Positions 1-64,000 of a DNA stretch of 64,000 nt are shown piece after piece. Below the pieces are notes generated by a model. It was not told the origin of the DNA and did no database searches. It worked only from the letters and a program-made list of their open reading frames with translations. The DNA comes from a virus. Lineage: Duplodnaviria > Caudoviricetes. The stretch covers positions 1-64,000 of IMG/VR virus record IMGVR_UViG_2595698595_000001; one strand, given 5' to 3'. Numbering within the stretch: the stretch's first letter is position 1; each line of letters opens with the position of its first letter. Position numbers and translations under genes: made by a program.

Positions 1-93
1 TATATTTATATAACATAACAAATTAACACAAGTCAAACATTACGACATAATCAAGACTTGTAAATCGATAACATAACAAAAATTTAAAAAGAA

Positions 94-1182
94 ATGGCAC
101 AATTTAATTCAGCATCAATCGGTTTGTATCTTAAAGATTTCAGAAAAATCAATCGTACTAACCTGAATGACAAATTCAGTAATGATTCTAAATACAATGC
201 TTTATACAAAGCTTGGCAAAAAGCAGAAGATAATCTTTTAGCTAATCCTAAAAACGCTAATTTCATAAGTATTGAACTTAAACGTAGATCAGCTTTAGAG
301 GATTATATCAACGATACTTATTCGCAAAAAGAATTAGCTGCATTACCTTTAGCGAAAAACAAAGGTAATCGTAATCGTGAAATCGAAAACTGTTTAGGTC
401 TTGTTTATTCAATGGCTCTTTACTATGCGAAAAATTCAAAAGCTCGTGTTGGATTCGAGGATTTAATCGCATACGGAAATCTTGGATTGGTTGTAGCAGC
501 TGATAAATATTTCACAACTGAAGTTCCTTCAGAATCTATCTTACGTTTACGTTCTAAAGGATTTGCTAAATTCTCAACATACGCATACGCTTGGATTAAG
601 AAATATATCATCGAAGGTTCTCATGAAATGGGTGCTATCGTTGGAGGATCATCAAGAACAAAAGAGGAAGCTAACCGTAATGCTAAAATCATTACTCAGA
701 ACTACTCTTCGGATGAAGGTGATGATATGACTGATGTATGGGATTACGAAATGAATAAGAAATCTGTTAACGATTTCAAAGAATTGAAAATTGTTGAGGA
801 TGATGTTAACGAACTTAAACGTTATGTAAAAGTTGTTTTCGCACCTCTTACTAAATATGAGAAACGTATTTTATTCATGGCTTTAGGTATTGATACTCCT
901 AACGGTGTTGTTTACAAAATGAACGAAATTGCTAAAATCATGAACGTTTCTAAACCAACAATTTCTCGTGATATTGCTAGAGCTTACAACAAATTACGTA
1001 CTCAAGCTTCACAAAAATTACACGGTGAGGATGCTGTAACAATGGCTGCGTTAATCTTAGGTACTGACTTAACTGATGTTAACTTACCAGAATTACGTAT
1101 GGAATCTACTGAAGGATTTGAAAATGGTCCTAAAAATGTAAAAGGTTCCAACCTTATCAAAGCTTACCGTCAAGAATGGTAA
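94..1182 (+). CDS. Phage-encoded RNA polymerase sigma70-family factor
   Basis: Region 2 motifs LGLVYSMA..FEDLIAYGNLGLVVAADKY..KFSTYAYAWIK and region 4 HTH LTKYEKRIL..MNEIAKIMNVSKPTISRDIARAYNKLR. Confidence 0.9.
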   Translation: MAQFNSASIGLYLKDFRKINRTNLNDKFSNDSKYNALYKAWQKAEDNLLANPKNANFISIELKRRSALEDYINDTYSQKELAALPLAKNKGNRNREIENCLGLVYSMALYYAKNSKARVGFEDLIAYGNLGLVVAADKYFTTEVPSESILRLRSKGFAKFSTYAYAWIKKYIIEGSHEMGAIVGGSSRTKEEANRNAKIITQNYSSDEGDDMTDVWDYEMNKKSVNDFKELKIVEDDVNELKRYVKVVFAPLTKYEKRILFMALGIDTPNGVVYKMNEIAKIMNVSKPTISRDIARAYNKLRTQASQKLHGEDAVTMAALILGTDLTDVNLPELRMESTEGFENGPKNVKGSNLIKAYRQEW

Positions 1183-1234
1183 GACATAACTGAGATACTT
1201 TTTACCTCTCTAATATAAATTACCTGTCAAAAAC

Positions 1235-1266
1235 GTAACTTGTCTGATGTGAATCACGCAAGTTAC
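1235..1266 (+). other. Hairpin in leader of tRNA cluster
   Basis: GTAACTTG...CAAGTTAC inverted repeat 7 nt upstream of first tRNA. Confidence 0.45.
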
Positions 1267-1272
1267 AAAACT

Positions 1273-1346
1273 TATCTTGTAGCTCAGCTGGTTAGAGCAA
1301 GTGACTGTTAATCACTAGGTCGATGGTTCGAATCCATCCAAGGTAG
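1273..1346 (+). tRNA. tRNA-Asn(GTT)
   Basis: Full cloverleaf; anticodon arm AGTGA-CTGTTAA-TCACT; T loop TTCGAAT; no encoded CCA. Confidence 0.95.
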
Positions 1347-1351
1347 CACAA

Positions 1352-1424
1352 AGGGATATAGCTCAGCTGGTAGAGCAATGGTCTCCAAAACCATCGGTCG
1401 GTAGTTCGAATCTATCTGTCCCTG
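1352..1424 (+). tRNA. tRNA-Trp(CCA)
   Basis: Cloverleaf; ATGGT-CTCCAAA-ACCAT; acceptor AGGGATA/TGTCCCT. Confidence 0.95.
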
Positions 1425-1430
1425 CAATAT

Positions 1431-1507
1431 GCACATATGGCTGAGTCAGGTCAAAAGCAACGGTCTGCAAAACCGTACAACCATTGGTTCGAATCCAATT
1501 ATGTGCT
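1431..1507 (+). tRNA. tRNA-Cys(GCA)
   Basis: Cloverleaf; ACGGT-CTGCAAA-ACCGT; U discriminator. Confidence 0.93.
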
Positions 1508-1517
1508 CAAATAACAA

Positions 1518-1591
1518 TGCGGGGTAGAGCAGATGGAGTGCTCGCGGGTCTCATAAGCCCGAGGTCATGGGTTCGAGTCCCATCCCTGCTA
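1518..1591 (+). tRNA. tRNA-Met(CAT), initiator-like
   Basis: CGGGT-CTCATAA-GCCCG; 1:72 T-T mismatch and GAGC/GCTC D stem as in fMet tRNAs. Confidence 0.88.
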
Positions 1592-1597
1592 CTAATA

Positions 1598-1671
1598 GCT
1601 CCTTTAGCTCAGTTGGTCAGAGCAACAGACTCATAATCTGAAGGTCATAGGTTCAAGTCCTGTAGGGAGCA
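1598..1671 (+). tRNA. tRNA with CAT anticodon (Ile2 or elongator Met)
   Basis: Cloverleaf; ACAGA-CTCATAA-TCTGA; acceptor GCTCCTT/AGGGAGC. Confidence 0.88.
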
Positions 1672-1681
1672 CTTTTAAAAA

Positions 1682-1753
1682 GCTCTTCTAGCTCAATTGG
1701 TAGAGTGATAGATTCATTATCTATTGGATATGGGTTCGAATCCCATGAGAGCG
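1682..1753 (+). tRNA. Atypical tRNA with CAT anticodon (possible pseudo-tRNA or decoy)
   Basis: D arm, ATAGA-TTCATTA-TCTAT arm and T arm intact; pyrimidine at position 37; acceptor 3' strand one base short. Confidence 0.65.
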
Positions 1754-1760
1754 CAAATAC

Positions 1761-1902
1761 GAAACTGTAGCTCAGTTGGTAGAGTAGTAGATATATCTAC
1801 ATTCGAAAATATCTTGATTATGTATGGTTCTAGAACATACTAGAGAGACGATAGAATTCGGGTCATACCCGGTGGTCATTGGTTCGAATCCAATCAGTTT
1901 CA
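1761..1902 (+). ncRNA. tRNA-like RNA with ~70-nt structured insertion
   Basis: Perfect acceptor GAAACTG/CAGTTTC, canonical D arm and T arm, two extra hairpins (1787-1857) and a CGGG-TCATA-CCCG arm. Confidence 0.8.
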
Positions 1903-1948
1903 CTGTCGTAATGTAATTGAAACATGTGCCATATTCATGTATCGATTA

Positions 1949-1980
1949 AAACCCGAATTCGAAAGGATTCGGGTTTCTTT
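1949..1980 (+). terminator. Intrinsic terminator after tRNA cluster
   Basis: AAACCCGAATTC-GAAA-GGATTCGGGTTT followed by T-rich tract. Confidence 0.85.
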
Positions 1981-1993
1981 GTTTAGTTCAATT

Positions 1994-2001
1994 TATACAT
2001 A
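1994..2001 (+). promoter_or_regulatory. Putative late promoter TATACATA
   Basis: Recurrent motif upstream of structural genes; one base from T4 late consensus TATAAATA. Confidence 0.75.
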
Positions 2002-2026
2002 TTTCATATACTAAAATTAGACAATC

Positions 2027-4333
2027 ATGATGATAGACCCTATCTTAGATAAGAAAATTGAAGAAACTTATCTAATGCATAATCACATTCTAAGAGCATG
2101 GGAAGAGGCTAAAGGTGAAACTGAATACGATCTTTATAAGGTTGCAATGTTCAAAGACCTTATAATTCTTACTAACCCTGCTGTTACATACGTAGAATCT
2201 CTAGCACAAATAGAAATATTCTTTCACCTGACAGCCATGCTAGAAGGCGGTTTGAAACCTGGACCTGATGTAACAGAAGATGCTACAGAATCCGAAAACG
2301 TAGATGTTTCTACTATCGACGGAATGGTTACAGATGACGGATTCCTTCAAATAGGAGAAGGTAACACAACCACTGATATATCTCTGACAACAAACAATGA
2401 GATAACATTAGGAATGGGTGTTCGTAAATACAGAAATAACGAAACTATTCCAGCTTCTAACGGTGTTTACAATTTACATTTAACTCCGGGTGAAAGATGG
2501 TCATTTGTTTACATGGCTAAACTTGAAGCGTTAGTTAATTCTGGTCTTACTGAGCTATATGATATTACTCTTCAAATCGAAAACGAAGGAAAAACTTTAG
2601 ATTTTGTATTCAAATCCATTAATACTGGAATCGTTCTAGTAAATGAAAAATATAATATAACCATTAGTGATGGATTTACTTCAGAGGACTTCAAAGTATT
2701 TCAGGATATACAAAGAGTTGAGTTCTATGGTAAAAAGTTCAATGACACAATGTCTAACGAAAATGGCGTACCTGTAGGAACATTCAAATTTACTTACAAA
2801 GCTGTAAGACGCTATCAGCATCCGGATTTCAATATCAATCCTGTAATTCTTGAAACTATCGCTAACGTTACATTTGATGAAGAACCTCCAAAAGAGGTTA
2901 GGGTTCATTTCATTGACACACCTTCAAAAATGCAAGTTAAACTAAATGGTAGTCCTGTTACAGAAAAGATCAATTTAGTAGGTGATGCTCCAATAGATGT
3001 TAACATAAAACTTGATTCAACAGATTACGGTGATAACCCAGTACAAGAAATAAAATCTGTTTCAGTAAAGAATAAAGATACTAATGAAGCTATTTCGTAT
3101 ACTGGTACTTTCGATGATCTGACAATAGCTCAAACTTCTATAGAAAATATCGAAGTAGGGTATGCAAAAAGTATAAAAACTGGAAATGTTAAAATAATCA
3201 AAGATGCTGGAGTATTACGTTCTTTATTGAATTCCAATAATTTCGATAATTATGAAATGACTAACGATTCAAACTATTCAGATACTTATGGTTCTGATGG
3301 TACTATAGCTATTACTACTAAAGATGGTTATAACATGAAATCTATCAAAGTAAATGACGTTGATGTAACAATTACTGATGTCGATTTCATGATAGTTCCA
3401 GTTAAATTCGTAAGTGACATTGTTACGGTCGTTACAGAATTAAATTCTGATTATCAAGTAATCATAACTTCGAATAATGAATCTGAATTAGTAACACCTG
3501 TTTCATATTACAATATATCAGATGATTGGTCGGAAGGTACTATGGAATTGAATACACCTAATTTATTTCCTGATACTACAGAACTTTCTGTAACCTTAGA
3601 ATTGAAAGATGATAGATCGTATATGTTTGGTTCTATAAAGTTAAATGACGTTGAGAAACTTACGGAACCTGAGACTTACTATACATTAGATTTCGCAATA
3701 GATAAATCAAACGTTAAGATCGAAACTTCTGTAGTCGATAATCCTAATAAAGGTAAGAATATAATATCGTTTAACTATAATGTGGGTAATATTCTAACTA
3801 AGATAGATGATGTTATAGTAACAGGGGCTAAATACTATGATCCTACTACTAATATCGTTTTAACAGTTTCTAATGTCATAAATGGTCAACCTGAAAGAGA
3901 AGTTAAGAAAATTAAAGTTATTTCTGGAACTGAAACAATAAGTGAACATGATCCAAACACTAACATTTCTTTGTTAATGGATAAAGATTATAGAATCGAA
4001 ACGGTTGAAGATTTCAAACAATATACGATAACACGTACTAACGATGATCCTAATGTTACTATAGACGTAAATGGATTCTATCCGATACCAAGTAATACTA
4101 CATTAGCACATAATGTACCTGTTTCGTTCAATGCTAATTCATCTGGAGGATTTACAGTAAAAGTTCCTATCGATACTCATATTGTTAAGTCTGTTACATT
4201 AAACGGAGTTCTTCAAACTATTGAAGAAAATGTACCAGTTGTTTCAATCCCTGCAAATACTTATACAGGAAATATAACTATCGAAGCTACTTCAGAATTA
4301 AAGCCTGAACCAGAACCTCCTGTCGAAGGATAA
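2027..4333 (+). CDS. Putative virion surface protein with multiple Ig-like beta-sandwich domains
   Basis: Acidic, T/N/V-rich repeated beta pattern (GYNMKSIKVND, IVKSVTLNG); late motif upstream. Confidence 0.6.
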   Translation: MMIDPILDKKIEETYLMHNHILRAWEEAKGETEYDLYKVAMFKDLIILTNPAVTYVESLAQIEIFFHLTAMLEGGLKPGPDVTEDATESENVDVSTIDGMVTDDGFLQIGEGNTTTDISLTTNNEITLGMGVRKYRNNETIPASNGVYNLHLTPGERWSFVYMAKLEALVNSGLTELYDITLQIENEGKTLDFVFKSINTGIVLVNEKYNITISDGFTSEDFKVFQDIQRVEFYGKKFNDTMSNENGVPVGTFKFTYKAVRRYQHPDFNINPVILETIANVTFDEEPPKEVRVHFIDTPSKMQVKLNGSPVTEKINLVGDAPIDVNIKLDSTDYGDNPVQEIKSVSVKNKDTNEAISYTGTFDDLTIAQTSIENIEVGYAKSIKTGNVKIIKDAGVLRSLLNSNNFDNYEMTNDSNYSDTYGSDGTIAITTKDGYNMKSIKVNDVDVTITDVDFMIVPVKFVSDIVTVVTELNSDYQVIITSNNESELVTPVSYYNISDDWSEGTMELNTPNLFPDTTELSVTLELKDDRSYMFGSIKLNDVEKLTEPETYYTLDFAIDKSNVKIETSVVDNPNKGKNIISFNYNVGNILTKIDDVIVTGAKYYDPTTNIVLTVSNVINGQPEREVKKIKVISGTETISEHDPNTNISLLMDKDYRIETVEDFKQYTITRTNDDPNVTIDVNGFYPIPSNTTLAHNVPVSFNANSSGGFTVKVPIDTHIVKSVTLNGVLQTIEENVPVVSIPANTYTGNITIEATSELKPEPEPPVEG

Positions 4334-4356
4334 TAAAATAGTAAATTGATACATAT

Positions 4357-4393
4357 AAAGACCACCACTTATTAACTTAAGGGTGGTCTTTTT
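4357..4393 (+). terminator. Intrinsic terminator
   Basis: AAAGACCACC...GGTGGTCTTT plus T run. Confidence 0.75.
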
Positions 4394-4438
4394 GCATATT
4401 TTAAAATCGTAAATTTAACCAAATCAATCGAATAAAAC

Positions 4439-6070
4439 ATGAAAATACCTGAAGATTTAAAAGAATATATCGATAAATCTTTCTTAAGAGCTAATCATTT
4501 ACATAGAAAGTATGAAGATTATCTTAAGTCTATAGACCCAGAAACTGGTAGAGGTTCTTTGACTTTGTATCAAGAATTTGAAGATTTATTGAGAAAAACT
4601 TTTCCTGATACGACAATACAGCATTATGTACAGAAATGGAAAATACTAAATTGGTTGAAGGAAGGAATAGGATACGAATTACATAATCCTGAAACTACTG
4701 GAACTTGGGAGTCTTATGAAAGGGGTTTTGATGAATTGAAATATTATGGTTTTAGTGAAGTCAATTATGAAGATTCTTATTTCGTTGACAAGGACTCGTA
4801 TAAGTCTAAGGGTATGTCAGAAGGTTTAATGAACAAAGAAATCGTTATGACTATTACCAATAACGTAATTATGAACGGTGAGGAAACACACATATATTCT
4901 TATAAAGATTTACCATTAGTGGAATTATCTAAAACCACGGGTGTGTCTGACTGGGTAATAGGTGGTACTATTTCGTTAACAGAAAAAATACGTGAACAGT
5001 TCAAAGAGTTCCAACCTGAATTAAGTATGCATAGCTTATACGAAACTAGACTTTTTATTAACATAGGTAACAAGTTCATAAATGTAGAATTTGTACGTAA
5101 TATGTCTACAGGTAAAGTTGAAGCTAGAGACGTTCAAACTAAAAAAGTATTACCTATACAAATAGGTACAACTTATGGACCTAATTACGTAATACAAAAT
5201 CCATCCAGTTACGAAAGTCAATTGTTAAATACTGTTTTCAATTTAACATATCGTTTCACAGGAACTGACGTTTCTAAAATGTTAGGATATACTGATAATA
5301 AACCTGCGAGAGGATTGATAAGATTAGGTTTACAGTCTGAAAGAAAATATAGAGACCCTGGAATCGATTATGATATTATAGGTAATTTATTACTAGATAT
5401 GATAGTTTATGACGATGAAGCTGATATACCAGAAAATAGGGAAACTAAAGTTATTATAGAACAAGATTTCTTGGACAGTGTAGAAGAGCTTTATATAAAC
5501 GGTGAAATTGCTACAAATGAACAAATCGTTACCAAAGATTTTATAATCGTTAATGCTAAAGGTGTTACTAAAGACAAGCTTCATTGCTTATCAGAATTTT
5601 CTTTAGTATATCCTGAAGATGGATTGACGATAAAAGAAAACAATCCAGTATTTAGTACTTACGAATTCGATTTCGAGAAAATCTTTTTACCTAGGAAGCT
5701 TGGTTCCGATATCAATGATGTAGTTATAGCATCTGGTAAATTTGATAAACGTGTTCAATGTATGTTTTATGAAAGTGCTGTATGGGGTGCAATGGAAAAC
5801 AATATAATAACAGTAAATGGTAATGTAGTAAAAGCTAGCTATCCGTATTATTACAATTATGGAGAACCTGTAAAGATAGTGATTCGAAAACAACCTGACT
5901 CGTATAGATGGAAATATACTTTGTTCATTTCAAAAAGATTCAAAGAACCAGGTGAAGATTATTATCTAGAAACTAGAGAAATTACGTTAGCTGATTTAGA
6001 TGAAAACAATGAATATGTAATAGACGATCAAGAAGGTCTTTACGATTATAGTTTTCAATTCACGTCATAA
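4439..6070 (+). CDS. Putative virion protein, distant paralog of 2027..4333
   Basis: Similar N-terminus (IDKSFLRANHLHRKYE vs IEETYLMHNHILRAWE) followed by beta-rich domains. Confidence 0.5.
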   Translation: MKIPEDLKEYIDKSFLRANHLHRKYEDYLKSIDPETGRGSLTLYQEFEDLLRKTFPDTTIQHYVQKWKILNWLKEGIGYELHNPETTGTWESYERGFDELKYYGFSEVNYEDSYFVDKDSYKSKGMSEGLMNKEIVMTITNNVIMNGEETHIYSYKDLPLVELSKTTGVSDWVIGGTISLTEKIREQFKEFQPELSMHSLYETRLFINIGNKFINVEFVRNMSTGKVEARDVQTKKVLPIQIGTTYGPNYVIQNPSSYESQLLNTVFNLTYRFTGTDVSKMLGYTDNKPARGLIRLGLQSERKYRDPGIDYDIIGNLLLDMIVYDDEADIPENRETKVIIEQDFLDSVEELYINGEIATNEQIVTKDFIIVNAKGVTKDKLHCLSEFSLVYPEDGLTIKENNPVFSTYEFDFEKIFLPRKLGSDINDVVIASGKFDKRVQCMFYESAVWGAMENNIITVNGNVVKASYPYYYNYGEPVKIVIRKQPDSYRWKYTLFISKRFKEPGEDYYLETREITLADLDENNEYVIDDQEGLYDYSFQFTS

Positions 6071-6099
6071 AAATACGGAAATAAGGATTACAGTCCTTT

Positions 6100-6153
6100 T
6101 ATACATATATCATAATACCTAGAGGTTACAAAAACCTCTAGGTTTAGTATAAT
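6100..6153 (+). promoter_or_regulatory. Late motif, hairpin and TAGTATAAT element
   Basis: TATACATA 6100-6107; ACCTAGAGGTT/AACCTCTAGGT 6117-6143; TATAAT 6148-6153. Confidence 0.6.
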
Positions 6154-6179
6154 ATCTTCAATAAAACAATATAGAAACT

Positions 6180-6587
6180 ATGAAAATCATAAATAAAACG
6201 ATAACTGTTAATGAGGTACAAGAATTATCTAATACTTTAGACAGATTAGTCGAATCATTTGACCGCTGTCCAACAGTAAAAGAATTTCTTATGGAAAATG
6301 GAAATTCTGAGGAAACTGCAAACATGTTTGCTAAAATGGCTTTAACTGAATGCGTTATCGATAAAGAAAAAACTTTCTTATTCGAAAACGGTATGCGTAT
6401 TCCTACTATCGGTGCTAAAATGAAATCGTTAGTTACTTTGAATGGTTTATTTGAAGCAGCCGAAAATGAAGACGAATTCGTTCAATTAGTTGAAAACAAT
6501 ATTTTACCTAAACTAGATATCGAAGAATTGTCAGAATGTGATGAAGAAAATCTAAGAGAGGTTTACAAAGAAAACAAATCTAAATAA
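6180..6587 (+). CDS. Acidic prohead core/internal protein-like
   Basis: Many L-x-E motifs (LVES, LMEN, LTEC, LFEN, LFEA, LVEN, LSEC) resembling T4 gp21 protease sites. Confidence 0.5.
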   Translation: MKIINKTITVNEVQELSNTLDRLVESFDRCPTVKEFLMENGNSEETANMFAKMALTECVIDKEKTFLFENGMRIPTIGAKMKSLVTLNGLFEAAENEDEFVQLVENNILPKLDIEELSECDEENLREVYKENKSK

Positions 6588-6590
6588 AAA

Positions 6591-7061
6591 ATGCCAGGAT
6601 TAGCAGAAATAGTAATAACTTCGATTCAGCTAAAACTTCATAAAGATACAGATTCACCGTTCGCCATTCGACAAACATCTAATGACAACTGGCAAGAAAT
6701 CATGGATTGGTCTGCTGAAGTTAAGTTAGCTATCGAAACGTTAGAAGACGGATTAGGTGAATTGTCACCAGAAAGAATAAAAGAGATGATTCTAGAATTA
6801 TTGATTTCATCTAAGAAACTGTTCGTTATTGATAAAAACATGGGTAATGGTTCTTCTGAAATGTTACCAGGTGGTATTCTACTTGTTAGAAATAATAACG
6901 AATTTACATTCTCAGTTGAAAATGCTGATAGACATGCTGTTAGTGTTGTAGACTTGAGTGATTTTGCAGAAATGCATCCAGCTGTTACAAAAACAGCTAC
7001 AGAAATAAAACTATACTTCGAATTACCTCCTACTTTCAATTTCCAAGTATTGATGTTTTAA
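6591..7061 (+). CDS. Hypothetical protein, likely structural
   Basis: 156-aa ORF within a late gene run. Confidence 0.55.
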   Translation: MPGLAEIVITSIQLKLHKDTDSPFAIRQTSNDNWQEIMDWSAEVKLAIETLEDGLGELSPERIKEMILELLISSKKLFVIDKNMGNGSSEMLPGGILLVRNNNEFTFSVENADRHAVSVVDLSDFAEMHPAVTKTATEIKLYFELPPTFNFQVLMF

Positions 7062-7064
7062 GTA

Positions 7065-7122
7065 TTTTCCATTTCTTAGACCTTATACATATTCAAACTA
7101 TAAAGGTCTAAGAAATGGAAAA
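7065..7122 (+). promoter_or_regulatory. Start-codon-sequestering hairpin containing late promoter motif
   Basis: Perfect 20-bp stem 7065-7084/7103-7122 covering ATG 7115; TATACATA at 7084-7091. Confidence 0.85.
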
Positions 7123-7498
7123 CTTTTTAAATGAACTGTTAGGATTGATTCTTAACGGTGTAACCCCAGCGCAATACGTCGCATCTTTTCTTTTTGCCAC
7201 TTTCGGTGGTATTACATCATTGATTTTAGGTACCAGTAAACGTAAAGTTGATGAAACTAATCCTGAAAAATTTTCAAGATCGTTTCTTATACTTAACAAT
7301 TTACAAAGAATCGTAAGCTCTATAATCATAACATTCATCATGATTAGAATGAGTAATATAGCTTTCGATCCAAATGTAACTATCGGATTAGCTTTCTTCT
7401 TTGGATATTCTTCTGATACAGCTATGAAGTATCTTAGAAATTTGGAATCTAAATCTAAAGATGTTGAGAAATTACGTAATCACTTTTTAGGAAGATAA
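7115..7498 (+). CDS. Putative holin / small multi-pass membrane protein
   Basis: About three hydrophobic segments, charged C-terminal tail, 127 aa; T4 gene e-like translational lock. Confidence 0.6.
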   Translation: MENFLNELLGLILNGVTPAQYVASFLFATFGGITSLILGTSKRKVDETNPEKFSRSFLILNNLQRIVSSIIITFIMIRMSNIAFDPNVTIGLAFFFGYSSDTAMKYLRNLESKSKDVEKLRNHFLGR

Positions 7499-7538
7499 CA
7501 TTTAACGAATAGACTAGACCTTAACAAAATTAGAAAAC

Positions 7539-8939
7539 ATGTTAGTAGCAACTTCAGTACCTTTATTAAACGGACTTAAAGATTCAGGTGGTACATTCTA
7601 TACATTGTCACCTACTCTGAACGACTTTAACACGATATTTTCAGGTAGTAACATAAAGTTAGTACCTTCAAAGTTTGCGTTACTTAAACTTCCAAAATGG
7701 CAGAATACTTCAGGTCAAACTATATTCAAAGACCCGGCTGCATTTGGTGGTCCAACAGTAACTGACCCAAACATATTAGTACCTAAACTGATTCAAGATT
7801 ATCTTGAAGTATTCAATAATTATTCATATACGAATAGATTAGATACTACACTTTTCAATGCTTCAGAAATAGGTTTCTGGAAAATGTTGAAAGATGTCGG
7901 TGCTATGCAATTTGAAGATGATGGTACGTATACTCAAGATAATCGAGTTTATACTAGATTTATTGAGAAACAGGAATCACCAGATTACGATCCAGTAGTT
8001 AAGTATATCGGTGACATAAATCTTCTGAATCATATTTCTAAAGATGGTCAATCGTATACGGAAATATACTTACATGTTCCTACAGAATCTGGTAAGATCG
8101 ATAGAATATCTTTCACTCAAAATGACGTTAAATGGAGACTACCAGAATTTCCAGAAAACGGTGGTGGTGATTTAGCCCCAGGATTAGATGCACACGATGG
8201 TACTGGAAACGTTAAAGCTATTTATGATACATCTGACAAGAAATACAAAGTTTCTGAAGCTTTAGATAATTCTGTAATTTACTGGGACGATATCGAAAAC
8301 AATGCTACAGATTCGTATAAGAAAGGTAATTACGAATTCAATGCTATAGCTGTATATTACGATATTTGGAACGAAAATGATAAGACAACTATCGCTAGAA
8401 ATCTTTATGGTATCTTCTTTATTGATAAGTTCGTACCAGCATCCGGTGGTTCTTATGAATTGAAAGAATTCCAAAAGGTACAACCTAGTCAAGACGCAGC
8501 TGGTAACTCTTACGGTTTCCGTATCAATTTGAAATTTAGTAATGCTTCTAATCAAGTTTCTTCAGAAATAACGATAAACGATTACAATACTATTTCTATG
8601 GAATTGTATATGAAAGCGTTAGAACTTATGACTGAAGCTAACTGGAATCAGCAAAAGTTATTACAGACTAATGCTTTACTAATTCAGAAGATAAATCAAC
8701 TTGAAAGTTCTTATGGTGAATTCATTCCATTAGATGAAACTACTAAAGAGCTTCAGCAATTACGTAACATATTAAGACAGTTAGATACTAATAATCAAGT
8801 TTTCGCACCTCAACAAATATTCTCAGATATACCACCAACAAATGGAATCTTTATAGAAGGAAGTGTTTACTGGGATAAGACAGCTAAAAAGATTTATCAG
8901 TATCGAAACAATAACTGGGTATTTCAAACAGATTTCTAA
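7539..8939 (+). CDS. Putative baseplate/tail structural protein
   Basis: 466-aa ORF next to gp25/gp6-like genes; C-terminal coiled coil and GSVYWDK motif. Confidence 0.55.
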   Translation: MLVATSVPLLNGLKDSGGTFYTLSPTLNDFNTIFSGSNIKLVPSKFALLKLPKWQNTSGQTIFKDPAAFGGPTVTDPNILVPKLIQDYLEVFNNYSYTNRLDTTLFNASEIGFWKMLKDVGAMQFEDDGTYTQDNRVYTRFIEKQESPDYDPVVKYIGDINLLNHISKDGQSYTEIYLHVPTESGKIDRISFTQNDVKWRLPEFPENGGGDLAPGLDAHDGTGNVKAIYDTSDKKYKVSEALDNSVIYWDDIENNATDSYKKGNYEFNAIAVYYDIWNENDKTTIARNLYGIFFIDKFVPASGGSYELKEFQKVQPSQDAAGNSYGFRINLKFSNASNQVSSEITINDYNTISMELYMKALELMTEANWNQQKLLQTNALLIQKINQLESSYGEFIPLDETTKELQQLRNILRQLDTNNQVFAPQQIFSDIPPTNGIFIEGSVYWDKTAKKIYQYRNNNWVFQTDF

Positions 8940-8941
8940 AT

Positions 8942-9322
8942 ATGGATTTCAATACTTTACATCCTTCAGAACCGAGATACAAAGACATTGCTGTAGTATT
9001 GAATCCAGTTTCATTATTCAGACAAGAACTTTTATTCTTACTTGAAGGGAAAAACACAGACGTTCTAGGTGATTACGAAGATTGGATCGATATCGAATCG
9101 TTAGTGTTCAAATCGAATGTCAATGAAGATGATTTGAACAATCAGTTAAGAACTGCTATACAAACTAAATCAGTATATTGCTCAGATTTTACGTGGGATT
9201 CTAGAGTATATTTCATGAAAGATGATGTTACTAATTCTGACATTGGTATTATCGAAATCGAAATATACGATTCAACGAACGAAAACGTTGCAGATACTTT
9301 AAAATTCATGTACTCAATGTAA
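8942..9322 (+). CDS. Baseplate wedge protein, T4 gp25-like
   Basis: Size and motif LLEGKNTDVLGDYEDWIDIESLVF; upstream of gp6-like gene. Confidence 0.6.
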   Translation: MDFNTLHPSEPRYKDIAVVLNPVSLFRQELLFLLEGKNTDVLGDYEDWIDIESLVFKSNVNEDDLNNQLRTAIQTKSVYCSDFTWDSRVYFMKDDVTNSDIGIIEIEIYDSTNENVADTLKFMYSM

Positions 9323-9331
9323 AAACAAAAT

Positions 9332-9685
9332 ATGAAAACATTATCAAAATTATACGAAAGTAAATTAAACGAATCTTCTTTGAAAACTTTTACCTTTAAT
9401 GATTTAAAAGAAGCACCGTTAACTATAGATAAATACAATATATCCCAGAAACGTAATGGTACTTTATATAACATTATGAAGAAAGATGAAATGGATCATG
9501 GTAATATAATAAGATCAGTTTCAGAAGCCTTTCAAACTAAATCTGAATCAAGAAAGCATGGACTATTCTTTGCTGAATGTACAGGTAGATACATTTATTT
9601 ATATAGAACTGATAGTCCTAAAGGTGAAATCGTTTTATCAGCAAAAAGTGAAGAAGAACTTAGAAATTTTTATTCTACTATATAA
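9332..9685 (+). CDS. Hypothetical protein with capsid-targeting-like leader
   Basis: N-terminus MKTLSKLYESKLNES. Confidence 0.55.
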   Translation: MKTLSKLYESKLNESSLKTFTFNDLKEAPLTIDKYNISQKRNGTLYNIMKKDEMDHGNIIRSVSEAFQTKSESRKHGLFFAECTGRYIYLYRTDSPKGEIVLSAKSEEELRNFYSTI

Positions 9686-9704
9686 ATCAACGTATTGACA
9701 TGTT

Positions 9705-9740
9705 CGAAAACCCACTCTCAAATTTGAGAGTGGGTTTTCG
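9705..9740. terminator. Perfect 36-bp palindrome, probable terminator
   Basis: CGAAAACCCACTCTCAAA/TTTGAGAGTGGGTTTTCG. Confidence 0.75.
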
Positions 9741-9745
9741 TCGTT

Positions 9746-9753
9746 TATACATA
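9746..9753 (+). promoter_or_regulatory. Putative late promoter TATACATA
   Basis: 24 nt upstream of gp6-like gene. Confidence 0.75.
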
Positions 9754-9777
9754 TAATCATAAACATAATTAACTGAA

Positions 9778-11508
9778 ATGCGTAAAACATACTTTAGTGA
9801 TAAGTTCAAATTTCTTAAAAATGCTTCATTAAGATCGGATGACATTTCAGCTTCAATCGATCAATATTTAGCTTCTGTATTTAAGAACAACAATTTAAAG
9901 TGGCTTAAAACTAAGTTGCTTGCTTTTAGTCAGACAATTGCGGTCGTAAAGGAATTATCGACATTGATATTCTATTACATTGATGCAGCCTTAACAGAAG
10001 CTAATGTTTTTACAGCTCAAAAGGAAGTTTCAGTTAGAAACTTAGCTGAGATTTCTGGACATAATGTTACTAGGGCTATTTCAGCACGTGGGTCTGTTCT
10101 TATAGAATTAATGCCACAGTTTTCAGCTGAATACGGTTCTCAAGTAAGAGTTAAGAAATATGGTAAGATTGCTACAAATCAAGGACATCAATATCTGATA
10201 AATTTTGATAGTGATGAACAAATACTTTCTACTAATTCGAATTGGATTTTACCAGTTATCGAAGGTAAACTTGAAACTTCTACATTCATAGCAACAGGTG
10301 AAGAACTACTTACCATTCATTTAGACGATATCAATATTATCGAGAATTATGATGTAAACGTTTTCGTTAATAATGTAAAATGGAACAAAGCTGCCGGTTT
10401 ATATGATATGACGATAAACGAAGAAGCTTATATCATAAAAACTGGTTATACGAATCAAGTGGATATTTATTTCGGTACTGGTATAAATGGTAAAGTTCCT
10501 TCTGTTGGTGATTCTATCCGTATCGAATATATCGTAACTTCTGGATTCGGTGGTAACATTTCAGATTTCGAAACTATCGAATTTACATTTGTTGACGGTG
10601 TATACGATTTACAGGATGAACAAATTGAAGTAAACGAATTAGTTAGAATTTCTAAACAGTCTGGATTCGATTTAGGAAACGCTGGTGAGGATTTAGATAC
10701 AACTAGATTAAACGTTGGTTTTAGTTCTCGTACTTTAGTTCTTTCAAGTTCTGAGAATTTCGAAGCTTATCTTTCAAGACTTCCAGTTTCCAGAGTAAAC
10801 GTTTGGTCTGAATATGATAACACAGCTGTTAAGAATCTTTTGATACTTCCAAGAATCAAAGAACGTGTAAGATCTTATAAGGATTATTTGACTATAGATG
10901 AAACTGATTTCGTTATAACAGATAAGATGAAAGATTCTATAATCGAACTTATAGATAATTCTAGAAAGACTTATGTAACGAATGAATTAGTTTTCATAGA
11001 CCCAATAATTCGTAAGTATGCTATTCTAGTTTATATCGAATCAGATCAAGATATTTTGAATCGTTCTTCTCTATACAAAGAAGTTACAGATACGATAACG
11101 TCACATTTCATGAATCGGATATTTTCTAAGAACTATTCGACAACAGTTTCTAAAGCTGAATTGATAAACGATATTAAGAAACAAGTTCCAGAATATTTAA
11201 GGATTAACATATTCATTGTTTCAGATCAAAACGAAGAGGCTAGAATAAACGGATTTTATGAGAAAAAAGAATATATTAACAAAGATGGTATTAAACGTAT
11301 AGATACTGTAAGAATCAATATCGACATTGATGAAAATCCAGGATTAGGTCTTTCGGAATATGGTGATATTTCTGTTCAGGATATAAACGAAATACCAGTT
11401 TTAGGAAAGAATGTTAGAATACTAAGCAACGATAATTCTGTTAAGACTATTGTCGATCCAATATCAGTTTACATAAAAGATGATAATAGCTGGAAACTTT
11501 TGTCTTAA
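9778..11508 (+). CDS. Baseplate wedge protein, T4 gp6-like
   Basis: EANVFTAQKEVSVRNLAEISGH, IYFGTGINGKVP..IRIEYIVTSGFGGN motifs typical of gp6. Confidence 0.85.
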   Translation: MRKTYFSDKFKFLKNASLRSDDISASIDQYLASVFKNNNLKWLKTKLLAFSQTIAVVKELSTLIFYYIDAALTEANVFTAQKEVSVRNLAEISGHNVTRAISARGSVLIELMPQFSAEYGSQVRVKKYGKIATNQGHQYLINFDSDEQILSTNSNWILPVIEGKLETSTFIATGEELLTIHLDDINIIENYDVNVFVNNVKWNKAAGLYDMTINEEAYIIKTGYTNQVDIYFGTGINGKVPSVGDSIRIEYIVTSGFGGNISDFETIEFTFVDGVYDLQDEQIEVNELVRISKQSGFDLGNAGEDLDTTRLNVGFSSRTLVLSSSENFEAYLSRLPVSRVNVWSEYDNTAVKNLLILPRIKERVRSYKDYLTIDETDFVITDKMKDSIIELIDNSRKTYVTNELVFIDPIIRKYAILVYIESDQDILNRSSLYKEVTDTITSHFMNRIFSKNYSTTVSKAELINDIKKQVPEYLRINIFIVSDQNEEARINGFYEKKEYINKDGIKRIDTVRINIDIDENPGLGLSEYGDISVQDINEIPVLGKNVRILSNDNSVKTIVDPISVYIKDDNSWKLLS

Positions 11509-11520
11509 AGTTAGTATAAT
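11491..11520 (+). promoter_or_regulatory. Class A promoter (GGAAAC-N17-TATAAT)
   Basis: Exact 17-nt spacer, TAG before -10. Confidence 0.65.
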
Positions 11521-11535
11521 TTATTCATATTACAA

Positions 11536-11727
11536 ATGAGAAATTTCAATCATTTATCGAAACAGAAAGAAACAAAATTTCCATGGCAATTAGGATTGCT
11601 TAAGAAAAACATGTCACCACGTGCTTTTGCAAATCCTTTAACAGCTTACATACTTTTCAAAGCTGAGGAAATTCTTGTTAATGCTGTTGAACAAATTAAC
11701 AAAATACGAATTTACTTTAGACCTTAA
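11536..11727 (+). CDS. Hypothetical protein
   Basis: 63-aa ORF directly after promoter. Confidence 0.55.
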   Translation: MRNFNHLSKQKETKFPWQLGLLKKNMSPRAFANPLTAYILFKAEEILVNAVEQINKIRIYFRP

Positions 11728-11731
11728 AACT

Positions 11732-11914
11732 ATGCTTGACAATGCTAAAGTTGGACAAAATTGTTCAACACATCTTATTCTTGACGGTGATGGTGTATCT
11801 GGAAAGATAACTAAAATCAACAAAACTAAAAGAACCTTTAACATAAAAACTAAAGGAGGTTTAACAATTAAAGACATAGCGGAAAAGGATTTACAAGAAG
11901 TTTATGGCAGTTAA
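11732..11914 (+). CDS. Hypothetical small beta-barrel-like protein
   Basis: Start moved to ATG 11732 (MLDNAKVG) to avoid overlap. Confidence 0.55.
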   Translation: MLDNAKVGQNCSTHLILDGDGVSGKITKINKTKRTFNIKTKGGLTIKDIAEKDLQEVYGS

Positions 11915-12236
11915 TATGATGATATCTAAAGAACGTACAGTTTCTAGTAGACTTAGTAAATCTGTAAACGGTAATATCTTACGTGAGAATATCTCTAAAG
12001 CTATAGCAATTGAATCAGCTATTTGTTCAGGTTCTGTTAAAGCTATTTGTAAAGTTCCATTCTGTTTCATAAAAACTTTAGGAGGTTTTATGGAAAAGAT
12101 AAAACGTAACGAAGTTCTAATTCCAGTTAAAGGTAAAAAGAATACATATCTTACCAAATCCAACAATGAGTTTGTTGCTGATATAACGTTCATTAAATCA
12201 AATTTCAGAGTTATGGAAGATACGATAATAATCTAA
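11904..12236 (+). CDS. Hypothetical protein
   Basis: 110-aa ORF coupled to upstream gene. Confidence 0.55.
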   Translation: MAVNMMISKERTVSSRLSKSVNGNILRENISKAIAIESAICSGSVKAICKVPFCFIKTLGGFMEKIKRNEVLIPVKGKKNTYLTKSNNEFVADITFIKSNFRVMEDTIII

Positions 12237-12271
12237 AAATACTTGGCGATAATACATTATCGTTTAATTTT

Positions 12272-12308
12272 CCCCACATCGCAAGTCGGTGTGGGGTTTC
12301 TTTGTTTT
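12272..12308 (+). terminator. Intrinsic terminator
   Basis: CCCCACATCG-CAAGT-CGGTGTGGGG plus T tract. Confidence 0.8.
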
Positions 12309-12315
12309 ATACATA
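12308..12315 (+). promoter_or_regulatory. Putative late promoter TATACATA
   Basis: 17 nt upstream of large structural gene. Confidence 0.75.
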
Positions 12316-12332
12316 TTTCATAATCTATAACA

Positions 12333-15188
12333 ATGCTTAGAATCTACGATCAGAACAGTCAAGAACTGTATAACAATTCAATTCTTCATCTAAATAAAGT
12401 TTCAGTTGGGCTTAATGGAAATAGAACTATCGTTATCGAAAGTTCATCTAATTTTACTGTAACTAGTCCTAACGAAAACGTAAAGTTAGCTAAACTGATA
12501 AATCAGGACAAAGTATCATTAGAACTTTCTAGGGATTATAATGTTCAGAATAGATTTACCCCAGTTTATTTGAACTTATATTCTGAGGAAGAATTTGAAA
12601 GTATTGTAGACTTATACGTAACTAATATCGACGGTGATTCTATAACGATTAAAGTTAAAACAGTATTCGAGGATAACTCAGACCGTTTGATGGTTTTATT
12701 GAATAATAATGGTGTACGTATATCAGATTTATGGTATAAGGCTATCAAATCTTCAGACCTTAATGAAATATCTTGTATCGTTCTTAATCAAAAACGTAGA
12801 GAATTCTTACTAGATTTATTGACACTTACTGGTTGTATATCAAGTTACGATAATCTATTCGCAGCTTTAGACTTCTTTGAATGGAGTGATATAGTTACAG
12901 TAAAGGAGTATTGGAAAGATGGGCAATTTGGAAAGTATCGTATAACTGACGTTAACAATAAAATCATAGACCGAAAACTATTAAATGATGGTTTCGTTAA
13001 GACTAATTGGTTAGGATTGTATTTCCAGCTAAATCAACCAGATGGTACATATGATTCAGACGGTTTTGCTAATTTCGAAGACGTAAACGTAACAGTTGAA
13101 GACTTATGGACAAAGTTATACTATCTGAAACAGATTTTAGAAGAAACGTTTTTACCAACTAATGTTAAGATTATCGATATAGTAGGTGAACATACTTCAA
13201 TAGCTGGATTAGATAAAACTGTATGGGTTGATAAAACTGTAGTAACAGATATCGAACCAAATCCTTCAGATATCTTTGATGAATTCGATATCATAGCTAA
13301 TTCAAAGGATCATATAATTATCGAAGATTCATATTGTTTACGTAAGTTACCTATTTATATCGATCTTAATGATGATATGATAAAACTTGATCCTAATGCT
13401 ATATCTTCACAACCTAATGAACCGATATTCAAAATCATAAAGACTAAGGAAGAATTAAGTCAAATGACAGATTTCAAAGATTATGAAGTAATGACTCAGT
13501 TCTATCGTGGTGATTTCGCTTCAATAGAAGTTGTATTCAATGTTATCAATGAAGATTTAGCTGGATTGATGAATTACAAAATAGCTTTACAGGAAGATAT
13601 AGATGATTCTGGTCAATTCAATCAAATCTATTTGTCAGAATTAATGTCATATTCTGAACTATTAGCTTCACAAAAACTAGGTATTAGAAAGGTTGGTAAG
13701 TTTAGATTAGTGATTTATGTTTTCAATGGATGGGGTGCTATGGATATGGTAAGTTCGACATTAGAATTTACAGTATCTATAGATTCGTTAAACATTCAAC
13801 TTTATGAAATATCAGACAAGATTGATAAAGATTTGAAATATGATATTGGTTTCTATACAACTATTCCAACAGTAAATCAAGAACTTGTAGTACCGGATGC
13901 ATTCGATCCTATATTCGATATATCTGATAGAAGTACTGCGTTTCCTGGAAGATACTTCAAAAATTCAATGACTGAAAGATATCTAGAAACTACTATCAAT
14001 CAGTATAACATGGTTGAGAATCGACAATTACAAAAATGTAGGATTATCGATTATTCAACATATCATGAAGTTCTGTTATTTAGTTTTGATGATACTGAAA
14101 CTAGCTTGAAACTGAAGTTATACGATAGACATGAATGGTCTGAAGTTTCAAATCCTTCAAGTAATCATTCTGAAAGGACTGAATTAGTTTCAAAACTAAA
14201 TGATATAAGTTTCAGAAGTACGGATTGGAAGAATCCATTTAATCGATATACTTATCATCTTACAGAATATTCTGTTGACGGTAGTCTTACAAATACTATT
14301 CCAGTAATCGTAGCGTTTGCTAAAGAAGCTGATAATTTCTTTGAAAACATGGTGCTAATTGGAAACGCTTTATCAGAACCTATTGAGAAGGCTTATTTAC
14401 GATTACTATCATTACAACATGCTGTATTTAGAATCGATAAACTTATAAATCCTGCTACTAGTGATTTGACTATCATTCAAGATAAAGTAACTACAGTTAT
14501 CGAAAACGTAACTATCAATGATTTAGATGAATTGGTAACAGTTCTTAAGAATGCTCCGATTTCAAAAATGTCATTGACGGTTTCACCGAATGGAATGTTA
14601 ATCGTTTCAAGTGATAAGGATATTGTTTTGAAACATGATTCGATTGGTACCGTTTATGATATTGTCAGAAACGTAGCTTACGATAATTTGAAATTCGCAA
14701 AAATCGGTCAGGATTTTCAAGTAACAATTCCGGTATTTGCAACACCCGAAAAACGATATAATACTTATGATTATGTTTGGGAAGTTATCGATAGATATTC
14801 AGGTGATGTAGTACATACAGAGAATAACAGAGTAATGTCATGGTTACCTTTTGATTTGGGTGTATATGATATTAAATTATCAATGTTAGACGTTCTTACA
14901 GGTAATTCAGTTATATCAGCATTTAAGAAAGGTGGAATACGTATTTCTGATAGACCTTTTACTGAAACTAGTTCTAACGTAATGTTTTACAATACTGAAC
15001 AAACTAAGACTGTTTATAATACAACTTGCTTACTTGGAACGAATCCTGAACCTTTGATCTACAAAGTAAGGGAACGTAAGTATTCTTCTACAGTTTCACA
15101 AGAAGATGCTAATATGAAAGCTTTACGAGAAATCGAACAAAATGCTCAAGACTGGGCTAACGCTTATGGCTATTGTAGGGTGATGTAA
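12333..15188 (+). CDS. Large baseplate wedge-like protein (gp7-like) with C-terminal DUF5977-like domain
   Basis: GCISSYDNLFAALDFFEW segment; C-terminal YSSTVSQEDANMKALREIEQNAQDWANAYGYC. Confidence 0.6.
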   Translation: MLRIYDQNSQELYNNSILHLNKVSVGLNGNRTIVIESSSNFTVTSPNENVKLAKLINQDKVSLELSRDYNVQNRFTPVYLNLYSEEEFESIVDLYVTNIDGDSITIKVKTVFEDNSDRLMVLLNNNGVRISDLWYKAIKSSDLNEISCIVLNQKRREFLLDLLTLTGCISSYDNLFAALDFFEWSDIVTVKEYWKDGQFGKYRITDVNNKIIDRKLLNDGFVKTNWLGLYFQLNQPDGTYDSDGFANFEDVNVTVEDLWTKLYYLKQILEETFLPTNVKIIDIVGEHTSIAGLDKTVWVDKTVVTDIEPNPSDIFDEFDIIANSKDHIIIEDSYCLRKLPIYIDLNDDMIKLDPNAISSQPNEPIFKIIKTKEELSQMTDFKDYEVMTQFYRGDFASIEVVFNVINEDLAGLMNYKIALQEDIDDSGQFNQIYLSELMSYSELLASQKLGIRKVGKFRLVIYVFNGWGAMDMVSSTLEFTVSIDSLNIQLYEISDKIDKDLKYDIGFYTTIPTVNQELVVPDAFDPIFDISDRSTAFPGRYFKNSMTERYLETTINQYNMVENRQLQKCRIIDYSTYHEVLLFSFDDTETSLKLKLYDRHEWSEVSNPSSNHSERTELVSKLNDISFRSTDWKNPFNRYTYHLTEYSVDGSLTNTIPVIVAFAKEADNFFENMVLIGNALSEPIEKAYLRLLSLQHAVFRIDKLINPATSDLTIIQDKVTTVIENVTINDLDELVTVLKNAPISKMSLTVSPNGMLIVSSDKDIVLKHDSIGTVYDIVRNVAYDNLKFAKIGQDFQVTIPVFATPEKRYNTYDYVWEVIDRYSGDVVHTENNRVMSWLPFDLGVYDIKLSMLDVLTGNSVISAFKKGGIRISDRPFTETSSNVMFYNTEQTKTVYNTTCLLGTNPEPLIYKVRERKYSSTVSQEDANMKALREIEQNAQDWANAYGYCRVM

Positions 15189-15212
15189 CACCCTACAAAT
15201 GTTTAGTATAAT
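15173..15212 (+). promoter_or_regulatory. Hairpin plus class A promoter variant (TGTAAC-N17-TATAAT)
   Basis: TTGTAGGGTG/CACCCTACAA stem with stop codon and -35 in loop. Confidence 0.6.
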
Positions 15213-15262
15213 CTATTCTAATAACAAATATATTTGTTTACTTTTAAAAGCGTCACCAAAGA

Positions 15263-16165
15263 ATGGGAGCAACATTAAACTACTTTATGACCGGTAGACA
15301 TACTGGCGTAACTACACTCGCTAAGAACCTAGTTGAGTATTCTAAGAAACTGACATTTTTCATGTCATTCCATCCGAAACAAAGACATCTGTGGTACAAT
15401 CAAAACGATTTATCAAATTCAGCTGCTATCAAAATCAATGAAATAGTTTTCGATCGTCTTTCAAAAGAACGTATATCTTCATTTTATGAAATCTATAACT
15501 TAGTAGAGTCATATGGTAAACGTCACGCAACTGAGATGCTTCAATCGATGAACTTACAATTGGATAATTTCTATAAGTTTGGTGGTAACATTATCGTTGA
15601 AGGTATGCCTTTCGTAAATGGCGAACATGGTAAAAATATTCTAAAGAATATCGAAACAATAGTTAAGTATTCAAAAGGTCATGTTAACGTTTACTGGTTT
15701 GACGCATTCGAAGGTTTAAAATTCAGATACTCTGGTGAGAATGGAGGATATACTGAATTTATGGAAGGACGTCATTCGATGGTTACACAAATGAATAACA
15801 TCAATCTTATCGAATTTATAGATGACGAAGAAAATCTTATCGAATTCATTAAGCTTACTGAAAGGTTTGACGAAACGTTTGATATCAAGAATCTAAGATA
15901 TATGAAATCTGTAAGACATTACAATCTTTACAATGATGACATGTTAATGAAATACTTTAGATCGAACTTCTTACAGTATATCAATTACTGGTCAAGGACC
16001 CCACTTCTGTCTAATATATTCGAAACCAAAAACGTTACTAATATTTTCAAAGATAGTAGAACTTATGTTCTTAACGATGACTATCATTTCATGACTTTCA
16101 AAGATATATTCAATGATTTAGTATTCGATACAAAAGTATACGAAAAATTGAAAACGTTTAGATAA
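15263..16165 (+). CDS. Hypothetical protein with degenerate P-loop-like N-terminus
   Basis: YFMTGRHTGVTTL; NIIVEG Walker B-like strand. Confidence 0.5.
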   Translation: MGATLNYFMTGRHTGVTTLAKNLVEYSKKLTFFMSFHPKQRHLWYNQNDLSNSAAIKINEIVFDRLSKERISSFYEIYNLVESYGKRHATEMLQSMNLQLDNFYKFGGNIIVEGMPFVNGEHGKNILKNIETIVKYSKGHVNVYWFDAFEGLKFRYSGENGGYTEFMEGRHSMVTQMNNINLIEFIDDEENLIEFIKLTERFDETFDIKNLRYMKSVRHYNLYNDDMLMKYFRSNFLQYINYWSRTPLLSNIFETKNVTNIFKDSRTYVLNDDYHFMTFKDIFNDLVFDTKVYEKLKTFR

Positions 16166-16203
16166 GTTGAGTAAAATTAATCCAATACTATAAAATCAAA
16201 ACA

Positions 16204-16689
16204 ATGACAAACAAACAAAAGTCGAGGAAGACCAAGGGTAAGCTAATTTTACACCCTGGGTCATTGTTAATTGCAAAACCTAAGTTCAATATCGCAATTC
16301 ATCCTATCTCAAGAGAAGTTTACAAAATCACAACTTCATTACAAGGCATAATGCGATTAGAACCAGTTTCAGGTTCTGGTAAAGTAAGACATGACGATGA
16401 TATTACCCAATATCTGTTTCCTTACATTATGACATCAGATAACGATGTTTACCCTATCGATTATGAATGGCAGAAAGTATTTTCATTACTTGACATTTCT
16501 AGAACATTTGATATCGAAATCAAAACTATTATTGGTGTTTCTGACATGGCTTTCAAAGCTGAGAAATCGAGATTTTATAGTATCGAAATCAATACTCCAC
16601 AAACATTGAAATTAACTCAATCTGAGTTGATAACTTTGCAAACTCTATTAAAGGGATCGAAACATAAGTTAAACAGAATAAAACGATAA
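16204..16689 (+). CDS. Hypothetical protein
   Basis: 161-aa ORF. Confidence 0.6.
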   Translation: MTNKQKSRKTKGKLILHPGSLLIAKPKFNIAIHPISREVYKITTSLQGIMRLEPVSGSGKVRHDDDITQYLFPYIMTSDNDVYPIDYEWQKVFSLLDISRTFDIEIKTIIGVSDMAFKAEKSRFYSIEINTPQTLKLTQSELITLQTLLKGSKHKLNRIKR

Positions 16690-16692
16690 GAC

Positions 16693-16968
16693 ATGGAAGA
16701 ACAATATAGTAACATTAATCGTAAACAAAAGACTTTCGAAACTTGTAAAGACAATACTGAATCTATAATTCAGGACATAAGAACTGCTTCCATGTCTGTT
16801 AATTCTTTGATTCAAAACGAATTAGTTCTAAATAAATCCGATTTACGTGAAGAAGCTTTAACTATTGAAGATAATATCAATAGATTAGAAATTCGTTTAC
16901 AAGAATACGTAAAGTTCTTACGTTCCCACAGATTAGATGCTATAAGTACATTCTCTAAAATTCAATAA
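16693..16968 (+). CDS. Hypothetical coiled-coil protein
   Basis: 91-aa ORF. Confidence 0.6.
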   Translation: MEEQYSNINRKQKTFETCKDNTESIIQDIRTASMSVNSLIQNELVLNKSDLREEALTIEDNINRLEIRLQEYVKFLRSHRLDAISTFSKIQ

Positions 16969-16973
16969 AACAA

Positions 16974-18305
16974 ATGAAACAATATTTAGACTTATTAAAT
17001 GACGTTATGACAAATGGTACTGACAAGGAACCATCACGTCAAGGTATGCCTGGAACTAGGCAACTATTTGGAAGACAGTTTTCAATAGACTTAAAGGATG
17101 GATTTCCATTGTATACGACTAAGAAATTGTCTTTCAAGAATATAGTAAACGAATTAAACTGGTTTCTGAAAGGTCATACTTCAGTAAAATTCTTAGAATA
17201 CTACAAATGTCGAATATGGCATGATGATTCTTATGTAAACTATACACGTGTAGCTAACGAAGTACTTCAACAAGCTAATTTAATTCAACAAATGTCTCAC
17301 GGTTCTGATGAACCTTTGATAAATATGTTTACTTGGCAATGTTCTTTAACCGTTCTAGAAAGTAACATGTTCAAAAGAACGAAAATAGAAGCTACTAAAG
17401 ATAACGTATTAGACTGTTACGAATTACTTTCTAAAGAAGAATACAAGAAAATGATTCGTAACTGGGGTGACAGTATTCATAGAAAATCGGTTATTGACAA
17501 TCATTTCGATTTAGACAAAGAAGTGGTAAACAACAAAATCATAAAGTTCACGAATCACGTTGATTCAAAAAATCTTCAATATAGTTCTACTCTATTCGAT
17601 AGTTGTATTGAAATTGCTACATCTTACAAATATCATTCTTATGATATTGGTGATTGTGGTGCACAATATGGATATCTTTGGAGAAATCTAAAAGCTGTCG
17701 AATCAGATGGTATTACTGTTAAGACTGTAGATCAGGTTGGTGATTTGATCTCAAGTTTAACTGATACACCATTTAGTCGTAGACATATTATCGATTCTTG
17801 GAATCCTGGAACTATCGATGAAATGGCTTTACATGCATGTCATCCAATTGTTCAGTGGGATGTAACAGAAAAAGAAGGGAAACGATATCTTTCATGTTCG
17901 TTCTATATGCGTTCAAATGATTTGTTCTTAGGTAATCCGTACAATATAGCATTTTACGCATTGTTAACCAATCTATTAGCACACGCATATAAGATGGGAT
18001 TAGGTACTTTGACATGGTCATGTGGTGATGCTCATATTTATAGTAATCATTTCGATTCAGTTAAAGAGCAATTATCACGCACACCAATGAAGTTACCTAA
18101 TTTGAATCTACCTAAAGATATGGGTTTCTTCTTACTTCAGGATTTAATTACACCGAGTGTCAAGAATCTATCATCAAGAACTGAAAATCAATTCGGTCAT
18201 CAGATTTATGTAGGACTTGATAATTATCTGGAACAAATTACAAATTCATTGGAAAACTATAACCCTTATGAATCTATTAAGGGTGAACTATCAACTGGAG
18301 CGTAA
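16974..18305 (+). CDS. thyA: Thymidylate synthase with large internal insertion
   Basis: MKQYLDLL, GFPLYTTKK, ELNWFLKG, SRRHI..WNP, catalytic ACH, RSNDLFLGNPYN, GDAHIYSNH. Confidence 0.93.
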   Translation: MKQYLDLLNDVMTNGTDKEPSRQGMPGTRQLFGRQFSIDLKDGFPLYTTKKLSFKNIVNELNWFLKGHTSVKFLEYYKCRIWHDDSYVNYTRVANEVLQQANLIQQMSHGSDEPLINMFTWQCSLTVLESNMFKRTKIEATKDNVLDCYELLSKEEYKKMIRNWGDSIHRKSVIDNHFDLDKEVVNNKIIKFTNHVDSKNLQYSSTLFDSCIEIATSYKYHSYDIGDCGAQYGYLWRNLKAVESDGITVKTVDQVGDLISSLTDTPFSRRHIIDSWNPGTIDEMALHACHPIVQWDVTEKEGKRYLSCSFYMRSNDLFLGNPYNIAFYALLTNLLAHAYKMGLGTLTWSCGDAHIYSNHFDSVKEQLSRTPMKLPNLNLPKDMGFFLLQDLITPSVKNLSSRTENQFGHQIYVGLDNYLEQITNSLENYNPYESIKGELSTGA

Positions 18306-18709
18306 TGATTAGACTTTGTGAATTAGGGATTGTCGATACTGACAATCCCTCAAAAATATACAAAAGTAGATTTAGTGGACATTTAGCATTTGAAGACCGT
18401 TTGACTATTAGAATGGCTCCTGCTAAACATGTACATGCTTATCTAGATAAAGAAATTGTAGCAACATCTGACGAAACTTTAGGATTACCTATGTTTTCTA
18501 GAGAGTTTCTGAAAGAATACTGTGAAAATAACGGTGCTCAAGATTCAGTAAACATTCTATTCAGAAAGGCTTATATCGATATATCTAACGGTAAAGAAGT
18601 AACATATTTCGGATTCGAAACTGATGAACGTATAGCTACAGGTGAATTAATGATAATAGAAAAACTTGTACCAGCTTTGTCAGAAACTGGAAATGTTATC
18701 ACTAGGTGA
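18305..18709 (+). CDS. Hypothetical protein
   Basis: TAATG-coupled 134-aa ORF. Confidence 0.6.
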   Translation: MIRLCELGIVDTDNPSKIYKSRFSGHLAFEDRLTIRMAPAKHVHAYLDKEIVATSDETLGLPMFSREFLKEYCENNGAQDSVNILFRKAYIDISNGKEVTYFGFETDERIATGELMIIEKLVPALSETGNVITR

Positions 18710-18736
18710 AACTTTTTGATAAATTCGTAGTAATAT
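18706..18736 (+). promoter_or_regulatory. Class A promoter (TGAAAC-N18-TAATAT)
   Basis: GTGAAAC...CGTAGTAATAT. Confidence 0.55.
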
Positions 18737-18771
18737 TACTTTATACAACAAATAAACATAATCATTTTTAA

Positions 18772-19599
18772 ATGGCAAAGAAACAAGAAAAAGCTGATGA
18801 GATTAAATCAATTGATGGATTGATGAGCACATTCAAAACTAGAGTTCCAAAGGAATTCATTCAACTTTTTGATGAAGTTTTATCGGTTGAAAGAGCTGGT
18901 AATTTATTCAGTCCTCTGTCTAAGATTAATTTTCCTGAGTTCTTAGAACAGTACGAAATGGGTAGTGGTGCATCATTGATTACATCAAGATACAGAGGTT
19001 ACAATCAGAATCAAGCGGTTGAGATTATTCGATATCTTACTTTCATCAAAAGTAAGCAACTTGATATCGAATTCAAAAATGCTAACAAACTTCACTGGTT
19101 ACTAGGAATGATATCGGATTTACGTGAACTTGAATTCAGTAATTCAGATGTAAATTTCGTTGAAGAACTAGGTGATGTATTATTCTTTATGCTTTCTTAT
19201 GCTATGGAATACAATGCACATTGGACTATTATTTCTGGTCTTATGCGACCTAATCCTAGAACTGTTGAATTGCAGTTAACATTCGATCAAGCTTACAGGG
19301 AATTGGCTAATTTATCTGATATCGAAAAAGGTCTTTTGACTTCAGGTAAACCTGGAAACTATTACGATGTATTTTCAGGATTAGTATCGATTTCTAGCTT
19401 AATCATCGAATGTTTACATGCTATGACGAAATCTGAAAATATCCCTGTTGTTACATTACATGAAGCTCTTTCATTAGTAATTGTAACTAACATGGAAAAA
19501 CTCGGATATCGTTACAAAAATTCTTACAACGCTGATGAAGACATTCAACGTAATACCGTAACAGAGGAATCTGTTATGAGTAAAGAAATCTCAAAATAA
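18772..19599 (+). CDS. MazG-like all-alpha NTP pyrophosphohydrolase
   Basis: EELGDVLFF and NMEKLGYRY motifs. Confidence 0.75.
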   Translation: MAKKQEKADEIKSIDGLMSTFKTRVPKEFIQLFDEVLSVERAGNLFSPLSKINFPEFLEQYEMGSGASLITSRYRGYNQNQAVEIIRYLTFIKSKQLDIEFKNANKLHWLLGMISDLRELEFSNSDVNFVEELGDVLFFMLSYAMEYNAHWTIISGLMRPNPRTVELQLTFDQAYRELANLSDIEKGLLTSGKPGNYYDVFSGLVSISSLIIECLHAMTKSENIPVVTLHEALSLVIVTNMEKLGYRYKNSYNADEDIQRNTVTEESVMSKEISK

Positions 19600-19625
19600 G
19601 AAACCTTTGTTAAATTAATAGTGCT

Positions 19626-19655
19626 AAACGTATCGATAGAAATATCGATACGTTT
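19626..19655 (+). terminator. Hairpin, probable terminator
   Basis: AAACGTATCGATA-GAAA-TATCGATACGTTT. Confidence 0.7.
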
Positions 19656-19674
19656 CTAATCTTATCTGTAAACT

Positions 19675-20238
19675 ATGGAAAATCTAACAATTGAACATAT
19701 ATGTAATCTAATCCCTTACGAAACTTTAGTGTTCAATAAAAATCACCATTCCGATTATACTGGAATCAAATACGCTAAACTAAATGGATGCTATCCATTA
19801 TACAAAGATGGTGAACCATCATGGCATTATACTACGGATTCAAATTCTACGGGTGCTAGTCTAAAGGATTGTAAACCGATTCTAATAAGTCCATACGGAT
19901 TATCATTTAACAATTTAAATGGATTATATTTAGAAGAACATTTAGATAAATCTGAAATATCTGAATGGTCTTACATATATGACCGCATACAAGTTAAATG
20001 GAAGGAAGTAACATCAGCTCCAATTATTGTAGATTCTAGATTAGCTATCAAAGTTATTACTACAGTAATCAATTCTCTCGGTATTGAAAGAATTAGAATC
20101 GCTAGAAAACTACACATCGATTTAGATGATCTGATAACAAAAAGTTTAGCGATAGACCTAAACGATTTATCAGAGTTTCAAGACTTCAGAGAGTTCTATA
20201 GAAAAACATACAATCGTAAAGACTTTAAAGACTTGTAA
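19675..20238 (+). CDS. Hypothetical protein
   Basis: 187-aa ORF. Confidence 0.6.
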   Translation: MENLTIEHICNLIPYETLVFNKNHHSDYTGIKYAKLNGCYPLYKDGEPSWHYTTDSNSTGASLKDCKPILISPYGLSFNNLNGLYLEEHLDKSEISEWSYIYDRIQVKWKEVTSAPIIVDSRLAIKVITTVINSLGIERIRIARKLHIDLDDLITKSLAIDLNDLSEFQDFREFYRKTYNRKDFKDL

Positions 20239-20239
20239 C

Positions 20240-20791
20240 ATGTCAATAACTAAAAACACTTGGTCAAGACATCCGAAATCGTCAACAACTAATTACGAAT
20301 TCTCTAGTCAAGGCGATAAACGATTCTCACCTTTATTTGCAAAACTTAGAGACGGTAGGACTATCGAACAAGCATACCAATTAGACGTAAAAGGTCATAG
20401 AATTAGAACCAATGATTGGTTACTAGCTAAAGGTAAACCACCTTTAAACGATAAAACTGTAGCTCAACTTTATTCTGAATTCAAAGAATTAGTTATTCGT
20501 TTCTTGAAAGAAAACATGAAACTGTTAAAAGAATTCATAGAGATAGCTAAACGACATGAAAACTTTATTGATAGATTCGCAACAACTGAAATCAATCAAG
20601 CTAGAGCTTACAGTGAAATTGCTAACGAATTACGTAATGGTTCATTAACAATAGAATTAGAACCAGAACCTGAGGACTTATATGAAGCTACAAGAACATA
20701 TGAAAGATGTGTTATCTGTAATATGGAAACGAATTTGTGGCATAAAGAAACTAATACACCTATCTGCGAATTCTGTGCAGTTTTAACATAA
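20240..20791 (+). CDS. Conserved phage protein with C-terminal Cys4 zinc finger
   Basis: YEFSSQGDKRFSPLFAKLRDGRTIEQAYQ motif; CVIC...CEFC. Confidence 0.6.
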   Translation: MSITKNTWSRHPKSSTTNYEFSSQGDKRFSPLFAKLRDGRTIEQAYQLDVKGHRIRTNDWLLAKGKPPLNDKTVAQLYSEFKELVIRFLKENMKLLKEFIEIAKRHENFIDRFATTEINQARAYSEIANELRNGSLTIELEPEPEDLYEATRTYERCVICNMETNLWHKETNTPICEFCAVLT

Positions 20792-20798
20792 TAACGAT

Positions 20799-21047
20799 AT
20801 GATACATTTACCAAATGAAAGTTTCGATGAAACTGGATTATACTCATTACTTAAACGATTAGTTGAAAGTTTCAAAAGTTTAGAAGGTTGCGATGAGATA
20901 CCAGTATTGAAACTTAAAGTTAGTTTGTCTGAATCTGTTAAAGACTTAGCTAAAAACATAATTAGCTTCTATAATAACGATTTGAAAATAGTTAATAGAA
21001 CTAAAGAATACGTTGAATCTAATCTGAAACTGTTTTCATTCTATTAG
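20799..21047 (+). CDS. Hypothetical protein
   Basis: 82-aa ORF. Confidence 0.55.
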   Translation: MIHLPNESFDETGLYSLLKRLVESFKSLEGCDEIPVLKLKVSLSESVKDLAKNIISFYNNDLKIVNRTKEYVESNLKLFSFY

Positions 21048-21053
21048 TATAAT
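21024..21053 (+). promoter_or_regulatory. Class A promoter (CTGAAAC-N17-TATAAT)
   Basis: Exact match, embedded in end of upstream ORF. Confidence 0.75.
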
Positions 21054-21085
21054 ATTCTTATCTGTTACTTATTTATTTTTAAACT

Positions 21086-21619
21086 ATGACTAATTCATTT
21101 TTCTTAGCTAATGTAAAAATAGCCGAAAGTGTATCTTACGACATGCAAATAATGGCTAACGGTTCGATAATCGAATTCAATGATTTCGATAGATATAAAA
21201 TCCTATCATCTAAAATAGATGCAGTAAATAAAACTGCTATCTATAATATAGAGCTATATCATGAACCTAACATTTTCAAAATTCATAATGCGAAATTAAT
21301 AGAAAGAACATTTGAAGCTAAATCCGAAATAAGGTTTTTCGTTCATACACAAAAGGCTATTAATAATGGCTGTCCAAATGATAGAATCTTTTTGACAGTA
21401 TCGGAAGAATCAGGCTTTTTCGTAGCATGGAAATTGCAATTTAAAAATGGTCTATTGTCATTCGGTGATCATTCGTTTAATGGAAAATATTCTTTAGATG
21501 AAGCTATAATTAAGGGTAAAACTTGGAATTCTAAGGATTATCCAACAGCTCACTTCAAAAAAGATTCTTTCTATAAAGAAATATCATTGGAATCTGTTAA
21601 AAAATTAATATCATGTTAA
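21086..21619 (+). CDS. Hypothetical protein
   Basis: 177-aa ORF. Confidence 0.6.
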   Translation: MTNSFFLANVKIAESVSYDMQIMANGSIIEFNDFDRYKILSSKIDAVNKTAIYNIELYHEPNIFKIHNAKLIERTFEAKSEIRFFVHTQKAINNGCPNDRIFLTVSEESGFFVAWKLQFKNGLLSFGDHSFNGKYSLDEAIIKGKTWNSKDYPTAHFKKDSFYKEISLESVKKLISC

Positions 21620-21909
21620 TCCTATTAAACGCTTCAATTTCTGCATTAACTGCAGCACTTCTTGTTTCGAAATCTGATCCTAATAACGAAATCGATAGAT
21701 ACTTTACTTTGGGTATATTGTTAGTTCTATTAGCTACATTGATTTGGGCTTGTGTCGATTTCTATAATCTGGAAAGATCGTTTAGAAAACAGTCCAATCG
21801 TTTAGCTGAACTCCGTAAACCTTATTTATTACAAAAGGACGTAAAGATTGATGAAAAAGAAATTCAGGAAGCTAATAACAGAATTCAAAAGTTTCTAAAA
21901 AGTAAATAA
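21613..21909 (+). CDS. Small membrane protein
   Basis: Two hydrophobic segments and charged tail. Confidence 0.6.
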   Translation: MLILLNASISALTAALLVSKSDPNNEIDRYFTLGILLVLLATLIWACVDFYNLERSFRKQSNRLAELRKPYLLQKDVKIDEKEIQEANNRIQKFLKSK

Positions 21910-21910
21910 T

Positions 21911-22525
21911 ATGGGATGTCATACTTGGTTCTACGTACTCCATAAAACGTTAAACAATAAGAAAGCTATTACAGAATTAGCTTTGAATAACTGTCAAAAG
22001 AATATCAAAAGTGTAAATATCTATGCTGATTCTATTACTGAGTTCATGGAAGAAGGTGATAGTCCTGAAAATGCACATTTGAAAGCTCTACGTAGATATT
22101 GGGACAGTTTTAAATCGACAGAAAATTCTGTAGAAATATCAGATGAAGAATTGTTAGATTTCTATGATAGTATTAATCTATTCGAGGAATACGCTTATCT
22201 GATCGAATCTAAAACAAAAATCGAAGAAGGTGATTATGATACGATCATGGATTTTTGTTTCGACTATGTCCAAGATTACGAAAGAAAAACTTGGCAGTTA
22301 TACGTTCAAGATACAACTATGAGCAATGAACCAAGAGTTGCAAACTATCCACCAATAATCATACGTTCATTTCAGCAGTTTAAGAATTGTTTCAATAACG
22401 GTGTAAAGGATCAAGATGGTAAGATTCAACAATTTAGATACAATGAAGAACGTTTGGATAGATTTATGAATCAGATAGAACAATTTTTTAAGGACAATCC
22501 GAAAGGACTAATGACATTTGGATAA
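21911..22525 (+). CDS. Hypothetical phage protein
   Basis: MGCHTWFY start and GLMTFG end, pattern seen in phage hypothetical families. Confidence 0.6.
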   Translation: MGCHTWFYVLHKTLNNKKAITELALNNCQKNIKSVNIYADSITEFMEEGDSPENAHLKALRRYWDSFKSTENSVEISDEELLDFYDSINLFEEYAYLIESKTKIEEGDYDTIMDFCFDYVQDYERKTWQLYVQDTTMSNEPRVANYPPIIIRSFQQFKNCFNNGVKDQDGKIQQFRYNEERLDRFMNQIEQFFKDNPKGLMTFG

Positions 22526-22919
22526 CATGAAAAAGAAAAAGAAAACTCTAAAATTCTATAGGACTCCATCTTATGACAATCCTACAAGTTTCTATGTAGG
22601 TAACTATACTCTTAGCAATAATCCATTTGAAGGAGTTAATAGATTGATATATGACGATGTCAGAGGATTGAGGTTCGAATTAGATTCGTTAGAAACTAAA
22701 GAAAGCTTTGAAAAACTATTACAAGAGATTGTTGATATTAAATCTAAGGAATTGCATTTTTATCATCTGTCAATACTTACACATAAGACTACGAATACTG
22801 TTGAAGTAATTACTAGATGGATAGCTGATGAATTAAGAATTAAAGCAGTTAAAAGTGTCTTACGAAGATTGGGTAAGTACGAAATCGAAATTATAGAAAA
22901 GGTTCCTAATCAAATCTAA
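22518..22919 (+). CDS. Hypothetical protein
   Basis: 133-aa ORF. Confidence 0.55.
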   Translation: MDNMKKKKKTLKFYRTPSYDNPTSFYVGNYTLSNNPFEGVNRLIYDDVRGLRFELDSLETKESFEKLLQEIVDIKSKELHFYHLSILTHKTTNTVEVITRWIADELRIKAVKSVLRRLGKYEIEIIEKVPNQI

Positions 22920-22924
22920 TTACA

Positions 22925-23725
22925 ATGAAATTCATCAAAGTAAAACATAACAGTAGATTCTGTAAAGAACATTCAACTCCAGATTCTTGGAAACTTATCT
23001 TAACAGAACATTCAGATTATCTGTCATATCGTGAGATGTCTGAACGTAGAGAAATTCAATCTTTCTTACAAGCCCCTTGGTCTGATCGTGAATTATCACA
23101 CGCTTCTGATAGTACATGTAAGAAGAAAATGATGATAAAAATCATAGCTGAATCTCGTGGAATATCTTTGATTGAAGCTTTGACTGTTACGTTAGAATCA
23201 AAATACGAAACTATTAAAAGTATGATAGAATACGGTAAGTCAGTTTTAGTAAACGAAACTGGTTCGTATTCTGACATGGATTCTTATTTTGATATACATG
23301 AATGTGAGATAGTGAAAACATTAGAATCTGAAGGTATTGTATTTCCAGTAAATGATAGTTTCGATCCTTTAAATAATGAATCAATTCTTTTAGAAAATCA
23401 TGAAAGAACTGAACGTTCTGAATCCGGTTTAGCTAGAAGATTTGATGAATATTTCAAATGTGAAGTTCCAGAAGATTTAGGTCTTATATTCGATTTAAGA
23501 AATCGTGACAGGGAATGGTTATTACGTTCTATCATGAATTCGAAAAATATCTACACTTCCACAACAGCTCAAGATTTCAAACAAATTACAGATTTGTACA
23601 ATCAACTTAAAGAACTTAGAGTTTCCGATAAGACTTTACATATTTGCGTACATGGTAGTAACGCTAAGAAGAAAATCGAAGAATTGTTTGAGAACGAAGT
23701 TTATAACAAAGTAATCATTTACTAG
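22925..23725 (+). CDS. Hypothetical protein
   Basis: 266-aa ORF. Confidence 0.6.
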   Translation: MKFIKVKHNSRFCKEHSTPDSWKLILTEHSDYLSYREMSERREIQSFLQAPWSDRELSHASDSTCKKKMMIKIIAESRGISLIEALTVTLESKYETIKSMIEYGKSVLVNETGSYSDMDSYFDIHECEIVKTLESEGIVFPVNDSFDPLNNESILLENHERTERSESGLARRFDEYFKCEVPEDLGLIFDLRNRDREWLLRSIMNSKNIYTSTTAQDFKQITDLYNQLKELRVSDKTLHICVHGSNAKKKIEELFENEVYNKVIIY

Positions 23726-23727
23726 AA

Positions 23728-24102
23728 ATGACTGAAAGAAAAACTTTTACGAAATGGATCGAAGATTCTAGAAATGAATTATCGTCAACATTCGAACATA
23801 TAAATAATTCTATCGTTTTGTATCATAGAAATAAAATTTGGGCTATCAAATATGTAGGCATGCTAAGTTTCAAAGATAGTGATGTTACATTCGAAATATA
23901 CAAATATGGTTCACATAAACATATGGAAGCGTTTAGTGTTAATTCTTCTATCATTGGTGAGATATACGAATTCGACAATCCTAAAAGGGAATGTATCAAA
24001 ATAGAATTTACTTATGAAAGATTTATCGAAAGATTGAAATTGATAGTGGATTATTTGATAGACTATTGTAAAAATTCTAGTAAAGTTAGGTACTATTATT
24101 AA
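23728..24102 (+). CDS. Hypothetical protein
   Basis: 124-aa ORF. Confidence 0.55.
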   Translation: MTERKTFTKWIEDSRNELSSTFEHINNSIVLYHRNKIWAIKYVGMLSFKDSDVTFEIYKYGSHKHMEAFSVNSSIIGEIYEFDNPKRECIKIEFTYERFIERLKLIVDYLIDYCKNSSKVRYYY

Positions 24103-24112
24103 AAGAAATTAT

Positions 24113-25054
24113 ATGAAAGCAGAGAAGTTAACGAACGAACATCACAGCTATATGCGTATGGCTAAAACTTGGGCTGATGATCAATCCTATGCTAAACGTA
24201 GAAAGGTTGGAGCTTTAGTTGTAAAGGATGGTCAGATTTTATCACATGGTCATAATGGAACTATTTCAGGTTTCAATAATGCATGCGAAGATGAAACTGA
24301 GCAAACTTATAATGAACATGTTTTACATGCTGAATCTAACACATTGATGAAATTGGCTAGAAATGGTGGTAACGGTTCTAACGGTGCTATTATGTATTGT
24401 ACTGACACTCCTTGTGTAAACTGTGCTAAACTAATCAAACAGTCTGGAATCAAAACTTTCTATTACGAAAGAGAATACTGGGATTTGTCAGGTTTAGATT
24501 TACTATTAATGTCAGGTGTTGAAGTAATTAGAATCGATTCTTCTACAGGTCTATTACATAAATTGGACCTTAAGGATGACGCTTCATATTTCAGGAAAGA
24601 AAATCTTGGATTAGTACATAAAATGGATAGAACTATCGAGGAGCTTTTCATGAAACTTAACGATTTCTGGGGACCTAAGTATTATGGGAAACTTACTAAC
24701 GGACCTACTGATGTACTTTTGAAACGTAATAAAATCGTTATTAAAATAGCTCTTAAGAAAGACGCTCCAAAGGAAATACATGATGTAACTGACGAAGATT
24801 TCATATCAACTATGAATTCGTTTAATCTTGATACAATGTTCGTTGACGAATCCGGTAATGTTTCAGATGAACGTTCTGATTATCGATCAATAGTAATAAA
24901 CGTAACAACTAAAGACTATTGGGATAGATACGAAAGAGATACTCTATTCTATGGTTATAAACTATCTGATATAGCTTATATCAAATTCGAACCTTTGAAC
25001 CCGGAACCAGCTGTTAAAGTGAATAGTCATGAAGATGTAGAAATTCATTTGTAA
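24113..25054 (+). CDS. dCMP deaminase with C-terminal extension
   Basis: RRKVGALVVKD, HAESN and PCVNC zinc motifs; ~170 extra C-terminal residues. Confidence 0.9.
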   Translation: MKAEKLTNEHHSYMRMAKTWADDQSYAKRRKVGALVVKDGQILSHGHNGTISGFNNACEDETEQTYNEHVLHAESNTLMKLARNGGNGSNGAIMYCTDTPCVNCAKLIKQSGIKTFYYEREYWDLSGLDLLLMSGVEVIRIDSSTGLLHKLDLKDDASYFRKENLGLVHKMDRTIEELFMKLNDFWGPKYYGKLTNGPTDVLLKRNKIVIKIALKKDAPKEIHDVTDEDFISTMNSFNLDTMFVDESGNVSDERSDYRSIVINVTTKDYWDRYERDTLFYGYKLSDIAYIKFEPLNPEPAVKVNSHEDVEIHL

Positions 25055-25057
25055 GGT

Positions 25058-25065
25058 TATACATA
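25058..25065 (+). promoter_or_regulatory. Putative late promoter TATACATA
   Basis: 4 nt upstream of ATG 25070. Confidence 0.6.
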
Positions 25066-25069
25066 TTAC

Positions 25070-25465
25070 ATGAAAACTCTAGTGGAAACGATAACAGATT
25101 CTAAGAAAGCTTTAAACATAATCGAAACTATTCTACTTTCTTATAGTAGAGGTATTATAACTGAAGATACTACATTTAATGCCGGTGCTTTAGTTAGAAA
25201 GGGTACAGCTTTATGGACTGGTATGCAATTACTTATCAAAACTTATGCTATTCATGGAACTAGAAAAGTTAAGAAATTACCGGAATCTAATCAAACTGAG
25301 TTAAGTATCGAAATTAAAATTCCCCATACGTTTTACTGGTATAAGATCGATAAGGAGGTTACTAAGAACAAAGTTTACAAACTTCTTTATACTACATTCT
25401 CAGAAAATACTAAGAAACGATATAATGATTCTGATGGATTTATAACCGTTGAAGAAATAAGATAA
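25070..25465 (+). CDS. Hypothetical protein, possible internal virion protein
   Basis: Late motif; MKTLVET leader. Confidence 0.55.
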   Translation: MKTLVETITDSKKALNIIETILLSYSRGIITEDTTFNAGALVRKGTALWTGMQLLIKTYAIHGTRKVKKLPESNQTELSIEIKIPHTFYWYKIDKEVTKNKVYKLLYTTFSENTKKRYNDSDGFITVEEIR

Positions 25466-25469
25466 ATCT

Positions 25470-25511
25470 AAACCCATGTAACTGAAACTTACATGGGTTT
25501 CGTAGTATAAT
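25470..25511 (+). promoter_or_regulatory. Hairpin-embedded class A promoter
   Basis: AAACCCATGTAA-CTGAAAC-TTACATGGGTTT then CGTAGTATAAT; 17-nt spacer. Confidence 0.85.
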
Positions 25512-25529
25512 TTAAAAAATATTACAATA

Positions 25530-26063
25530 ATGAAATCATTATATAACATGTTTCTAGACGCAATATCAGAAACTAAACTATTCGAACAAGCATTTAAACG
25601 TAAAGATTTACTTAAGAAATTACAGAACGAATCTGATATGATAGTATTACATTTGATTAAAATAGCAATACTAAAACATACTCATTCTGATACTGTTGAT
25701 CATTGGAAACGTGAAATATCATCAGTGTTTTCTAATAAGCTCAAAGCTGATACTAAATCTGGTAATTTGAAACATAATGATTTTTACGAAAATCTATATG
25801 ATACACCACATACGGATTCTAAAGGATTAATATCTTTAATGACGTTAGGAATGTTCAGGAATTTAATTGAGGACGATTACGAAGAATCTGATTTGTTCTT
25901 GACTGATTCGTATATTAACGATACCAATTTTATCAAAAGATTATCAAAACATCTTGAAACGTTTTACAATGAAGCTTCAAATGTGATGATAGACAAATCA
26001 AAAAGATTATCTATAAGATCGTATATACTAGATTTACTTAATAATTTCGAATCAAATTTTTAA
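25530..26063 (+). CDS. DUF29-like helical protein
   Basis: IVLHLIK...HWKREI motif. Confidence 0.55.
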   Translation: MKSLYNMFLDAISETKLFEQAFKRKDLLKKLQNESDMIVLHLIKIAILKHTHSDTVDHWKREISSVFSNKLKADTKSGNLKHNDFYENLYDTPHTDSKGLISLMTLGMFRNLIEDDYEESDLFLTDSYINDTNFIKRLSKHLETFYNEASNVMIDKSKRLSIRSYILDLLNNFESNF

Positions 26064-26067
26064 TAAC

Positions 26068-26277
26068 ATGAACAATATTCAATTCCTAAAAATCAACAAA
26101 ATCGTAGGGGTAAACGTAAATCAGAAAGTATTGAAATCGACAATACAAGTTTCAGAAATATCAGAAATAACAGAAATTACTAATACTGGTTACAGTAGAG
26201 TAAGAATACTTAAAACTAATGGTGAAAGTTTTATGTGTGAAAATGATTTTGATGAGTTATTTATGAAATTACCATAA
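26068..26277 (+). CDS. Small hypothetical protein
   Basis: 69-aa ORF. Confidence 0.55.
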   Translation: MNNIQFLKINKIVGVNVNQKVLKSTIQVSEISEITEITNTGYSRVRILKTNGESFMCENDFDELFMKLP

Positions 26278-26302
26278 TTTAATTAAAAATCGATAGTAAA
26301 AT

Positions 26303-26345
26303 AAACCCTTGGAAACTGAAACTTTCAAGGGTTTCGTAGTATAAT
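26303..26345 (+). promoter_or_regulatory. Hairpin-embedded class A promoter
   Basis: AAACCCTTGGAAA-CTGAAAC-TTTCAAGGGTTT then CGTAGTATAAT; 17-nt spacer. Confidence 0.85.
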
Positions 26346-26386
26346 TACTTTATAACAAAATAAAGTAATTTGATTCTTTCAGAATC

Positions 26387-26394
26387 TATACATA
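26387..26394 (+). promoter_or_regulatory. Putative late promoter TATACATA
   Basis: Exact motif upstream of topoisomerase large subunit. Confidence 0.5.
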
Positions 26395-26423
26395 CAATAT
26401 AATCAAAACTATTCATTTCAAAT

Positions 26424-28346
26424 ATGGCAAAACTTTCTAATGAAGAAATCTTAGACAAATACAGAATGAAGGATGAGATAGAACATATCTTAACTCGTTC
26501 TGAAATGTTTGTCGGTTCTAAAGCTCCAGAAACTAAAGTAACAAACATTATCAATTCTGAAGATAAAGTTGAATCTCAAAAAATCACATACATTCCAGCG
26601 GTTTTAAAAGTTATCGATGAGGTATTATCTAACTCAGTTGATGAATATCGTCGTAATATAGCTGGAACTTCTAATTCAGGTGTTACTAAAATCGATATCG
26701 AAATTAGGAGAAATGGTCATATAACAATTCAAGATAATGGAGGTATTCCAACGGATATTCACCCATTAACAGGACAACCAATTCCAGCTTTCTTATTTTC
26801 GAATCTACGTACATCAACAAACTATGATGATACTAAATCAAGAAACGTAACTGGTACAAATGGTGTTGGTGCTGTGTTAACAAATATCTTTTCAAATCGT
26901 TTCACTGTAAAAACTTCATTAAATCCAAAAGGTCAAACATATATCAAGACTTGGGAAAACAACCTTTCAGTAACTAAGGATGATGTATTCGAGAAATCTA
27001 AAGGATTTAAAGGTTCGATATTTGATTTCGAAATCGATATGAGTCGTTTCTCTTTGGATGAAAATCAAGAAGAGATTATTAACGATGAAGTGTTATCATT
27101 ATTCAAACGTCGTTGTATTGATGCTGCGGGTGCTAATCCAGGTTTAACTATATCTTTGAAAATCGAAGATTATGAGAGAACTTGGAAATTCAATTCGTTC
27201 AAAGATTATATCAGTACTTTCAGTGGTATCGATGCTTCAAAATTGATTGGTGAGAAAAACGATCAATGGGAAATTTACTATTATCCAAATGCTGATAAGG
27301 AAGCTTACGAGATTGGATTCGTAAATGGTGCTGAATGTAATATCGGTAGACATTTCGAAGTTGGTGTTGTTGAAGCTGTTGAAGCTTTAGGAAGACTTCT
27401 TAAACGTAATAAACTTACATGTGATTACAGACAATTCGTAAATCATTGTCATGTATTCATTAACATGAATGTTCCAAATCCAGTATATTCGAATCAAACA
27501 AAAGAAAAACTTTCAACAAAGGCTGACAAACTTACAGAAAAAGGAAGACCAGCTTTATCTCAAGGATTAAAACGTTTATTATGTGAATCCGAAATAATTC
27601 AACTTTTATTAGATTGGCATGAACAATCTAAGAAAGCTGGAGAACGTAAGAAACTTAGAGATTTAGCTAACGAACAAGCTAAGAAAGTTAAGGTTGCGAA
27701 ATTGGTAGATGCTAACGCTAAAACTAATCGTAACGAATGTGAACTTTGGGTTTTTGAAGGTGAATCTGCATCATCTGGTTTTAGAAATGCTCGTAATCCT
27801 GAAACACAAGCTAAATACGATTTGAAAGGAAAAGTAATGAATACTTTCGGTATGTCAAGACTTCAAATCTTTCAAAGAAACGTTGAATATCGTGATATGG
27901 TAACAGCGATTAACTTACCAATCGATAATTCAAAAATCGATTTCGAATCTTTACGATATGGTAAAATCATCATAACAACTGATATGGACGTTGATGGTGA
28001 TTCAATTGCTGCTCAGCTTATAAGTTTCTATTATCATAATTATCGTGAGTTATTAGAAGCTGGAATGATTTACAGAGCTATCGCACCGATTATCTCAGCT
28101 GAGAAAGATGGTGAAGTTAAATTGTTTTATTCTGTTAAAGAATTCAATGATTCTGGATTACGTGGTTGGTCAGTGAGATATTTAAAAGGTACTGGTTCTA
28201 TGACTTCCGATGAATATACAGAAATGATTCAGAACTCACATTTACAACAATTGAAAATCGATGGAGAAACTGGAAGAGTTCTTGAGGACTGGTTCTCAAA
28301 TGATATTTCAAGACGTAAGAAATATTTCGAAGATGAGTTGGCATAA
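26424..28346 (+). CDS. Type II DNA topoisomerase large subunit (GyrB-like; T4 gp39+gp60 fused)
   Basis: GHKL EVLSNSVDE, DNGGIP, GTNGVG; TOPRIM EGESA and DMDVDG; YLKGTG. Confidence 0.95.
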   Translation: MAKLSNEEILDKYRMKDEIEHILTRSEMFVGSKAPETKVTNIINSEDKVESQKITYIPAVLKVIDEVLSNSVDEYRRNIAGTSNSGVTKIDIEIRRNGHITIQDNGGIPTDIHPLTGQPIPAFLFSNLRTSTNYDDTKSRNVTGTNGVGAVLTNIFSNRFTVKTSLNPKGQTYIKTWENNLSVTKDDVFEKSKGFKGSIFDFEIDMSRFSLDENQEEIINDEVLSLFKRRCIDAAGANPGLTISLKIEDYERTWKFNSFKDYISTFSGIDASKLIGEKNDQWEIYYYPNADKEAYEIGFVNGAECNIGRHFEVGVVEAVEALGRLLKRNKLTCDYRQFVNHCHVFINMNVPNPVYSNQTKEKLSTKADKLTEKGRPALSQGLKRLLCESEIIQLLLDWHEQSKKAGERKKLRDLANEQAKKVKVAKLVDANAKTNRNECELWVFEGESASSGFRNARNPETQAKYDLKGKVMNTFGMSRLQIFQRNVEYRDMVTAINLPIDNSKIDFESLRYGKIIITTDMDVDGDSIAAQLISFYYHNYRELLEAGMIYRAIAPIISAEKDGEVKLFYSVKEFNDSGLRGWSVRYLKGTGSMTSDEYTEMIQNSHLQQLKIDGETGRVLEDWFSNDISRRKKYFEDELA

Positions 28347-28360
28347 CTCATCTTCGTTTT
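28328..28360 (+). terminator. Terminator overlapping stop codon
   Basis: CGAAGATGAGTT/AACTCATCTTCG then TTTT. Confidence 0.7.
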
Positions 28361-28393
28361 AATACATATTTTATAAGCTATAAGACCAACAAA

Positions 28394-29653
28394 ATGCAAG
28401 ACAAAATTGAATTAGCTAAAGAACTATATAAATCTGGAAACGTAAAGGAGTTACAGGAATACTTGAGTATGTTGTTTACTGAAGAATCAGTTTCATATGT
28501 CGAATATGGAATGATTTATAATGTAAACGCTTCAAGTGAGGAAGAAGCTTCTAAATTACTAGAACTTGGTATTAAAGAATCGAGTGATTCTAATGCGATG
28601 GAAGCTTTTAACGTAACTTCAGTAATGGTTTTCAGTAAGACTAAGAAATATTCTATGGGTGTTTCTGGTGAAGTTTACAATTTCTTTCAAAACTCTGAAG
28701 GTGATTGGTTCATTGGCTATCCAAACGCTGAGGAACATGGTAAACAATTTGTCAAATATACATTTAACGATATCATATCGAAAGTAACGGAATTATCTAT
28801 CGATATTGATACCGACTTTAATTATCTTCAAACTTTCTTAAATAAACAAATCATTCCAGAATACGGTTCATTTGTATTTTTGAACGATTTCATATACGAA
28901 CAATTTAGTCCTACTAACGAACCTAAATCAAACAAGCCTCCAATGTATTACAAATTGGATGTTAATCGAAAAGGTTTAAGTTCTATGTTAGAAGAAATCA
29001 ATGTCAAGTTTCCAGAATATGTAAATGATGACGATGATTTCTGTAAATTGTTATTGTCACTTCCTTCTTCTCAGGGTTTTTATCGAATCCATTGTATTTC
29101 ATTCGATTATAATGGAATAGCTTACATGATTCATAAAGCTATCGACAAACCAAATCTTTATCATTTCGCTTACGGTTCTATAACAGAACTAAAGACTATT
29201 CCTGAAATCATACAGTATCTTAAAACTGCTAAAGAAATCAATCTTGGTTATCTAATGTTCGATGACTTGTATGAAACTATCGTTGAAGAAAATCCTGAAC
29301 TAGTTGAATCTTATTTCAAAGCTATCGCTGAATATGAAGACAAATTTGATAAACCTTGGGATAGGGTTAAAGGATCATTTGAATCAAATATTCAAATCGA
29401 TGTTGAGAAATCAAGATACACTAAATTAGCTTTACTTTCTGAATATTCGACAATCATGGAAAATGTAGCAAATCCAAATTACATCAGATTGCTATATTGT
29501 GAACTTACGAATGTTAAATGTTTCTTCGATGCTAACTTGAACATTTACATATCGATCAATGGTTCTAACGAAATCGGGAAATTTGAGAACATTACAGAAT
29601 TTGAGAAAGCTCTAGAACGAATTTACTTGAATACCAAAAACTTTATGAAATGA
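28394..29653 (+). CDS. Hypothetical protein
   Basis: 419-aa ORF after AATACATAT late-like motif (28361). Confidence 0.65.
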   Translation: MQDKIELAKELYKSGNVKELQEYLSMLFTEESVSYVEYGMIYNVNASSEEEASKLLELGIKESSDSNAMEAFNVTSVMVFSKTKKYSMGVSGEVYNFFQNSEGDWFIGYPNAEEHGKQFVKYTFNDIISKVTELSIDIDTDFNYLQTFLNKQIIPEYGSFVFLNDFIYEQFSPTNEPKSNKPPMYYKLDVNRKGLSSMLEEINVKFPEYVNDDDDFCKLLLSLPSSQGFYRIHCISFDYNGIAYMIHKAIDKPNLYHFAYGSITELKTIPEIIQYLKTAKEINLGYLMFDDLYETIVEENPELVESYFKAIAEYEDKFDKPWDRVKGSFESNIQIDVEKSRYTKLALLSEYSTIMENVANPNYIRLLYCELTNVKCFFDANLNIYISINGSNEIGKFENITEFEKALERIYLNTKNFMK

Positions 29654-29979
29654 AACATATAACTAATTTTGAACTTAACGAAAGTTTGGCTGACATCAAA
29701 CAAAAAGAACATACCAAACTTTCTAAAAAGGTATTACCGATAGTCAATACAATGATTAACTTAACTGTTTTATGTATTGCTATTTTCATGCTTGTCACAT
29801 TTACGATTGAATCTTTATCACATGTCGAATCTAGATCGATATTCGATAAGATTGCATACGTTATTCTAAGATTCTTACGAAGTGCTGTTTTGATAGGTTC
29901 GTTATATCTATCGATAAAGGTCGTTTTCACATTCTTCAAATATCTATATAAAAAGCTATCAGGTGGTACTGAAGTATAG
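29650..29979 (+). CDS. Two-TM membrane protein with capsid-targeting-like leader
   Basis: MKHITNFELNES leader; two hydrophobic helices. Confidence 0.6.
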   Translation: MKHITNFELNESLADIKQKEHTKLSKKVLPIVNTMINLTVLCIAIFMLVTFTIESLSHVESRSIFDKIAYVILRFLRSAVLIGSLYLSIKVVFTFFKYLYKKLSGGTEV

Positions 29980-30007
29980 ATTTTGATTCATTCCGTTACA
30001 TTACATG

Positions 30008-30056
30008 AACCCAAATTTCTTAGATGATATTTTATATTTCTTTGGAATTTGGGTTT
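30008..30056 (+). terminator. Long imperfect hairpin
   Basis: AACCCAAATTTC...GGAATTTGGGTT. Confidence 0.55.
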
Positions 30057-30061
30057 AGCTG

Positions 30062-30069
30062 TATACATA
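30062..30069 (+). promoter_or_regulatory. Putative late promoter TATACATA
   Basis: Exact motif upstream of ORF 30102. Confidence 0.65.
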
Positions 30070-30101
30070 TCATGTATTAAAAATTAAAAGATAGTAACGA
30101 A

Positions 30102-30911
30102 ATGGGTAAACTTGCAAAGCACTTAACAATCAATTCAAATTCAACAGAAAATTATCCGAAAATCATTCATTTCGTTTTTAACAATCATACTGAAAAATAC
30201 TACGAAGGTATTGTTTCAGAGATCGTAAAACTTAATTGTGAAGCTGGTAAAACTGTTATCGAATATTCTTCAGAGAATATCGACGAACATGGAAACATTG
30301 ACAATAGACCAGTAAGTAATGCGACTATCGTAAATCTTGTAAACTATTTTCCAGAATCTTATGATTACGATCATGAGGAAGTCTTATCGAAATATTATCA
30401 TTCGACTATAGTTCAAGAACTTATCGAATACTGTAACTTATCGAATTTGATTTTACTTAACGTAAATATCGATAACTGTTTTATGACAGCCCTTAATGAT
30501 ATTCATCAAAAGGATAAAATCGAAATCTTTCTAGAATCGAAAATAGAAAGAACACTTTTATTGAAGAATTCTAATACCGTTTGTAACGTATTCTGTTCTT
30601 ATATTTACGATAAGAAGACATTATCAGGTATTATATCAGATAACGACATTTACTTGAACAATAGATATCTAATCTTTCCAATAACGTTAAGAGAGTTTTC
30701 TACAGATTTATTGAACTTCTTATATCATAGTTGTTTTGATATCGTTAGACAAACTTACATATACGGTGAAGAACTTGAGACTATGTTCACATTCGTTAAG
30801 AACAATGTCGTAAATCCTGACAAAGTTCATGAGATACTAGATTTCATGTCAGATTCTAATGTTTACAATTATCATAACGAGCATATCGACACACTCATAT
30901 TCTACAAGTAA
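30102..30911 (+). CDS. Hypothetical protein
   Basis: 269-aa ORF. Confidence 0.6.
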   Translation: MGKLAKHLTINSNSTENYPKIIHFVFNNHTEKYYEGIVSEIVKLNCEAGKTVIEYSSENIDEHGNIDNRPVSNATIVNLVNYFPESYDYDHEEVLSKYYHSTIVQELIEYCNLSNLILLNVNIDNCFMTALNDIHQKDKIEIFLESKIERTLLLKNSNTVCNVFCSYIYDKKTLSGIISDNDIYLNNRYLIFPITLREFSTDLLNFLYHSCFDIVRQTYIYGEELETMFTFVKNNVVNPDKVHEILDFMSDSNVYNYHNEHIDTLIFYK

Positions 30912-30921
30912 AAAATAGATT

Positions 30922-30970
30922 GAAAGTTTCAGTTACGTAACTGAAACTTTCTTTCATTTCGTAGTACTAT
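30922..30970 (+). promoter_or_regulatory. Class A promoter inside perfect 30-bp palindrome
   Basis: GAAAGTTTCAGTTAC/GTAACTGAAACTTTC 30922-30951; CTGAAAC-N17-TACTAT. Confidence 0.8.
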
Positions 30971-30999
30971 TCATATAATTAATAAAATTCATTTCAAAT

Positions 31000-32490
31000 A
31001 TGGCAAAACGTAGAAACGTTAAATCTTTATCAGAAATACCTAATGCTGAAAATCCTGCTAGAAAAATCAGGATAGATTCGTTAGATGTTACTGATTACAT
31101 GCAAACAAAATATCTAACATACGCAAAATATGCAGTAGCGAAACGTGCTGTTCCGTCATTAATCGATGGATTCAAAACTGGAGCTAGGAAAATATTACAT
31201 GCTGCTTTAAATGGTTCAGCTAAGAAAGGTTCTGATGTAAAATGTTTGAACTTAGTTGGTGACGTTTATTCATTATCGGGATATGATCATGGTGATTCTT
31301 CATTGTATTCGACAATGTTAACGTTATCATCAGATTTCTCGGATAACTTAGCACCATTATTTATCAAAGGTCAAGGTGGTACTTTACGTGATCCTGACGC
31401 TGCTGCAGCACCAAGGTATCTTTATATTCGTTTATCGAAATATACAAATCTGTTATACAAAACAGATTACGATATTTTGAAATTCGATGTTTCTGAGGGT
31501 GAAACTCATGAACCTCAATTCTATCTTCCAATCATTCCAACAGTTTTAACATCAAATACTTCTGGTATCGGTGTTGGTTATGCTTTCTCTTCAATGTCTT
31601 ATAATCCATTGGATTTGATTGAAGCGATAAGAAACTATTTAGCATATGGTTACATTACTTCGGTAAGACCATACGTTAAAGGTTTAACAGAAAACGCAAG
31701 ATGGTTCTTTACTGATGATAGATGGCATTGTCAAGGTCATTATGAAATCGTTAGAGCTACAAAACGTGGTGAGAAAAATAAGATAGTTGTAAACGAATTA
31801 ACTTTCGATAAAACTTTCTTAAATATCGAATCACATTATGATACGTTAGTTGATTCAGGAATAATCGAAGACTGGGTAAACAATTCAAGAGGTTCGAAAA
31901 TCAAATACGAATTATACTTTAAGACTGACGAACAATTCGAAAAAGCTATTTCAGATGTTTGGAATCTTGAGTTGAATATTCTTAAGAACATTTCGAAAGT
32001 TGAAAAGGATAATCTTACTGTTATGGACGAAAACGATAAGATTAGATATTTCGAAAAACCTGAAGCGTTGATCGAATACTTTACTAAGTTCAGACTTGGT
32101 AAATATAACGATCGTAAAGATGCTATGACTAAGAAAATCAATGAAAGAATCGAAAGAATCAATATGCTTCTTAAATTCATTCAGTTAGTTATAGATTCGA
32201 AAATCGTTCTTTCAAATCGTTCAATCAAAGACGTTAAAGCTGATTTGGATAAACATAAGATTTTACATGATGTATTGTCAATGCCAATATCCAGAATTAC
32301 TAAGGAGGAATTCGAAAAACTTAAGAAAGAATCTAAAGAATTGGATGCTGAACTTAAACGTTTATTGAATACTTCAATCGAAGAAATGTATCTTAACGAT
32401 TTAGACGAATTGGAAAAATCGATTCAAGAGGATTTCTTAGACCAAGACGAATTACCGTTAGAAATTGAAGAAGTTGAAGAGTCTGAATAA
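31000..32490 (+). CDS. Type II DNA topoisomerase medium subunit (GyrA-like; T4 gp52)
   Basis: RAVPSLIDGFKTGARKIL, YDHGDSSL, catalytic AAPRY, EPQFYLPIIP. Confidence 0.95.
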   Translation: MAKRRNVKSLSEIPNAENPARKIRIDSLDVTDYMQTKYLTYAKYAVAKRAVPSLIDGFKTGARKILHAALNGSAKKGSDVKCLNLVGDVYSLSGYDHGDSSLYSTMLTLSSDFSDNLAPLFIKGQGGTLRDPDAAAAPRYLYIRLSKYTNLLYKTDYDILKFDVSEGETHEPQFYLPIIPTVLTSNTSGIGVGYAFSSMSYNPLDLIEAIRNYLAYGYITSVRPYVKGLTENARWFFTDDRWHCQGHYEIVRATKRGEKNKIVVNELTFDKTFLNIESHYDTLVDSGIIEDWVNNSRGSKIKYELYFKTDEQFEKAISDVWNLELNILKNISKVEKDNLTVMDENDKIRYFEKPEALIEYFTKFRLGKYNDRKDAMTKKINERIERINMLLKFIQLVIDSKIVLSNRSIKDVKADLDKHKILHDVLSMPISRITKEEFEKLKKESKELDAELKRLLNTSIEEMYLNDLDELEKSIQEDFLDQDELPLEIEEVEESE

Positions 32491-32499
32491 GACTCTTCA
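32475..32499 (+). terminator. Hairpin overlapping stop codon
   Basis: TGAAGAGTCT/AGACTCTTCA. Confidence 0.55.
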
Positions 32500-32514
32500 T
32501 TAATTTTGTCACAT

Positions 32515-32697
32515 ATGAAAATTAAGAAAAAGTACATAGGATGGATAGGATTCATCCGTTTCGAGAAAGTTGAGATTTCCTGGAATTTCAGGAATATCGC
32601 TTTACCATTGTCCTTCGATTTTACAGGACCGTTAGCGTTTGTTCAAATACTATTCATAACGTTCATTTTCCCAATGAGCAAAGACTATCATCTGTAA
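32515..32697 (+). CDS. Small hydrophobic protein
   Basis: ATG start MKIKKK; TAATG-coupled to next gene. Confidence 0.5.
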   Translation: MKIKKKYIGWIGFIRFEKVEISWNFRNIALPLSFDFTGPLAFVQILFITFIFPMSKDYHL

Positions 32698-33098
32698 TGG
32701 AATTCAATATAAAGAAATTAAGTGATTTCGTTTTTGTTATTGACTGTACTGTCAGATTCAAGCCTTTTAATAAACTAACGATATTCAAAAGAACATTCAG
32801 AATGTATAAAGAATGTTCACAATACGTTTCTACAGCATTAGACGAAGGTCATTACGAGAAAGTTCCAAACAAATTAGTTACTTTCGAAAGTTTAGAAGAG
32901 GCTGGAAATTTCATAACTTTACTTAAAGAAGATATCGTTACCAAGAAACGTATGGATGAATACGACGATTTAAGTAAAAATGCTGTGTCATATAATAGAC
33001 ATATATCAGCTTTCCAGAATTTCACTATTCATGTAAAGAATTTGAATTTCGAGGAAGATAAGTTCGTTAGTAAATCAAGTAGAATCAAAATAAACTAA
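32697..33098 (+). CDS. Hypothetical protein, tandem paralog 1
   Basis: Shares F-rich middle and L.F....A..(F/Y)...L motif with next two ORFs. Confidence 0.6.
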   Translation: MEFNIKKLSDFVFVIDCTVRFKPFNKLTIFKRTFRMYKECSQYVSTALDEGHYEKVPNKLVTFESLEEAGNFITLLKEDIVTKKRMDEYDDLSKNAVSYNRHISAFQNFTIHVKNLNFEEDKFVSKSSRIKIN

Positions 33099-33099
33099 T

Positions 33100-33345
33100 A
33101 TGTCGTTAGCAAAAGTAGTTTCGTACAAACCAAAAAGATATAAACTAAATGACAGTTTCAATATCGTTAGAACTGTAAGGATCATGATATTTCATAGATT
33201 TACGATTTTCAAAATTTCTAAGATTATGTCTGAAGAAGTTGAATCTAATGTGTTCGTTAATGGTACTGACAAAGTCAAAAGAGAATTAGTTTTCAATGAT
33301 TATGAATCAGCTAAAAGATATTCTGAGAAATTAGCAAAAATCTAG
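33100..33345 (+). CDS. Hypothetical protein, tandem paralog 2
   Basis: LVFNDYESAKRYSEKL. Confidence 0.6.
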   Translation: MSLAKVVSYKPKRYKLNDSFNIVRTVRIMIFHRFTIFKISKIMSEEVESNVFVNGTDKVKRELVFNDYESAKRYSEKLAKI

Positions 33346-33350
33346 ATCAA

Positions 33351-33680
33351 ATGATTAAGAAACAAATAACTTACGAAATTAAACAACATGGTAAGAACTT
33401 CTATAAAGTTAGATGTATCAAGTCTTTCAAGTTCTTTGGTAGTATTTTTCTTAAACTAAAGAATTATCTTTATACTGACGTAGATAGAAACGATCCCGAA
33501 TTTACTATTATCGATCGTAAGATTATCTTGTTCAATACTTATGTAGATGCTGAAAGATACATTTCTAAACTTCGTATAAAAACTGAAACTTCCGAATTCG
33601 AAAAAGAGAAATCTAAACTTGAAAGAGATTACGTTGTTTACGAACCAGCAACTGAAACTTTTCGAAGTCCTAAAGTATAA
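33351..33680 (+). CDS. Hypothetical protein, tandem paralog 3
   Basis: ILFNTYVDAERYISKL. Confidence 0.6.
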   Translation: MIKKQITYEIKQHGKNFYKVRCIKSFKFFGSIFLKLKNYLYTDVDRNDPEFTIIDRKIILFNTYVDAERYISKLRIKTETSEFEKEKSKLERDYVVYEPATETFRSPKV

Positions 33681-33681
33681 T
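33652..33681 (+). promoter_or_regulatory. Class A promoter (CTGAAAC-N17-TATAAT)
   Basis: Exact match within last codons of upstream ORF. Confidence 0.7.
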
Positions 33682-33700
33682 ATATTCAAATTTATCAACT

Positions 33701-33883
33701 ATGATTACAGTAAAAACTGAATTAGAATCCTATCCATTACATGCTGGATATACGTCAATTAAGGATGAAGCTCAATCAATTCTTAACAAGCGTATTCAAA
33801 AGAAAGCTTTGAAAGAAGCTAAAATCAAGAAAATTCGATCTGAAAGAAAACGTAAACGAATCCATTCTAAACGTAATCGATAA
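33701..33883 (+). CDS. Small basic protein
   Basis: K/R-rich C-terminus ending KRNR. Confidence 0.6.
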   Translation: MITVKTELESYPLHAGYTSIKDEAQSILNKRIQKKALKEAKIKKIRSERKRKRIHSKRNR

Positions 33884-34023
33884 TGGTAGCAAATCCATTC
33901 CTATCTGACATGATTCCTAAAGACTTTAAGAAAGCTCAACAGGAATTAAAAGCCAAAAAGAAAGCTGTAAAAGCTCGTAAGCTTAGAAAGAAACGTAATA
34001 ATCATAAGAAACGTAATCGATAA
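33883..34023 (+). CDS. Small basic protein (46 aa, not in ORF track)
   Basis: MVANPFLSDMIPKDFKKAQQELKAKKKAVKARKLRKKRNNHKKRNR; TAATG-coupled on both sides. Confidence 0.7.
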   Translation: MVANPFLSDMIPKDFKKAQQELKAKKKAVKARKLRKKRNNHKKRNR

Positions 34024-34457
34024 TGAAAATAGATTTAGAAACATTCAAAGAACGTTTAAAGAAATCATTAGATCGTTATGACCGTCACATATCTTTAGAT
34101 TCTATAAAACTTAGATGTGAACGTGAGATTCTCATCGATAGATTATTCAATAAGCTTCTATTCAGTGAAGATAAAGAAGCTTACAGATATTTCAAAATCG
34201 TATCTAACGGTAAAGCACTTTATGGATATGTAATGAAATCAGCCCTTGGACATGATGGTATAATAAGATACAATTCTGGTGTCCGATACTATCTAGGACA
34301 CGATAACTATAAATTGAAGGTTACGTATCTTGATCCAGTTGAACAGACTATAAAATATGAAACGTTTTCATTAGATTCTATAACTAGTATCGAAGTTTGT
34401 AAGAAACATGATTTCGATACATTAGTTGGAATGTTTTCAACTTTCGGATATGAATAA
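34023..34457 (+). CDS. Hypothetical protein
   Basis: 144-aa ORF. Confidence 0.6.
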   Translation: MKIDLETFKERLKKSLDRYDRHISLDSIKLRCEREILIDRLFNKLLFSEDKEAYRYFKIVSNGKALYGYVMKSALGHDGIIRYNSGVRYYLGHDNYKLKVTYLDPVEQTIKYETFSLDSITSIEVCKKHDFDTLVGMFSTFGYE

Positions 34458-34815
34458 ATCAAGATATACTAACGAAATCGAATATATCTTATGTGCTGCT
34501 ATTTGGTACAAAGATGAAACGAAAGTCAAATTGAACGATAAAGAACAATTACGTTTAAGAGGTTTCCAACCTTACAATATCGATAAGGGATTTGTCGTTA
34601 CTGGTTGGAGACATGGAAACGTAATATCAATATTTAACGCTTTGACAGGATTACGTTCGGTTACATTTGGTAAGGATTCATGTGGTGAACATACTCAAGG
34701 ATTTCTAACTTCATGTAATAGATTCGTGGATCGTAAAGAAGGTGGTGAAATTGCATTTGCTGCTAATCAAACTAAAGAATTAAAAACATATTTATTTTCA
34801 GAAGATTTATACTGA
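34450..34815 (+). CDS. Conserved phage hypothetical protein
   Basis: ILCAAIWY..GWRHG..QGFLTSCNRFVDRKEG..LFSEDLY; start moved to ATG 34450. Confidence 0.7.
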   Translation: MNKSRYTNEIEYILCAAIWYKDETKVKLNDKEQLRLRGFQPYNIDKGFVVTGWRHGNVISIFNALTGLRSVTFGKDSCGEHTQGFLTSCNRFVDRKEGGEIAFAANQTKELKTYLFSEDLY

Positions 34816-34816
34816 T

Positions 34817-35041
34817 ATGAAATACTTCAAGGACTGGAACAAGGAAACTAAAGAATTCGAAAAGTTTGAGAAAGAATTTGATCAGTCATTAGTCAGAAAA
34901 GAAAAAGAAGTTAAGACTAAAACAGATGATTCCATTTCTTCAGACGATTACGAAATGAATACATTTAGTAGAAACGAAAGAATCGAGGAAGATTCATTCG
35001 ATGGGATGTTTTCAGGTAAATATTCAAAAGACAATTGCTAA
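34817..35041 (+). CDS. Small charged protein
   Basis: 74-aa ORF. Confidence 0.55.
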   Translation: MKYFKDWNKETKEFEKFEKEFDQSLVRKEKEVKTKTDDSISSDDYEMNTFSRNERIEEDSFDGMFSGKYSKDNC

Positions 35042-35042
35042 T

Positions 35043-35396
35043 ATGGATAAACTTATAACTTTCGAAAGAGATACTGACAATCGTTGGTATGCTGTTTTAC
35101 CTGAATGGGAAGGTGAACGTGAAGAACTTGAAATGGTTCAAGGTGCTGACATAATGCTTGATATTTTGTCAATGAACTTTAATGATAATCATGACAGAAT
35201 TCAATTAGTTCTATCTACTGAATTACCTACTGGTAAATATGACAGATTCTTAACACTTAATTCTATACCTGATAACTCTTCATGTGGTATGAATTACATG
35301 TGTATTGGTGTCGAACTTAAATTTCCAGTTTGGTTATGTGATGTAACTACTTTCGTATTTGGAAAATTCCCTGAAACTATTTACGTGCTATACTAA
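35043..35396 (+). CDS. DUF6717-like protein
   Basis: WYAVLPEW..LEMVQGADIMLD..WLCDVTTFVFGKFPETIY; start moved to ATG 35043. Confidence 0.65.
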   Translation: MDKLITFERDTDNRWYAVLPEWEGEREELEMVQGADIMLDILSMNFNDNHDRIQLVLSTELPTGKYDRFLTLNSIPDNSSCGMNYMCIGVELKFPVWLCDVTTFVFGKFPETIYVLY

Positions 35397-35758
35397 TGAC
35401 TAGAAAAGAAATGATACAGTTCGCTGTAGAAGCAATGAAAAACAGACTAGCTGAATCTATCGTTTCAGTTAGTGAAAGATATCCAGAAGGTTTATTTCGT
35501 TTCAAATATAAAGGCTGGGTAGTTAATGATATATTCGATATACTAAGAATCGAATGGTTAGACAAATCATCTAAGCTTAAACTAGATAACGATGATTTGA
35601 CTTTACTGATTACGAAGCATCCTGATTTCTATGATGATACATTTGTTTCTTTAGGGCATGAACCTGACTCTATCGAATCTCAAAAATACATAGCTTATGA
35701 AAGATTAAGAGGTTGGACGAGAGGATACGAAAAACTTCTTGAAAATTTCGAATATTAA
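35396..35758 (+). CDS. Hypothetical protein
   Basis: 120-aa ORF. Confidence 0.6.
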   Translation: MTRKEMIQFAVEAMKNRLAESIVSVSERYPEGLFRFKYKGWVVNDIFDILRIEWLDKSSKLKLDNDDLTLLITKHPDFYDDTFVSLGHEPDSIESQKYIAYERLRGWTRGYEKLLENFEY

Positions 35759-35764
35759 AAGTAA

Positions 35765-35810
35765 ACGAAACCCTCGGAAACTGAAACTTTCGAGGGTTTC
35801 GTAGTATAAT
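35765..35810 (+). promoter_or_regulatory. Hairpin-embedded class A promoter
   Basis: ACGAAACCCTCGGAAA-CTGAAAC-TTTCGAGGGTTTCGT then AGTATAAT; 17-nt spacer. Confidence 0.85.
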
Positions 35811-35838
35811 TATTACATTATACAAAATACTTTCAATT

Positions 35839-36066
35839 ATGGTACAATTTTCACAAGATGAGTTATTACTCCTATCATCATTAGGATTCGTATTAAAGGA
35901 TGGATTCTATACATTAGAAATGGAATTCGATTACGTTTCGATTCTTAAATATGCTGAAAACGAATTTAAACTAGAATGGTATGATTACGATTCTTATGGG
36001 CTCCAACATAAAGAATATTCGAAGAAAGATGAACAACTTTCAGAATTCGTATCAAGAACTATCTAA
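35839..36066 (+). CDS. Hypothetical protein
   Basis: 75-aa ORF after promoter. Confidence 0.6.
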   Translation: MVQFSQDELLLLSSLGFVLKDGFYTLEMEFDYVSILKYAENEFKLEWYDYDSYGLQHKEYSKKDEQLSEFVSRTI

Positions 36067-36077
36067 TCAAAAACGTC

Positions 36078-36410
36078 ATGCAAGACCCAATAAAAGAAAC
36101 AGTCAAAAAGATTTTCGATATCGTTATTAAAGCTTTAGATAATCTACAAGAATCTGAAGTTAACGATACTTTCATTTTGAAACATGGAAACTTCATCGTT
36201 AATGATGTAGCTGATATCGTTAATATCGAATCTACGTTAGGTAACATTTCTTCAGAAGAATTCGATCTATTCGAAATCATTTACGAACAATTAAATAGTG
36301 ATACATTCTTTAGAAACGATACAGACTCAAACAATGTACGTAGACTAATTTCCGGATTACGAAGAGCTGAATACAAACGTTCATATAACATATTTCTTAA
36401 AGACATTTAA
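36078..36410 (+). CDS. Hypothetical protein
   Basis: 110-aa ORF. Confidence 0.6.
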   Translation: MQDPIKETVKKIFDIVIKALDNLQESEVNDTFILKHGNFIVNDVADIVNIESTLGNISSEEFDLFEIIYEQLNSDTFFRNDTDSNNVRRLISGLRRAEYKRSYNIFLKDI

Positions 36411-36419
36411 TCAAACATT

Positions 36420-37094
36420 ATGACAAGCACTGTTGAACCTGTTATGTTCTATGAACATAAGGACGAACTAATCAAAACTTACGAAACTATAGCTACGATT
36501 TTAATCAGTGAAGATGTAAGTGTTTTAAGAATCGAAAAGAGTCAAGAAGGAACTAGGGTTCTATTTTTCAATAAAAAAGTAGAAAATGTTCTAGACCTTC
36601 TTAGCGTTCTTAAATTCAATAGAGTTCTAGATAACAAGAGTAACATGGAAATGGAGAAATTCATGGATTTAGTATTCTTTCTGAAATCTTTAGAATTCAA
36701 AACTTCTTTGAATTGTACTGAAGCGTTAATCAAGAAACGTCTTGAAGAAATTTCAAGATATTTGAATTCGGTAGTATTCGATTTAACGAAATTACCAGAA
36801 CCTCCATTAACTTTAGAAACTATTAAAACTGGTGATACGTTCTACTATCTAAACGATAATCTTAATATCGTAAGATATGAATTTCGTGAAGAATATCCTA
36901 TGAAGTCTAAGTCTATGCAACGAAAATACTTCATAGTTATCGACAGATGTAACGAAAGACCTATTAGAGTTCATTTCAAAGTTTTGGAAAAGATGTTAGA
37001 AGCTAATATCAGAACTTTGAAAGAAGCTAAGATCGTTAAGTTGGAAAAATACAAAGAATTCGTTAAAACGTTAGAAGAAAATATCAATGAATAG
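36420..37094 (+). CDS. Hypothetical protein
   Basis: 224-aa ORF. Confidence 0.6.
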   Translation: MTSTVEPVMFYEHKDELIKTYETIATILISEDVSVLRIEKSQEGTRVLFFNKKVENVLDLLSVLKFNRVLDNKSNMEMEKFMDLVFFLKSLEFKTSLNCTEALIKKRLEEISRYLNSVVFDLTKLPEPPLTLETIKTGDTFYYLNDNLNIVRYEFREEYPMKSKSMQRKYFIVIDRCNERPIRVHFKVLEKMLEANIRTLKEAKIVKLEKYKEFVKTLEENINE

Positions 37095-37674
37095 TAAGAC
37101 AATATTAGTTGCTGGAAACATTGGAAATATGTCATGTTCTTCAGCATTGAATAAAATTCAATCGGGTGAAAAGGTATCAGTTTCATCAGACAAAGGTACT
37201 TTAGGTAACGAATGTAATCGTTCAGTTTGTGAAAACAAACCAGCTTTGTATTTCAATAAATCTACTAAGAAGCATTACTGTAAGCAATGTTCTAGTATGA
37301 TTAACGATGCTACTCGTGGTGATGCATATCGTTTGTATGGTTCTGAATTATGTCAGTTAGACGAATCTCTTACTGAAGAAGAGATCAGAATGTATGAGAA
37401 GCTTTTGGACATTGCAATTCCTCAAATACCTGAATCAGACTTAATGGATGATGCAGCTTTAGATTACAAAGATACTTACATGAAATTCAAAGAAAGTGAT
37501 ATCTTCAGTAAAGGAAGCATGGAAGATTATCTTTACGGTAAACTTACACGTAAGGAAATGGAATATGTTGGTAAAGCTATTCCAGTAACCAGTTCGATTA
37601 CTATAGGTAGAAATGACCCATGTCCATGTAAATCTGGAAAGAAATTCAAACAGTGTTGTATTAATAAACGATAA
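37087..37674 (+). CDS. SEC-C motif zinc-binding protein
   Basis: C-terminal IGRNDPCPCKSGKKFKQCC; internal CNRSVC...YCKQC finger. Confidence 0.8.
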   Translation: MNSKTILVAGNIGNMSCSSALNKIQSGEKVSVSSDKGTLGNECNRSVCENKPALYFNKSTKKHYCKQCSSMINDATRGDAYRLYGSELCQLDESLTEEEIRMYEKLLDIAIPQIPESDLMDDAALDYKDTYMKFKESDIFSKGSMEDYLYGKLTRKEMEYVGKAIPVTSSITIGRNDPCPCKSGKKFKQCCINKR

Positions 37675-37678
37675 CGAA

Positions 37679-38287
37679 ATGATAGAAAACATAGGAACGT
37701 TATATGTAATAACGAATAAACATGATGGTGGAAAATTCAAATCGATGTTTAACTTAATAGCATGTAATAAAGAAGTACCTTCTAAACATTCTATAGGGAC
37801 AGAAGATGAAATTAGTTTATTCTGGTTCGAAAAATTGATTACGAAAATAAACATAATCGACGATCAGAAAGATAAAGCTGTAGACAGTGCTAAACGTAAG
37901 ATTCGTGAAGTTTACAGGATTTTCAAAGAAATGGATTTCGATTTAGAAATGTATCTTAACTATAACGATTGTAAGTTAATAATCGAACCGGTTGACAAAG
38001 ACGTTTTCGCTATTACTGAACTAACTGAATCATTAGTTTCAGAAATTAGAACTATCGATAATCTTCAGGAAGTCGCTGAAGTCTTAGAAAAATCCATTAA
38101 GAATGGATGCAAATATGTTTCATTGAATGGTACATTCTTTACTAGTGATGAGAATTTAGCTTCTTATGTAACCTATTACGAATTTCCAGAAGAATATGAC
38201 AAGTCTTCGCTTTTGGAAGAAAGCAAGTTTCTTTCTAAAGTTCAAGCTTATAACATTTATACAGTAACTATAACAATACAACCATAA
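37679..38287 (+). CDS. Hypothetical protein
   Basis: Start moved to ATG 37679 (MIENIG). Confidence 0.6.
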   Translation: MIENIGTLYVITNKHDGGKFKSMFNLIACNKEVPSKHSIGTEDEISLFWFEKLITKINIIDDQKDKAVDSAKRKIREVYRIFKEMDFDLEMYLNYNDCKLIIEPVDKDVFAITELTESLVSEIRTIDNLQEVAEVLEKSIKNGCKYVSLNGTFFTSDENLASYVTYYEFPEEYDKSSLLEESKFLSKVQAYNIYTVTITIQP

Positions 38288-38289
38288 TT

Positions 38290-38517
38290 ATGAGTAAAAT
38301 GTCATCCCTTGCTGGATTAGCAATGTTATCAGCTTTAGGAGCTATGGAAAAATATGGAAAGGAATATTACGGAGAACCTGAAAGGGAATCTAAAGAACCA
38401 AAGGAAATAGTCAAACCTATTCCTAATGGTTGTAAAGAATACGTAATCGAAGGTAAAACTATCATAGCTATTTCTGAGAAATCTGCTATGAAAAAATTCA
38501 AAAGAAAATATGGGTAG
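38290..38517 (+). CDS. Hypothetical protein
   Basis: 75-aa ORF, hydrophobic N-terminus. Confidence 0.6.
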   Translation: MSKMSSLAGLAMLSALGAMEKYGKEYYGEPERESKEPKEIVKPIPNGCKEYVIEGKTIIAISEKSAMKKFKRKYG

Positions 38518-38935
38518 TTATTACGGACAGGAATATAATGTGTCACCTGAAGGTTTGTTACCTAGAATGTTAGATGCTAAGTATTTTCAGATTTCTGACA
38601 ATCTTCATATCTTTGCTACACCGAATCTAGCAAAACCTTCGTTATATCGTAAAGGTTCAATTTGTCCAACAACATGGGTTAACATAGGACCAGAACTTGA
38701 TGTTGGTTATAGATATACTGATAAACGTTTTACAGTAACATACTATCGTGGTTCTTTAGATAAGATAGATTTTCATTTCGGTTCTAATCTTTCTAAAATC
38801 GTTAAAAGACAAATCAGAGAGTATTTCGAACGTATTCATATTTCGAATCTGTCACAAGTTTCTTATACTTTCGATATCTTTGTTTATTGTGAATCCGAAA
38901 CATTCGAAAAATTTATGAAAGAATTGTCTGAGTAA
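38510..38935 (+). CDS. Hypothetical protein
   Basis: 141-aa ORF. Confidence 0.6.
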   Translation: MGSYYGQEYNVSPEGLLPRMLDAKYFQISDNLHIFATPNLAKPSLYRKGSICPTTWVNIGPELDVGYRYTDKRFTVTYYRGSLDKIDFHFGSNLSKIVKRQIREYFERIHISNLSQVSYTFDIFVYCESETFEKFMKELSE

Positions 38936-38965
38936 CTGAAACTTTTGACATAATCGTAGTACTAT
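38936..38965 (+). promoter_or_regulatory. Class A promoter (CTGAAAC-N17-TACTAT)
   Basis: Motif with CGTAG before -10. Confidence 0.75.
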
Positions 38966-38998
38966 ACATTTAATTAATAATCTGTAAACTATACAATC

Positions 38999-39352
38999 AT
39001 GAAACAAGTAGATTTAAACAAGGAAATTCAACTTCAGTATTTAGCTATCGAAAACGGTAGTCTAGTTCTTAAAGATAATTTAGTTATACCGTTAAAACAT
39101 TTGACTTCGTTAACATCACATGCTATAGTAAAGCATACAACTAAAGGTGTGATACAGCGTACTCAAAATCCTTTAGCGAATTCGTTAGTTAGAATAGCTA
39201 CTTTTAGTTTAATGGATGAAGAATTCATATGTAAGTTTAACGAATTCGATAAGATTCCAATGTTACCTACTGAAATCGTATTACTTGATAGAAGTACTAA
39301 AGATTATCCTGTTTCAAAAATGATAGATTTTTTGAAAGAAACTGTAAAATAA
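38999..39352 (+). CDS. Hypothetical protein
   Basis: 117-aa ORF. Confidence 0.6.
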   Translation: MKQVDLNKEIQLQYLAIENGSLVLKDNLVIPLKHLTSLTSHAIVKHTTKGVIQRTQNPLANSLVRIATFSLMDEEFICKFNEFDKIPMLPTEIVLLDRSTKDYPVSKMIDFLKETVK

Positions 39353-39371
39353 TTGAAAAATAAAGTAAAAT

Positions 39372-39414
39372 AAAGCCTCAGAAACTGAAACTTCTGAGGC
39401 TTTTGTAGTATAAT
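39372..39414 (+). promoter_or_regulatory. Hairpin-embedded class A promoter
   Basis: AAAGCCTCAGAA-ACTGAAAC-TTCTGAGGCTTT then TGTAGTATAAT; 17-nt spacer. Confidence 0.85.
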
Positions 39415-39452
39415 ATACTAAATAAAACATAAATAACTTATATCTTTCAATT

Positions 39453-39812
39453 ATGGCAAATCAATCAAATATCGACATCTTAAATTTCGAATTTCCAAAC
39501 GATACAATTCTTCATTCATATGAAGCTTCTCTTCAAATCGATTATAACTCAACTTATAACGATAAAACTAATCAGGTTACTCAAAAGGAAGGTTTTTACA
39601 ATACTTGGAAACCTAAAACTAAGAAACAACTTATCAGTCTTCATGATAATATCTTGAAACAAGTTTCAAGAGAAATGTTGACAGAGGATATTTCAGAGGT
39701 TTACATTACAGTAAGAGCTAATTACACTTACAAAGACAAACCTGGATATCCTGGTTTCAGTACAAGCAAAAACTTAGTTAAGAAATACATCACTTTCAGA
39801 AACGGTCACTAA
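39453..39812 (+). CDS. Hypothetical protein
   Basis: 119-aa ORF. Confidence 0.6.
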   Translation: MANQSNIDILNFEFPNDTILHSYEASLQIDYNSTYNDKTNQVTQKEGFYNTWKPKTKKQLISLHDNILKQVSREMLTEDISEVYITVRANYTYKDKPGYPGFSTSKNLVKKYITFRNGH

Positions 39813-39848
39813 AATATTTCCAATAAATAATCTTCAATACTATCAACT

Positions 39849-40649
39849 ATGTCAACTACAAAAATCGATAAAATCACAAAGAAAATTGCAGCTTTACTTC
39901 AAAAAGCTGAATCAGCTAAAGAACTTGGTTCAATTGCAGAATTCGAAGCCTTTACAGCACACGCTAACAAGCTTATCATTGAATACAATATCGAACAATC
40001 GAAAATCGATGCGTTAAATGGTGAGGAAAAATTCGCAAAATATGGGAAGTCTTCCATGATTTTCTATGATGGATATTGGGGTTCTCAATGGAGATACAAA
40101 TTAGCAATGGTTTTATCTGAACATAACTTTTGTACGTTCACTACAAAAACTCGTTCTAGAAATTTAACTTTCTATGGTGACATGACAAACGTTGAAAACG
40201 TTGTTTGGTTATATCATTTCTTGAATATGAAACTTCAAGCTTTAGCTGTAAACGCTTGGAAAACTCACTTGAAACGTAAACGTACTGATCCTGTATACAA
40301 ATTGGAAGCTGAATTAATGGAAGCTTTAGGTTCTGGTACTAAACATCAATTCGGTAAAGCTTTCTTATTAGGTGTTGTTCAAGGAATCGATATTAAACTT
40401 AACGAAGAAAAAGAAAAATCTGAGTTAGCTAACGAAATCAATTCTTTAATGATCGTTAACAAAGAAGCTTTAAGAGAATATATCGATCTTACTGTTAAAA
40501 ACTTAAGACGTGATGCAGCTCCTCAGAAATTAACTTATATGTCTGATCAAGCTTACAAAGCTGGAATCGATACTGGTAAAAACATTGAATTCAACGAAAG
40601 AAAATTATCAAGTACTGAGGAACAAGCTAAATCGAAAATGTTAAGCTAA
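39849..40649 (+). CDS. DUF2786 domain protein
   Basis: KIAALLQKAES...EFEAFTAHANKLIIEYNI N-terminal motif. Confidence 0.75.
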   Translation: MSTTKIDKITKKIAALLQKAESAKELGSIAEFEAFTAHANKLIIEYNIEQSKIDALNGEEKFAKYGKSSMIFYDGYWGSQWRYKLAMVLSEHNFCTFTTKTRSRNLTFYGDMTNVENVVWLYHFLNMKLQALAVNAWKTHLKRKRTDPVYKLEAELMEALGSGTKHQFGKAFLLGVVQGIDIKLNEEKEKSELANEINSLMIVNKEALREYIDLTVKNLRRDAAPQKLTYMSDQAYKAGIDTGKNIEFNERKLSSTEEQAKSKMLS

Positions 40650-40675
40650 AAACATCTCTCAATAATTATAAAGTC

Positions 40676-40713
40676 AATCGAACCCATCTTAACGGATGGG
40701 TTCGATTCATTTT
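40676..40713 (+). terminator. Intrinsic terminator
   Basis: AATCGAACCCATCT-TAAC-GGATGGGTTCGATT. Confidence 0.75.
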
Positions 40714-40720
40714 CTCAATT

Positions 40721-40728
40721 TATACATA
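40721..40728 (+). promoter_or_regulatory. Putative late promoter TATACATA
   Basis: TATACATATTTCAT identical to copies at 1994 and 12308. Confidence 0.75.
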
Positions 40729-40745
40729 TTTCATAGGACAAACTT

Positions 40746-42224
40746 ATGGCAATTCAATTAACACGAGTATCACAATATTCAGCTTTAGAAGTAGGAGAAA
40801 CATTTGGATCAGATTTAAACGATATCGATCTATACGTTTACGACTTTAACAATAGTACAGGTAAACAAGTTCTAGGTGCTGACAATAGTAACAATTCAAG
40901 AAACTATTCAACGTCACCATATCTGCAAAACGTTTTCTTAAAAACTACACCCAGACCTTATATTCCTGACACTTATCATGATTCTAGAGAAATAAGTACT
41001 TTACTTCCTGGAAATTTACCAATGGTACAGTTTCAGAAGCTTAGATTACATATGTCAGCAGGTTGGACATATCCTTCTAATATTCATGGAATGTGGTTTA
41101 GAATTTATGTCAAGATAAACGAAATCGATGTTACTTTAGCTTCGATAGTTGATGAATATTTCGACACAAGATTAGAAACTAATTCGAGAGAATATGTTTT
41201 GGAAAATCAAGTGTTTACTCAACATATTGAAGTAGATGTTCTTGACATTAACTTTCTGTTCTCTCAGAAGACACAAGCTTTTCAGGATATAATTAATATT
41301 TTCACTAACGGTCAGCAAGTGTCATATGTATCAGATTTAATGATAGAATTCGGTTTTATTGATAATGATGATATGGTTACGTTTGTTGAAAATGGATTCC
41401 CATTCGAACGATTCTCAAGTTTAACTGACTATCGTAATCAAATCATACAAAGGTCTACTGAAGATTCTCAACTGTTTTCGTTAATATCTTTACAGAAAGA
41501 AAATCCAAATTATCTAGATTTCAAATTAGCTCATAGCACTACAACACTTCAAGCTTATTTCGAGAAGTTCAAAGAGATAAATGAAGAAATCGATATATTT
41601 CATCAGGTTACATTTTCATTCTATGATTCTAATGATGTACTGTTATCAACTGATTCGATAGAACTTAGAAACTTTTCTGATCAATACGCTTCAGTTAGTT
41701 ACATTCCTCATGAATACTATACATCGGATCATATACTTGTACGATGCGTTTCTAGAGCTGTTAATTCAGGTTCTGGTCAAACATGGATTCGAGTTTCAGA
41801 GTTAGCGGTTTTAACAGCTGATTTGAAACCATCGAATGAAGTATTTCAATTTGATAATCTTATCGTTAAGAACGAAATAACAAAGATCGAACATAAACTT
41901 GAGAATTCACCATTACTTCCAGAAGTTGTTGAAATTTACAAACCAGTATACTATGTTCTAGTTTCTAAAGAACAACCAGAAATTTCGATCTCACCATTTG
42001 ATTCAGCATTCGCTTTCGATATCGATATCGAAGTTGTAGCTTCTAAAAAGTTATCTTTACGAATAGGTGAACGTGTATATGAAGAAACTTCAAGGACGTC
42101 TAATTCTGTCATATTTAATATCAAAGCTTTAGAATACTATCGAAAGGAAAAGGAATACTATATCGTAGACGGAAATCTACAGGAAGTATTTCGAGGAAAG
42201 GTTACAAGATACGGAGAACAATAA
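40746..42224 (+). CDS. Putative virion structural protein
   Basis: 492-aa beta-rich ORF under late motif. Confidence 0.55.
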   Translation: MAIQLTRVSQYSALEVGETFGSDLNDIDLYVYDFNNSTGKQVLGADNSNNSRNYSTSPYLQNVFLKTTPRPYIPDTYHDSREISTLLPGNLPMVQFQKLRLHMSAGWTYPSNIHGMWFRIYVKINEIDVTLASIVDEYFDTRLETNSREYVLENQVFTQHIEVDVLDINFLFSQKTQAFQDIINIFTNGQQVSYVSDLMIEFGFIDNDDMVTFVENGFPFERFSSLTDYRNQIIQRSTEDSQLFSLISLQKENPNYLDFKLAHSTTTLQAYFEKFKEINEEIDIFHQVTFSFYDSNDVLLSTDSIELRNFSDQYASVSYIPHEYYTSDHILVRCVSRAVNSGSGQTWIRVSELAVLTADLKPSNEVFQFDNLIVKNEITKIEHKLENSPLLPEVVEIYKPVYYVLVSKEQPEISISPFDSAFAFDIDIEVVASKKLSLRIGERVYEETSRTSNSVIFNIKALEYYRKEKEYYIVDGNLQEVFRGKVTRYGEQ

Positions 42225-42241
42225 GTTCTCCGTTTTTGTTT
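42211..42241 (+). terminator. Terminator overlapping stop codon
   Basis: ACGGAGAAC-AATAA-GTTCTCCGT then TTTTGTTT. Confidence 0.75.
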
Positions 42242-42308
42242 AGTATAATATCAATACTAATAATACATATTCTATAATGATAAACTAGTTACTTTTCGTA
42301 ACATTCAG

Positions 42309-42337
42309 GATAACGATTATTCAAAGTTTAGTATAAT
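42309..42337 (+). promoter_or_regulatory. Class A promoter variant (GATAAC-N17-TATAAT)
   Basis: TTTAGTATAAT with AAC-ending element 17 nt upstream. Confidence 0.5.
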
Positions 42338-42402
42338 ATAATCTATTAAGATAGTTACTCATTATACACACGTACTGCAAATATTAGGAAAGATTTATAA
42401 AC

Positions 42403-45400
42403 ATGAAACACATTACAATCAAAGCTATTCATGCTAAGATGCAAGAAGGTGATGATCGTCTATATGATAGACGTTTCTCACTTTCAAGGGAAAACGATGT
42501 GAACAAATACTCAGTTCACTTAGAAGACACAGGAATGCACCCATTAATTCCAAAATTCTCCCTGAAAGACTTAGCTGAATTATCAAAACAGAATCAAGAA
42601 TCGTATACGAAAATTATAGAAGACATTAAAACTTCAAGACTTTCTGATAAACGATTAACTGGTTCTGATCAATCTATTTTTCTAAATGAAAATGGATGGG
42701 ATTCTGAAGATGATATTGAAGATATCGATCTAAGAATCGAGGAATTGAAAATTCGTTTAGCTTCAAAATATCGTGAAAGGATTGATTCAAATTCTATCGA
42801 TAATGTAATACCTCATGAATTGATTGAAGAAATCAATCGTTTAGAATTACGTAAGAATGGTTGGAATGCAATGACTAAGTTCAATGACACAAAATACATT
42901 CTTCAGAATTCGATTACAATATTTCAGGATGCTTTCGAAACTAACAAACATATTGACGACTTCGATAATAACAAAGAAACTCGTAAAGAAAAACCTTTCA
43001 AATATCGTAATCGTTCATTAGCTGGAATTTTACAATTAATCGCAACTCCGAATTCAACGAATAAGATTAATCGTGAACAAATCTATTCAGTAACAACTGG
43101 TATCAGACCTGTTTCAGATTCTTATCATCTATGGAACGGATTTCAAATCTTTGACTTAGACTTGAAAAACTCATCAACTGAACATAACGTTGACAAAATC
43201 AAGGAAAAACTTTACAACGATTTGAAACAATATAACTGGTTCTTAGGTGTTGGAAAATCAACTTCTGGTAACGGTATTCACGTTTATACTAAAGTTGCTA
43301 GACCACATCAGTATTATCTGAATCCTGAGGATAATGAATCCTTAATCAAATATTGGTTCCGTATCTCATACATTCAGAAATATTCAATCTTAAGGTATCT
43401 GTTAGGTGATGTATATGGATTAGAACTAAATCTAAACCATCCTAAGAAAGCTGTAATTGACTTTTCAATGGCACGTATTCAACAAGGTGCTAAAATTACA
43501 TACGATCCAAATTTCTTAATCAATGAGAATTTCGAAGACTTACAAATTCAGTTTGGATTTCATATCCCACCGAAAGTAAATCTTGAACTTGAAGATTGGT
43601 TGACACATCAATCGATTATGGAAAGTAAGAAAATCCAAAACTGGAATCGTGAACATGACATAATCGTTGAATCTATTGAGAACAATGGTTCGTTCAAAGA
43701 GTTCAAAGAATTAGATGTATCTACAGATTTAGAATTTGACAGAAATCAAACTATCGAAACTTTGAAACCTTTCGAAGGTGAGATTTATTACGCATTACGT
43801 TGGAACGTTGTAAATACAGTTGCTGCTATATTTGGTGAGCAAGGTCGTGAAATTGCACATTTTGTTTTGAAATCCGAATTCTGTAAAAATGAATCAGAGA
43901 TTCAAGGTATGTACAATACAGCGATAACTTCAAACAAACCATTTACGAAATGGGGTATTCAAATACTTCAAACATGTGGATTACAAGTTAAATACACAGA
44001 TGAAGGTGAGGATAAACTTGATGAAGAATTAAAAGCGGAACTTAAAGCATTACTTCAATCAGCTTCAAAGAATATTACAAGAAAGGACAATAACGTAATT
44101 ACTTTGAAATCTAACGAATATCTTGGAAACATATCAGACGTAATACTTGGGAAAATGACACAAGATAAAGTTAATCTTGTAATATCTCCTCCAGGTACTG
44201 GTAAGACTGAATGGATTAAGTCATTAGTAAAACAAGGTAAAAAGGTTTGTTTAGTACTTCCATATACTTCAATTATTCAAGCTAAAATTGAGAAAGATGA
44301 AGAGTTCTCGAAACTATTCGATTCATACTATGGTTATACAGCTATCGAGAAACATGGCGGTAAATCTGCTGTAATGACTATCGATAAGTTCGCAAACTGT
44401 GATACTGAACAATTACTTCATTCATATGATTACATAGCATTAGATGAATCTCACTTGATTTTTACAAGTTCGTTTAGGTTAAGAGCTATGTCAAATGCTT
44501 TGAAGAAAATTAAGGAACTTACGAAACCAAAACTAATGTCATTTGGATTAGCTAAAACTATTCTTATGACTGGTACACCAACTGGTGAGATTCCATATTT
44601 TGATTTCTATAAGAATTTGAATCTGTTCACAATTACTAAAGAGGAGAAACGTTCTAAAAATGTTAAGTTCAGAATTTGTAACACAGTAGATGAACAACTT
44701 TGTCAAATCGCAATTCATATAGCTAAATCATTACAAATCGGTCGTAAGGTATTGTTTCCAACAAACAAAGGTGATAATCAAGCTATCAAACTTGTTGGTA
44801 TGATCGAATTCATTTTGAAACGTTCAATCAAATGGGGATATTACAAGAAATCTAATCAAGGTGATGAACTTTCGAATTCGATTAATGACGATGCAACAAT
44901 GTCGAATTACGAATTGTTATTAGCTTCAAACTATTTATCAGTAGGTATCGATATTAAGGATATTGCAGATTTCGAATGTATCTATGATAACTCATTTGCT
45001 GCATATGAAATAGAACAATTCAATTGTCGTTTACGTGAAGTTGATATTAGTTCAACAGTTTATTTAGCTTGTCATACACCAAGTGGTGAGGTATCTCCAG
45101 CGATTATGAATGTTGAATCTTTCAGTTTAGAAATGAATCGAATAGATCGTGATTTATTACGTGACCATTTGGATATCGCTCAAACGAAATTGAATCTTTC
45201 AGCTAACTATGATCCAATAACAAGACGTATTTTCACTCCAGGATTGGATATTGAAAACGGTCAAGTGGTATTTAAACTTGAAGAACATGAATTGGTAAAA
45301 TTTGAAGAACGATTCTTACAGGTTTACAAATCTCCATATTTCGTAGCAAGAGGTTTAGCTGAATTCGGATATTCTATAGATATCGAAATAGCTGAAAAAC

Positions 45401-46317
45401 CAAATGAAGATGAACAAGCTATTATCGCAGCTGGTTTGGAAATAGCTAAAATGGATTCGATACAACAAAATAATCTGATGATCGAATCAGTTAGATGGCT
45501 GTTGAAAAATGATAAGTATACGAATAAACTTGATACAGCTACTTACGATAATCTTCCAAAAGCGATTTACGATAATAACATTCAGATAATAACTGATTCG
45601 AATTTAACTGAAGAAATTGCTCAAGTCAATGAGGATTATTTAGGAGTAATTACTTCGATTTCGGTAATGTCTTATCGAAGGTTTAATGAAGCGATTCCAA
45701 TAGCAATTCGATTATTGTCAATGTATTGCTCTGATACTGCGTTATTCATATTCGATTCTTGTGTTTCCGAAAATGGTAAACTGAATAAAACTGAAGTTGA
45801 TAGATACTTGCAATTGATTCAGTTAGTCAAACATAGTGAAAGAGATGATATCGCTCCAGCATTCTTTGAATTACTTGAAGACATTTACAAAATCGTAAAC
45901 GTTTTCGTCGAAGACCCTGATTATACTATCGATCAAGCTATTCTTTCATCTAATATCGATAACATAACAATCAAGTTCTTAGAAGCTATGAATTTAGAAT
46001 TACGAACCGATCAAATGCGTCAGAAATATCGAGATGAAGTTAATCGAATCGTAAATATTCTTACTAAGAAGAAACGTAAAAACAAACAAGTGTATCTAGA
46101 ATTCAGAGTTCTTCCAAGTCCTGATAATGAAACAAGACAAAAACGAGAAGCTTACAATGCAATTCTAAATAGAATATTCGAACTTAACGATTCTAAGGTT
46201 GAGGAAATCAACAGAATTCGTTTAAGTCATATCGATGACGATTTAGTGATAACTAAACAAACTGAAACTCTCAGAAACATCGATATCAAGAAAGTAAATT
46301 ATACAATCGCTTTATAA
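42403..46317 (+). CDS. Primase-polymerase (AEP/VirE N-terminal-like) and PriCT-like domain fused to SF2 helicase
   Basis: IFDLDLK and KSTSGNGIHVY AEP motifs; SPPGTGKT, IALDESH, LMTGTP, SVGIDI, EQFNCRLR helicase motifs. Confidence 0.8.
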   Translation: MKHITIKAIHAKMQEGDDRLYDRRFSLSRENDVNKYSVHLEDTGMHPLIPKFSLKDLAELSKQNQESYTKIIEDIKTSRLSDKRLTGSDQSIFLNENGWDSEDDIEDIDLRIEELKIRLASKYRERIDSNSIDNVIPHELIEEINRLELRKNGWNAMTKFNDTKYILQNSITIFQDAFETNKHIDDFDNNKETRKEKPFKYRNRSLAGILQLIATPNSTNKINREQIYSVTTGIRPVSDSYHLWNGFQIFDLDLKNSSTEHNVDKIKEKLYNDLKQYNWFLGVGKSTSGNGIHVYTKVARPHQYYLNPEDNESLIKYWFRISYIQKYSILRYLLGDVYGLELNLNHPKKAVIDFSMARIQQGAKITYDPNFLINENFEDLQIQFGFHIPPKVNLELEDWLTHQSIMESKKIQNWNREHDIIVESIENNGSFKEFKELDVSTDLEFDRNQTIETLKPFEGEIYYALRWNVVNTVAAIFGEQGREIAHFVLKSEFCKNESEIQGMYNTAITSNKPFTKWGIQILQTCGLQVKYTDEGEDKLDEELKAELKALLQSASKNITRKDNNVITLKSNEYLGNISDVILGKMTQDKVNLVISPPGTGKTEWIKSLVKQGKKVCLVLPYTSIIQAKIEKDEEFSKLFDSYYGYTAIEKHGGKSAVMTIDKFANCDTEQLLHSYDYIALDESHLIFTSSFRLRAMSNALKKIKELTKPKLMSFGLAKTILMTGTPTGEIPYFDFYKNLNLFTITKEEKRSKNVKFRICNTVDEQLCQIAIHIAKSLQIGRKVLFPTNKGDNQAIKLVGMIEFILKRSIKWGYYKKSNQGDELSNSINDDATMSNYELLLASNYLSVGIDIKDIADFECIYDNSFAAYEIEQFNCRLREVDISSTVYLACHTPSGEVSPAIMNVESFSLEMNRIDRDLLRDHLDIAQTKLNLSANYDPITRRIFTPGLDIENGQVVFKLEEHELVKFEERFLQVYKSPYFVARGLAEFGYSIDIEIAEKPNEDEQAIIAAGLEIAKMDSIQQNNLMIESVRWLLKNDKYTNKLDTATYDNLPKAIYDNNIQIITDSNLTEEIAQVNEDYLGVITSISVMSYRRFNEAIPIAIRLLSMYCSDTALFIFDSCVSENGKLNKTEVDRYLQLIQLVKHSERDDIAPAFFELLEDIYKIVNVFVEDPDYTIDQAILSSNIDNITIKFLEAMNLELRTDQMRQKYRDEVNRIVNILTKKKRKNKQVYLEFRVLPSPDNETRQKREAYNAILNRIFELNDSKVEEINRIRLSHIDDDLVITKQTETLRNIDIKKVNYTIAL

Positions 46318-46333
46318 GCAATCTTTCCTAAAT

Positions 46334-46368
46334 CCTCGGGTGATTAAGTTCATCCGAGGTTCCTTTAT
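46334..46368 (+). terminator. Hairpin, probable terminator
   Basis: CCTCGGGTGA...TCATCCGAGG. Confidence 0.6.
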
Positions 46369-46371
46369 ATT

Positions 46372-46509
46372 ATGCAGAAACCTAAGCAACTTTCAGAAGA
46401 AGAATTGTCAAAAGTAATGAAAACTTTACATGAACAAGAAGTAGAAGACATAAGAAGATTATCTAACAGATTAGAACGTTATCTGAAATTAATGAAGAAA
46501 CAAAAATAA
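46372..46509 (+). CDS. Small helical protein (45 aa, not in ORF track)
   Basis: MQKPKQLSEEELSKVMKTLHEQEVEDIRRLSNRLERYLKLMKKQK fills the intergenic gap. Confidence 0.6.
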   Translation: MQKPKQLSEEELSKVMKTLHEQEVEDIRRLSNRLERYLKLMKKQK

Positions 46510-46514
46510 GCATT

Positions 46515-47051
46515 ATGAAATGGACCACTTTATCAATGTCAGACTTATGGGATTTTATCCATATGCATGATATAAGAACATCTGAATTCATCAAACCTAA
46601 GTTCCCTACTAGGAGATGGGGTCAGTCGTTTACAAAGACTTCTACAACTTGTAAACATTCTGTCGAAAGAATATCCAAACAATTAAACGAACTTAGATTT
46701 GATACGAAAATAGTATCAGACAAAGAAGCTAACGTTAAATTCAAGAATCTTGGAAAGTTCAAATCGATTCAGATATTGACAAAAGACTTGAGAACGTTCA
46801 AAAATAAAATACTTATGTTTAGATTACAGAAAGCTGCTAACGAAATCGCAAAACGTGGAATATCACCAAAAGTGTATGCTGATGCTATTAATTTACATAT
46901 TAATAACTTCGACATGGAGTCAGTAAACTTTCCAAATTACTCACCATTAAAGCAATTCGAATTTCCTAAAGCTATTCGAGTTTACGCTAAATTAGTACCA
47001 TCTGAAGATATTACGGTAAATCCTAACTATAAAAATGATGAAACTAACTAA
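46515..47051 (+). CDS. Hypothetical basic protein
   Basis: 178-aa ORF. Confidence 0.6.
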   Translation: MKWTTLSMSDLWDFIHMHDIRTSEFIKPKFPTRRWGQSFTKTSTTCKHSVERISKQLNELRFDTKIVSDKEANVKFKNLGKFKSIQILTKDLRTFKNKILMFRLQKAANEIAKRGISPKVYADAINLHINNFDMESVNFPNYSPLKQFEFPKAIRVYAKLVPSEDITVNPNYKNDETN

Positions 47052-47238
47052 AGAATTAAAGAAAAATATCGAAGACTATTTCGAAAATAAAACGGGTGAT
47101 GAATTAATAGAAATCATGGAGAAACATGGTATGACAATTACCGAAGTTGAAATATCTGACCCATCGTTTACTGAAGAACCTTCTGATATCATCAGTATCG
47201 ATTTAACTTATGATACTGTAACATTAGAAGAAAGTTAA
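47035..47238 (+). CDS. Hypothetical protein
   Basis: 67-aa ORF. Confidence 0.55.
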   Translation: MMKLTKELKKNIEDYFENKTGDELIEIMEKHGMTITEVEISDPSFTEEPSDIISIDLTYDTVTLEES

Positions 47239-47245
47239 GTACTAT
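47217..47245 (+). promoter_or_regulatory. Class A promoter variant (TGTAAC-N17-TACTAT)
   Basis: 17-nt spacer. Confidence 0.55.
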
Positions 47246-47268
47246 ACAATTATACTTCTAAAGTAAAT

Positions 47269-48675
47269 ATGACTAAGAAACATACTGTACCAACCACACA
47301 CCAACCACAAGATAAGTTCAATTCGTTATTACTAAAACGTAGAAATCAGTCAAAGGATATCGACGAATTCGATGTTAACAGTGTAATTTTCAATGAACAA
47401 TTCTTTATCGAAGCGTCTGAGAAATATGTAACTGACATGGTTTCTCATACAGAACAAGAGCTTTTCAGAACTAGAAAAATTCGAAGAATCTACAAATCAT
47501 TTGAACATCTTATTCTGGATAACATCCAATATTATTCAAGAATCATTAGAACGATATATCTTTTATTCGAAAATCGTAACGTTCAAGATGGTAGATCGTA
47601 TGGATTAGTAGAAAATCCATTTAGAGGTTTGAGTCGTTCATTATACAAGCAAAAACTTACACCAACTCAAGTTTACTATCTGGCTTTATTACCTTCAGAT
47701 TTTACTTATCATGAATTCATGTTTACTTATCCAGATTCTGAACATGAAATCGAAGAAAAACGTTTAACTAAAGCTGATAGAGCTGTAATGTTCCAAAGTC
47801 TTGTAAACCATAATCGTTTCAAACTTTTACATGAGTTAGCTAGAATAAATACAAAATCTGATGAGTCCGAATCTTATAGTCAAATTCTAGAAAAAGATAA
47901 AACACCTTACAGATTCCTGAAAACTATCATGCCTTATAAGTTCCAGAAAGCTATTAAGGTCGATTTGTTAGAACAACAGGAAGACGCTTTATCGTTCGCT
48001 GACAATTACATGGAGTATCTAAAATTACTTGATACTCTGAATTCAGAACTTCCTAATTATTACGCATCTATTCGTACAGATTCAGTTCAATTATTCAATA
48101 AGATAACATATGCTAAATCTTCATGGGTTTTGAAAACACCTTTAGCTATAGAAACAGATGAAGCTTTTCCAGAAGAACTAACAAAAAATTATGTCAAATA
48201 TCGAGAAGACATAATGAAGTATCATATAAATACTGAATTTTTAGAATTCGCATTATATGAAATGCTTACAGAATCGAGATTGAATATCGATAAGTTTTAT
48301 GGTATTAAATCTTTAACAGACGGTTCAGTTTCTTCAATTAGACTTAGGCGAAAGGTAGGGGGATTAATGATAGTAGAAACTACTTTCGATAAACATGGAA
48401 ATAGTATTTCTGAAAAAGAATTAATCCAATTACGTTCATTATCTTCAGCTATCAAAATTATCGTGAAACAATTCAATTACTATGTTTTTGATATCGATAA
48501 AGCTAATGTCATCAATACGAACCTAGAATCTGTAGGTGATGTAATGAATCATATTTCAGAAGTTGTAACTAGATATCAAACAGAATCTGAAGATATAACA
48601 GATAAATATAACGAAGAAGTTGAAAGGGTTATGAAAACTTATATCAGTTTCATTAAAGAACAAAGACAGATATGA
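47269..48675 (+). CDS. Hypothetical protein
   Basis: 468-aa ORF. Confidence 0.65.
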   Translation: MTKKHTVPTTHQPQDKFNSLLLKRRNQSKDIDEFDVNSVIFNEQFFIEASEKYVTDMVSHTEQELFRTRKIRRIYKSFEHLILDNIQYYSRIIRTIYLLFENRNVQDGRSYGLVENPFRGLSRSLYKQKLTPTQVYYLALLPSDFTYHEFMFTYPDSEHEIEEKRLTKADRAVMFQSLVNHNRFKLLHELARINTKSDESESYSQILEKDKTPYRFLKTIMPYKFQKAIKVDLLEQQEDALSFADNYMEYLKLLDTLNSELPNYYASIRTDSVQLFNKITYAKSSWVLKTPLAIETDEAFPEELTKNYVKYREDIMKYHINTEFLEFALYEMLTESRLNIDKFYGIKSLTDGSVSSIRLRRKVGGLMIVETTFDKHGNSISEKELIQLRSLSSAIKIIVKQFNYYVFDIDKANVINTNLESVGDVMNHISEVVTRYQTESEDITDKYNEEVERVMKTYISFIKEQRQI

Positions 48676-48893
48676 TACATGTAAACTATACTTGTAATAC
48701 AACTGAAATCATTTATGACGATTACAAGATTATTCTTATGGATTTATATCCAAACGATAAAACTGATAAGTTGTATTCTTATGTAAGAATAGACGCTTAT
48801 AGAACACCAGAAACTAAGATTATCGATCAAATCGAATACGATAGATTAATAGAAGAATCTAGAAATCTATTTAAGAATAAAATGAAACGATAG
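48672..48893 (+). CDS. Hypothetical protein
   Basis: 73-aa ORF, ATGA-coupled. Confidence 0.55.
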   Translation: MIHVNYTCNTTEIIYDDYKIILMDLYPNDKTDKLYSYVRIDAYRTPETKIIDQIEYDRLIEESRNLFKNKMKR

Positions 48894-48911
48894 TAACTTC
48901 TTTAGTATAAT
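48883..48911 (+). promoter_or_regulatory. Class A promoter (TGAAAC-N17-TATAAT)
   Basis: Exact match. Confidence 0.7.
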
Positions 48912-48946
48912 TCAATTATATCTTTAACATATTAAATTTGTAAACT

Positions 48947-49399
48947 ATGAGCACAACCTTCGAATTTTTAAACTTCGACGAAATAGTTTCAGGAGAAACT
49001 TCGAAAACTCCTGAAACTATGTCACTATTCGTTGAAGAATCTTCTAGCAGATATTCGTTAATCTTCGATATTAGTTCAGATGACGGTTTCTATGAAGAAG
49101 TTATATTATCACCAAATCTTGAAGATGTGGACAATAACGTTCTAGTAAAATTACATAAAGTATTTACAGAACCTTGGTCTGTTATATCTTTCGGTAATTT
49201 CAAACATGATAAAATCGTAACTATAGCATTTACAAGATTATCAGAATCTAAAATAGTTGTTTCAGTATATAACAAAGATTCAGACGAACCTGCATATTCT
49301 TCCGAATGTAAATTAGATTTAGAAGTATTCAATAGAACATTTTCCCACATAATCGATGATCATTTGTCATTCTTCAAAGATAATATCAAAATATGCTAA
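48947..49399 (+). CDS. Hypothetical protein
   Basis: 150-aa ORF. Confidence 0.6.
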   Translation: MSTTFEFLNFDEIVSGETSKTPETMSLFVEESSSRYSLIFDISSDDGFYEEVILSPNLEDVDNNVLVKLHKVFTEPWSVISFGNFKHDKIVTIAFTRLSESKIVVSVYNKDSDEPAYSSECKLDLEVFNRTFSHIIDDHLSFFKDNIKIC

Positions 49400-49761
49400 A
49401 TATGGAAGAAACTAAACTACTATTTGGTTCTTACGCTAGTAGTAGAATATCAGTATTTGAAGACGATGAAAAATTAGAATTGAAACTAATTCATGAAAAC
49501 GAAGAATACGTTTTAGCCAACCCATCACAGTTTAAGAACATAATCGAAGTTATTCAGTCAGCGATTCTAAACATTTCAAGAATCGATAAACTAAAGCATC
49601 TTATCGTATATGCTGGTGAAATGTTAGATTTCAATTTATACATACATCATGACTATGTGCTAGTAAGTTCTGATGTAGTAAATATACAAATCATTAAACT
49701 TGAGTATAATTATCTAAATATACTTGATACATTCAACGAAATACTTTTCTATAAAAAATAA
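49393..49761 (+). CDS. Hypothetical protein
   Basis: 122-aa ORF. Confidence 0.6.
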   Translation: MLNMEETKLLFGSYASSRISVFEDDEKLELKLIHENEEYVLANPSQFKNIIEVIQSAILNISRIDKLKHLIVYAGEMLDFNLYIHHDYVLVSSDVVNIQIIKLEYNYLNILDTFNEILFYKK

Positions 49762-49765
49762 CATA

Positions 49766-50710
49766 ATGTCAGTATTGCAAAAAGATTTAGTTTGGTTTGA
49801 GAAATACAGACCAAAAACATTGGAAGAAGCTTGTTATCCAAAACGTATTCATGAACAATTCAAAGAAGGATTAAAAAGTAATCTTATCCTTTCAGGTATT
49901 CAGGGTTCTGGGAAAACAACATTAGCTAGAATTCTTACAAAAGACTTTTCAGTTTTAAGATTAGATGGTTCTAAAAATGGTGGTGTCGATGCTGTAAGAA
50001 ATGATATTGAAGCCTTTTGCAGTATTTCAGGATTCGATAATCGTATGAAAATAGTTTTCATTGATGAAGCTGATGCTATGTCAACTGCTGCTCAAGGTGC
50101 TATGCGTGGAACTATTGAGAAATTTGCCAAAGTTGCATATTTCATTCTAACATGTAATTATCCTGAAAAGATTCTTGATCCAGTTAAATCTAGATTCGAT
50201 TTAGTTGATTTCAATTTTACAGGTTCTGAAGCTCAAGAACAGACAGATAATTACATTCGTAGAATTGTTCATATAGCTAAAGCTGAAAATCTAACTATTA
50301 CTAAAGAGGGTATTTTGGAATTGATGAAAAGATTCTTCCCAGACTTTAGATCGATTATCAATAAGATGCAATCTTTGAAACAATCGAATATGTCTTTATC
50401 GATTGAATCTTTAATGGTTTCTGAAACAACAGAAGATTCAGAATTGTATCAATTACTTCTTACAACAAGCTATCCACCAGAACTTTACAAATATGTTAAA
50501 GCTAAGTTCATGAATAAAGAACATGTAGCTTATAACTCATTAGGTTCTACTTTCCTTGAATGGTTAATGTTAGACAAAGTTGGTAAGAATAACAAAGTTG
50601 GTGAAGTTGCAGCATGTGTTCATAAATATCAATACGAATCACAAGGTGTAATAGACAAACTAGTTACATTGTTAGCATGTTGTTACGAAATCAATAGAAT
50701 AATTCGATAG
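49766..50710 (+). CDS. Clamp loader ATPase subunit (T4 gp44 / RFC-like)
   Basis: WFEKYRPKTL, GIQGSGKTT, IDEAD, FILTCNY, SRF, FPDFRSIIN; start moved to ATG 49766. Confidence 0.95.
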   Translation: MSVLQKDLVWFEKYRPKTLEEACYPKRIHEQFKEGLKSNLILSGIQGSGKTTLARILTKDFSVLRLDGSKNGGVDAVRNDIEAFCSISGFDNRMKIVFIDEADAMSTAAQGAMRGTIEKFAKVAYFILTCNYPEKILDPVKSRFDLVDFNFTGSEAQEQTDNYIRRIVHIAKAENLTITKEGILELMKRFFPDFRSIINKMQSLKQSNMSLSIESLMVSETTEDSELYQLLLTTSYPPELYKYVKAKFMNKEHVAYNSLGSTFLEWLMLDKVGKNNKVGEVAACVHKYQYESQGVIDKLVTLLACCYEINRIIR

Positions 50711-50713
50711 CGT

Positions 50714-51085
50714 ATGTTAATGAATTGTATTAAATCGTTCAAATCATTAACAGATAACGATAAACTAGAATGTAAATTACAATTCTGTAAAGAAGGTTTG
50801 ATGTTATCTATCTGTAAAAATGAATCACGTTATAGCTTTTCTACAGGTATTTACGTTATCGAATATAATTCAGAAGACTTTCGTAAACGTTTGTCTAACG
50901 TTTCAAAAGATTTAGACAATCATTACGATTATGTGAAGTTTTCTGAAACTATAGATACGTTCTATATCAATAAACATACTATCAGAATATCAGTAAATCA
51001 TTTGTCCGAAGTTCATCATTTCTATATGTCACTCATAGAACTAAGGGACTTGGTTTTCGAATATAACAATCCTGTGAAAGATTAG
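50714..51085 (+). CDS. Hypothetical protein
   Basis: 123-aa ORF. Confidence 0.6.
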   Translation: MLMNCIKSFKSLTDNDKLECKLQFCKEGLMLSICKNESRYSFSTGIYVIEYNSEDFRKRLSNVSKDLDNHYDYVKFSETIDTFYINKHTIRISVNHLSEVHHFYMSLIELRDLVFEYNNPVKD

Positions 51086-51116
51086 TACTATTAACTTATA
51101 CATAAATCATATCAAT

Positions 51117-51512
51117 ATGTCAATTGTTGAAAAACTCAAAGAACTCTTAAAAACTAAATCTAAAGAAGAAATTCAAGCAGCTTGGGATGCTGCAGGTGAA
51201 GCTACAAAAGATGTCAAAGGTCCAAAAGTTTCAGATTTTATCGAATCTATAAAGATAGCTAATACTGAAAAACCTATCATGTGTGTTAGAATGAAAGCTG
51301 ACACTAATCGTATGGAAGCTAACGAAATTCGACATAGACTGAATAGACTATTAGATGAAGCTTATCATGTATTAGTTTTAGTAGGTGATGATAACGATAT
51401 CGAATTCATTAATGCTAAATTCGAAGAAACCGGTAAGTATCTATTCACGCAATACGAAGTTCAAACAATTCTCTCAGAAATAGAAGAAGCTTTAAATAAT
51501 GAAGAAAAATAA
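51117..51512 (+). CDS. Hypothetical protein
   Basis: 131-aa ORF; TAGTACTAT (51083) and TATACATA (51097) upstream. Confidence 0.6.
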   Translation: MSIVEKLKELLKTKSKEEIQAAWDAAGEATKDVKGPKVSDFIESIKIANTEKPIMCVRMKADTNRMEANEIRHRLNRLLDEAYHVLVLVGDDNDIEFINAKFEETGKYLFTQYEVQTILSEIEEALNNEEK

Positions 51513-52245
51513 ATTCGAAGGATTCGGTTATATTCATTTGTGTGATATCGATCAACCTAATTTCGAAGATAATGAAAGATTGATACATGAACATATGAAA
51601 TCTTTTAATCCCGAAATTATCAGATATTCTCAGTATCTTTCAAATCAAAAACCAGTAGATTTTACTACTGGTTTGATTATCAATAATTTACATGATGCTC
51701 TAAATTCAGAAGAAGATACACCTATCGTTCTTATAGACGAAACTCTTGCTAATGCTTACGAATGGATCGGAAGACTTAAATATGGTGCTGTTATTCTTTA
51801 CAATTCTAATTCTATTGATAAAGAATCGTTAATCAACTTTTCTTCTAAATATGTAGAATTGCATCAAAGTTATGTAAGAACAAATTCTAAGACTGAGACT
51901 ATTCAGATAGTTAGAAACGATATGTTCAAATTCGATATCGAAGAATCTATAGAACAGACTAAAGCATTTTACAGATTCGCACCTGTAAGATATTTACCCG
52001 TTCAATTTCAAATCGAATGTAGGGGTAACATTAAGAAACTTGAAGAAGCTATGGAAGATATTTCATTGGTTAAATTTAAGATACGTAAACGTATATCGAC
52101 CAGAAAAGCATTCAATATATTTGATGCTTTATTATTCAGTATCAAATTCGATAATACGTTTTCAAAGTCTGAAGTAAAGTCAGTTCTAAAAGTAAATAAA
52201 CTACTGACAAATAAGATTAACGTTATAGAACATTTTCAATTATGA
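51499..52245 (+). CDS. Hypothetical protein
   Basis: 248-aa ORF. Confidence 0.6.
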   Translation: MKKNKFEGFGYIHLCDIDQPNFEDNERLIHEHMKSFNPEIIRYSQYLSNQKPVDFTTGLIINNLHDALNSEEDTPIVLIDETLANAYEWIGRLKYGAVILYNSNSIDKESLINFSSKYVELHQSYVRTNSKTETIQIVRNDMFKFDIEESIEQTKAFYRFAPVRYLPVQFQIECRGNIKKLEEAMEDISLVKFKIRKRISTRKAFNIFDALLFSIKFDNTFSKSEVKSVLKVNKLLTNKINVIEHFQL

Positions 52246-53039
52246 TCGAAACAAATAGAATTTATACAGTAGGAGAATTCAAAAACAAAAAATCAGGTGA
52301 AATTGTATATGGTTACATATTTACGGATGAAGATGAAAAGATATTCGAGTCTTATAATAGACATGTTCACGAATTGATCCGTAGAGCTATTGTTTTCAAA
52401 CAGAGATTTAGTTTAGCTTCTGAAATAGCCGATTTACCTACATCCGATCATAATTTGATAGAACTGGAACGTAAGACTGAACGAGATCGTTATAATTTTG
52501 ATTACTTTAAATCTAGAAAATCTATAGAAGGTGGAGGTATCGTATTCTGGGAGAATTTCAATAGTATTTCTTTAGCTTCAGTTTTCGAAAAATTCACCAT
52601 CGTTAATGTATTTGAAGTATTTGGGTTCGGTTTACCGTTACCATACGTTAATTACAATTCATTTAAGAATAGTATCGTAAACATTTACATATCTGATAAA
52701 TCTACAATAAGTCCTTCTGATTTGATAAATGTCAGATATTCCGCAGATCATATTCATTATGGTATTACTTATTTCAGTACTAAGAATCTACAATGTATTT
52801 TAGATAGTATTGAAGCTACTTCTAAAAAGGCTAATCAATGTAATATCGTAATCGATTTAGAAATTCTAAATGACGAAAGTCTTCTTATATGGTTCGAGAA
52901 AACAGTATTAGCTTACGAATTGATCGACATGACTAATGTAAAATTCTTGATTAAACGTAAACCTCTTCATTCTATAATCAAATCTAATTATCCATTAATA
53001 CTAAAACATTCAAAATTTCATTACGATGAACAAACCTAA
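52242..53039 (+). CDS. Hypothetical protein
   Basis: 265-aa ORF. Confidence 0.6.
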   Translation: MIETNRIYTVGEFKNKKSGEIVYGYIFTDEDEKIFESYNRHVHELIRRAIVFKQRFSLASEIADLPTSDHNLIELERKTERDRYNFDYFKSRKSIEGGGIVFWENFNSISLASVFEKFTIVNVFEVFGFGLPLPYVNYNSFKNSIVNIYISDKSTISPSDLINVRYSADHIHYGITYFSTKNLQCILDSIEATSKKANQCNIVIDLEILNDESLLIWFEKTVLAYELIDMTNVKFLIKRKPLHSIIKSNYPLILKHSKFHYDEQT

Positions 53040-53778
53040 AATCAAAATCATATCATTACATGCTAATTCTGGTGCTGGTAAAGATTACATTACCTCATGT
53101 ATGAATTATCTAGCTATCAATCCAAAAGATTTAGACATTTCAAAAATATCAAAAGAAAAATTAGAATATCTTCATAACGTTTCAAATTCTGACATTCAAA
53201 CAGAAACAGGAATTGACTGGAATAGAGGTGACTTAATGGTTTTTAGATTCTCAACACCTTTACGTAGTATAGTTCAAGCTGTAGCAGGTACTGATTTTAC
53301 CATGAATGACATGGATAAGCAATCCACTAAATTGTATCATCCTAAACATTTGAAACATGGAGAATCGATACGTGATTTACATCTATTACTTTCTGATGCT
53401 GTTAAAAATGCTATCGGAATGCCAGATATCTTCTCAGTTTTGTTGAAACATAGAGTTTTAGATTTAGTAGGTCATATAATAAGTTCTGGTACATATTGGA
53501 AAGAATTCACTATCATTATTCTAGATACAAGATATCCTGAAGAACTAAAAGTGTTGGATGATTTATCCGAAGAACTTGATAAAATGGAATGTGATTATTC
53601 GATAAATTCGATATACATTACATCAGATTCAATTAACAAAATCAATCATTCATCTGAACAAAATCTATACGAACAGTTTCCAGAAAAGTTCAATATCGTA
53701 TTTCATAACGATAAAACTAGAACTACTAGAGAAACTTTGAAAGCTGTAAAAACTGAAATAGTTGACAAGCTTAAGTGA
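53026..53778 (+). CDS. Deoxynucleoside monophosphate kinase (T4 gp1-like)
   Basis: ISLHANSGAGKDY P-loop, FSTPLR, ILDTRYPEE, HSSE motifs. Confidence 0.8.
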   Translation: MNKPKIKIISLHANSGAGKDYITSCMNYLAINPKDLDISKISKEKLEYLHNVSNSDIQTETGIDWNRGDLMVFRFSTPLRSIVQAVAGTDFTMNDMDKQSTKLYHPKHLKHGESIRDLHLLLSDAVKNAIGMPDIFSVLLKHRVLDLVGHIISSGTYWKEFTIIILDTRYPEELKVLDDLSEELDKMECDYSINSIYITSDSINKINHSSEQNLYEQFPEKFNIVFHNDKTRTTRETLKAVKTEIVDKLK

Positions 53779-53804
53779 AACAATTTGTAAAGATTAGGTA
53801 ATAT
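53776..53804 (+). promoter_or_regulatory. Class A promoter (TGAAAC-N17-TAATAT)
   Basis: 17-nt spacer. Confidence 0.55.
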
Positions 53805-53810
53805 ATTATC

Positions 53811-54107
53811 ATGAAAATACTAATATCATTATTACTTTGTATCAGTTTATTAAGCTGTTCTAGAGATGTTTATGTAGATGGTAAGGATGAAAAAGGTTAC
53901 TTCTTTTATCATGAAGAATGTATAAAATCCGAAACATATACTGAAACAGTGCCAACTTTGATAAACGACGGTACTGGAATGTCAATGGGTGGTGGAGTTT
54001 ATCTATCAACTCAAACATATACAGAATGTCTAGAATCGATAATCGTAAAACGTTACATGAGTAATAGTGATACTAGTAAATACGAAAACATATACATAAG
54101 AAAATAA
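53811..54107 (+). CDS. Putative lipoprotein
   Basis: Signal peptide MKILISLLLCISLLSC with lipobox. Confidence 0.7.
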   Translation: MKILISLLLCISLLSCSRDVYVDGKDEKGYFFYHEECIKSETYTETVPTLINDGTGMSMGGGVYLSTQTYTECLESIIVKRYMSNSDTSKYENIYIRK

Positions 54108-55417
54108 TGCAAAGGACTATTATCGTAGATGGTAACTTCATGTTAATGCGTATCTTCTCAGTTCTAAACTTTGAAGGAACATTCATGACAGTTAAACGAC
54201 CTGAAGAATCTGATATGCAGTTTAATGCTAGACGAAACAAAGACATTAATGAATTCATTAAAAATCTTTGTCGACATTTCGCAAAAACTGTTCAAAGATA
54301 TTCATACTGTGACAAGATCATTATAGCTAAAGATGCTAAATCTTGGCGTAAGGACATGTCAATTCCTCAACCAAAGAATTATACTTTAGATGGATTCACA
54401 GAAGGTGATGATACAGATTACAAAGGTAATCGTGTAAAGGATGATAAAGTTGATTGGTCGGTTGTATATTCAACATTCGAGGATTTTGCCCAAACTTTAG
54501 AAAGTGATTTCAATGTACCATATGCTAAAGTAAATGGTGCTGAAGGTGATGATTGGTTATGGTATCTTCCTAGATATTTGTATAAGAATAAGAAAATACA
54601 TTCATTGCTTTACTGTAGTGATGGTGATATTTCTCATACTATCAAAGATTATACAATCATTGCTAGACAAGTAAAAACTAAAATCGGACCACAAGGTGAG
54701 TTACTTACTACAAAGAAACTTAATGAAGTTTTCGATGCTACTAAAAATGCTACTATCTTTAATGTTAATCATTCAGAATCTGACCATTTAACTGAAATGT
54801 TTAAGGAAGTAAGTACTGGATTAGTTCATCATATCGTACCTAATCCAGCTTCTCATTTGGTTTGGAAATTATTGATAGGTGATGCTAAAGATAACATTCC
54901 TTGTACTGTAGCTTATACGAAAAATGGTAAACAGTGGAAACGACCTAATCATACATTCTTTTGTAAGTTCTTAGATTTCAAAGGTATTGGATTAGAATCC
55001 GATCATGAAAATCCATTAACTTTCGAACATCTTTATGATGAGAAATTCATTAGAGAGTTTTATCAAGATTGGTTCGCACCGTCAATGAAGAAAGCTATTA
55101 ATCAAGATATGGATATCGATCACGCTGTTGGAATCTATAAGAACAATCTTAAGATGTTGCATCTTTCTAAAGAACAAATTCCAGAATACGTTTATGATGG
55201 AATGCAGAAAACTATCGAATCTAAATTAGACATACTTGATAAATGTGATACGAAACTAATGACCAATGGTAACGTATTAATCAATTCGATAAATAAAGGG
55301 GCTGCTGTTAATGACTTCTTTAACATGTTCAATCTTGACAAAACTGAAAATACGGTAGAAACACCTGAAGCTTGTGTACCTGATGCTAGTATATTTGACG
55401 AACTAGGTATCGACTAA
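54107..55417 (+). CDS. 5'-3' exonuclease / T4 RNase H-like flap nuclease
   Basis: IVDGN, SWRK, YKGNR, AEGDD, SDGD, GDAKDNIP motifs. Confidence 0.9.
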   Translation: MQRTIIVDGNFMLMRIFSVLNFEGTFMTVKRPEESDMQFNARRNKDINEFIKNLCRHFAKTVQRYSYCDKIIIAKDAKSWRKDMSIPQPKNYTLDGFTEGDDTDYKGNRVKDDKVDWSVVYSTFEDFAQTLESDFNVPYAKVNGAEGDDWLWYLPRYLYKNKKIHSLLYCSDGDISHTIKDYTIIARQVKTKIGPQGELLTTKKLNEVFDATKNATIFNVNHSESDHLTEMFKEVSTGLVHHIVPNPASHLVWKLLIGDAKDNIPCTVAYTKNGKQWKRPNHTFFCKFLDFKGIGLESDHENPLTFEHLYDEKFIREFYQDWFAPSMKKAINQDMDIDHAVGIYKNNLKMLHLSKEQIPEYVYDGMQKTIESKLDILDKCDTKLMTNGNVLINSINKGAAVNDFFNMFNLDKTENTVETPEACVPDASIFDELGID

Positions 55418-55425
55418 ACTAATTT

Positions 55426-55454
55426 GACTCCCATGATATTTCATGGGAGTCTTT
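55426..55454 (+). terminator. Intrinsic terminator
   Basis: GACTCCCATGA-TATT-TCATGGGAGTC then TTT. Confidence 0.75.
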
Positions 55455-55468
55455 AAACTTTATCAATT

Positions 55469-55540
55469 ATGAACATTCTAATCATAGTTATCCTAGCATT
55501 ATTTTACAGATTATATACACTAGAAAAATATGACGAATAA
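55469..55540 (+). CDS. Possible 23-aa hydrophobic peptide
   Basis: MNILIIVILALFYRLYTLEKYDE; fills gap and overlaps next start. Confidence 0.35.
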   Translation: MNILIIVILALFYRLYTLEKYDE

Positions 55541-55823
55541 GAAAACAACTTCTGAAGTCTTAAAAGAAATAGTTAAGAACGAAACTAGTAAGACTATTAT
55601 CTTTCTTTCAGGTTTACAAGAAGGTGATACTATGGAAGCTATAGGATTCATAGATTCTACGATTCTTAAAGCTGCTAAAGAAATAGCACATATGATAGTA
55701 AACGATAGTCATTGTTCACCCGACCGTATCAAAACTCCTAATAGTAACAATTGTGCTGATTATGTGGAAAACTGGTTTAAAGAAAACAAATATGAAACGA
55801 AATTTAGCATACAAAATCATTAG
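55530..55823 (+). CDS. Hypothetical protein
   Basis: 97-aa ORF. Confidence 0.55.
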   Translation: MTNKKTTSEVLKEIVKNETSKTIIFLSGLQEGDTMEAIGFIDSTILKAAKEIAHMIVNDSHCSPDRIKTPNSNNCADYVENWFKENKYETKFSIQNH

Positions 55824-55856
55824 ATTCATTATCAAAGCTTTAACGTTTAGAAAGAA

Positions 55857-56261
55857 ATGACAGATATAGAAATTTGTTTCGTAATAGGTCTGATTATTAC
55901 AGTTTACGTATTTATCAGAATATTCTTTAGTAAGCCTGAAATAATTAAATTCTATTCTTACAATTATCATAAGTATTCTGACGGACGTTCTCAGTTATGT
56001 CTATATTATTGTAATGCTGATTATTCTAAGAAAATCTGGGACAATGATGACAAACCAGTTTATAGAATTATTCTAAGAGGTCCTATAATCGATTTAGATG
56101 AATGTCTTAGGATCATGTTAGAATATAAGTACGATTTCGAAAAGACAACAAGAATCAAGTTCATAAATAAATTCTGTAACGTTAAAGGAATAGCCTATGG
56201 TTATACAATTGATCTACTATCTTACGAAAGTATAGCACTAAAACCTTTTCCAAAACATTAG
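55857..56261 (+). CDS. Membrane-anchored hypothetical protein
   Basis: N-terminal hydrophobic helix. Confidence 0.55.
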   Translation: MTDIEICFVIGLIITVYVFIRIFFSKPEIIKFYSYNYHKYSDGRSQLCLYYCNADYSKKIWDNDDKPVYRIILRGPIIDLDECLRIMLEYKYDFEKTTRIKFINKFCNVKGIAYGYTIDLLSYESIALKPFPKH

Positions 56262-56274
56262 TAAAATAAATATA

Positions 56275-56736
56275 ATGGAAATCATACATAAAATTGGATT
56301 CTTTGAATTCCTTGACGCGTTCTTTACAGATTCTGTAACTTACAAAAGATTAACTGTAAAAGCTAAAATGGAACATTACTTTATGACGATAAGAACATTA
56401 TCGATAATGTTACCATCATATTGTCATATCATTAACAAAACTCATAATGTTCATGTTTTGGATTCTATCCAGAAAGAAGTTGGAAATCAATCTAGAAAAC
56501 CTCAATGGTTATTTACATCTTCTAAAGGTATCAAAGCGGCTGAAGAGCAAGCTAATCCTTTAGCAAAATATCAAGAAGCTGATCTTATCGAATTCTGTAA
56601 AGACAATGAATTAGAATTCAAGGATTTGAAAACTATCCATCAATTTGCTGGTAAGAATCTTATAGCTTCGATAGAATCTTATATAGATGATCTCTTATCA
56701 GATAAGATGAAACCAACAAAGTCTAGAAAAAACTAA
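56275..56736 (+). CDS. Possible clamp loader small subunit (gp62-like)
   Basis: YFMTIRTLS...RKPQWL pattern and size; weak. Confidence 0.35.
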   Translation: MEIIHKIGFFEFLDAFFTDSVTYKRLTVKAKMEHYFMTIRTLSIMLPSYCHIINKTHNVHVLDSIQKEVGNQSRKPQWLFTSSKGIKAAEEQANPLAKYQEADLIEFCKDNELEFKDLKTIHQFAGKNLIASIESYIDDLLSDKMKPTKSRKN

Positions 56737-56746
56737 AAAGTAACTT

Positions 56747-56857
56747 TATACATATAATAGGACTTCCAAAAATCCTACTTGCTTTTAAAATAGTGTATTG
56801 AAAATTAAATGTTAAACAATGAAGGTCGTACGTTAATCGTACGACCTTTTTATTTTT
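56747..56857 (+). ncRNA. Candidate late small RNA
   Basis: TATACATA at 56747, no credible ORF, plus-strand terminator at 56822-56857. Confidence 0.4.
56822..56857 (+). terminator. Terminator between convergent genes
   Basis: AAGGTCGTACG-TTAAT-CGTACGACCTT then TTTATTTTT. Confidence 0.85.
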
Positions 56858-56872
56858 GATGAAATATATTAC

Positions 56873-59077
56873 CTAAAACATATCCATTAAAGATTCAGCT
56901 GAGTCATCTATGTTACCCATACCATTCTTACGAATAGGTCTCCAAGTTTCATATTGATCGTTTTTAGGTTTTTCCAATCTTTCGTGTTCGATAGCGTAAT
57001 CCATGATTTCTTTCATTGGAGCATTATCCCTAATCCTATCTTCGATGTTCTTCTTAACTAATTCAGCTTCAGCTTTAACCATAGTTTCGTAAAGATTCTG
57101 TTTAGGAGTTTTAGGAGCGTCGAAATCGTATTCAGTAGGTTCTGCAACTTGTTGAGCTGATTGTAAAGCATGTTCCTTACTAAAGTAGAATATATCTTCT
57201 TGAGCATCATAAACGAAATTAGCTGGATCAACTAACGTTCCAACTGATTCTTGTTCAGCTTTAATCATTTCAGTAACCTTGATACTTATTCTTTCAAGAT
57301 ATTTCAAGTTTGGTTCGATAAGAGTTTCACTAAATCTACGATCCAATGAAGTATCTAAAAACTCATTAGCGAAATCTTTCCATTCTTGGAAGTCTTGTTC
57401 AAGATAATAAGAAAGGTTAACCATAGGCATAACCAAATCATCATGACCGGTTGTAGCTCTGTAACGACCTCTATCATCTTCACCAAATTCACGTATTTGA
57501 CTTATAGTAACTTCATCGGTTTCGATAAATGTCCTATCGTTAAGATACTTTTTGAAACGATTAACACCGATTCGTTTAGATGAAGCATTAACTCTTATAC
57601 CTTTTTCAGGTTTCGTAGCATCCTTCGATCTATAGAATTTAGCGAAAGTCTCAAATTCGATTTCTAAGTCTGGATAAATATCTTCAAGATACTCCATGTG
57701 AGTCATTAACTGATCACCATATTGATTTCGTTCGATAATCAATTTGACTTTCTCCTGATCCATTCTACTTACAAGTTTCATTATAACGTATGCGAAATCT
57801 TTAATATCGATAAGATTATCGTTAAAAACTCCAACATTAAGTAATGAAATATTATTCGATCTATTGTCTTGATCTATAACACCACCAAGTTTTGGCATCA
57901 TTTTATAGATTTTGATAGTACTGTAATCTTGACCAAGACCTTCAGAAACGTCTACAGATAAAACGAAATAATCTTGTGACAGATTGAAATCGAATAACTG
58001 AGTCCATTGGAAAGAATCATCAAAACCTGTTGCTAGATTATGATATCCTTTCCATTTGTAACCAACTTTCGATAAGTAGTTTATCGTATCCTGATTTAAT
58101 AGCTGTTTAACTTTAGCATCGAACGATAATGCATATTGTTGAGCAAAACCAGCATCACCTAAGTTAGCTTTCTCTTGAGCTACCCATTCCTCGTCACGTC
58201 CTGGAACTTCCCAGTAATCAACTCTAAACGGTACAAGTTTATTCTTTTTCTTTAAAGCACCGTCCCATAATTCCCAGTAATAATTCTTACCGTTTGGTGT
58301 TGAAGTCAGAAAGACTTTAGAATCTGGAATGGATGAAATAGTAGGATAAATGTTAATCCATACTTCGTAAGCGTTCTTAGCATATGCAACCTCATCCCAG
58401 AATATAACGTCTACAGTATAACCCTGAATACAGTCTGGACGTAAAGGTCTTGTAATAATCCTACAACCGTTATCGAATCCCATATCTTCAGCACCCCAAG
58501 ATGTTACTCCAGGTTTTAGGAAGAATGGAAGTGCACCGATAACACCTTTTACTTTACCGAAAATCTCTCCAGCGATTGTAGCACGTTGTGCAAGAATTGC
58601 TACAGTTTTATCAGTATGGAATAAACAGAACCAAACAATGTAAATTGCTGTAGTTGTTGTCTTACCAGTTTGACGTGCTTGTAGAACTATATTAAATCGT
58701 TCTTTTTGATATTGTGCAAGTAATTTCTTTTGATATGGTCTTAATTTGATTTTCGATACCTCTTTACCAGCTTTCAGATAAACATATTTCTCAGCGAAAT
58801 AGTTAATATCATCCATACATTTAAGTATCTCTTCAAGTTCTTCTTCAGTATACTGATAAACTAAGTTAGCGTTTCTAATACCTGGTTTACCACGATAAAA
58901 TGGTGAACCTCTGAAACCAACACCTTCATTTATACAGTTATATACGAAATCGATAGAACGGGATGACCATACAATCGAAGCATTCTCCTGTTCTTCCTTG
59001 GAATCGAAAGGAAGTCTAGGATCGAATGTCTTTATAGTTTCGATATGTTTAAGTTCGTTATTATTAGTATCTATCAT
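56873..59077 (-). CDS. Large terminase subunit (T4 gp17-like)
   Basis: LRPYQ, ARQTGKTT, IFWDEVAY, STPNG, VDVSEGLGQDYS, HDDLVM. Confidence 0.95.
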   Translation of the reverse strand: MIDTNNNELKHIETIKTFDPRLPFDSKEEQENASIVWSSRSIDFVYNCINEGVGFRGSPFYRGKPGIRNANLVYQYTEEELEEILKCMDDINYFAEKYVYLKAGKEVSKIKLRPYQKKLLAQYQKERFNIVLQARQTGKTTTTAIYIVWFCLFHTDKTVAILAQRATIAGEIFGKVKGVIGALPFFLKPGVTSWGAEDMGFDNGCRIITRPLRPDCIQGYTVDVIFWDEVAYAKNAYEVWINIYPTISSIPDSKVFLTSTPNGKNYYWELWDGALKKKNKLVPFRVDYWEVPGRDEEWVAQEKANLGDAGFAQQYALSFDAKVKQLLNQDTINYLSKVGYKWKGYHNLATGFDDSFQWTQLFDFNLSQDYFVLSVDVSEGLGQDYSTIKIYKMMPKLGGVIDQDNRSNNISLLNVGVFNDNLIDIKDFAYVIMKLVSRMDQEKVKLIIERNQYGDQLMTHMEYLEDIYPDLEIEFETFAKFYRSKDATKPEKGIRVNASSKRIGVNRFKKYLNDRTFIETDEVTISQIREFGEDDRGRYRATTGHDDLVMPMVNLSYYLEQDFQEWKDFANEFLDTSLDRRFSETLIEPNLKYLERISIKVTEMIKAEQESVGTLVDPANFVYDAQEDIFYFSKEHALQSAQQVAEPTEYDFDAPKTPKQNLYETMVKAEAELVKKNIEDRIRDNAPMKEIMDYAIEHERLEKPKNDQYETWRPIRKNGMGNIDDSAESLMDMF

Positions 59078-59101
59078 ATTTACATAAGATGGTCATTATA
59101 G

Positions 59102-59120
59102 TATGTATAAATGATACATA
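59102..59120. promoter_or_regulatory. Back-to-back late promoters
   Basis: TATACATA on minus strand 59102-59109 (terminase); GATACATA on plus strand 59113-59120. Confidence 0.7.
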
Positions 59121-59150
59121 TAATATTACTAATCATATTGCAATAGTTTC

Positions 59151-60851
59151 ATGATACCATACCCTCATAATCGAACTAACGATAATTCTATTAATTTCCA
59201 ATTCAATCAGAAACAAGAACGAATAGTTTATTTTGACTTATCGTTTGAAGATAGTTCTGATTTATTAGAATCGATAGATTTGATTTTTGATATCAAAGAG
59301 TTAAATGTTCAAATTCATTACGGATATAGCTTAGATTCTGACAATTGGTCTCAGTTTTATATAGACTTTCAGTTATTCAAATCACATGTTAATGAACAGA
59401 TAAATCAAGGTTTCGAAACCTTTATTCGTATCAAAATTAAAGTCGATAAAGAAGATGAACGAAACTATAATGTTCTAGCTAACAATTATGATACAGTAAT
59501 GATCGAACAGATCGATATCAATTCTAAGAAAGCTAGAATATCAAAAATTGAAGTACCGTTTGCAGATAATAGTATAATCAAAAGAAAGACTACTAATCTT
59601 TGGAAGCCTTATAATGGTATGGAGAAAGCTACAAAGATTTGGAAAAACATATCTTACGCTATTAACAACGTCGTTGGATTCTATGTTTGGTATTTCAAAG
59701 TTCAATCAGATAAATCAAATAGATCGATTTCGTTAAAGTCTTATCGTTTAAAGAATGTTTCTGATTTAAAGAAAATCAAGATTTTAATACCTGATAATGA
59801 AATACCTGATAACGCTAATATCTTTTCTGAATACGGAATAACATTTAACGATGAAATGACTTTCCATATCTTAGATGAAGTGTTTATCGAAGCTTTTACT
59901 AAAGAAGCTGGAGGTCCACAACAACACGATTTCTTGTATTTCCCTCTTACTAATAGAATGTATGAAGTTAATAATGCTTATCCAGTTAAGGAATTCATGC
60001 AAGAGTATGTAAAGTGGCAAGTTAGTCTAGTGAAATATGAAAAGTCTGATATCGTTAATCTAAAAACTGAAGACGATGAAACTGTTAGTTTCGAAGAACA
60101 AATAAACGAATGGATAAACTTTCAGGATAAGAATCTAGAACAAGTTGAATCGTTCGAAGAAATACAGAAATCGACTCCAGATTATTACAACATGGATGTT
60201 CTTGAAGCTACTAGATCAGCTTTACATAAGGACTTAGAAATCATAGAATATCCAATGTACAATAAAACCGTTAAATTGTTTTCTAACTGGTATAGATTAA
60301 GTATGGTTCCGAAAGATGAACTAGCTGTATCATACAAAGCTAGAAATACTAAACCTGACAATATTTCGATATCGTTTTGGATGTATCAAGAAACTAGAAG
60401 TTCTAAACCATTGTTCAAAACGAAATCAGATAAAGGTAATTCTTGGTTAGACTTAGATTTTAAGCAAGGTAAGATAGTTCTATCGATAAATGGAGTATCG
60501 TTATTAACTTCAAACGTTTCTATAGAATCTAAGAAGAAATATTGTATTTGCGTTAACTGGTCTAATCAGTATCAATACTGTTCTATGATTATCATGGAAT
60601 ATGATGATTCTACAAGAAGTATTACTAATATCGATACTGAAACTGTTACTGTAAGAAACTATACAGAACTTTTGAATTCGATAGAAATATTTGGTGGTCA
60701 ACATCTTATTTCAGCAATGACTTTAAGAAAACGTACAATTGACGAAGCTAACGCTAAAGAATTGTTATTAACGACACAACCTAATTCAGATGATGTAATA
60801 TTTCATGATAAATGTGATACAGTTGGTTCTGATATTAGATCGAGATTGTAA
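59151..60851 (+). CDS. Neck protein (T4 gp14-like) with extra domains
   Basis: PQQHDFLYFPLTNRMYEVN motif; LamG-like C-terminal region (NISISFWMY). Confidence 0.65.
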   Translation: MIPYPHNRTNDNSINFQFNQKQERIVYFDLSFEDSSDLLESIDLIFDIKELNVQIHYGYSLDSDNWSQFYIDFQLFKSHVNEQINQGFETFIRIKIKVDKEDERNYNVLANNYDTVMIEQIDINSKKARISKIEVPFADNSIIKRKTTNLWKPYNGMEKATKIWKNISYAINNVVGFYVWYFKVQSDKSNRSISLKSYRLKNVSDLKKIKILIPDNEIPDNANIFSEYGITFNDEMTFHILDEVFIEAFTKEAGGPQQHDFLYFPLTNRMYEVNNAYPVKEFMQEYVKWQVSLVKYEKSDIVNLKTEDDETVSFEEQINEWINFQDKNLEQVESFEEIQKSTPDYYNMDVLEATRSALHKDLEIIEYPMYNKTVKLFSNWYRLSMVPKDELAVSYKARNTKPDNISISFWMYQETRSSKPLFKTKSDKGNSWLDLDFKQGKIVLSINGVSLLTSNVSIESKKKYCICVNWSNQYQYCSMIIMEYDDSTRSITNIDTETVTVRNYTELLNSIEIFGGQHLISAMTLRKRTIDEANAKELLLTTQPNSDDVIFHDKCDTVGSDIRSRL

Positions 60852-60854
60852 TTT

Positions 60855-60862
60855 TATACATA
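60855..60862 (+). promoter_or_regulatory. Putative late promoter TATACATA
   Basis: Exact motif. Confidence 0.7.
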
Positions 60863-60899
60863 TTTTGGAAACAATTAAGAACGATACAAAAACTTAAAA

Positions 60900-61646
60900 A
60901 TGGCTAGAAAATATAAAGACGGAGACAATTTCGATACTGAGTACGGGGGATTATACGAAAACGAATTAGATGAATTAGCTAAATCTACACATAACGATCA
61001 ATTAGCTTCTTACAAACCTTTGAATATCGATACTGAAAATACTGTAATCAAGAACAAATCTAAAACGTTTGTTAACAGTATCGTTAAGATGTATTACAAG
61101 TTCAATGATGAAATCGAAGGATTGTATTACAACGAAGAAGATAAAGCTGAGGAAAACATGCTCAAGGAAATAGTAGCATCTATTGCGAATATTGAAGCTG
61201 ATAACCTAGATATCTTACTTAAACAAGTTAAATGGTCTTCGCATTTAGTTGAGACTTTAATGAGGCGATTAGAAACTGGTGGTAACATGGACCCAGATTT
61301 AATAGAACAAATCATGAAGGCTCAACAATCAGCATTGAATCTAACGTTAACTATATCTTCACATGTTCGTAATATTCCAACGTTCTTTAAACATCTTCAA
61401 AATGATATAATGAATAACGGTAATTCTGTAATGGATAATATGTTACCAATTCATGAATCTGGTGGTATGTTACAATTAGCTGAAGCTAGTGAAGTTCATG
61501 AAGCTATTTCAGAACCTTCGGAATTCGATATAGCTAAACCTCAACGTGGTATGAAGGATTTGATAGCTCAAGTTAACAAAGCTAAAGCTGAAGCTAGAAA
61601 AGAACATGGTGATGAAATAGATTTCGAAGATATTAAAAACGATTAA
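60900..61646 (+). CDS. Helical late protein, candidate small terminase
   Basis: Acidic alpha-helical protein near terminase, neck and sheath genes. Confidence 0.35.
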   Translation: MARKYKDGDNFDTEYGGLYENELDELAKSTHNDQLASYKPLNIDTENTVIKNKSKTFVNSIVKMYYKFNDEIEGLYYNEEDKAEENMLKEIVASIANIEADNLDILLKQVKWSSHLVETLMRRLETGGNMDPDLIEQIMKAQQSALNLTLTISSHVRNIPTFFKHLQNDIMNNGNSVMDNMLPIHESGGMLQLAEASEVHEAISEPSEFDIAKPQRGMKDLIAQVNKAKAEARKEHGDEIDFEDIKND

Positions 61647-61652
61647 AACGAT

Positions 61653-61660
61653 TATACATA
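61653..61660 (+). promoter_or_regulatory. Putative late promoter TATACATA
   Basis: TATACATATTCAAAC identical to copy at 7084. Confidence 0.75.
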
Positions 61661-61731
61661 TTCAAACATAAATTAGTAAACAACGTTGTAAGTATTACAT
61701 ACTGCTTACAGCATAACAACAAATAAAATCA

Positions 61732-64000
61732 ATGACAAATTTAGCAACTCAATTAGCACAAATTCAATTGATGGGGGCTGGTGTTTATCAATTAGTTGAT
61801 GACACTAATACACAGTTACCTCCTATCGCATCGAATGCTAGATTACGTTTCATTCCAATAAACATGAAACGTGGACCTATTAACTCGATCGTTTATTTTG
61901 AACAACGAGATTTCCAAGGTTTTAAAGATGTATTCGGTGACATTACTCGTAAAGATGAACGTCAAGGTAATTTCTCAGTTCGTACTTGTTTACAAGCTTT
62001 AGAAAATGGTCCAATTGTTGTTATGAACTTACGTAAGTTCGAAGCTGATACAGATAAGACAGAATTCCAAGGTCTTACTACAATGCTTACAACTCAATTA
62101 GTCGATCAAAACGATTCGAAAGCTAACGAAATCGAATTTTCAAAAATGTTCACTACTGACAGATTATGGACACCGAAACCTGAAGCATTATTAAACGTTA
62201 CTGATAGTAACTTGTTTATGATAGCAAATATTGGTTCTAAAAATCTTTCAGTTTTTGCAAGACGTTCACAAAATGCTGGATATCGTCAAACGATAGCAAA
62301 TTACTACAGTAATCAAAACCGTCCAGTTCCAGAATATTTGAATCCTCAGGATTTAATGATCGATACAATGGTTGAAATATTCGTATTTAATACCGATTTT
62401 TCTGACCCTGTTAAAAATCAAGCTTCTGAAACTTATGGACAATTCTTCGACGCTAACGGTTTAGTTCAAGAATATGTTACTAACACTGGTAATTTCGATG
62501 CATTACAATTACTTACGACTATAACAGAAGCTGGATTTGTTCAACGTTTCGAGGGTTCATTGATTCCAGGATCATTAGATGCTAACAAAAATCCTTTCTA
62601 TATTGAAGAACTTGTTAACGCTTCAGCTTTAGTAACTGGATTAATGTTGAAAGTCAATGATATAGCTTACGAAAACTATTCAGATTTCGAACCAGAATTC
62701 GATGCTAATGATGAACCAGTTTACGAAAATAACGCTTCTAAACGTCCATATCCAATCGATCTAGTCGGTCAAAACTTATTTGATATTGATGGTACTGGTT
62801 CGGTTGATGAAACTAAACTTACACCTACTATCAAAACTCTATCATATGATGGATATACTTTGACTAAAGGTGAAATTAAACGTAACACTGGTCAAGAATT
62901 AAGTTACGATTTAAGTGAATTCAATAGTGATGTTCTTAAAGTTCCTGTTTATACTGATGCTACAGTTTTCACAGCTGATCAATCTACTTTGATCTTACCT
63001 GATATGATTCCTGTAAACATCGGTGATAAATACATTGCAGTAAATGGTAACCTTTGTACAGTATTCGATATTAAGAACTATGGTTCTGTAAAAACTTTGA
63101 AAGGTCTTGGAACTCCTGGATTGGCTATTCAAGCTGATGGTACAGAATTCCCTAAGAACCCTCAAGGTCTTTACATCTATCCAGCAGGTTCATCTAAAGC
63201 TGGTGATTTAGTAACATTCGGTACTAATGGTTTACCTGAAGACGCTGATACTTCTGATGAAATTCCAGTTCCAACTTTAACTGAAGCACAATTCGAAACA
63301 TTATATACTAAATACGGTGCTCTTATCAACTTCTTAAAAGTTAGATTCGATGGTTTCGTTGAGAATGGTTACAATACACCTGCTACAGAAACTATAGAAG
63401 TTGTTAAATCTGATGACAATACTGAAGTTGAATTGAAAGAATCACGTGCATTCTTGTTACGTTCCGCAACTAATAAGGCTTCTTTGAAATCATTCAAATT
63501 AAAACCTTACAAAGCTAGACCTAGTCAGTTTACTAACGGTACTAACGAAAATCAAAAAGATGTATTATCAGTTTTAGGAATTCCTGGAATCGTTGCTGGT
63601 TTGAAAGCTATTCAAGAATCTGGAGTAATGAAATTCAGATATATTGTTGACGCATTCAAAACTTACATCGAACCAAATGCTAAATCTGAATTGGCTACTT
63701 TAGCACATCAAACTAATTCTAGAGCGATAGCTAACATGCCATTTATGAAAGACTTTAGTGATTCTAAAAATCCATATTTCAGAAACACTCCTCAGTCTGA
63801 TTTAGATTTATCGTTCATTCCTAAAGGTGGTAACAGAAATATAGCTTCTAACAATACGTTCTCTTTACCTAAAGATTACGCCGATAAGATTTGGTTCTTC
63901 GGACCTGGATTGAAAGCTAATCATTATGGTACAACTGTTATCGTTCCACCTGCTGGAGCTGTATCAAAAGCGTTTGTTAACAAGTTTATAGCTGGTCAAC
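61732..64000 (+). CDS. Tail sheath protein (T4 gp18-like), truncated by window end
   Basis: Open frame MTNLATQLAQIQLMGAGVYQ..KRGPINS..FKDVFG..; later FRYIVDAF and VPPAGAVS motifs. Confidence 0.8.
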   Translation, partial: MTNLATQLAQIQLMGAGVYQLVDDTNTQLPPIASNARLRFIPINMKRGPINSIVYFEQRDFQGFKDVFGDITRKDERQGNFSVRTCLQALENGPIVVMNLRKFEADTDKTEFQGLTTMLTTQLVDQNDSKANEIEFSKMFTTDRLWTPKPEALLNVTDSNLFMIANIGSKNLSVFARRSQNAGYRQTIANYYSNQNRPVPEYLNPQDLMIDTMVEIFVFNTDFSDPVKNQASETYGQFFDANGLVQEYVTNTGNFDALQLLTTITEAGFVQRFEGSLIPGSLDANKNPFYIEELVNASALVTGLMLKVNDIAYENYSDFEPEFDANDEPVYENNASKRPYPIDLVGQNLFDIDGTGSVDETKLTPTIKTLSYDGYTLTKGEIKRNTGQELSYDLSEFNSDVLKVPVYTDATVFTADQSTLILPDMIPVNIGDKYIAVNGNLCTVFDIKNYGSVKTLKGLGTPGLAIQADGTEFPKNPQGLYIYPAGSSKAGDLVTFGTNGLPEDADTSDEIPVPTLTEAQFETLYTKYGALINFLKVRFDGFVENGYNTPATETIEVVKSDDNTEVELKESRAFLLRSATNKASLKSFKLKPYKARPSQFTNGTNENQKDVLSVLGIPGIVAGLKAIQESGVMKFRYIVDAFKTYIEPNAKSELATLAHQTNSRAIANMPFMKDFSDSKNPYFRNTPQSDLDLSFIPKGGNRNIASNNTFSLPKDYADKIWFFGPGLKANHYGTTVIVPPAGAVSKAFVNKFIAGQ

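What the first reader, a model, noticed from the sequence alone, without database searches (positions are those of the whole stretch)
1761..1902. 142-nt tRNA-like RNA with a two-hairpin insert between the D arm and a CAT-bearing arm
Seen: perfect 7-bp acceptor (GAAACTG/CAGTTTC, A discriminator), canonical D arm (GCTC-AGTTGGTA-GAGT) and T arm (ATTGG-TTCGAAT-CCAAT). After position 26 come a palindromic hairpin GTAGATATATCTAC (1787-1800), a long imperfect hairpin (ATTC..TATC..GTATG..CATAC..GATA..GAAT, 1801-1857), and then TCGGG-TCATA-CCCGG with initiator-like GGG/CCC pairs before a normal TGGTC variable loop. The insert is far too short for a group I intron, is not at the usual 37/38 intron site, and the RNA lacks the G3:U70 pair and tag ORF of tmRNA. 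Inference: an undescribed tRNA-scaffolded ncRNA (decoy or aptamer carrier matured by host tRNA enzymes) or a non-canonically spliced tRNA.
Basis: partly seen in the sequence, partly recalled or inferred. Interest (0 to 1): 0.82.

Follow-up and report, generated by a model that had tools for sequence, protein, structure and literature searches.

The report
Interrupted tRNA look-alike in jumbo phage
The last gene of a giant phage's small tRNA cluster has a perfect tRNA frame, but about 70 extra bases sit where the anticodon arm should join, so it is either a tRNA with an unexplained intron or a tRNA-shaped RNA that cannot read codons.

Summary
The element at 1761-1902 is real. Rfam calls it tRNA (45 bits, E 2.4e-6). 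It is the seventh and last unit of a tight tRNA operon in a 219-kb standard-code phage, and a terminator follows at 1949-1976.

Acceptor, D and T arms are perfect. Between position 26 and the variable loop lie a 14-nt palindromic hairpin, 57 AT-rich bases and a CAT hairpin with a 5-nt loop. The 'long hairpin' in those 57 bases folds no better than shuffles.

Removing 70-71 nt in silico gives a tRNA(CAT) that ARAGORN scores like its neighbours. Its anticodon loop would still be aberrant: 5 nt, or 7 nt with G32/C38, seen in 6 of 983 tRNAs.

The insert is not a group I intron, a BHB intron or tmRNA. The phage has no EndA, RtcB or Rnl2. No homologue and no RNA data were found.

My reading is a non-decoding tRNA-shaped RNA, possibly built by recombination with the neighbouring CAT tRNA (0.45). 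A spliced 'enigmatic intron' tRNA, as reported for Lak megaphages, remains a serious rival (0.3).

In passing, I found two conserved, covarying families of ~45-nt inserts. They split many phage and Bacteroidota or Lachnospiraceae tRNA genes, mostly after position 28. This element belongs to neither family.

The parts
1273..1754 (+). Six ordinary tRNA genes: Asn-GTT, Trp-CCA, Cys-GCA and three with CAT. They are spaced 4-9 nt apart. This is context; the element is the seventh unit of the array.
   Evidence: ARAGORN; Rfam 53-70 bits. They are the only tRNAs in the 219-kb genome.
1761..1786 (+). 5' part of the tRNA frame: acceptor 5' strand GAAACTG, TA, D arm GCTC-AGTTGGTA-GAGT, and A at position 26.
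   Evidence: Sequence; Rfam alignment. The D arm matches that of the neighbouring CAT tRNA at 1689-1706 in 17 of 18 positions.
1787..1800 (+). Palindromic hairpin GTAGA-TATA-TCTAC. It sits where an anticodon arm normally follows the D arm, but its loop is only 4 nt.
   Evidence: z -3.1, 7/200 shuffles. Rfam and my own tRNA model align it as the anticodon arm with a 3-nt deletion. It resembles the anticodon arm ATAGA-TTCATTA-TCTAT of the tRNA at 1681-1754.
1801..1857 (+). 57-nt AT-rich filler. It contains ATTCGAA (1801-1807, complementary to the T loop), a T-arm-like GTATG-GTTCTAGAA-CATAC (1822-1840), and GAGAGACGATAGAA (1844-1856; the score-38 alignment runs from 1787 to 1856). That last piece resembles the 3' acceptor strand, spacer and first bases that follow the neighbouring tRNA.
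   Evidence: Not more stable than shuffles (z -0.10). No second copy in the genome. It aligns collinearly with 1700-1763, but only at p 0.05-0.15.
1858..1872 (+). Anticodon-arm look-alike TCGGG-TCATA-CCCGG. It carries CAT in a 5-nt loop; read as a 7-nt loop it is GTCATAC with G32/C38.
   Evidence: z -2.1, 3/200 shuffles. My tRNA model aligns it as the anticodon arm with a 2-nt deletion in the loop. G32 with C38 occurs in 6 of 983 ARAGORN tRNAs from the fetched loci.
1873..1902 (+). Variable loop TGGTC, T arm ATTGG-TTCGAAT-CCAAT, acceptor 3' strand CAGTTTC, discriminator A. No CCA is encoded.
   Evidence: Sequence; Rfam alignment. 1877-1894 is 18/18 identical to 1482-1499, the T arm of tRNA-Cys.
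1949..1976 (+). Intrinsic-terminator-like hairpin (12 pairs) followed by a T-rich tail. It closes the tRNA operon 47 nt after the element.
   Evidence: 2 terminator-like sites found in 1000-2200 against 0.5 +/- 0.6 in shuffles.

Best explanation
The element is a tRNA(CAT)-derived gene and the last cistron of the phage's seven-unit tRNA operon. Its 'top half' (acceptor stem, T arm, D arm) is intact, but its anticodon region has been replaced by three directly abutting pieces. These are an anticodon-arm look-alike with a 4-nt loop, 57 nt of unstructured AT-rich filler, and a second anticodon-arm look-alike bearing CAT in a 5-nt loop.

Inferred working:
- It is co-transcribed with the six tRNAs up to the terminator at 1949-1976.
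- The intact frame lets host RNase P cut before G1761. 3' processing and the CCA-adding enzyme finish the end after A1902.
- The result is a roughly 145-nt tRNA-shaped RNA. It cannot present a normal 7-nt anticodon loop and so does not decode.

The filler most likely arose by unequal recombination between the nearly identical D arms of this gene and the CAT tRNA just upstream, followed by deletions.

Whether the product is now a stable tRNA mimic is open. A mimic would be comparable in position and size to T4 RNAC/RNAD, and could for instance occupy a tRNA-binding enzyme or nuclease. The alternative is a tolerated relic. I split those two about evenly.

Shown: the anatomy, the operon position, the absence of known intron signatures, and the aberrant loops.

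Inferred: transcription, end processing, non-decoding, and the recombination origin.
For: (1) The frame is intact and in operon context.
- Rfam scores it 45 bits.
- It lies 6 nt after the previous tRNA, with a terminator 47 nt downstream.

(2) There is no normal anticodon arm.
- Both candidate arms have loops of 4 and 5 nt.
- Even the best in-silico excision leaves G27:U43 and U28:G42 wobbles, a 4-nt variable loop and G32/C38. That 32/38 combination occurs in 6 of 983 tRNAs.

(3) No splicing route was detected.
- The insert is 71 nt and has no Rfam intron or ribozyme hit at E<=10.
- At the four candidate junctions the BHB central helix forms only 0-2 of 4 pairs.
- The 219-kb genome has no PF01974 (EndA), PF01139 (RtcB) or PF09414 (RNA ligase) hit at E<=1.
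- Covariance models of the two conserved insert families I found give no hit on 1761-1902 at E<=10 with filters off.

(4) The filler is not selected-looking structure: z -0.10 for 1801-1857 and -0.69 for the whole insert.

(5) Three ordinary CAT tRNAs already stand upstream, one of them with a 1:72 mismatch as in initiators. A fourth decoder is therefore not obviously needed.

(6) Hints of a recombination origin.
- A tRNA model built from the neighbours splits the element into two partial tRNAs, 1761-1832 (14 bits) and 1845-1903 (29.5 bits).
- The best alignment of the insert against the upstream cluster always falls on 1700-1763, the 3' part of the neighbouring CAT tRNA plus spacer.
- nhmmer with that tRNA as query reaches through the first hairpin (1767-1799, E 0.62).

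(7) There is a precedent for unexplained stable RNAs closing a phage tRNA operon. T4 rnaC (139 nt) and rnaD (119 nt) are annotated there. rnaC shows a weak tRNA-like 3' domain. Their roles are stated as unknown in PMC3014915 and PMC9697503 (passages).
Against: - Removing 71 nt after position 26, or 70 nt after position 27, yields a tRNA-Met(cat) that ARAGORN still calls at 116% of its default thresholds. The six neighbours reach 112-120%. The exons therefore look like a maintained tRNA.
- The insertion point (after position 26-28, insert starting TA) is the same hot spot as in many other phage tRNA genes whose split anticodon stems are perfectly complementary. That argues those tRNAs are matured.
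- The recombination-origin statistics are weak. The p-values are 0.0135 (mononucleotide shuffles) and 0.048 (dinucleotide shuffles) against the single pre-chosen segment. They are 0.07-0.15 when the whole cluster is searched. nhmmer with the insert as query hits nothing in the cluster.
- If the filler is an old decayed duplicate, the perfect frame implies selection, which does not fit a pure relic.
- G32/C38 loops are rare but do exist.
- Host enzymes (for example a host RtcB) were not examined, because the host is unknown.
- No expression data were available.
Confidence: 0.45

Rival explanations
1. It is an intron-containing tRNA(CAT) gene (Met or Ile2 type). The 70-71 nt at 1787/1788-1857 would be an intervening sequence of the 'enigmatic' kind seen in tRNA genes of large phages. 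It would be removed by an unknown host or phage activity to give a 72-nt decoder.
For: - In-silico excision restores a tRNA that ARAGORN scores like the neighbours: 116% against 112-120%. The unspliced gene only gives a poor Ser call at 82%.
- All four frame stems are perfect.
- The site, after position 26-28 with the insert starting TA, is the commonest site among other insert-bearing phage tRNA genes. Among 43 unique viral candidates, 17 restore a canonical arm after excision: 13 at positions 26-29 and 4 in the loop. That count includes 2 false cases with a second tRNA piece inside.
- Lak megaphages of Prevotella (Bacteroidota) carry 1-4 such tRNA introns per genome (PMC6784885, passages).
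- This phage's nearest detectable relatives are Tenacibaculum (Bacteroidota) jumbo phages.
Against: - No group I features, no BHB, and no EndA, RtcB or Rnl2 in the phage.
- The insert has neither the conserved motifs nor any significant structure that a dedicated machinery could recognise.
- The spliced loop would be 5 nt, or G32/C38 with a 4-nt variable loop.
- Three CAT tRNAs are already present.
- No insert-less or insert-bearing homologue was found that would define the boundaries.
Confidence: 0.3
2. It is a purely non-functional scar: a tRNA gene recently disrupted by inserted DNA (local duplication or foreign), still looking intact because too little time has passed.
For: - It is a singleton with no homologue anywhere I searched.
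- The insert has genome-like AT-rich composition and no significant fold.
- Both arm-like hairpins have shrunken loops.
- It is redundant with three CAT tRNAs.
- It shows collinear but weak similarity to the adjacent tRNA plus spacer.
Against: - If the insert came from a local duplication it is now highly diverged, with no nhmmer hit. Yet the 42 paired bases of the frame are all intact. That pattern needs selection on the frame.
- If the insert is foreign and recent, its source should be findable, and none was.
- Phage genomes usually purge useless DNA (general knowledge, not tested).
Confidence: 0.2
3. It is an assembly or chimera artefact that joins two tRNA genes.
For: The tRNA model splits it into two partial tRNAs. 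tRNA arrays are repeat-rich.
Against: - The outer strands pair 7/7 although they would come from different genes.
- The record is one 219,372-bp contig rated 100% complete.
- The interior has no second copy that could have caused a mis-join.
- Reads could not be inspected.
Confidence: 0.05

Closest known systems
'Enigmatic' introns in tRNA genes of Lak megaphages (Devoto et al. 2019, PMC6784885; abstract and passages read)
   Same: Both are over-long tRNA genes in a very large phage of a (probable) Bacteroidota host. The insert fits no known intron class and was not classified by Rfam. The exons rebuild a tRNA when the insert is taken out.
   Different: Lak introns are conserved, often identical, across related phages, and their boundaries were fixed with insert-less alleles. 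Here no relative is available. Their sequences are in Supplementary Table 6, which I could not open, so no direct comparison was made. Here the exon-derived anticodon loop is aberrant.
Phage T4 small stable RNAs RNAC (species 1, 139 nt) and RNAD (species 2, 119 nt)
   Same: Both are the last genes of a phage tRNA operon and have a similar size. RNAC has an acceptor-like stem plus a canonical T arm but a degenerate middle (tRNA-Sec model 17.5 bits). Their function is unknown (PMC3014915, PMC9697503, passages).
   Different: No sequence similarity was seen; T4 did not appear among the blastn hits. In RNAC the tRNA-like part is only the 3' two-thirds, with a 5' extension. Here the two ends of the RNA form the acceptor stem and the D arm is canonical.
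Archaeal tRNA introns at non-canonical positions (bulge-helix-bulge introns; review PMC4090602, listing and abstract only)
   Same: Short protein-spliced inserts can sit in the anticodon stem or at the D/anticodon junction, not only at 37/38.
   Different: No BHB can be drawn at the junctions. There is no splicing endonuclease gene in the phage. The setting is bacterial-type, with a sigma-70-like ORF next door.
Two conserved tRNA-insert families defined here: class 1 'hairpin + CAGCAA' and class 2 'P1/P2 hairpin + TTACTTC tail'
   Same: Both have the same host structure (tRNA genes in phages and in Bacteroidota or Firmicutes contigs). Both have the same preferred site, in the 5' strand of the anticodon stem, with the insert often starting TA.
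   Different: The element matches neither covariance model and none of about 100 other inserts above the shuffle level. Its insert is longer (70-71 nt against about 45-60 nt) and lacks covariation evidence.
tmRNA and bacterial Y-RNA-like YrlA (tRNA-like domains fused to another module)
   Same: A tRNA frame carries a foreign module in place of the anticodon arm.
   Different: There is no tmRNA call, and position 3:70 is A:U rather than G:U. YrlA scores 24 bits against a gathering score of 69, and that match covers the previous tRNA's T arm plus this D arm, not the insert.

Membership tests
Canonical tRNA (Rfam RF00005) | 7-bp acceptor stem, D arm, and T arm with a TTCRA loop; score above the gathering threshold | tested here: met
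   45 bits against a gathering score of 29, spanning 1761-1902. All three arms are perfect.
Canonical tRNA (Rfam RF00005) | One 5-bp anticodon stem with a 7-nt loop (U33, purine 37) directly after position 26 | tested here: not met
   The arm after position 26 has a 4-nt loop, and the CAT arm has a 5-nt loop and lies 71 nt further on. ARAGORN without intron search does not call the gene.
Group I intron in a bacterial or phage tRNA gene | Catalytic core of about 200 nt or more (P3-P9), recognised by Rfam Intron_gpI; usually located in the anticodon loop | tested here: not met
   The insert is 70-71 nt. The Rfam scan of 1700-1990 at E<=10 lists no intron or ribozyme family. The site is at the D/anticodon-stem junction.
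Bulge-helix-bulge (archaeal/eukaryal-type) tRNA intron | Two 3-nt bulges separated by a 4-bp helix at the two splice sites | tested here: not met
   For the four junction models (after 26, 27 or 28), 0-2 of 4 central pairs form. The 8 of 500 scanned combinations with 4/4 central pairs lack flanking helices, and none gives the tRNA.
Bulge-helix-bulge (archaeal/eukaryal-type) tRNA intron | A splicing endonuclease (PF01974) and a ligase (RtcB PF01139 or Rnl PF09414) are available | tested here: inconclusive
   None is encoded in the 219-kb phage at E<=1. The host genome is unknown, and the control genome of Bacteroides thetaiotaomicron does score for RtcB.
tmRNA | tRNA-Ala-like acceptor with G3:U70, a tag reading frame, and pseudoknots | tested here: not met
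   ARAGORN tmRNA search is negative. Position 3:70 is A:U. Rfam does not list tmRNA here.
Lak-type 'enigmatic' phage tRNA intron (PMC6784885) | An over-long tRNA gene in a large phage whose exons rebuild a tRNA when the insert is removed | tested here: met
   After in-silico removal of 70-71 nt, ARAGORN calls tRNA-Met(cat) up to 116% of its thresholds; the neighbours reach 112-120%.
Lak-type 'enigmatic' phage tRNA intron (PMC6784885) | The insert is conserved in related phages, and insert-less alleles define the boundaries | not testable with these tools
   No relative of this phage or of the element was retrievable.
   cmsearch of the whole window with filters off at E<=10 gives 11 weak hits, none in 1761-1902.
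   cmsearch of the whole window with filters off at E<=10 gives 15 weak hits, none in 1761-1902.
T4 RNAC/RNAD-type stable RNA | A non-tRNA stable RNA of about 120-140 nt encoded at the 3' end of a phage tRNA operon | tested here: inconclusive
   Position and size agree. Stability and expression here are unknown. No sequence similarity was detected.
YrlA / Y-RNA-like | Ro-binding stem plus a tRNA-like module; Rfam RF02553 at or above 69 bits | tested here: not met
   24 bits, E 0.0047 on a 291-nt search, covering 1708-1815, which is tRNA parts only.

The most novel reading that the evidence does not exclude
The 142-nt RNA is a purpose-kept, anticodon-less mimic of a Met/initiator-type tRNA. It would keep the enzyme-facing top half and a CAT-bearing stem with three G:C pairs, but have loops too small to be cut or decoded. 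The phage would make it to soak up or blind a host tRNA-targeting defence nuclease or tRNA-modifying enzyme.

Alternatively, it is the first example of a third, motif-less kind of bacterial-world tRNA intron, removed by machinery that measures from the tRNA body.
Probability: 0.2. Interest if true: 0.8.

Novelty: new variant of a known kind. Interest (0 to 1): 0.45.

Why it matters
Bacteria and their phages are textbook cases of tRNA genes without protein-spliced introns. Even so, over-long tRNA genes keep turning up in large phages and nobody knows how, or whether, they are matured.

This element adds a clean, well-delimited case in a phage with only six other tRNAs. It makes the question directly testable with a single northern blot or tRNA-seq experiment.

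- If it is spliced, an unknown RNA-processing activity exists in a Bacteroidota-type host or phage.
- If it is not spliced, phages make tRNA-shaped RNAs for something other than decoding. That would also bear on the 50-year-old puzzle of T4 RNAC/RNAD.

The two conserved insert families seen in passing may matter more than this singleton. They have strong covariation, occur in arrays, are absent from Rfam, and were not found in my literature searches.

Tried and rejected
**Alternative readings of the element**
- ARAGORN's intron reading is rejected. It calls tRNA-Ser(aga) with a 47-nt intron at 32/33. The anticodon stem has mismatches, and the call survives only to 82% of the thresholds.
- The amber-suppressor reading is rejected. 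It would use CTA in the loop GTTCTAGAA on the long arm. The genome is read well with the standard code: ORFs of at least 100 aa cover 92%, with no block that opens under TAG or TGA reassignment. The arm is far too long, and the hairpin is at chance level.

**Searches for homologues of the element (all negative)**
- blastn (distant mode) against 50,697 phage records gave only generic tRNA-arm hits.
- A pattern for the 5-nt-loop arm plus T arm found 0 in viral contigs. A relaxed version found 0 in metagenome contigs.
- A pattern for the 5' frame found 0 in viral contigs and 1 in metagenome contigs. That hit is an ordinary tRNA-Lys(TTT) with the same acceptor stem.

**Searches for relatives of the phage**
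- The two neighbouring proteins and the large terminase found no locus in viral contigs.
- The downstream 768-aa ORF is an orphan among 5.8 billion proteins.
- The nearest relatives by a 951-aa protein are Tenacibaculum phages at about 25% identity. Of three records searched, pT24 has 4 normal-length tRNAs and the other two have none.

**RNA evidence**
- No RNA holder, and no run of any kind, was listed for 1200-2400.

**Comparisons of the insert**
- No second copy of the insert exists in the genome.
- It has no similarity to about 100 other tRNA inserts above the shuffle level (best score 20; null maxima 18-30).
- It shows no BHB and does not belong to class 1 or class 2.

**Duplication-scar statistics**
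- These were tried in four ways and stay borderline.

**Literature**
- Ten full-text searches were run.
- Only the Lak megaphage paper describes comparable inserts.
- None describes the two insert families or a phage tRNA-like decoy.
- Subscription journals and supplements were not searchable.
Full report
**What is there**

The window is the first 64 kb of a 219,372-bp virus record rated complete. It has 31% G+C and is read with the standard code: ORFs of at least 100 aa cover 92% of the genome, and no region opens up under TAG or TGA reassignment.

Its only tRNA genes form one tight array at 1273-1754: Asn-GTT, Trp-CCA, Cys-GCA and three with CAT, with gaps of 4-9 nt. The element starts 6 nt after the last of them. 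A 12-pair terminator-like hairpin with a T tail follows it at 1949-1976. It is therefore the seventh and last unit of the operon.

Rfam's tRNA model matches exactly 1761-1902 with 45 bits (gathering score 29, E 2.4e-6 for the window). The six neighbours score 53-70 bits.

- a 7/7 acceptor stem, with A73 as discriminator;
- D arm GCTC-AGTTGGTA-GAGT;
- T arm ATTGG-TTCGAAT-CCAAT;
- the palindrome at 1787-1800;
- the CAT hairpin at 1858-1872;
- TGGTC at 1873-1877.

**How much of the middle is structure**

The two short hairpins beat shuffles. 1787-1800 has z -3.1 (7 of 200 shuffles as good), and 1858-1872 has z -2.1 (3 of 200).

The 'long imperfect hairpin' at 1801-1857 does not (z -0.10, 85 of 200). 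Neither does the 71-nt insert as a whole (z -0.69, 44 of 200). The full 142 nt has z -1.61. The picture of a two-hairpin structured module is therefore not supported. What lies between the two short hairpins looks like AT-rich filler.

Placement is ambiguous. Rfam and my own tRNA model (R3, built from the six neighbours plus two other phage tRNAs) treat 1787-1800 as the anticodon arm with a 3-nt loop deletion. Either way the loop is 4 or 5 nt.

**Is it an interrupted tRNA?**

An exhaustive in-silico excision places the best cut after position 27 or 28 (70 nt). It gives stem GTCGG/CCGGT, loop GTCATAC and a 4-nt variable loop.

With 71 nt removed after position 26, or 70 nt after position 27, ARAGORN calls tRNA-Met(cat) up to 116% of its default thresholds. 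That is within the 112-120% range of the six neighbours. The unspliced gene gives only a poor Ser call at 82%. The exons therefore look like a maintained tRNA.

Against a working decoder, the loop is either 5 nt or carries G32 and C38. G32 occurs in 13, and G32 with C38 in 6, of 983 unique ARAGORN tRNAs from the fetched loci. Three ordinary CAT tRNAs also already stand upstream. One of them has a 1:72 mismatch, which I recall as an initiator hallmark.

**Known intron and tRNA-like classes, tested**

- **Group I:** the insert is 70-71 nt, and an Rfam scan of 1700-1990 at E<=10 lists no intron or ribozyme.
- **BHB:** at the four junction models only 0-2 of the 4 central pairs form.
- **Splicing enzymes:** the phage has no PF01974, PF01139 or PF09414 hit at E<=1. 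Host enzymes could not be examined.
- **tmRNA:** there is no ARAGORN call, and position 3:70 is A:U.
- **YrlA:** it scores 24 bits against a gathering score of 69, and the match lies on tRNA parts only.

**Homologues**

None was found.
- blastn against phage records gives only generic tRNA-arm matches.
- Patterns for the unusual arm plus T arm find nothing in viral or metagenome contigs.
- The 5' frame finds only an ordinary tRNA-Lys(TTT) with the same acceptor stem in one metagenome contig.
- The neighbouring proteins and the terminase retrieve no related locus.
- The downstream ORF is an orphan.
- The nearest relatives are Tenacibaculum jumbo phages at about 25% identity in one 951-aa protein. 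Of the three records searched, one has four normal tRNAs and two have none.
- No sequencing run was listed.

Covariation and expression, the two decisive kinds of evidence, are therefore missing.

**Where the filler may come from**

The D arm matches that of the CAT tRNA just upstream in 17 of 18 positions. The first hairpin resembles that tRNA's anticodon arm minus three loop bases. nhmmer with that tRNA as query extends through the hairpin (1767-1799, E 0.62).

Model R3 splits the element into two partial tRNAs:
- 1761-1832 (14 bits);
- 1845-1903 (29.5 bits), in which GAGACGA-TA is read as a decayed acceptor 5' strand directly followed by the CAT arm, with the D arm missing.

The best alignment of the insert with the upstream cluster always falls on 1700-1763, the 3' part of the neighbouring tRNA plus the spacer and the first bases of the next gene. 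It is collinear over the whole insert.

Significance is weak:
- p 0.0135 (mononucleotide shuffles);
- p 0.048 (dinucleotide shuffles, best of six junction segments);
- p 0.07-0.15 when the whole cluster is the target;
- nhmmer with the insert as query finds nothing in the cluster.

Unequal recombination between the two D arms, followed by deletions, is therefore a reasonable but unproven origin.

If it is true and old, the perfect frame (42 paired bases, and a T arm 18/18 identical to that of tRNA-Cys) implies selection on the tRNA shape rather than on decoding.

**The wider phenomenon**

A generic pattern (one common D arm, 70-100 nt, one common T loop) found 88 stretches in viral contigs.

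Of the viral matches, 52 (43 unique) have at least 6 of 7 acceptor pairs across the ends. Of 122 genome matches, 58 do.

By a rough motif classification:
- The 43 viral candidates split into 16 class 1, 6 class 2, 2 with a second tRNA piece inside (false positives) and 19 others, including this element.
- The 56 usable genome candidates split into 25 with a second tRNA piece (adjacent or partially duplicated tRNAs), 16 class 2, 4 class 1 and 11 others.

Where excision restores a canonical arm, class 1 sits at positions 26-29 in 10 of 10 cases and class 2 in 8 of 11. The two halves of the split stem covary, for example CG+AGC with GCTCG and GG+ACA with TGTCC.

Class 2 has an 8-bp and a 4-bp helix, a conserved internal loop and a TTACTYC tail (21 sequences).
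- 82.9% of cells are paired, against 65.0% in shuffles (0 of 500 shuffles reach this).
- The covariation score is 0.554 against 0.247 (0 of 500).
- Slid controls pair at most 54%.

Its model finds further, untrained copies 110-160 nt apart in several loci. Six of these lie inside Rfam-called tRNAs of 119-155 nt.

Rfam has no family for either insert. This element matches neither model and none of the other inserts.

**Literature**

The Lak megaphage paper reports 1-4 'enigmatic' tRNA introns per genome in phages of Prevotella. It says such introns had not been reported in phage tRNAs (PMC6784885 and its preprint, passages). Its intron sequences are in a supplement I could not open.

T4 RNAC and RNAD, at the end of the T4 tRNA operon, are said to be of unknown role (PMC3014915 and PMC9697503, passages).

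My ten searches found no description of the insert families or of a phage tRNA-like decoy.

Earlier notes of this scan list similar cases on other DNA: a hairpin-interrupted tRNA-Phe in a crAss-like phage, an anticodon-less tRNA look-alike in a jumbo phage, and a giant-virus tRNA-Met with a 75-nt module. I used them as leads only.

**Verdict**

I rate a non-decoding tRNA-shaped RNA as most likely (0.45). It would be end-matured through its intact frame and possibly born of local recombination.

The rivals are a spliced 'enigmatic intron' tRNA (0.3), a pure relic (0.2) and an assembly artefact (0.05).

It is a new variant of a poorly understood but already noticed kind. One RNA experiment would settle it.

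Noticed in passing
L126:613-710, L144:3446-3547, L145:1370-1487, L177:2253-2498, L192:3660-4403, L097:2294-2896, L167:2033-2591, L018:8306-8435, L034:4101-4223, L077:4744-4870: Class 2 is a conserved insert of about 45-60 nt in tRNA genes of Bacteroidota contigs and of phages. The Bacteroidota contigs include the isolates Chitinophaga rupis DSM 21039 and Emticicia aquatilis.
- It has an 8-bp P1 and a 4-bp P2 around a conserved internal loop, followed by an invariant TTACTYC tail.
- Covariation is strong: 82.9% of cells paired against 65% in shuffles (0/500).
- It often occurs in arrays of several insert-bearing tRNA genes 110-160 nt apart.
- Rfam has no family for it, and my searches found no paper.
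   Followed up: partly
L029:957-1077, L037:905-1026, L041:14658-14774, L061:5763-5883, L040, L008/L011/L014/L026 (gut phage contigs), L101, L109:1983-2494, L113, L199: Class 1 is a second insert family (about 43-62 nt): an A-rich leader, a covarying hairpin and then CAGCAA.
- It is inserted after position 28 or 29 of tRNA genes (Lys-TTT, Val-TAC, Asn-GTT and others) in phage contigs and Lachnospiraceae MAGs.
- The two halves of the split anticodon stem covary.
- L109 carries four over-long tRNAs in a row.
   Followed up: partly
L008:2058-2177, L014:1083-1202 versus L026:5257-5374: Related gut-phage tRNA genes with the class 1 insert differ in the exon loop. L026 rebuilds a 7-nt loop with anticodon TAC. 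L008 and L014 would have a 9-nt loop between the same stem halves (read by eye).
   Followed up: no
L066:877-1020: A tRNA(TGG) gene has a 71-nt insert in the anticodon loop that itself looks like a small tRNA. This recalls the Lak phage intron said to encode a possible tRNA.
   Followed up: no
L028, L033, L083, L110 and L137, L141, L152, L160, L190: At least two further recurrent insert motifs appear in over-long tRNA genes: 'GGTGAAGGACCGAAA...GGTAAAGCA' and 'CCTTGTCGC...CGAATGCC...GGAAC'. Neither has been analysed.
   Followed up: no
window 1681-1754: The third CAT tRNA has the anticodon loop TTCATTA, with a pyrimidine (T) at position 37. T37 occurs in only 18 of 983 tRNAs from the fetched loci. 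It also shares the unusual G10:U25 D stem with the element.
   Followed up: partly
window 1845-1902: There is an inner alternative: GAGAC (1845-1849) can pair with GTTTC (1897-1901). This would give a 58-nt D-arm-less mini-tRNA shape (29.5 bits with my tRNA model). Whether RNase P could use it is unknown.
   Followed up: no
window 1801-1807 and 1883-1889: ATTCGAA in the insert is perfectly complementary to the T loop TTCGAAT. The minimum-free-energy fold uses this pairing and breaks the T arm. By my rough estimate the chance of such a 7-mer in 71 AT-rich bases is about 0.008, but this was noticed post hoc.
   Followed up: no
window 2027-4333 and 94-1182: The 768-aa ORF just downstream has no Pfam hit and no relative among 5.8 billion proteins. 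The 362-aa ORF upstream has a sub-threshold sigma-70 region 2 match (22.4 bits against a cut-off of 24).
   Followed up: partly
L077:2851-3249; L018, L022, L034, L077: Phage contigs that carry insert-bearing tRNAs also carry a GOLLD RNA (315.7 bits) and phage tmRNAs (66-98 bits) near their tRNA arrays.
   Followed up: no
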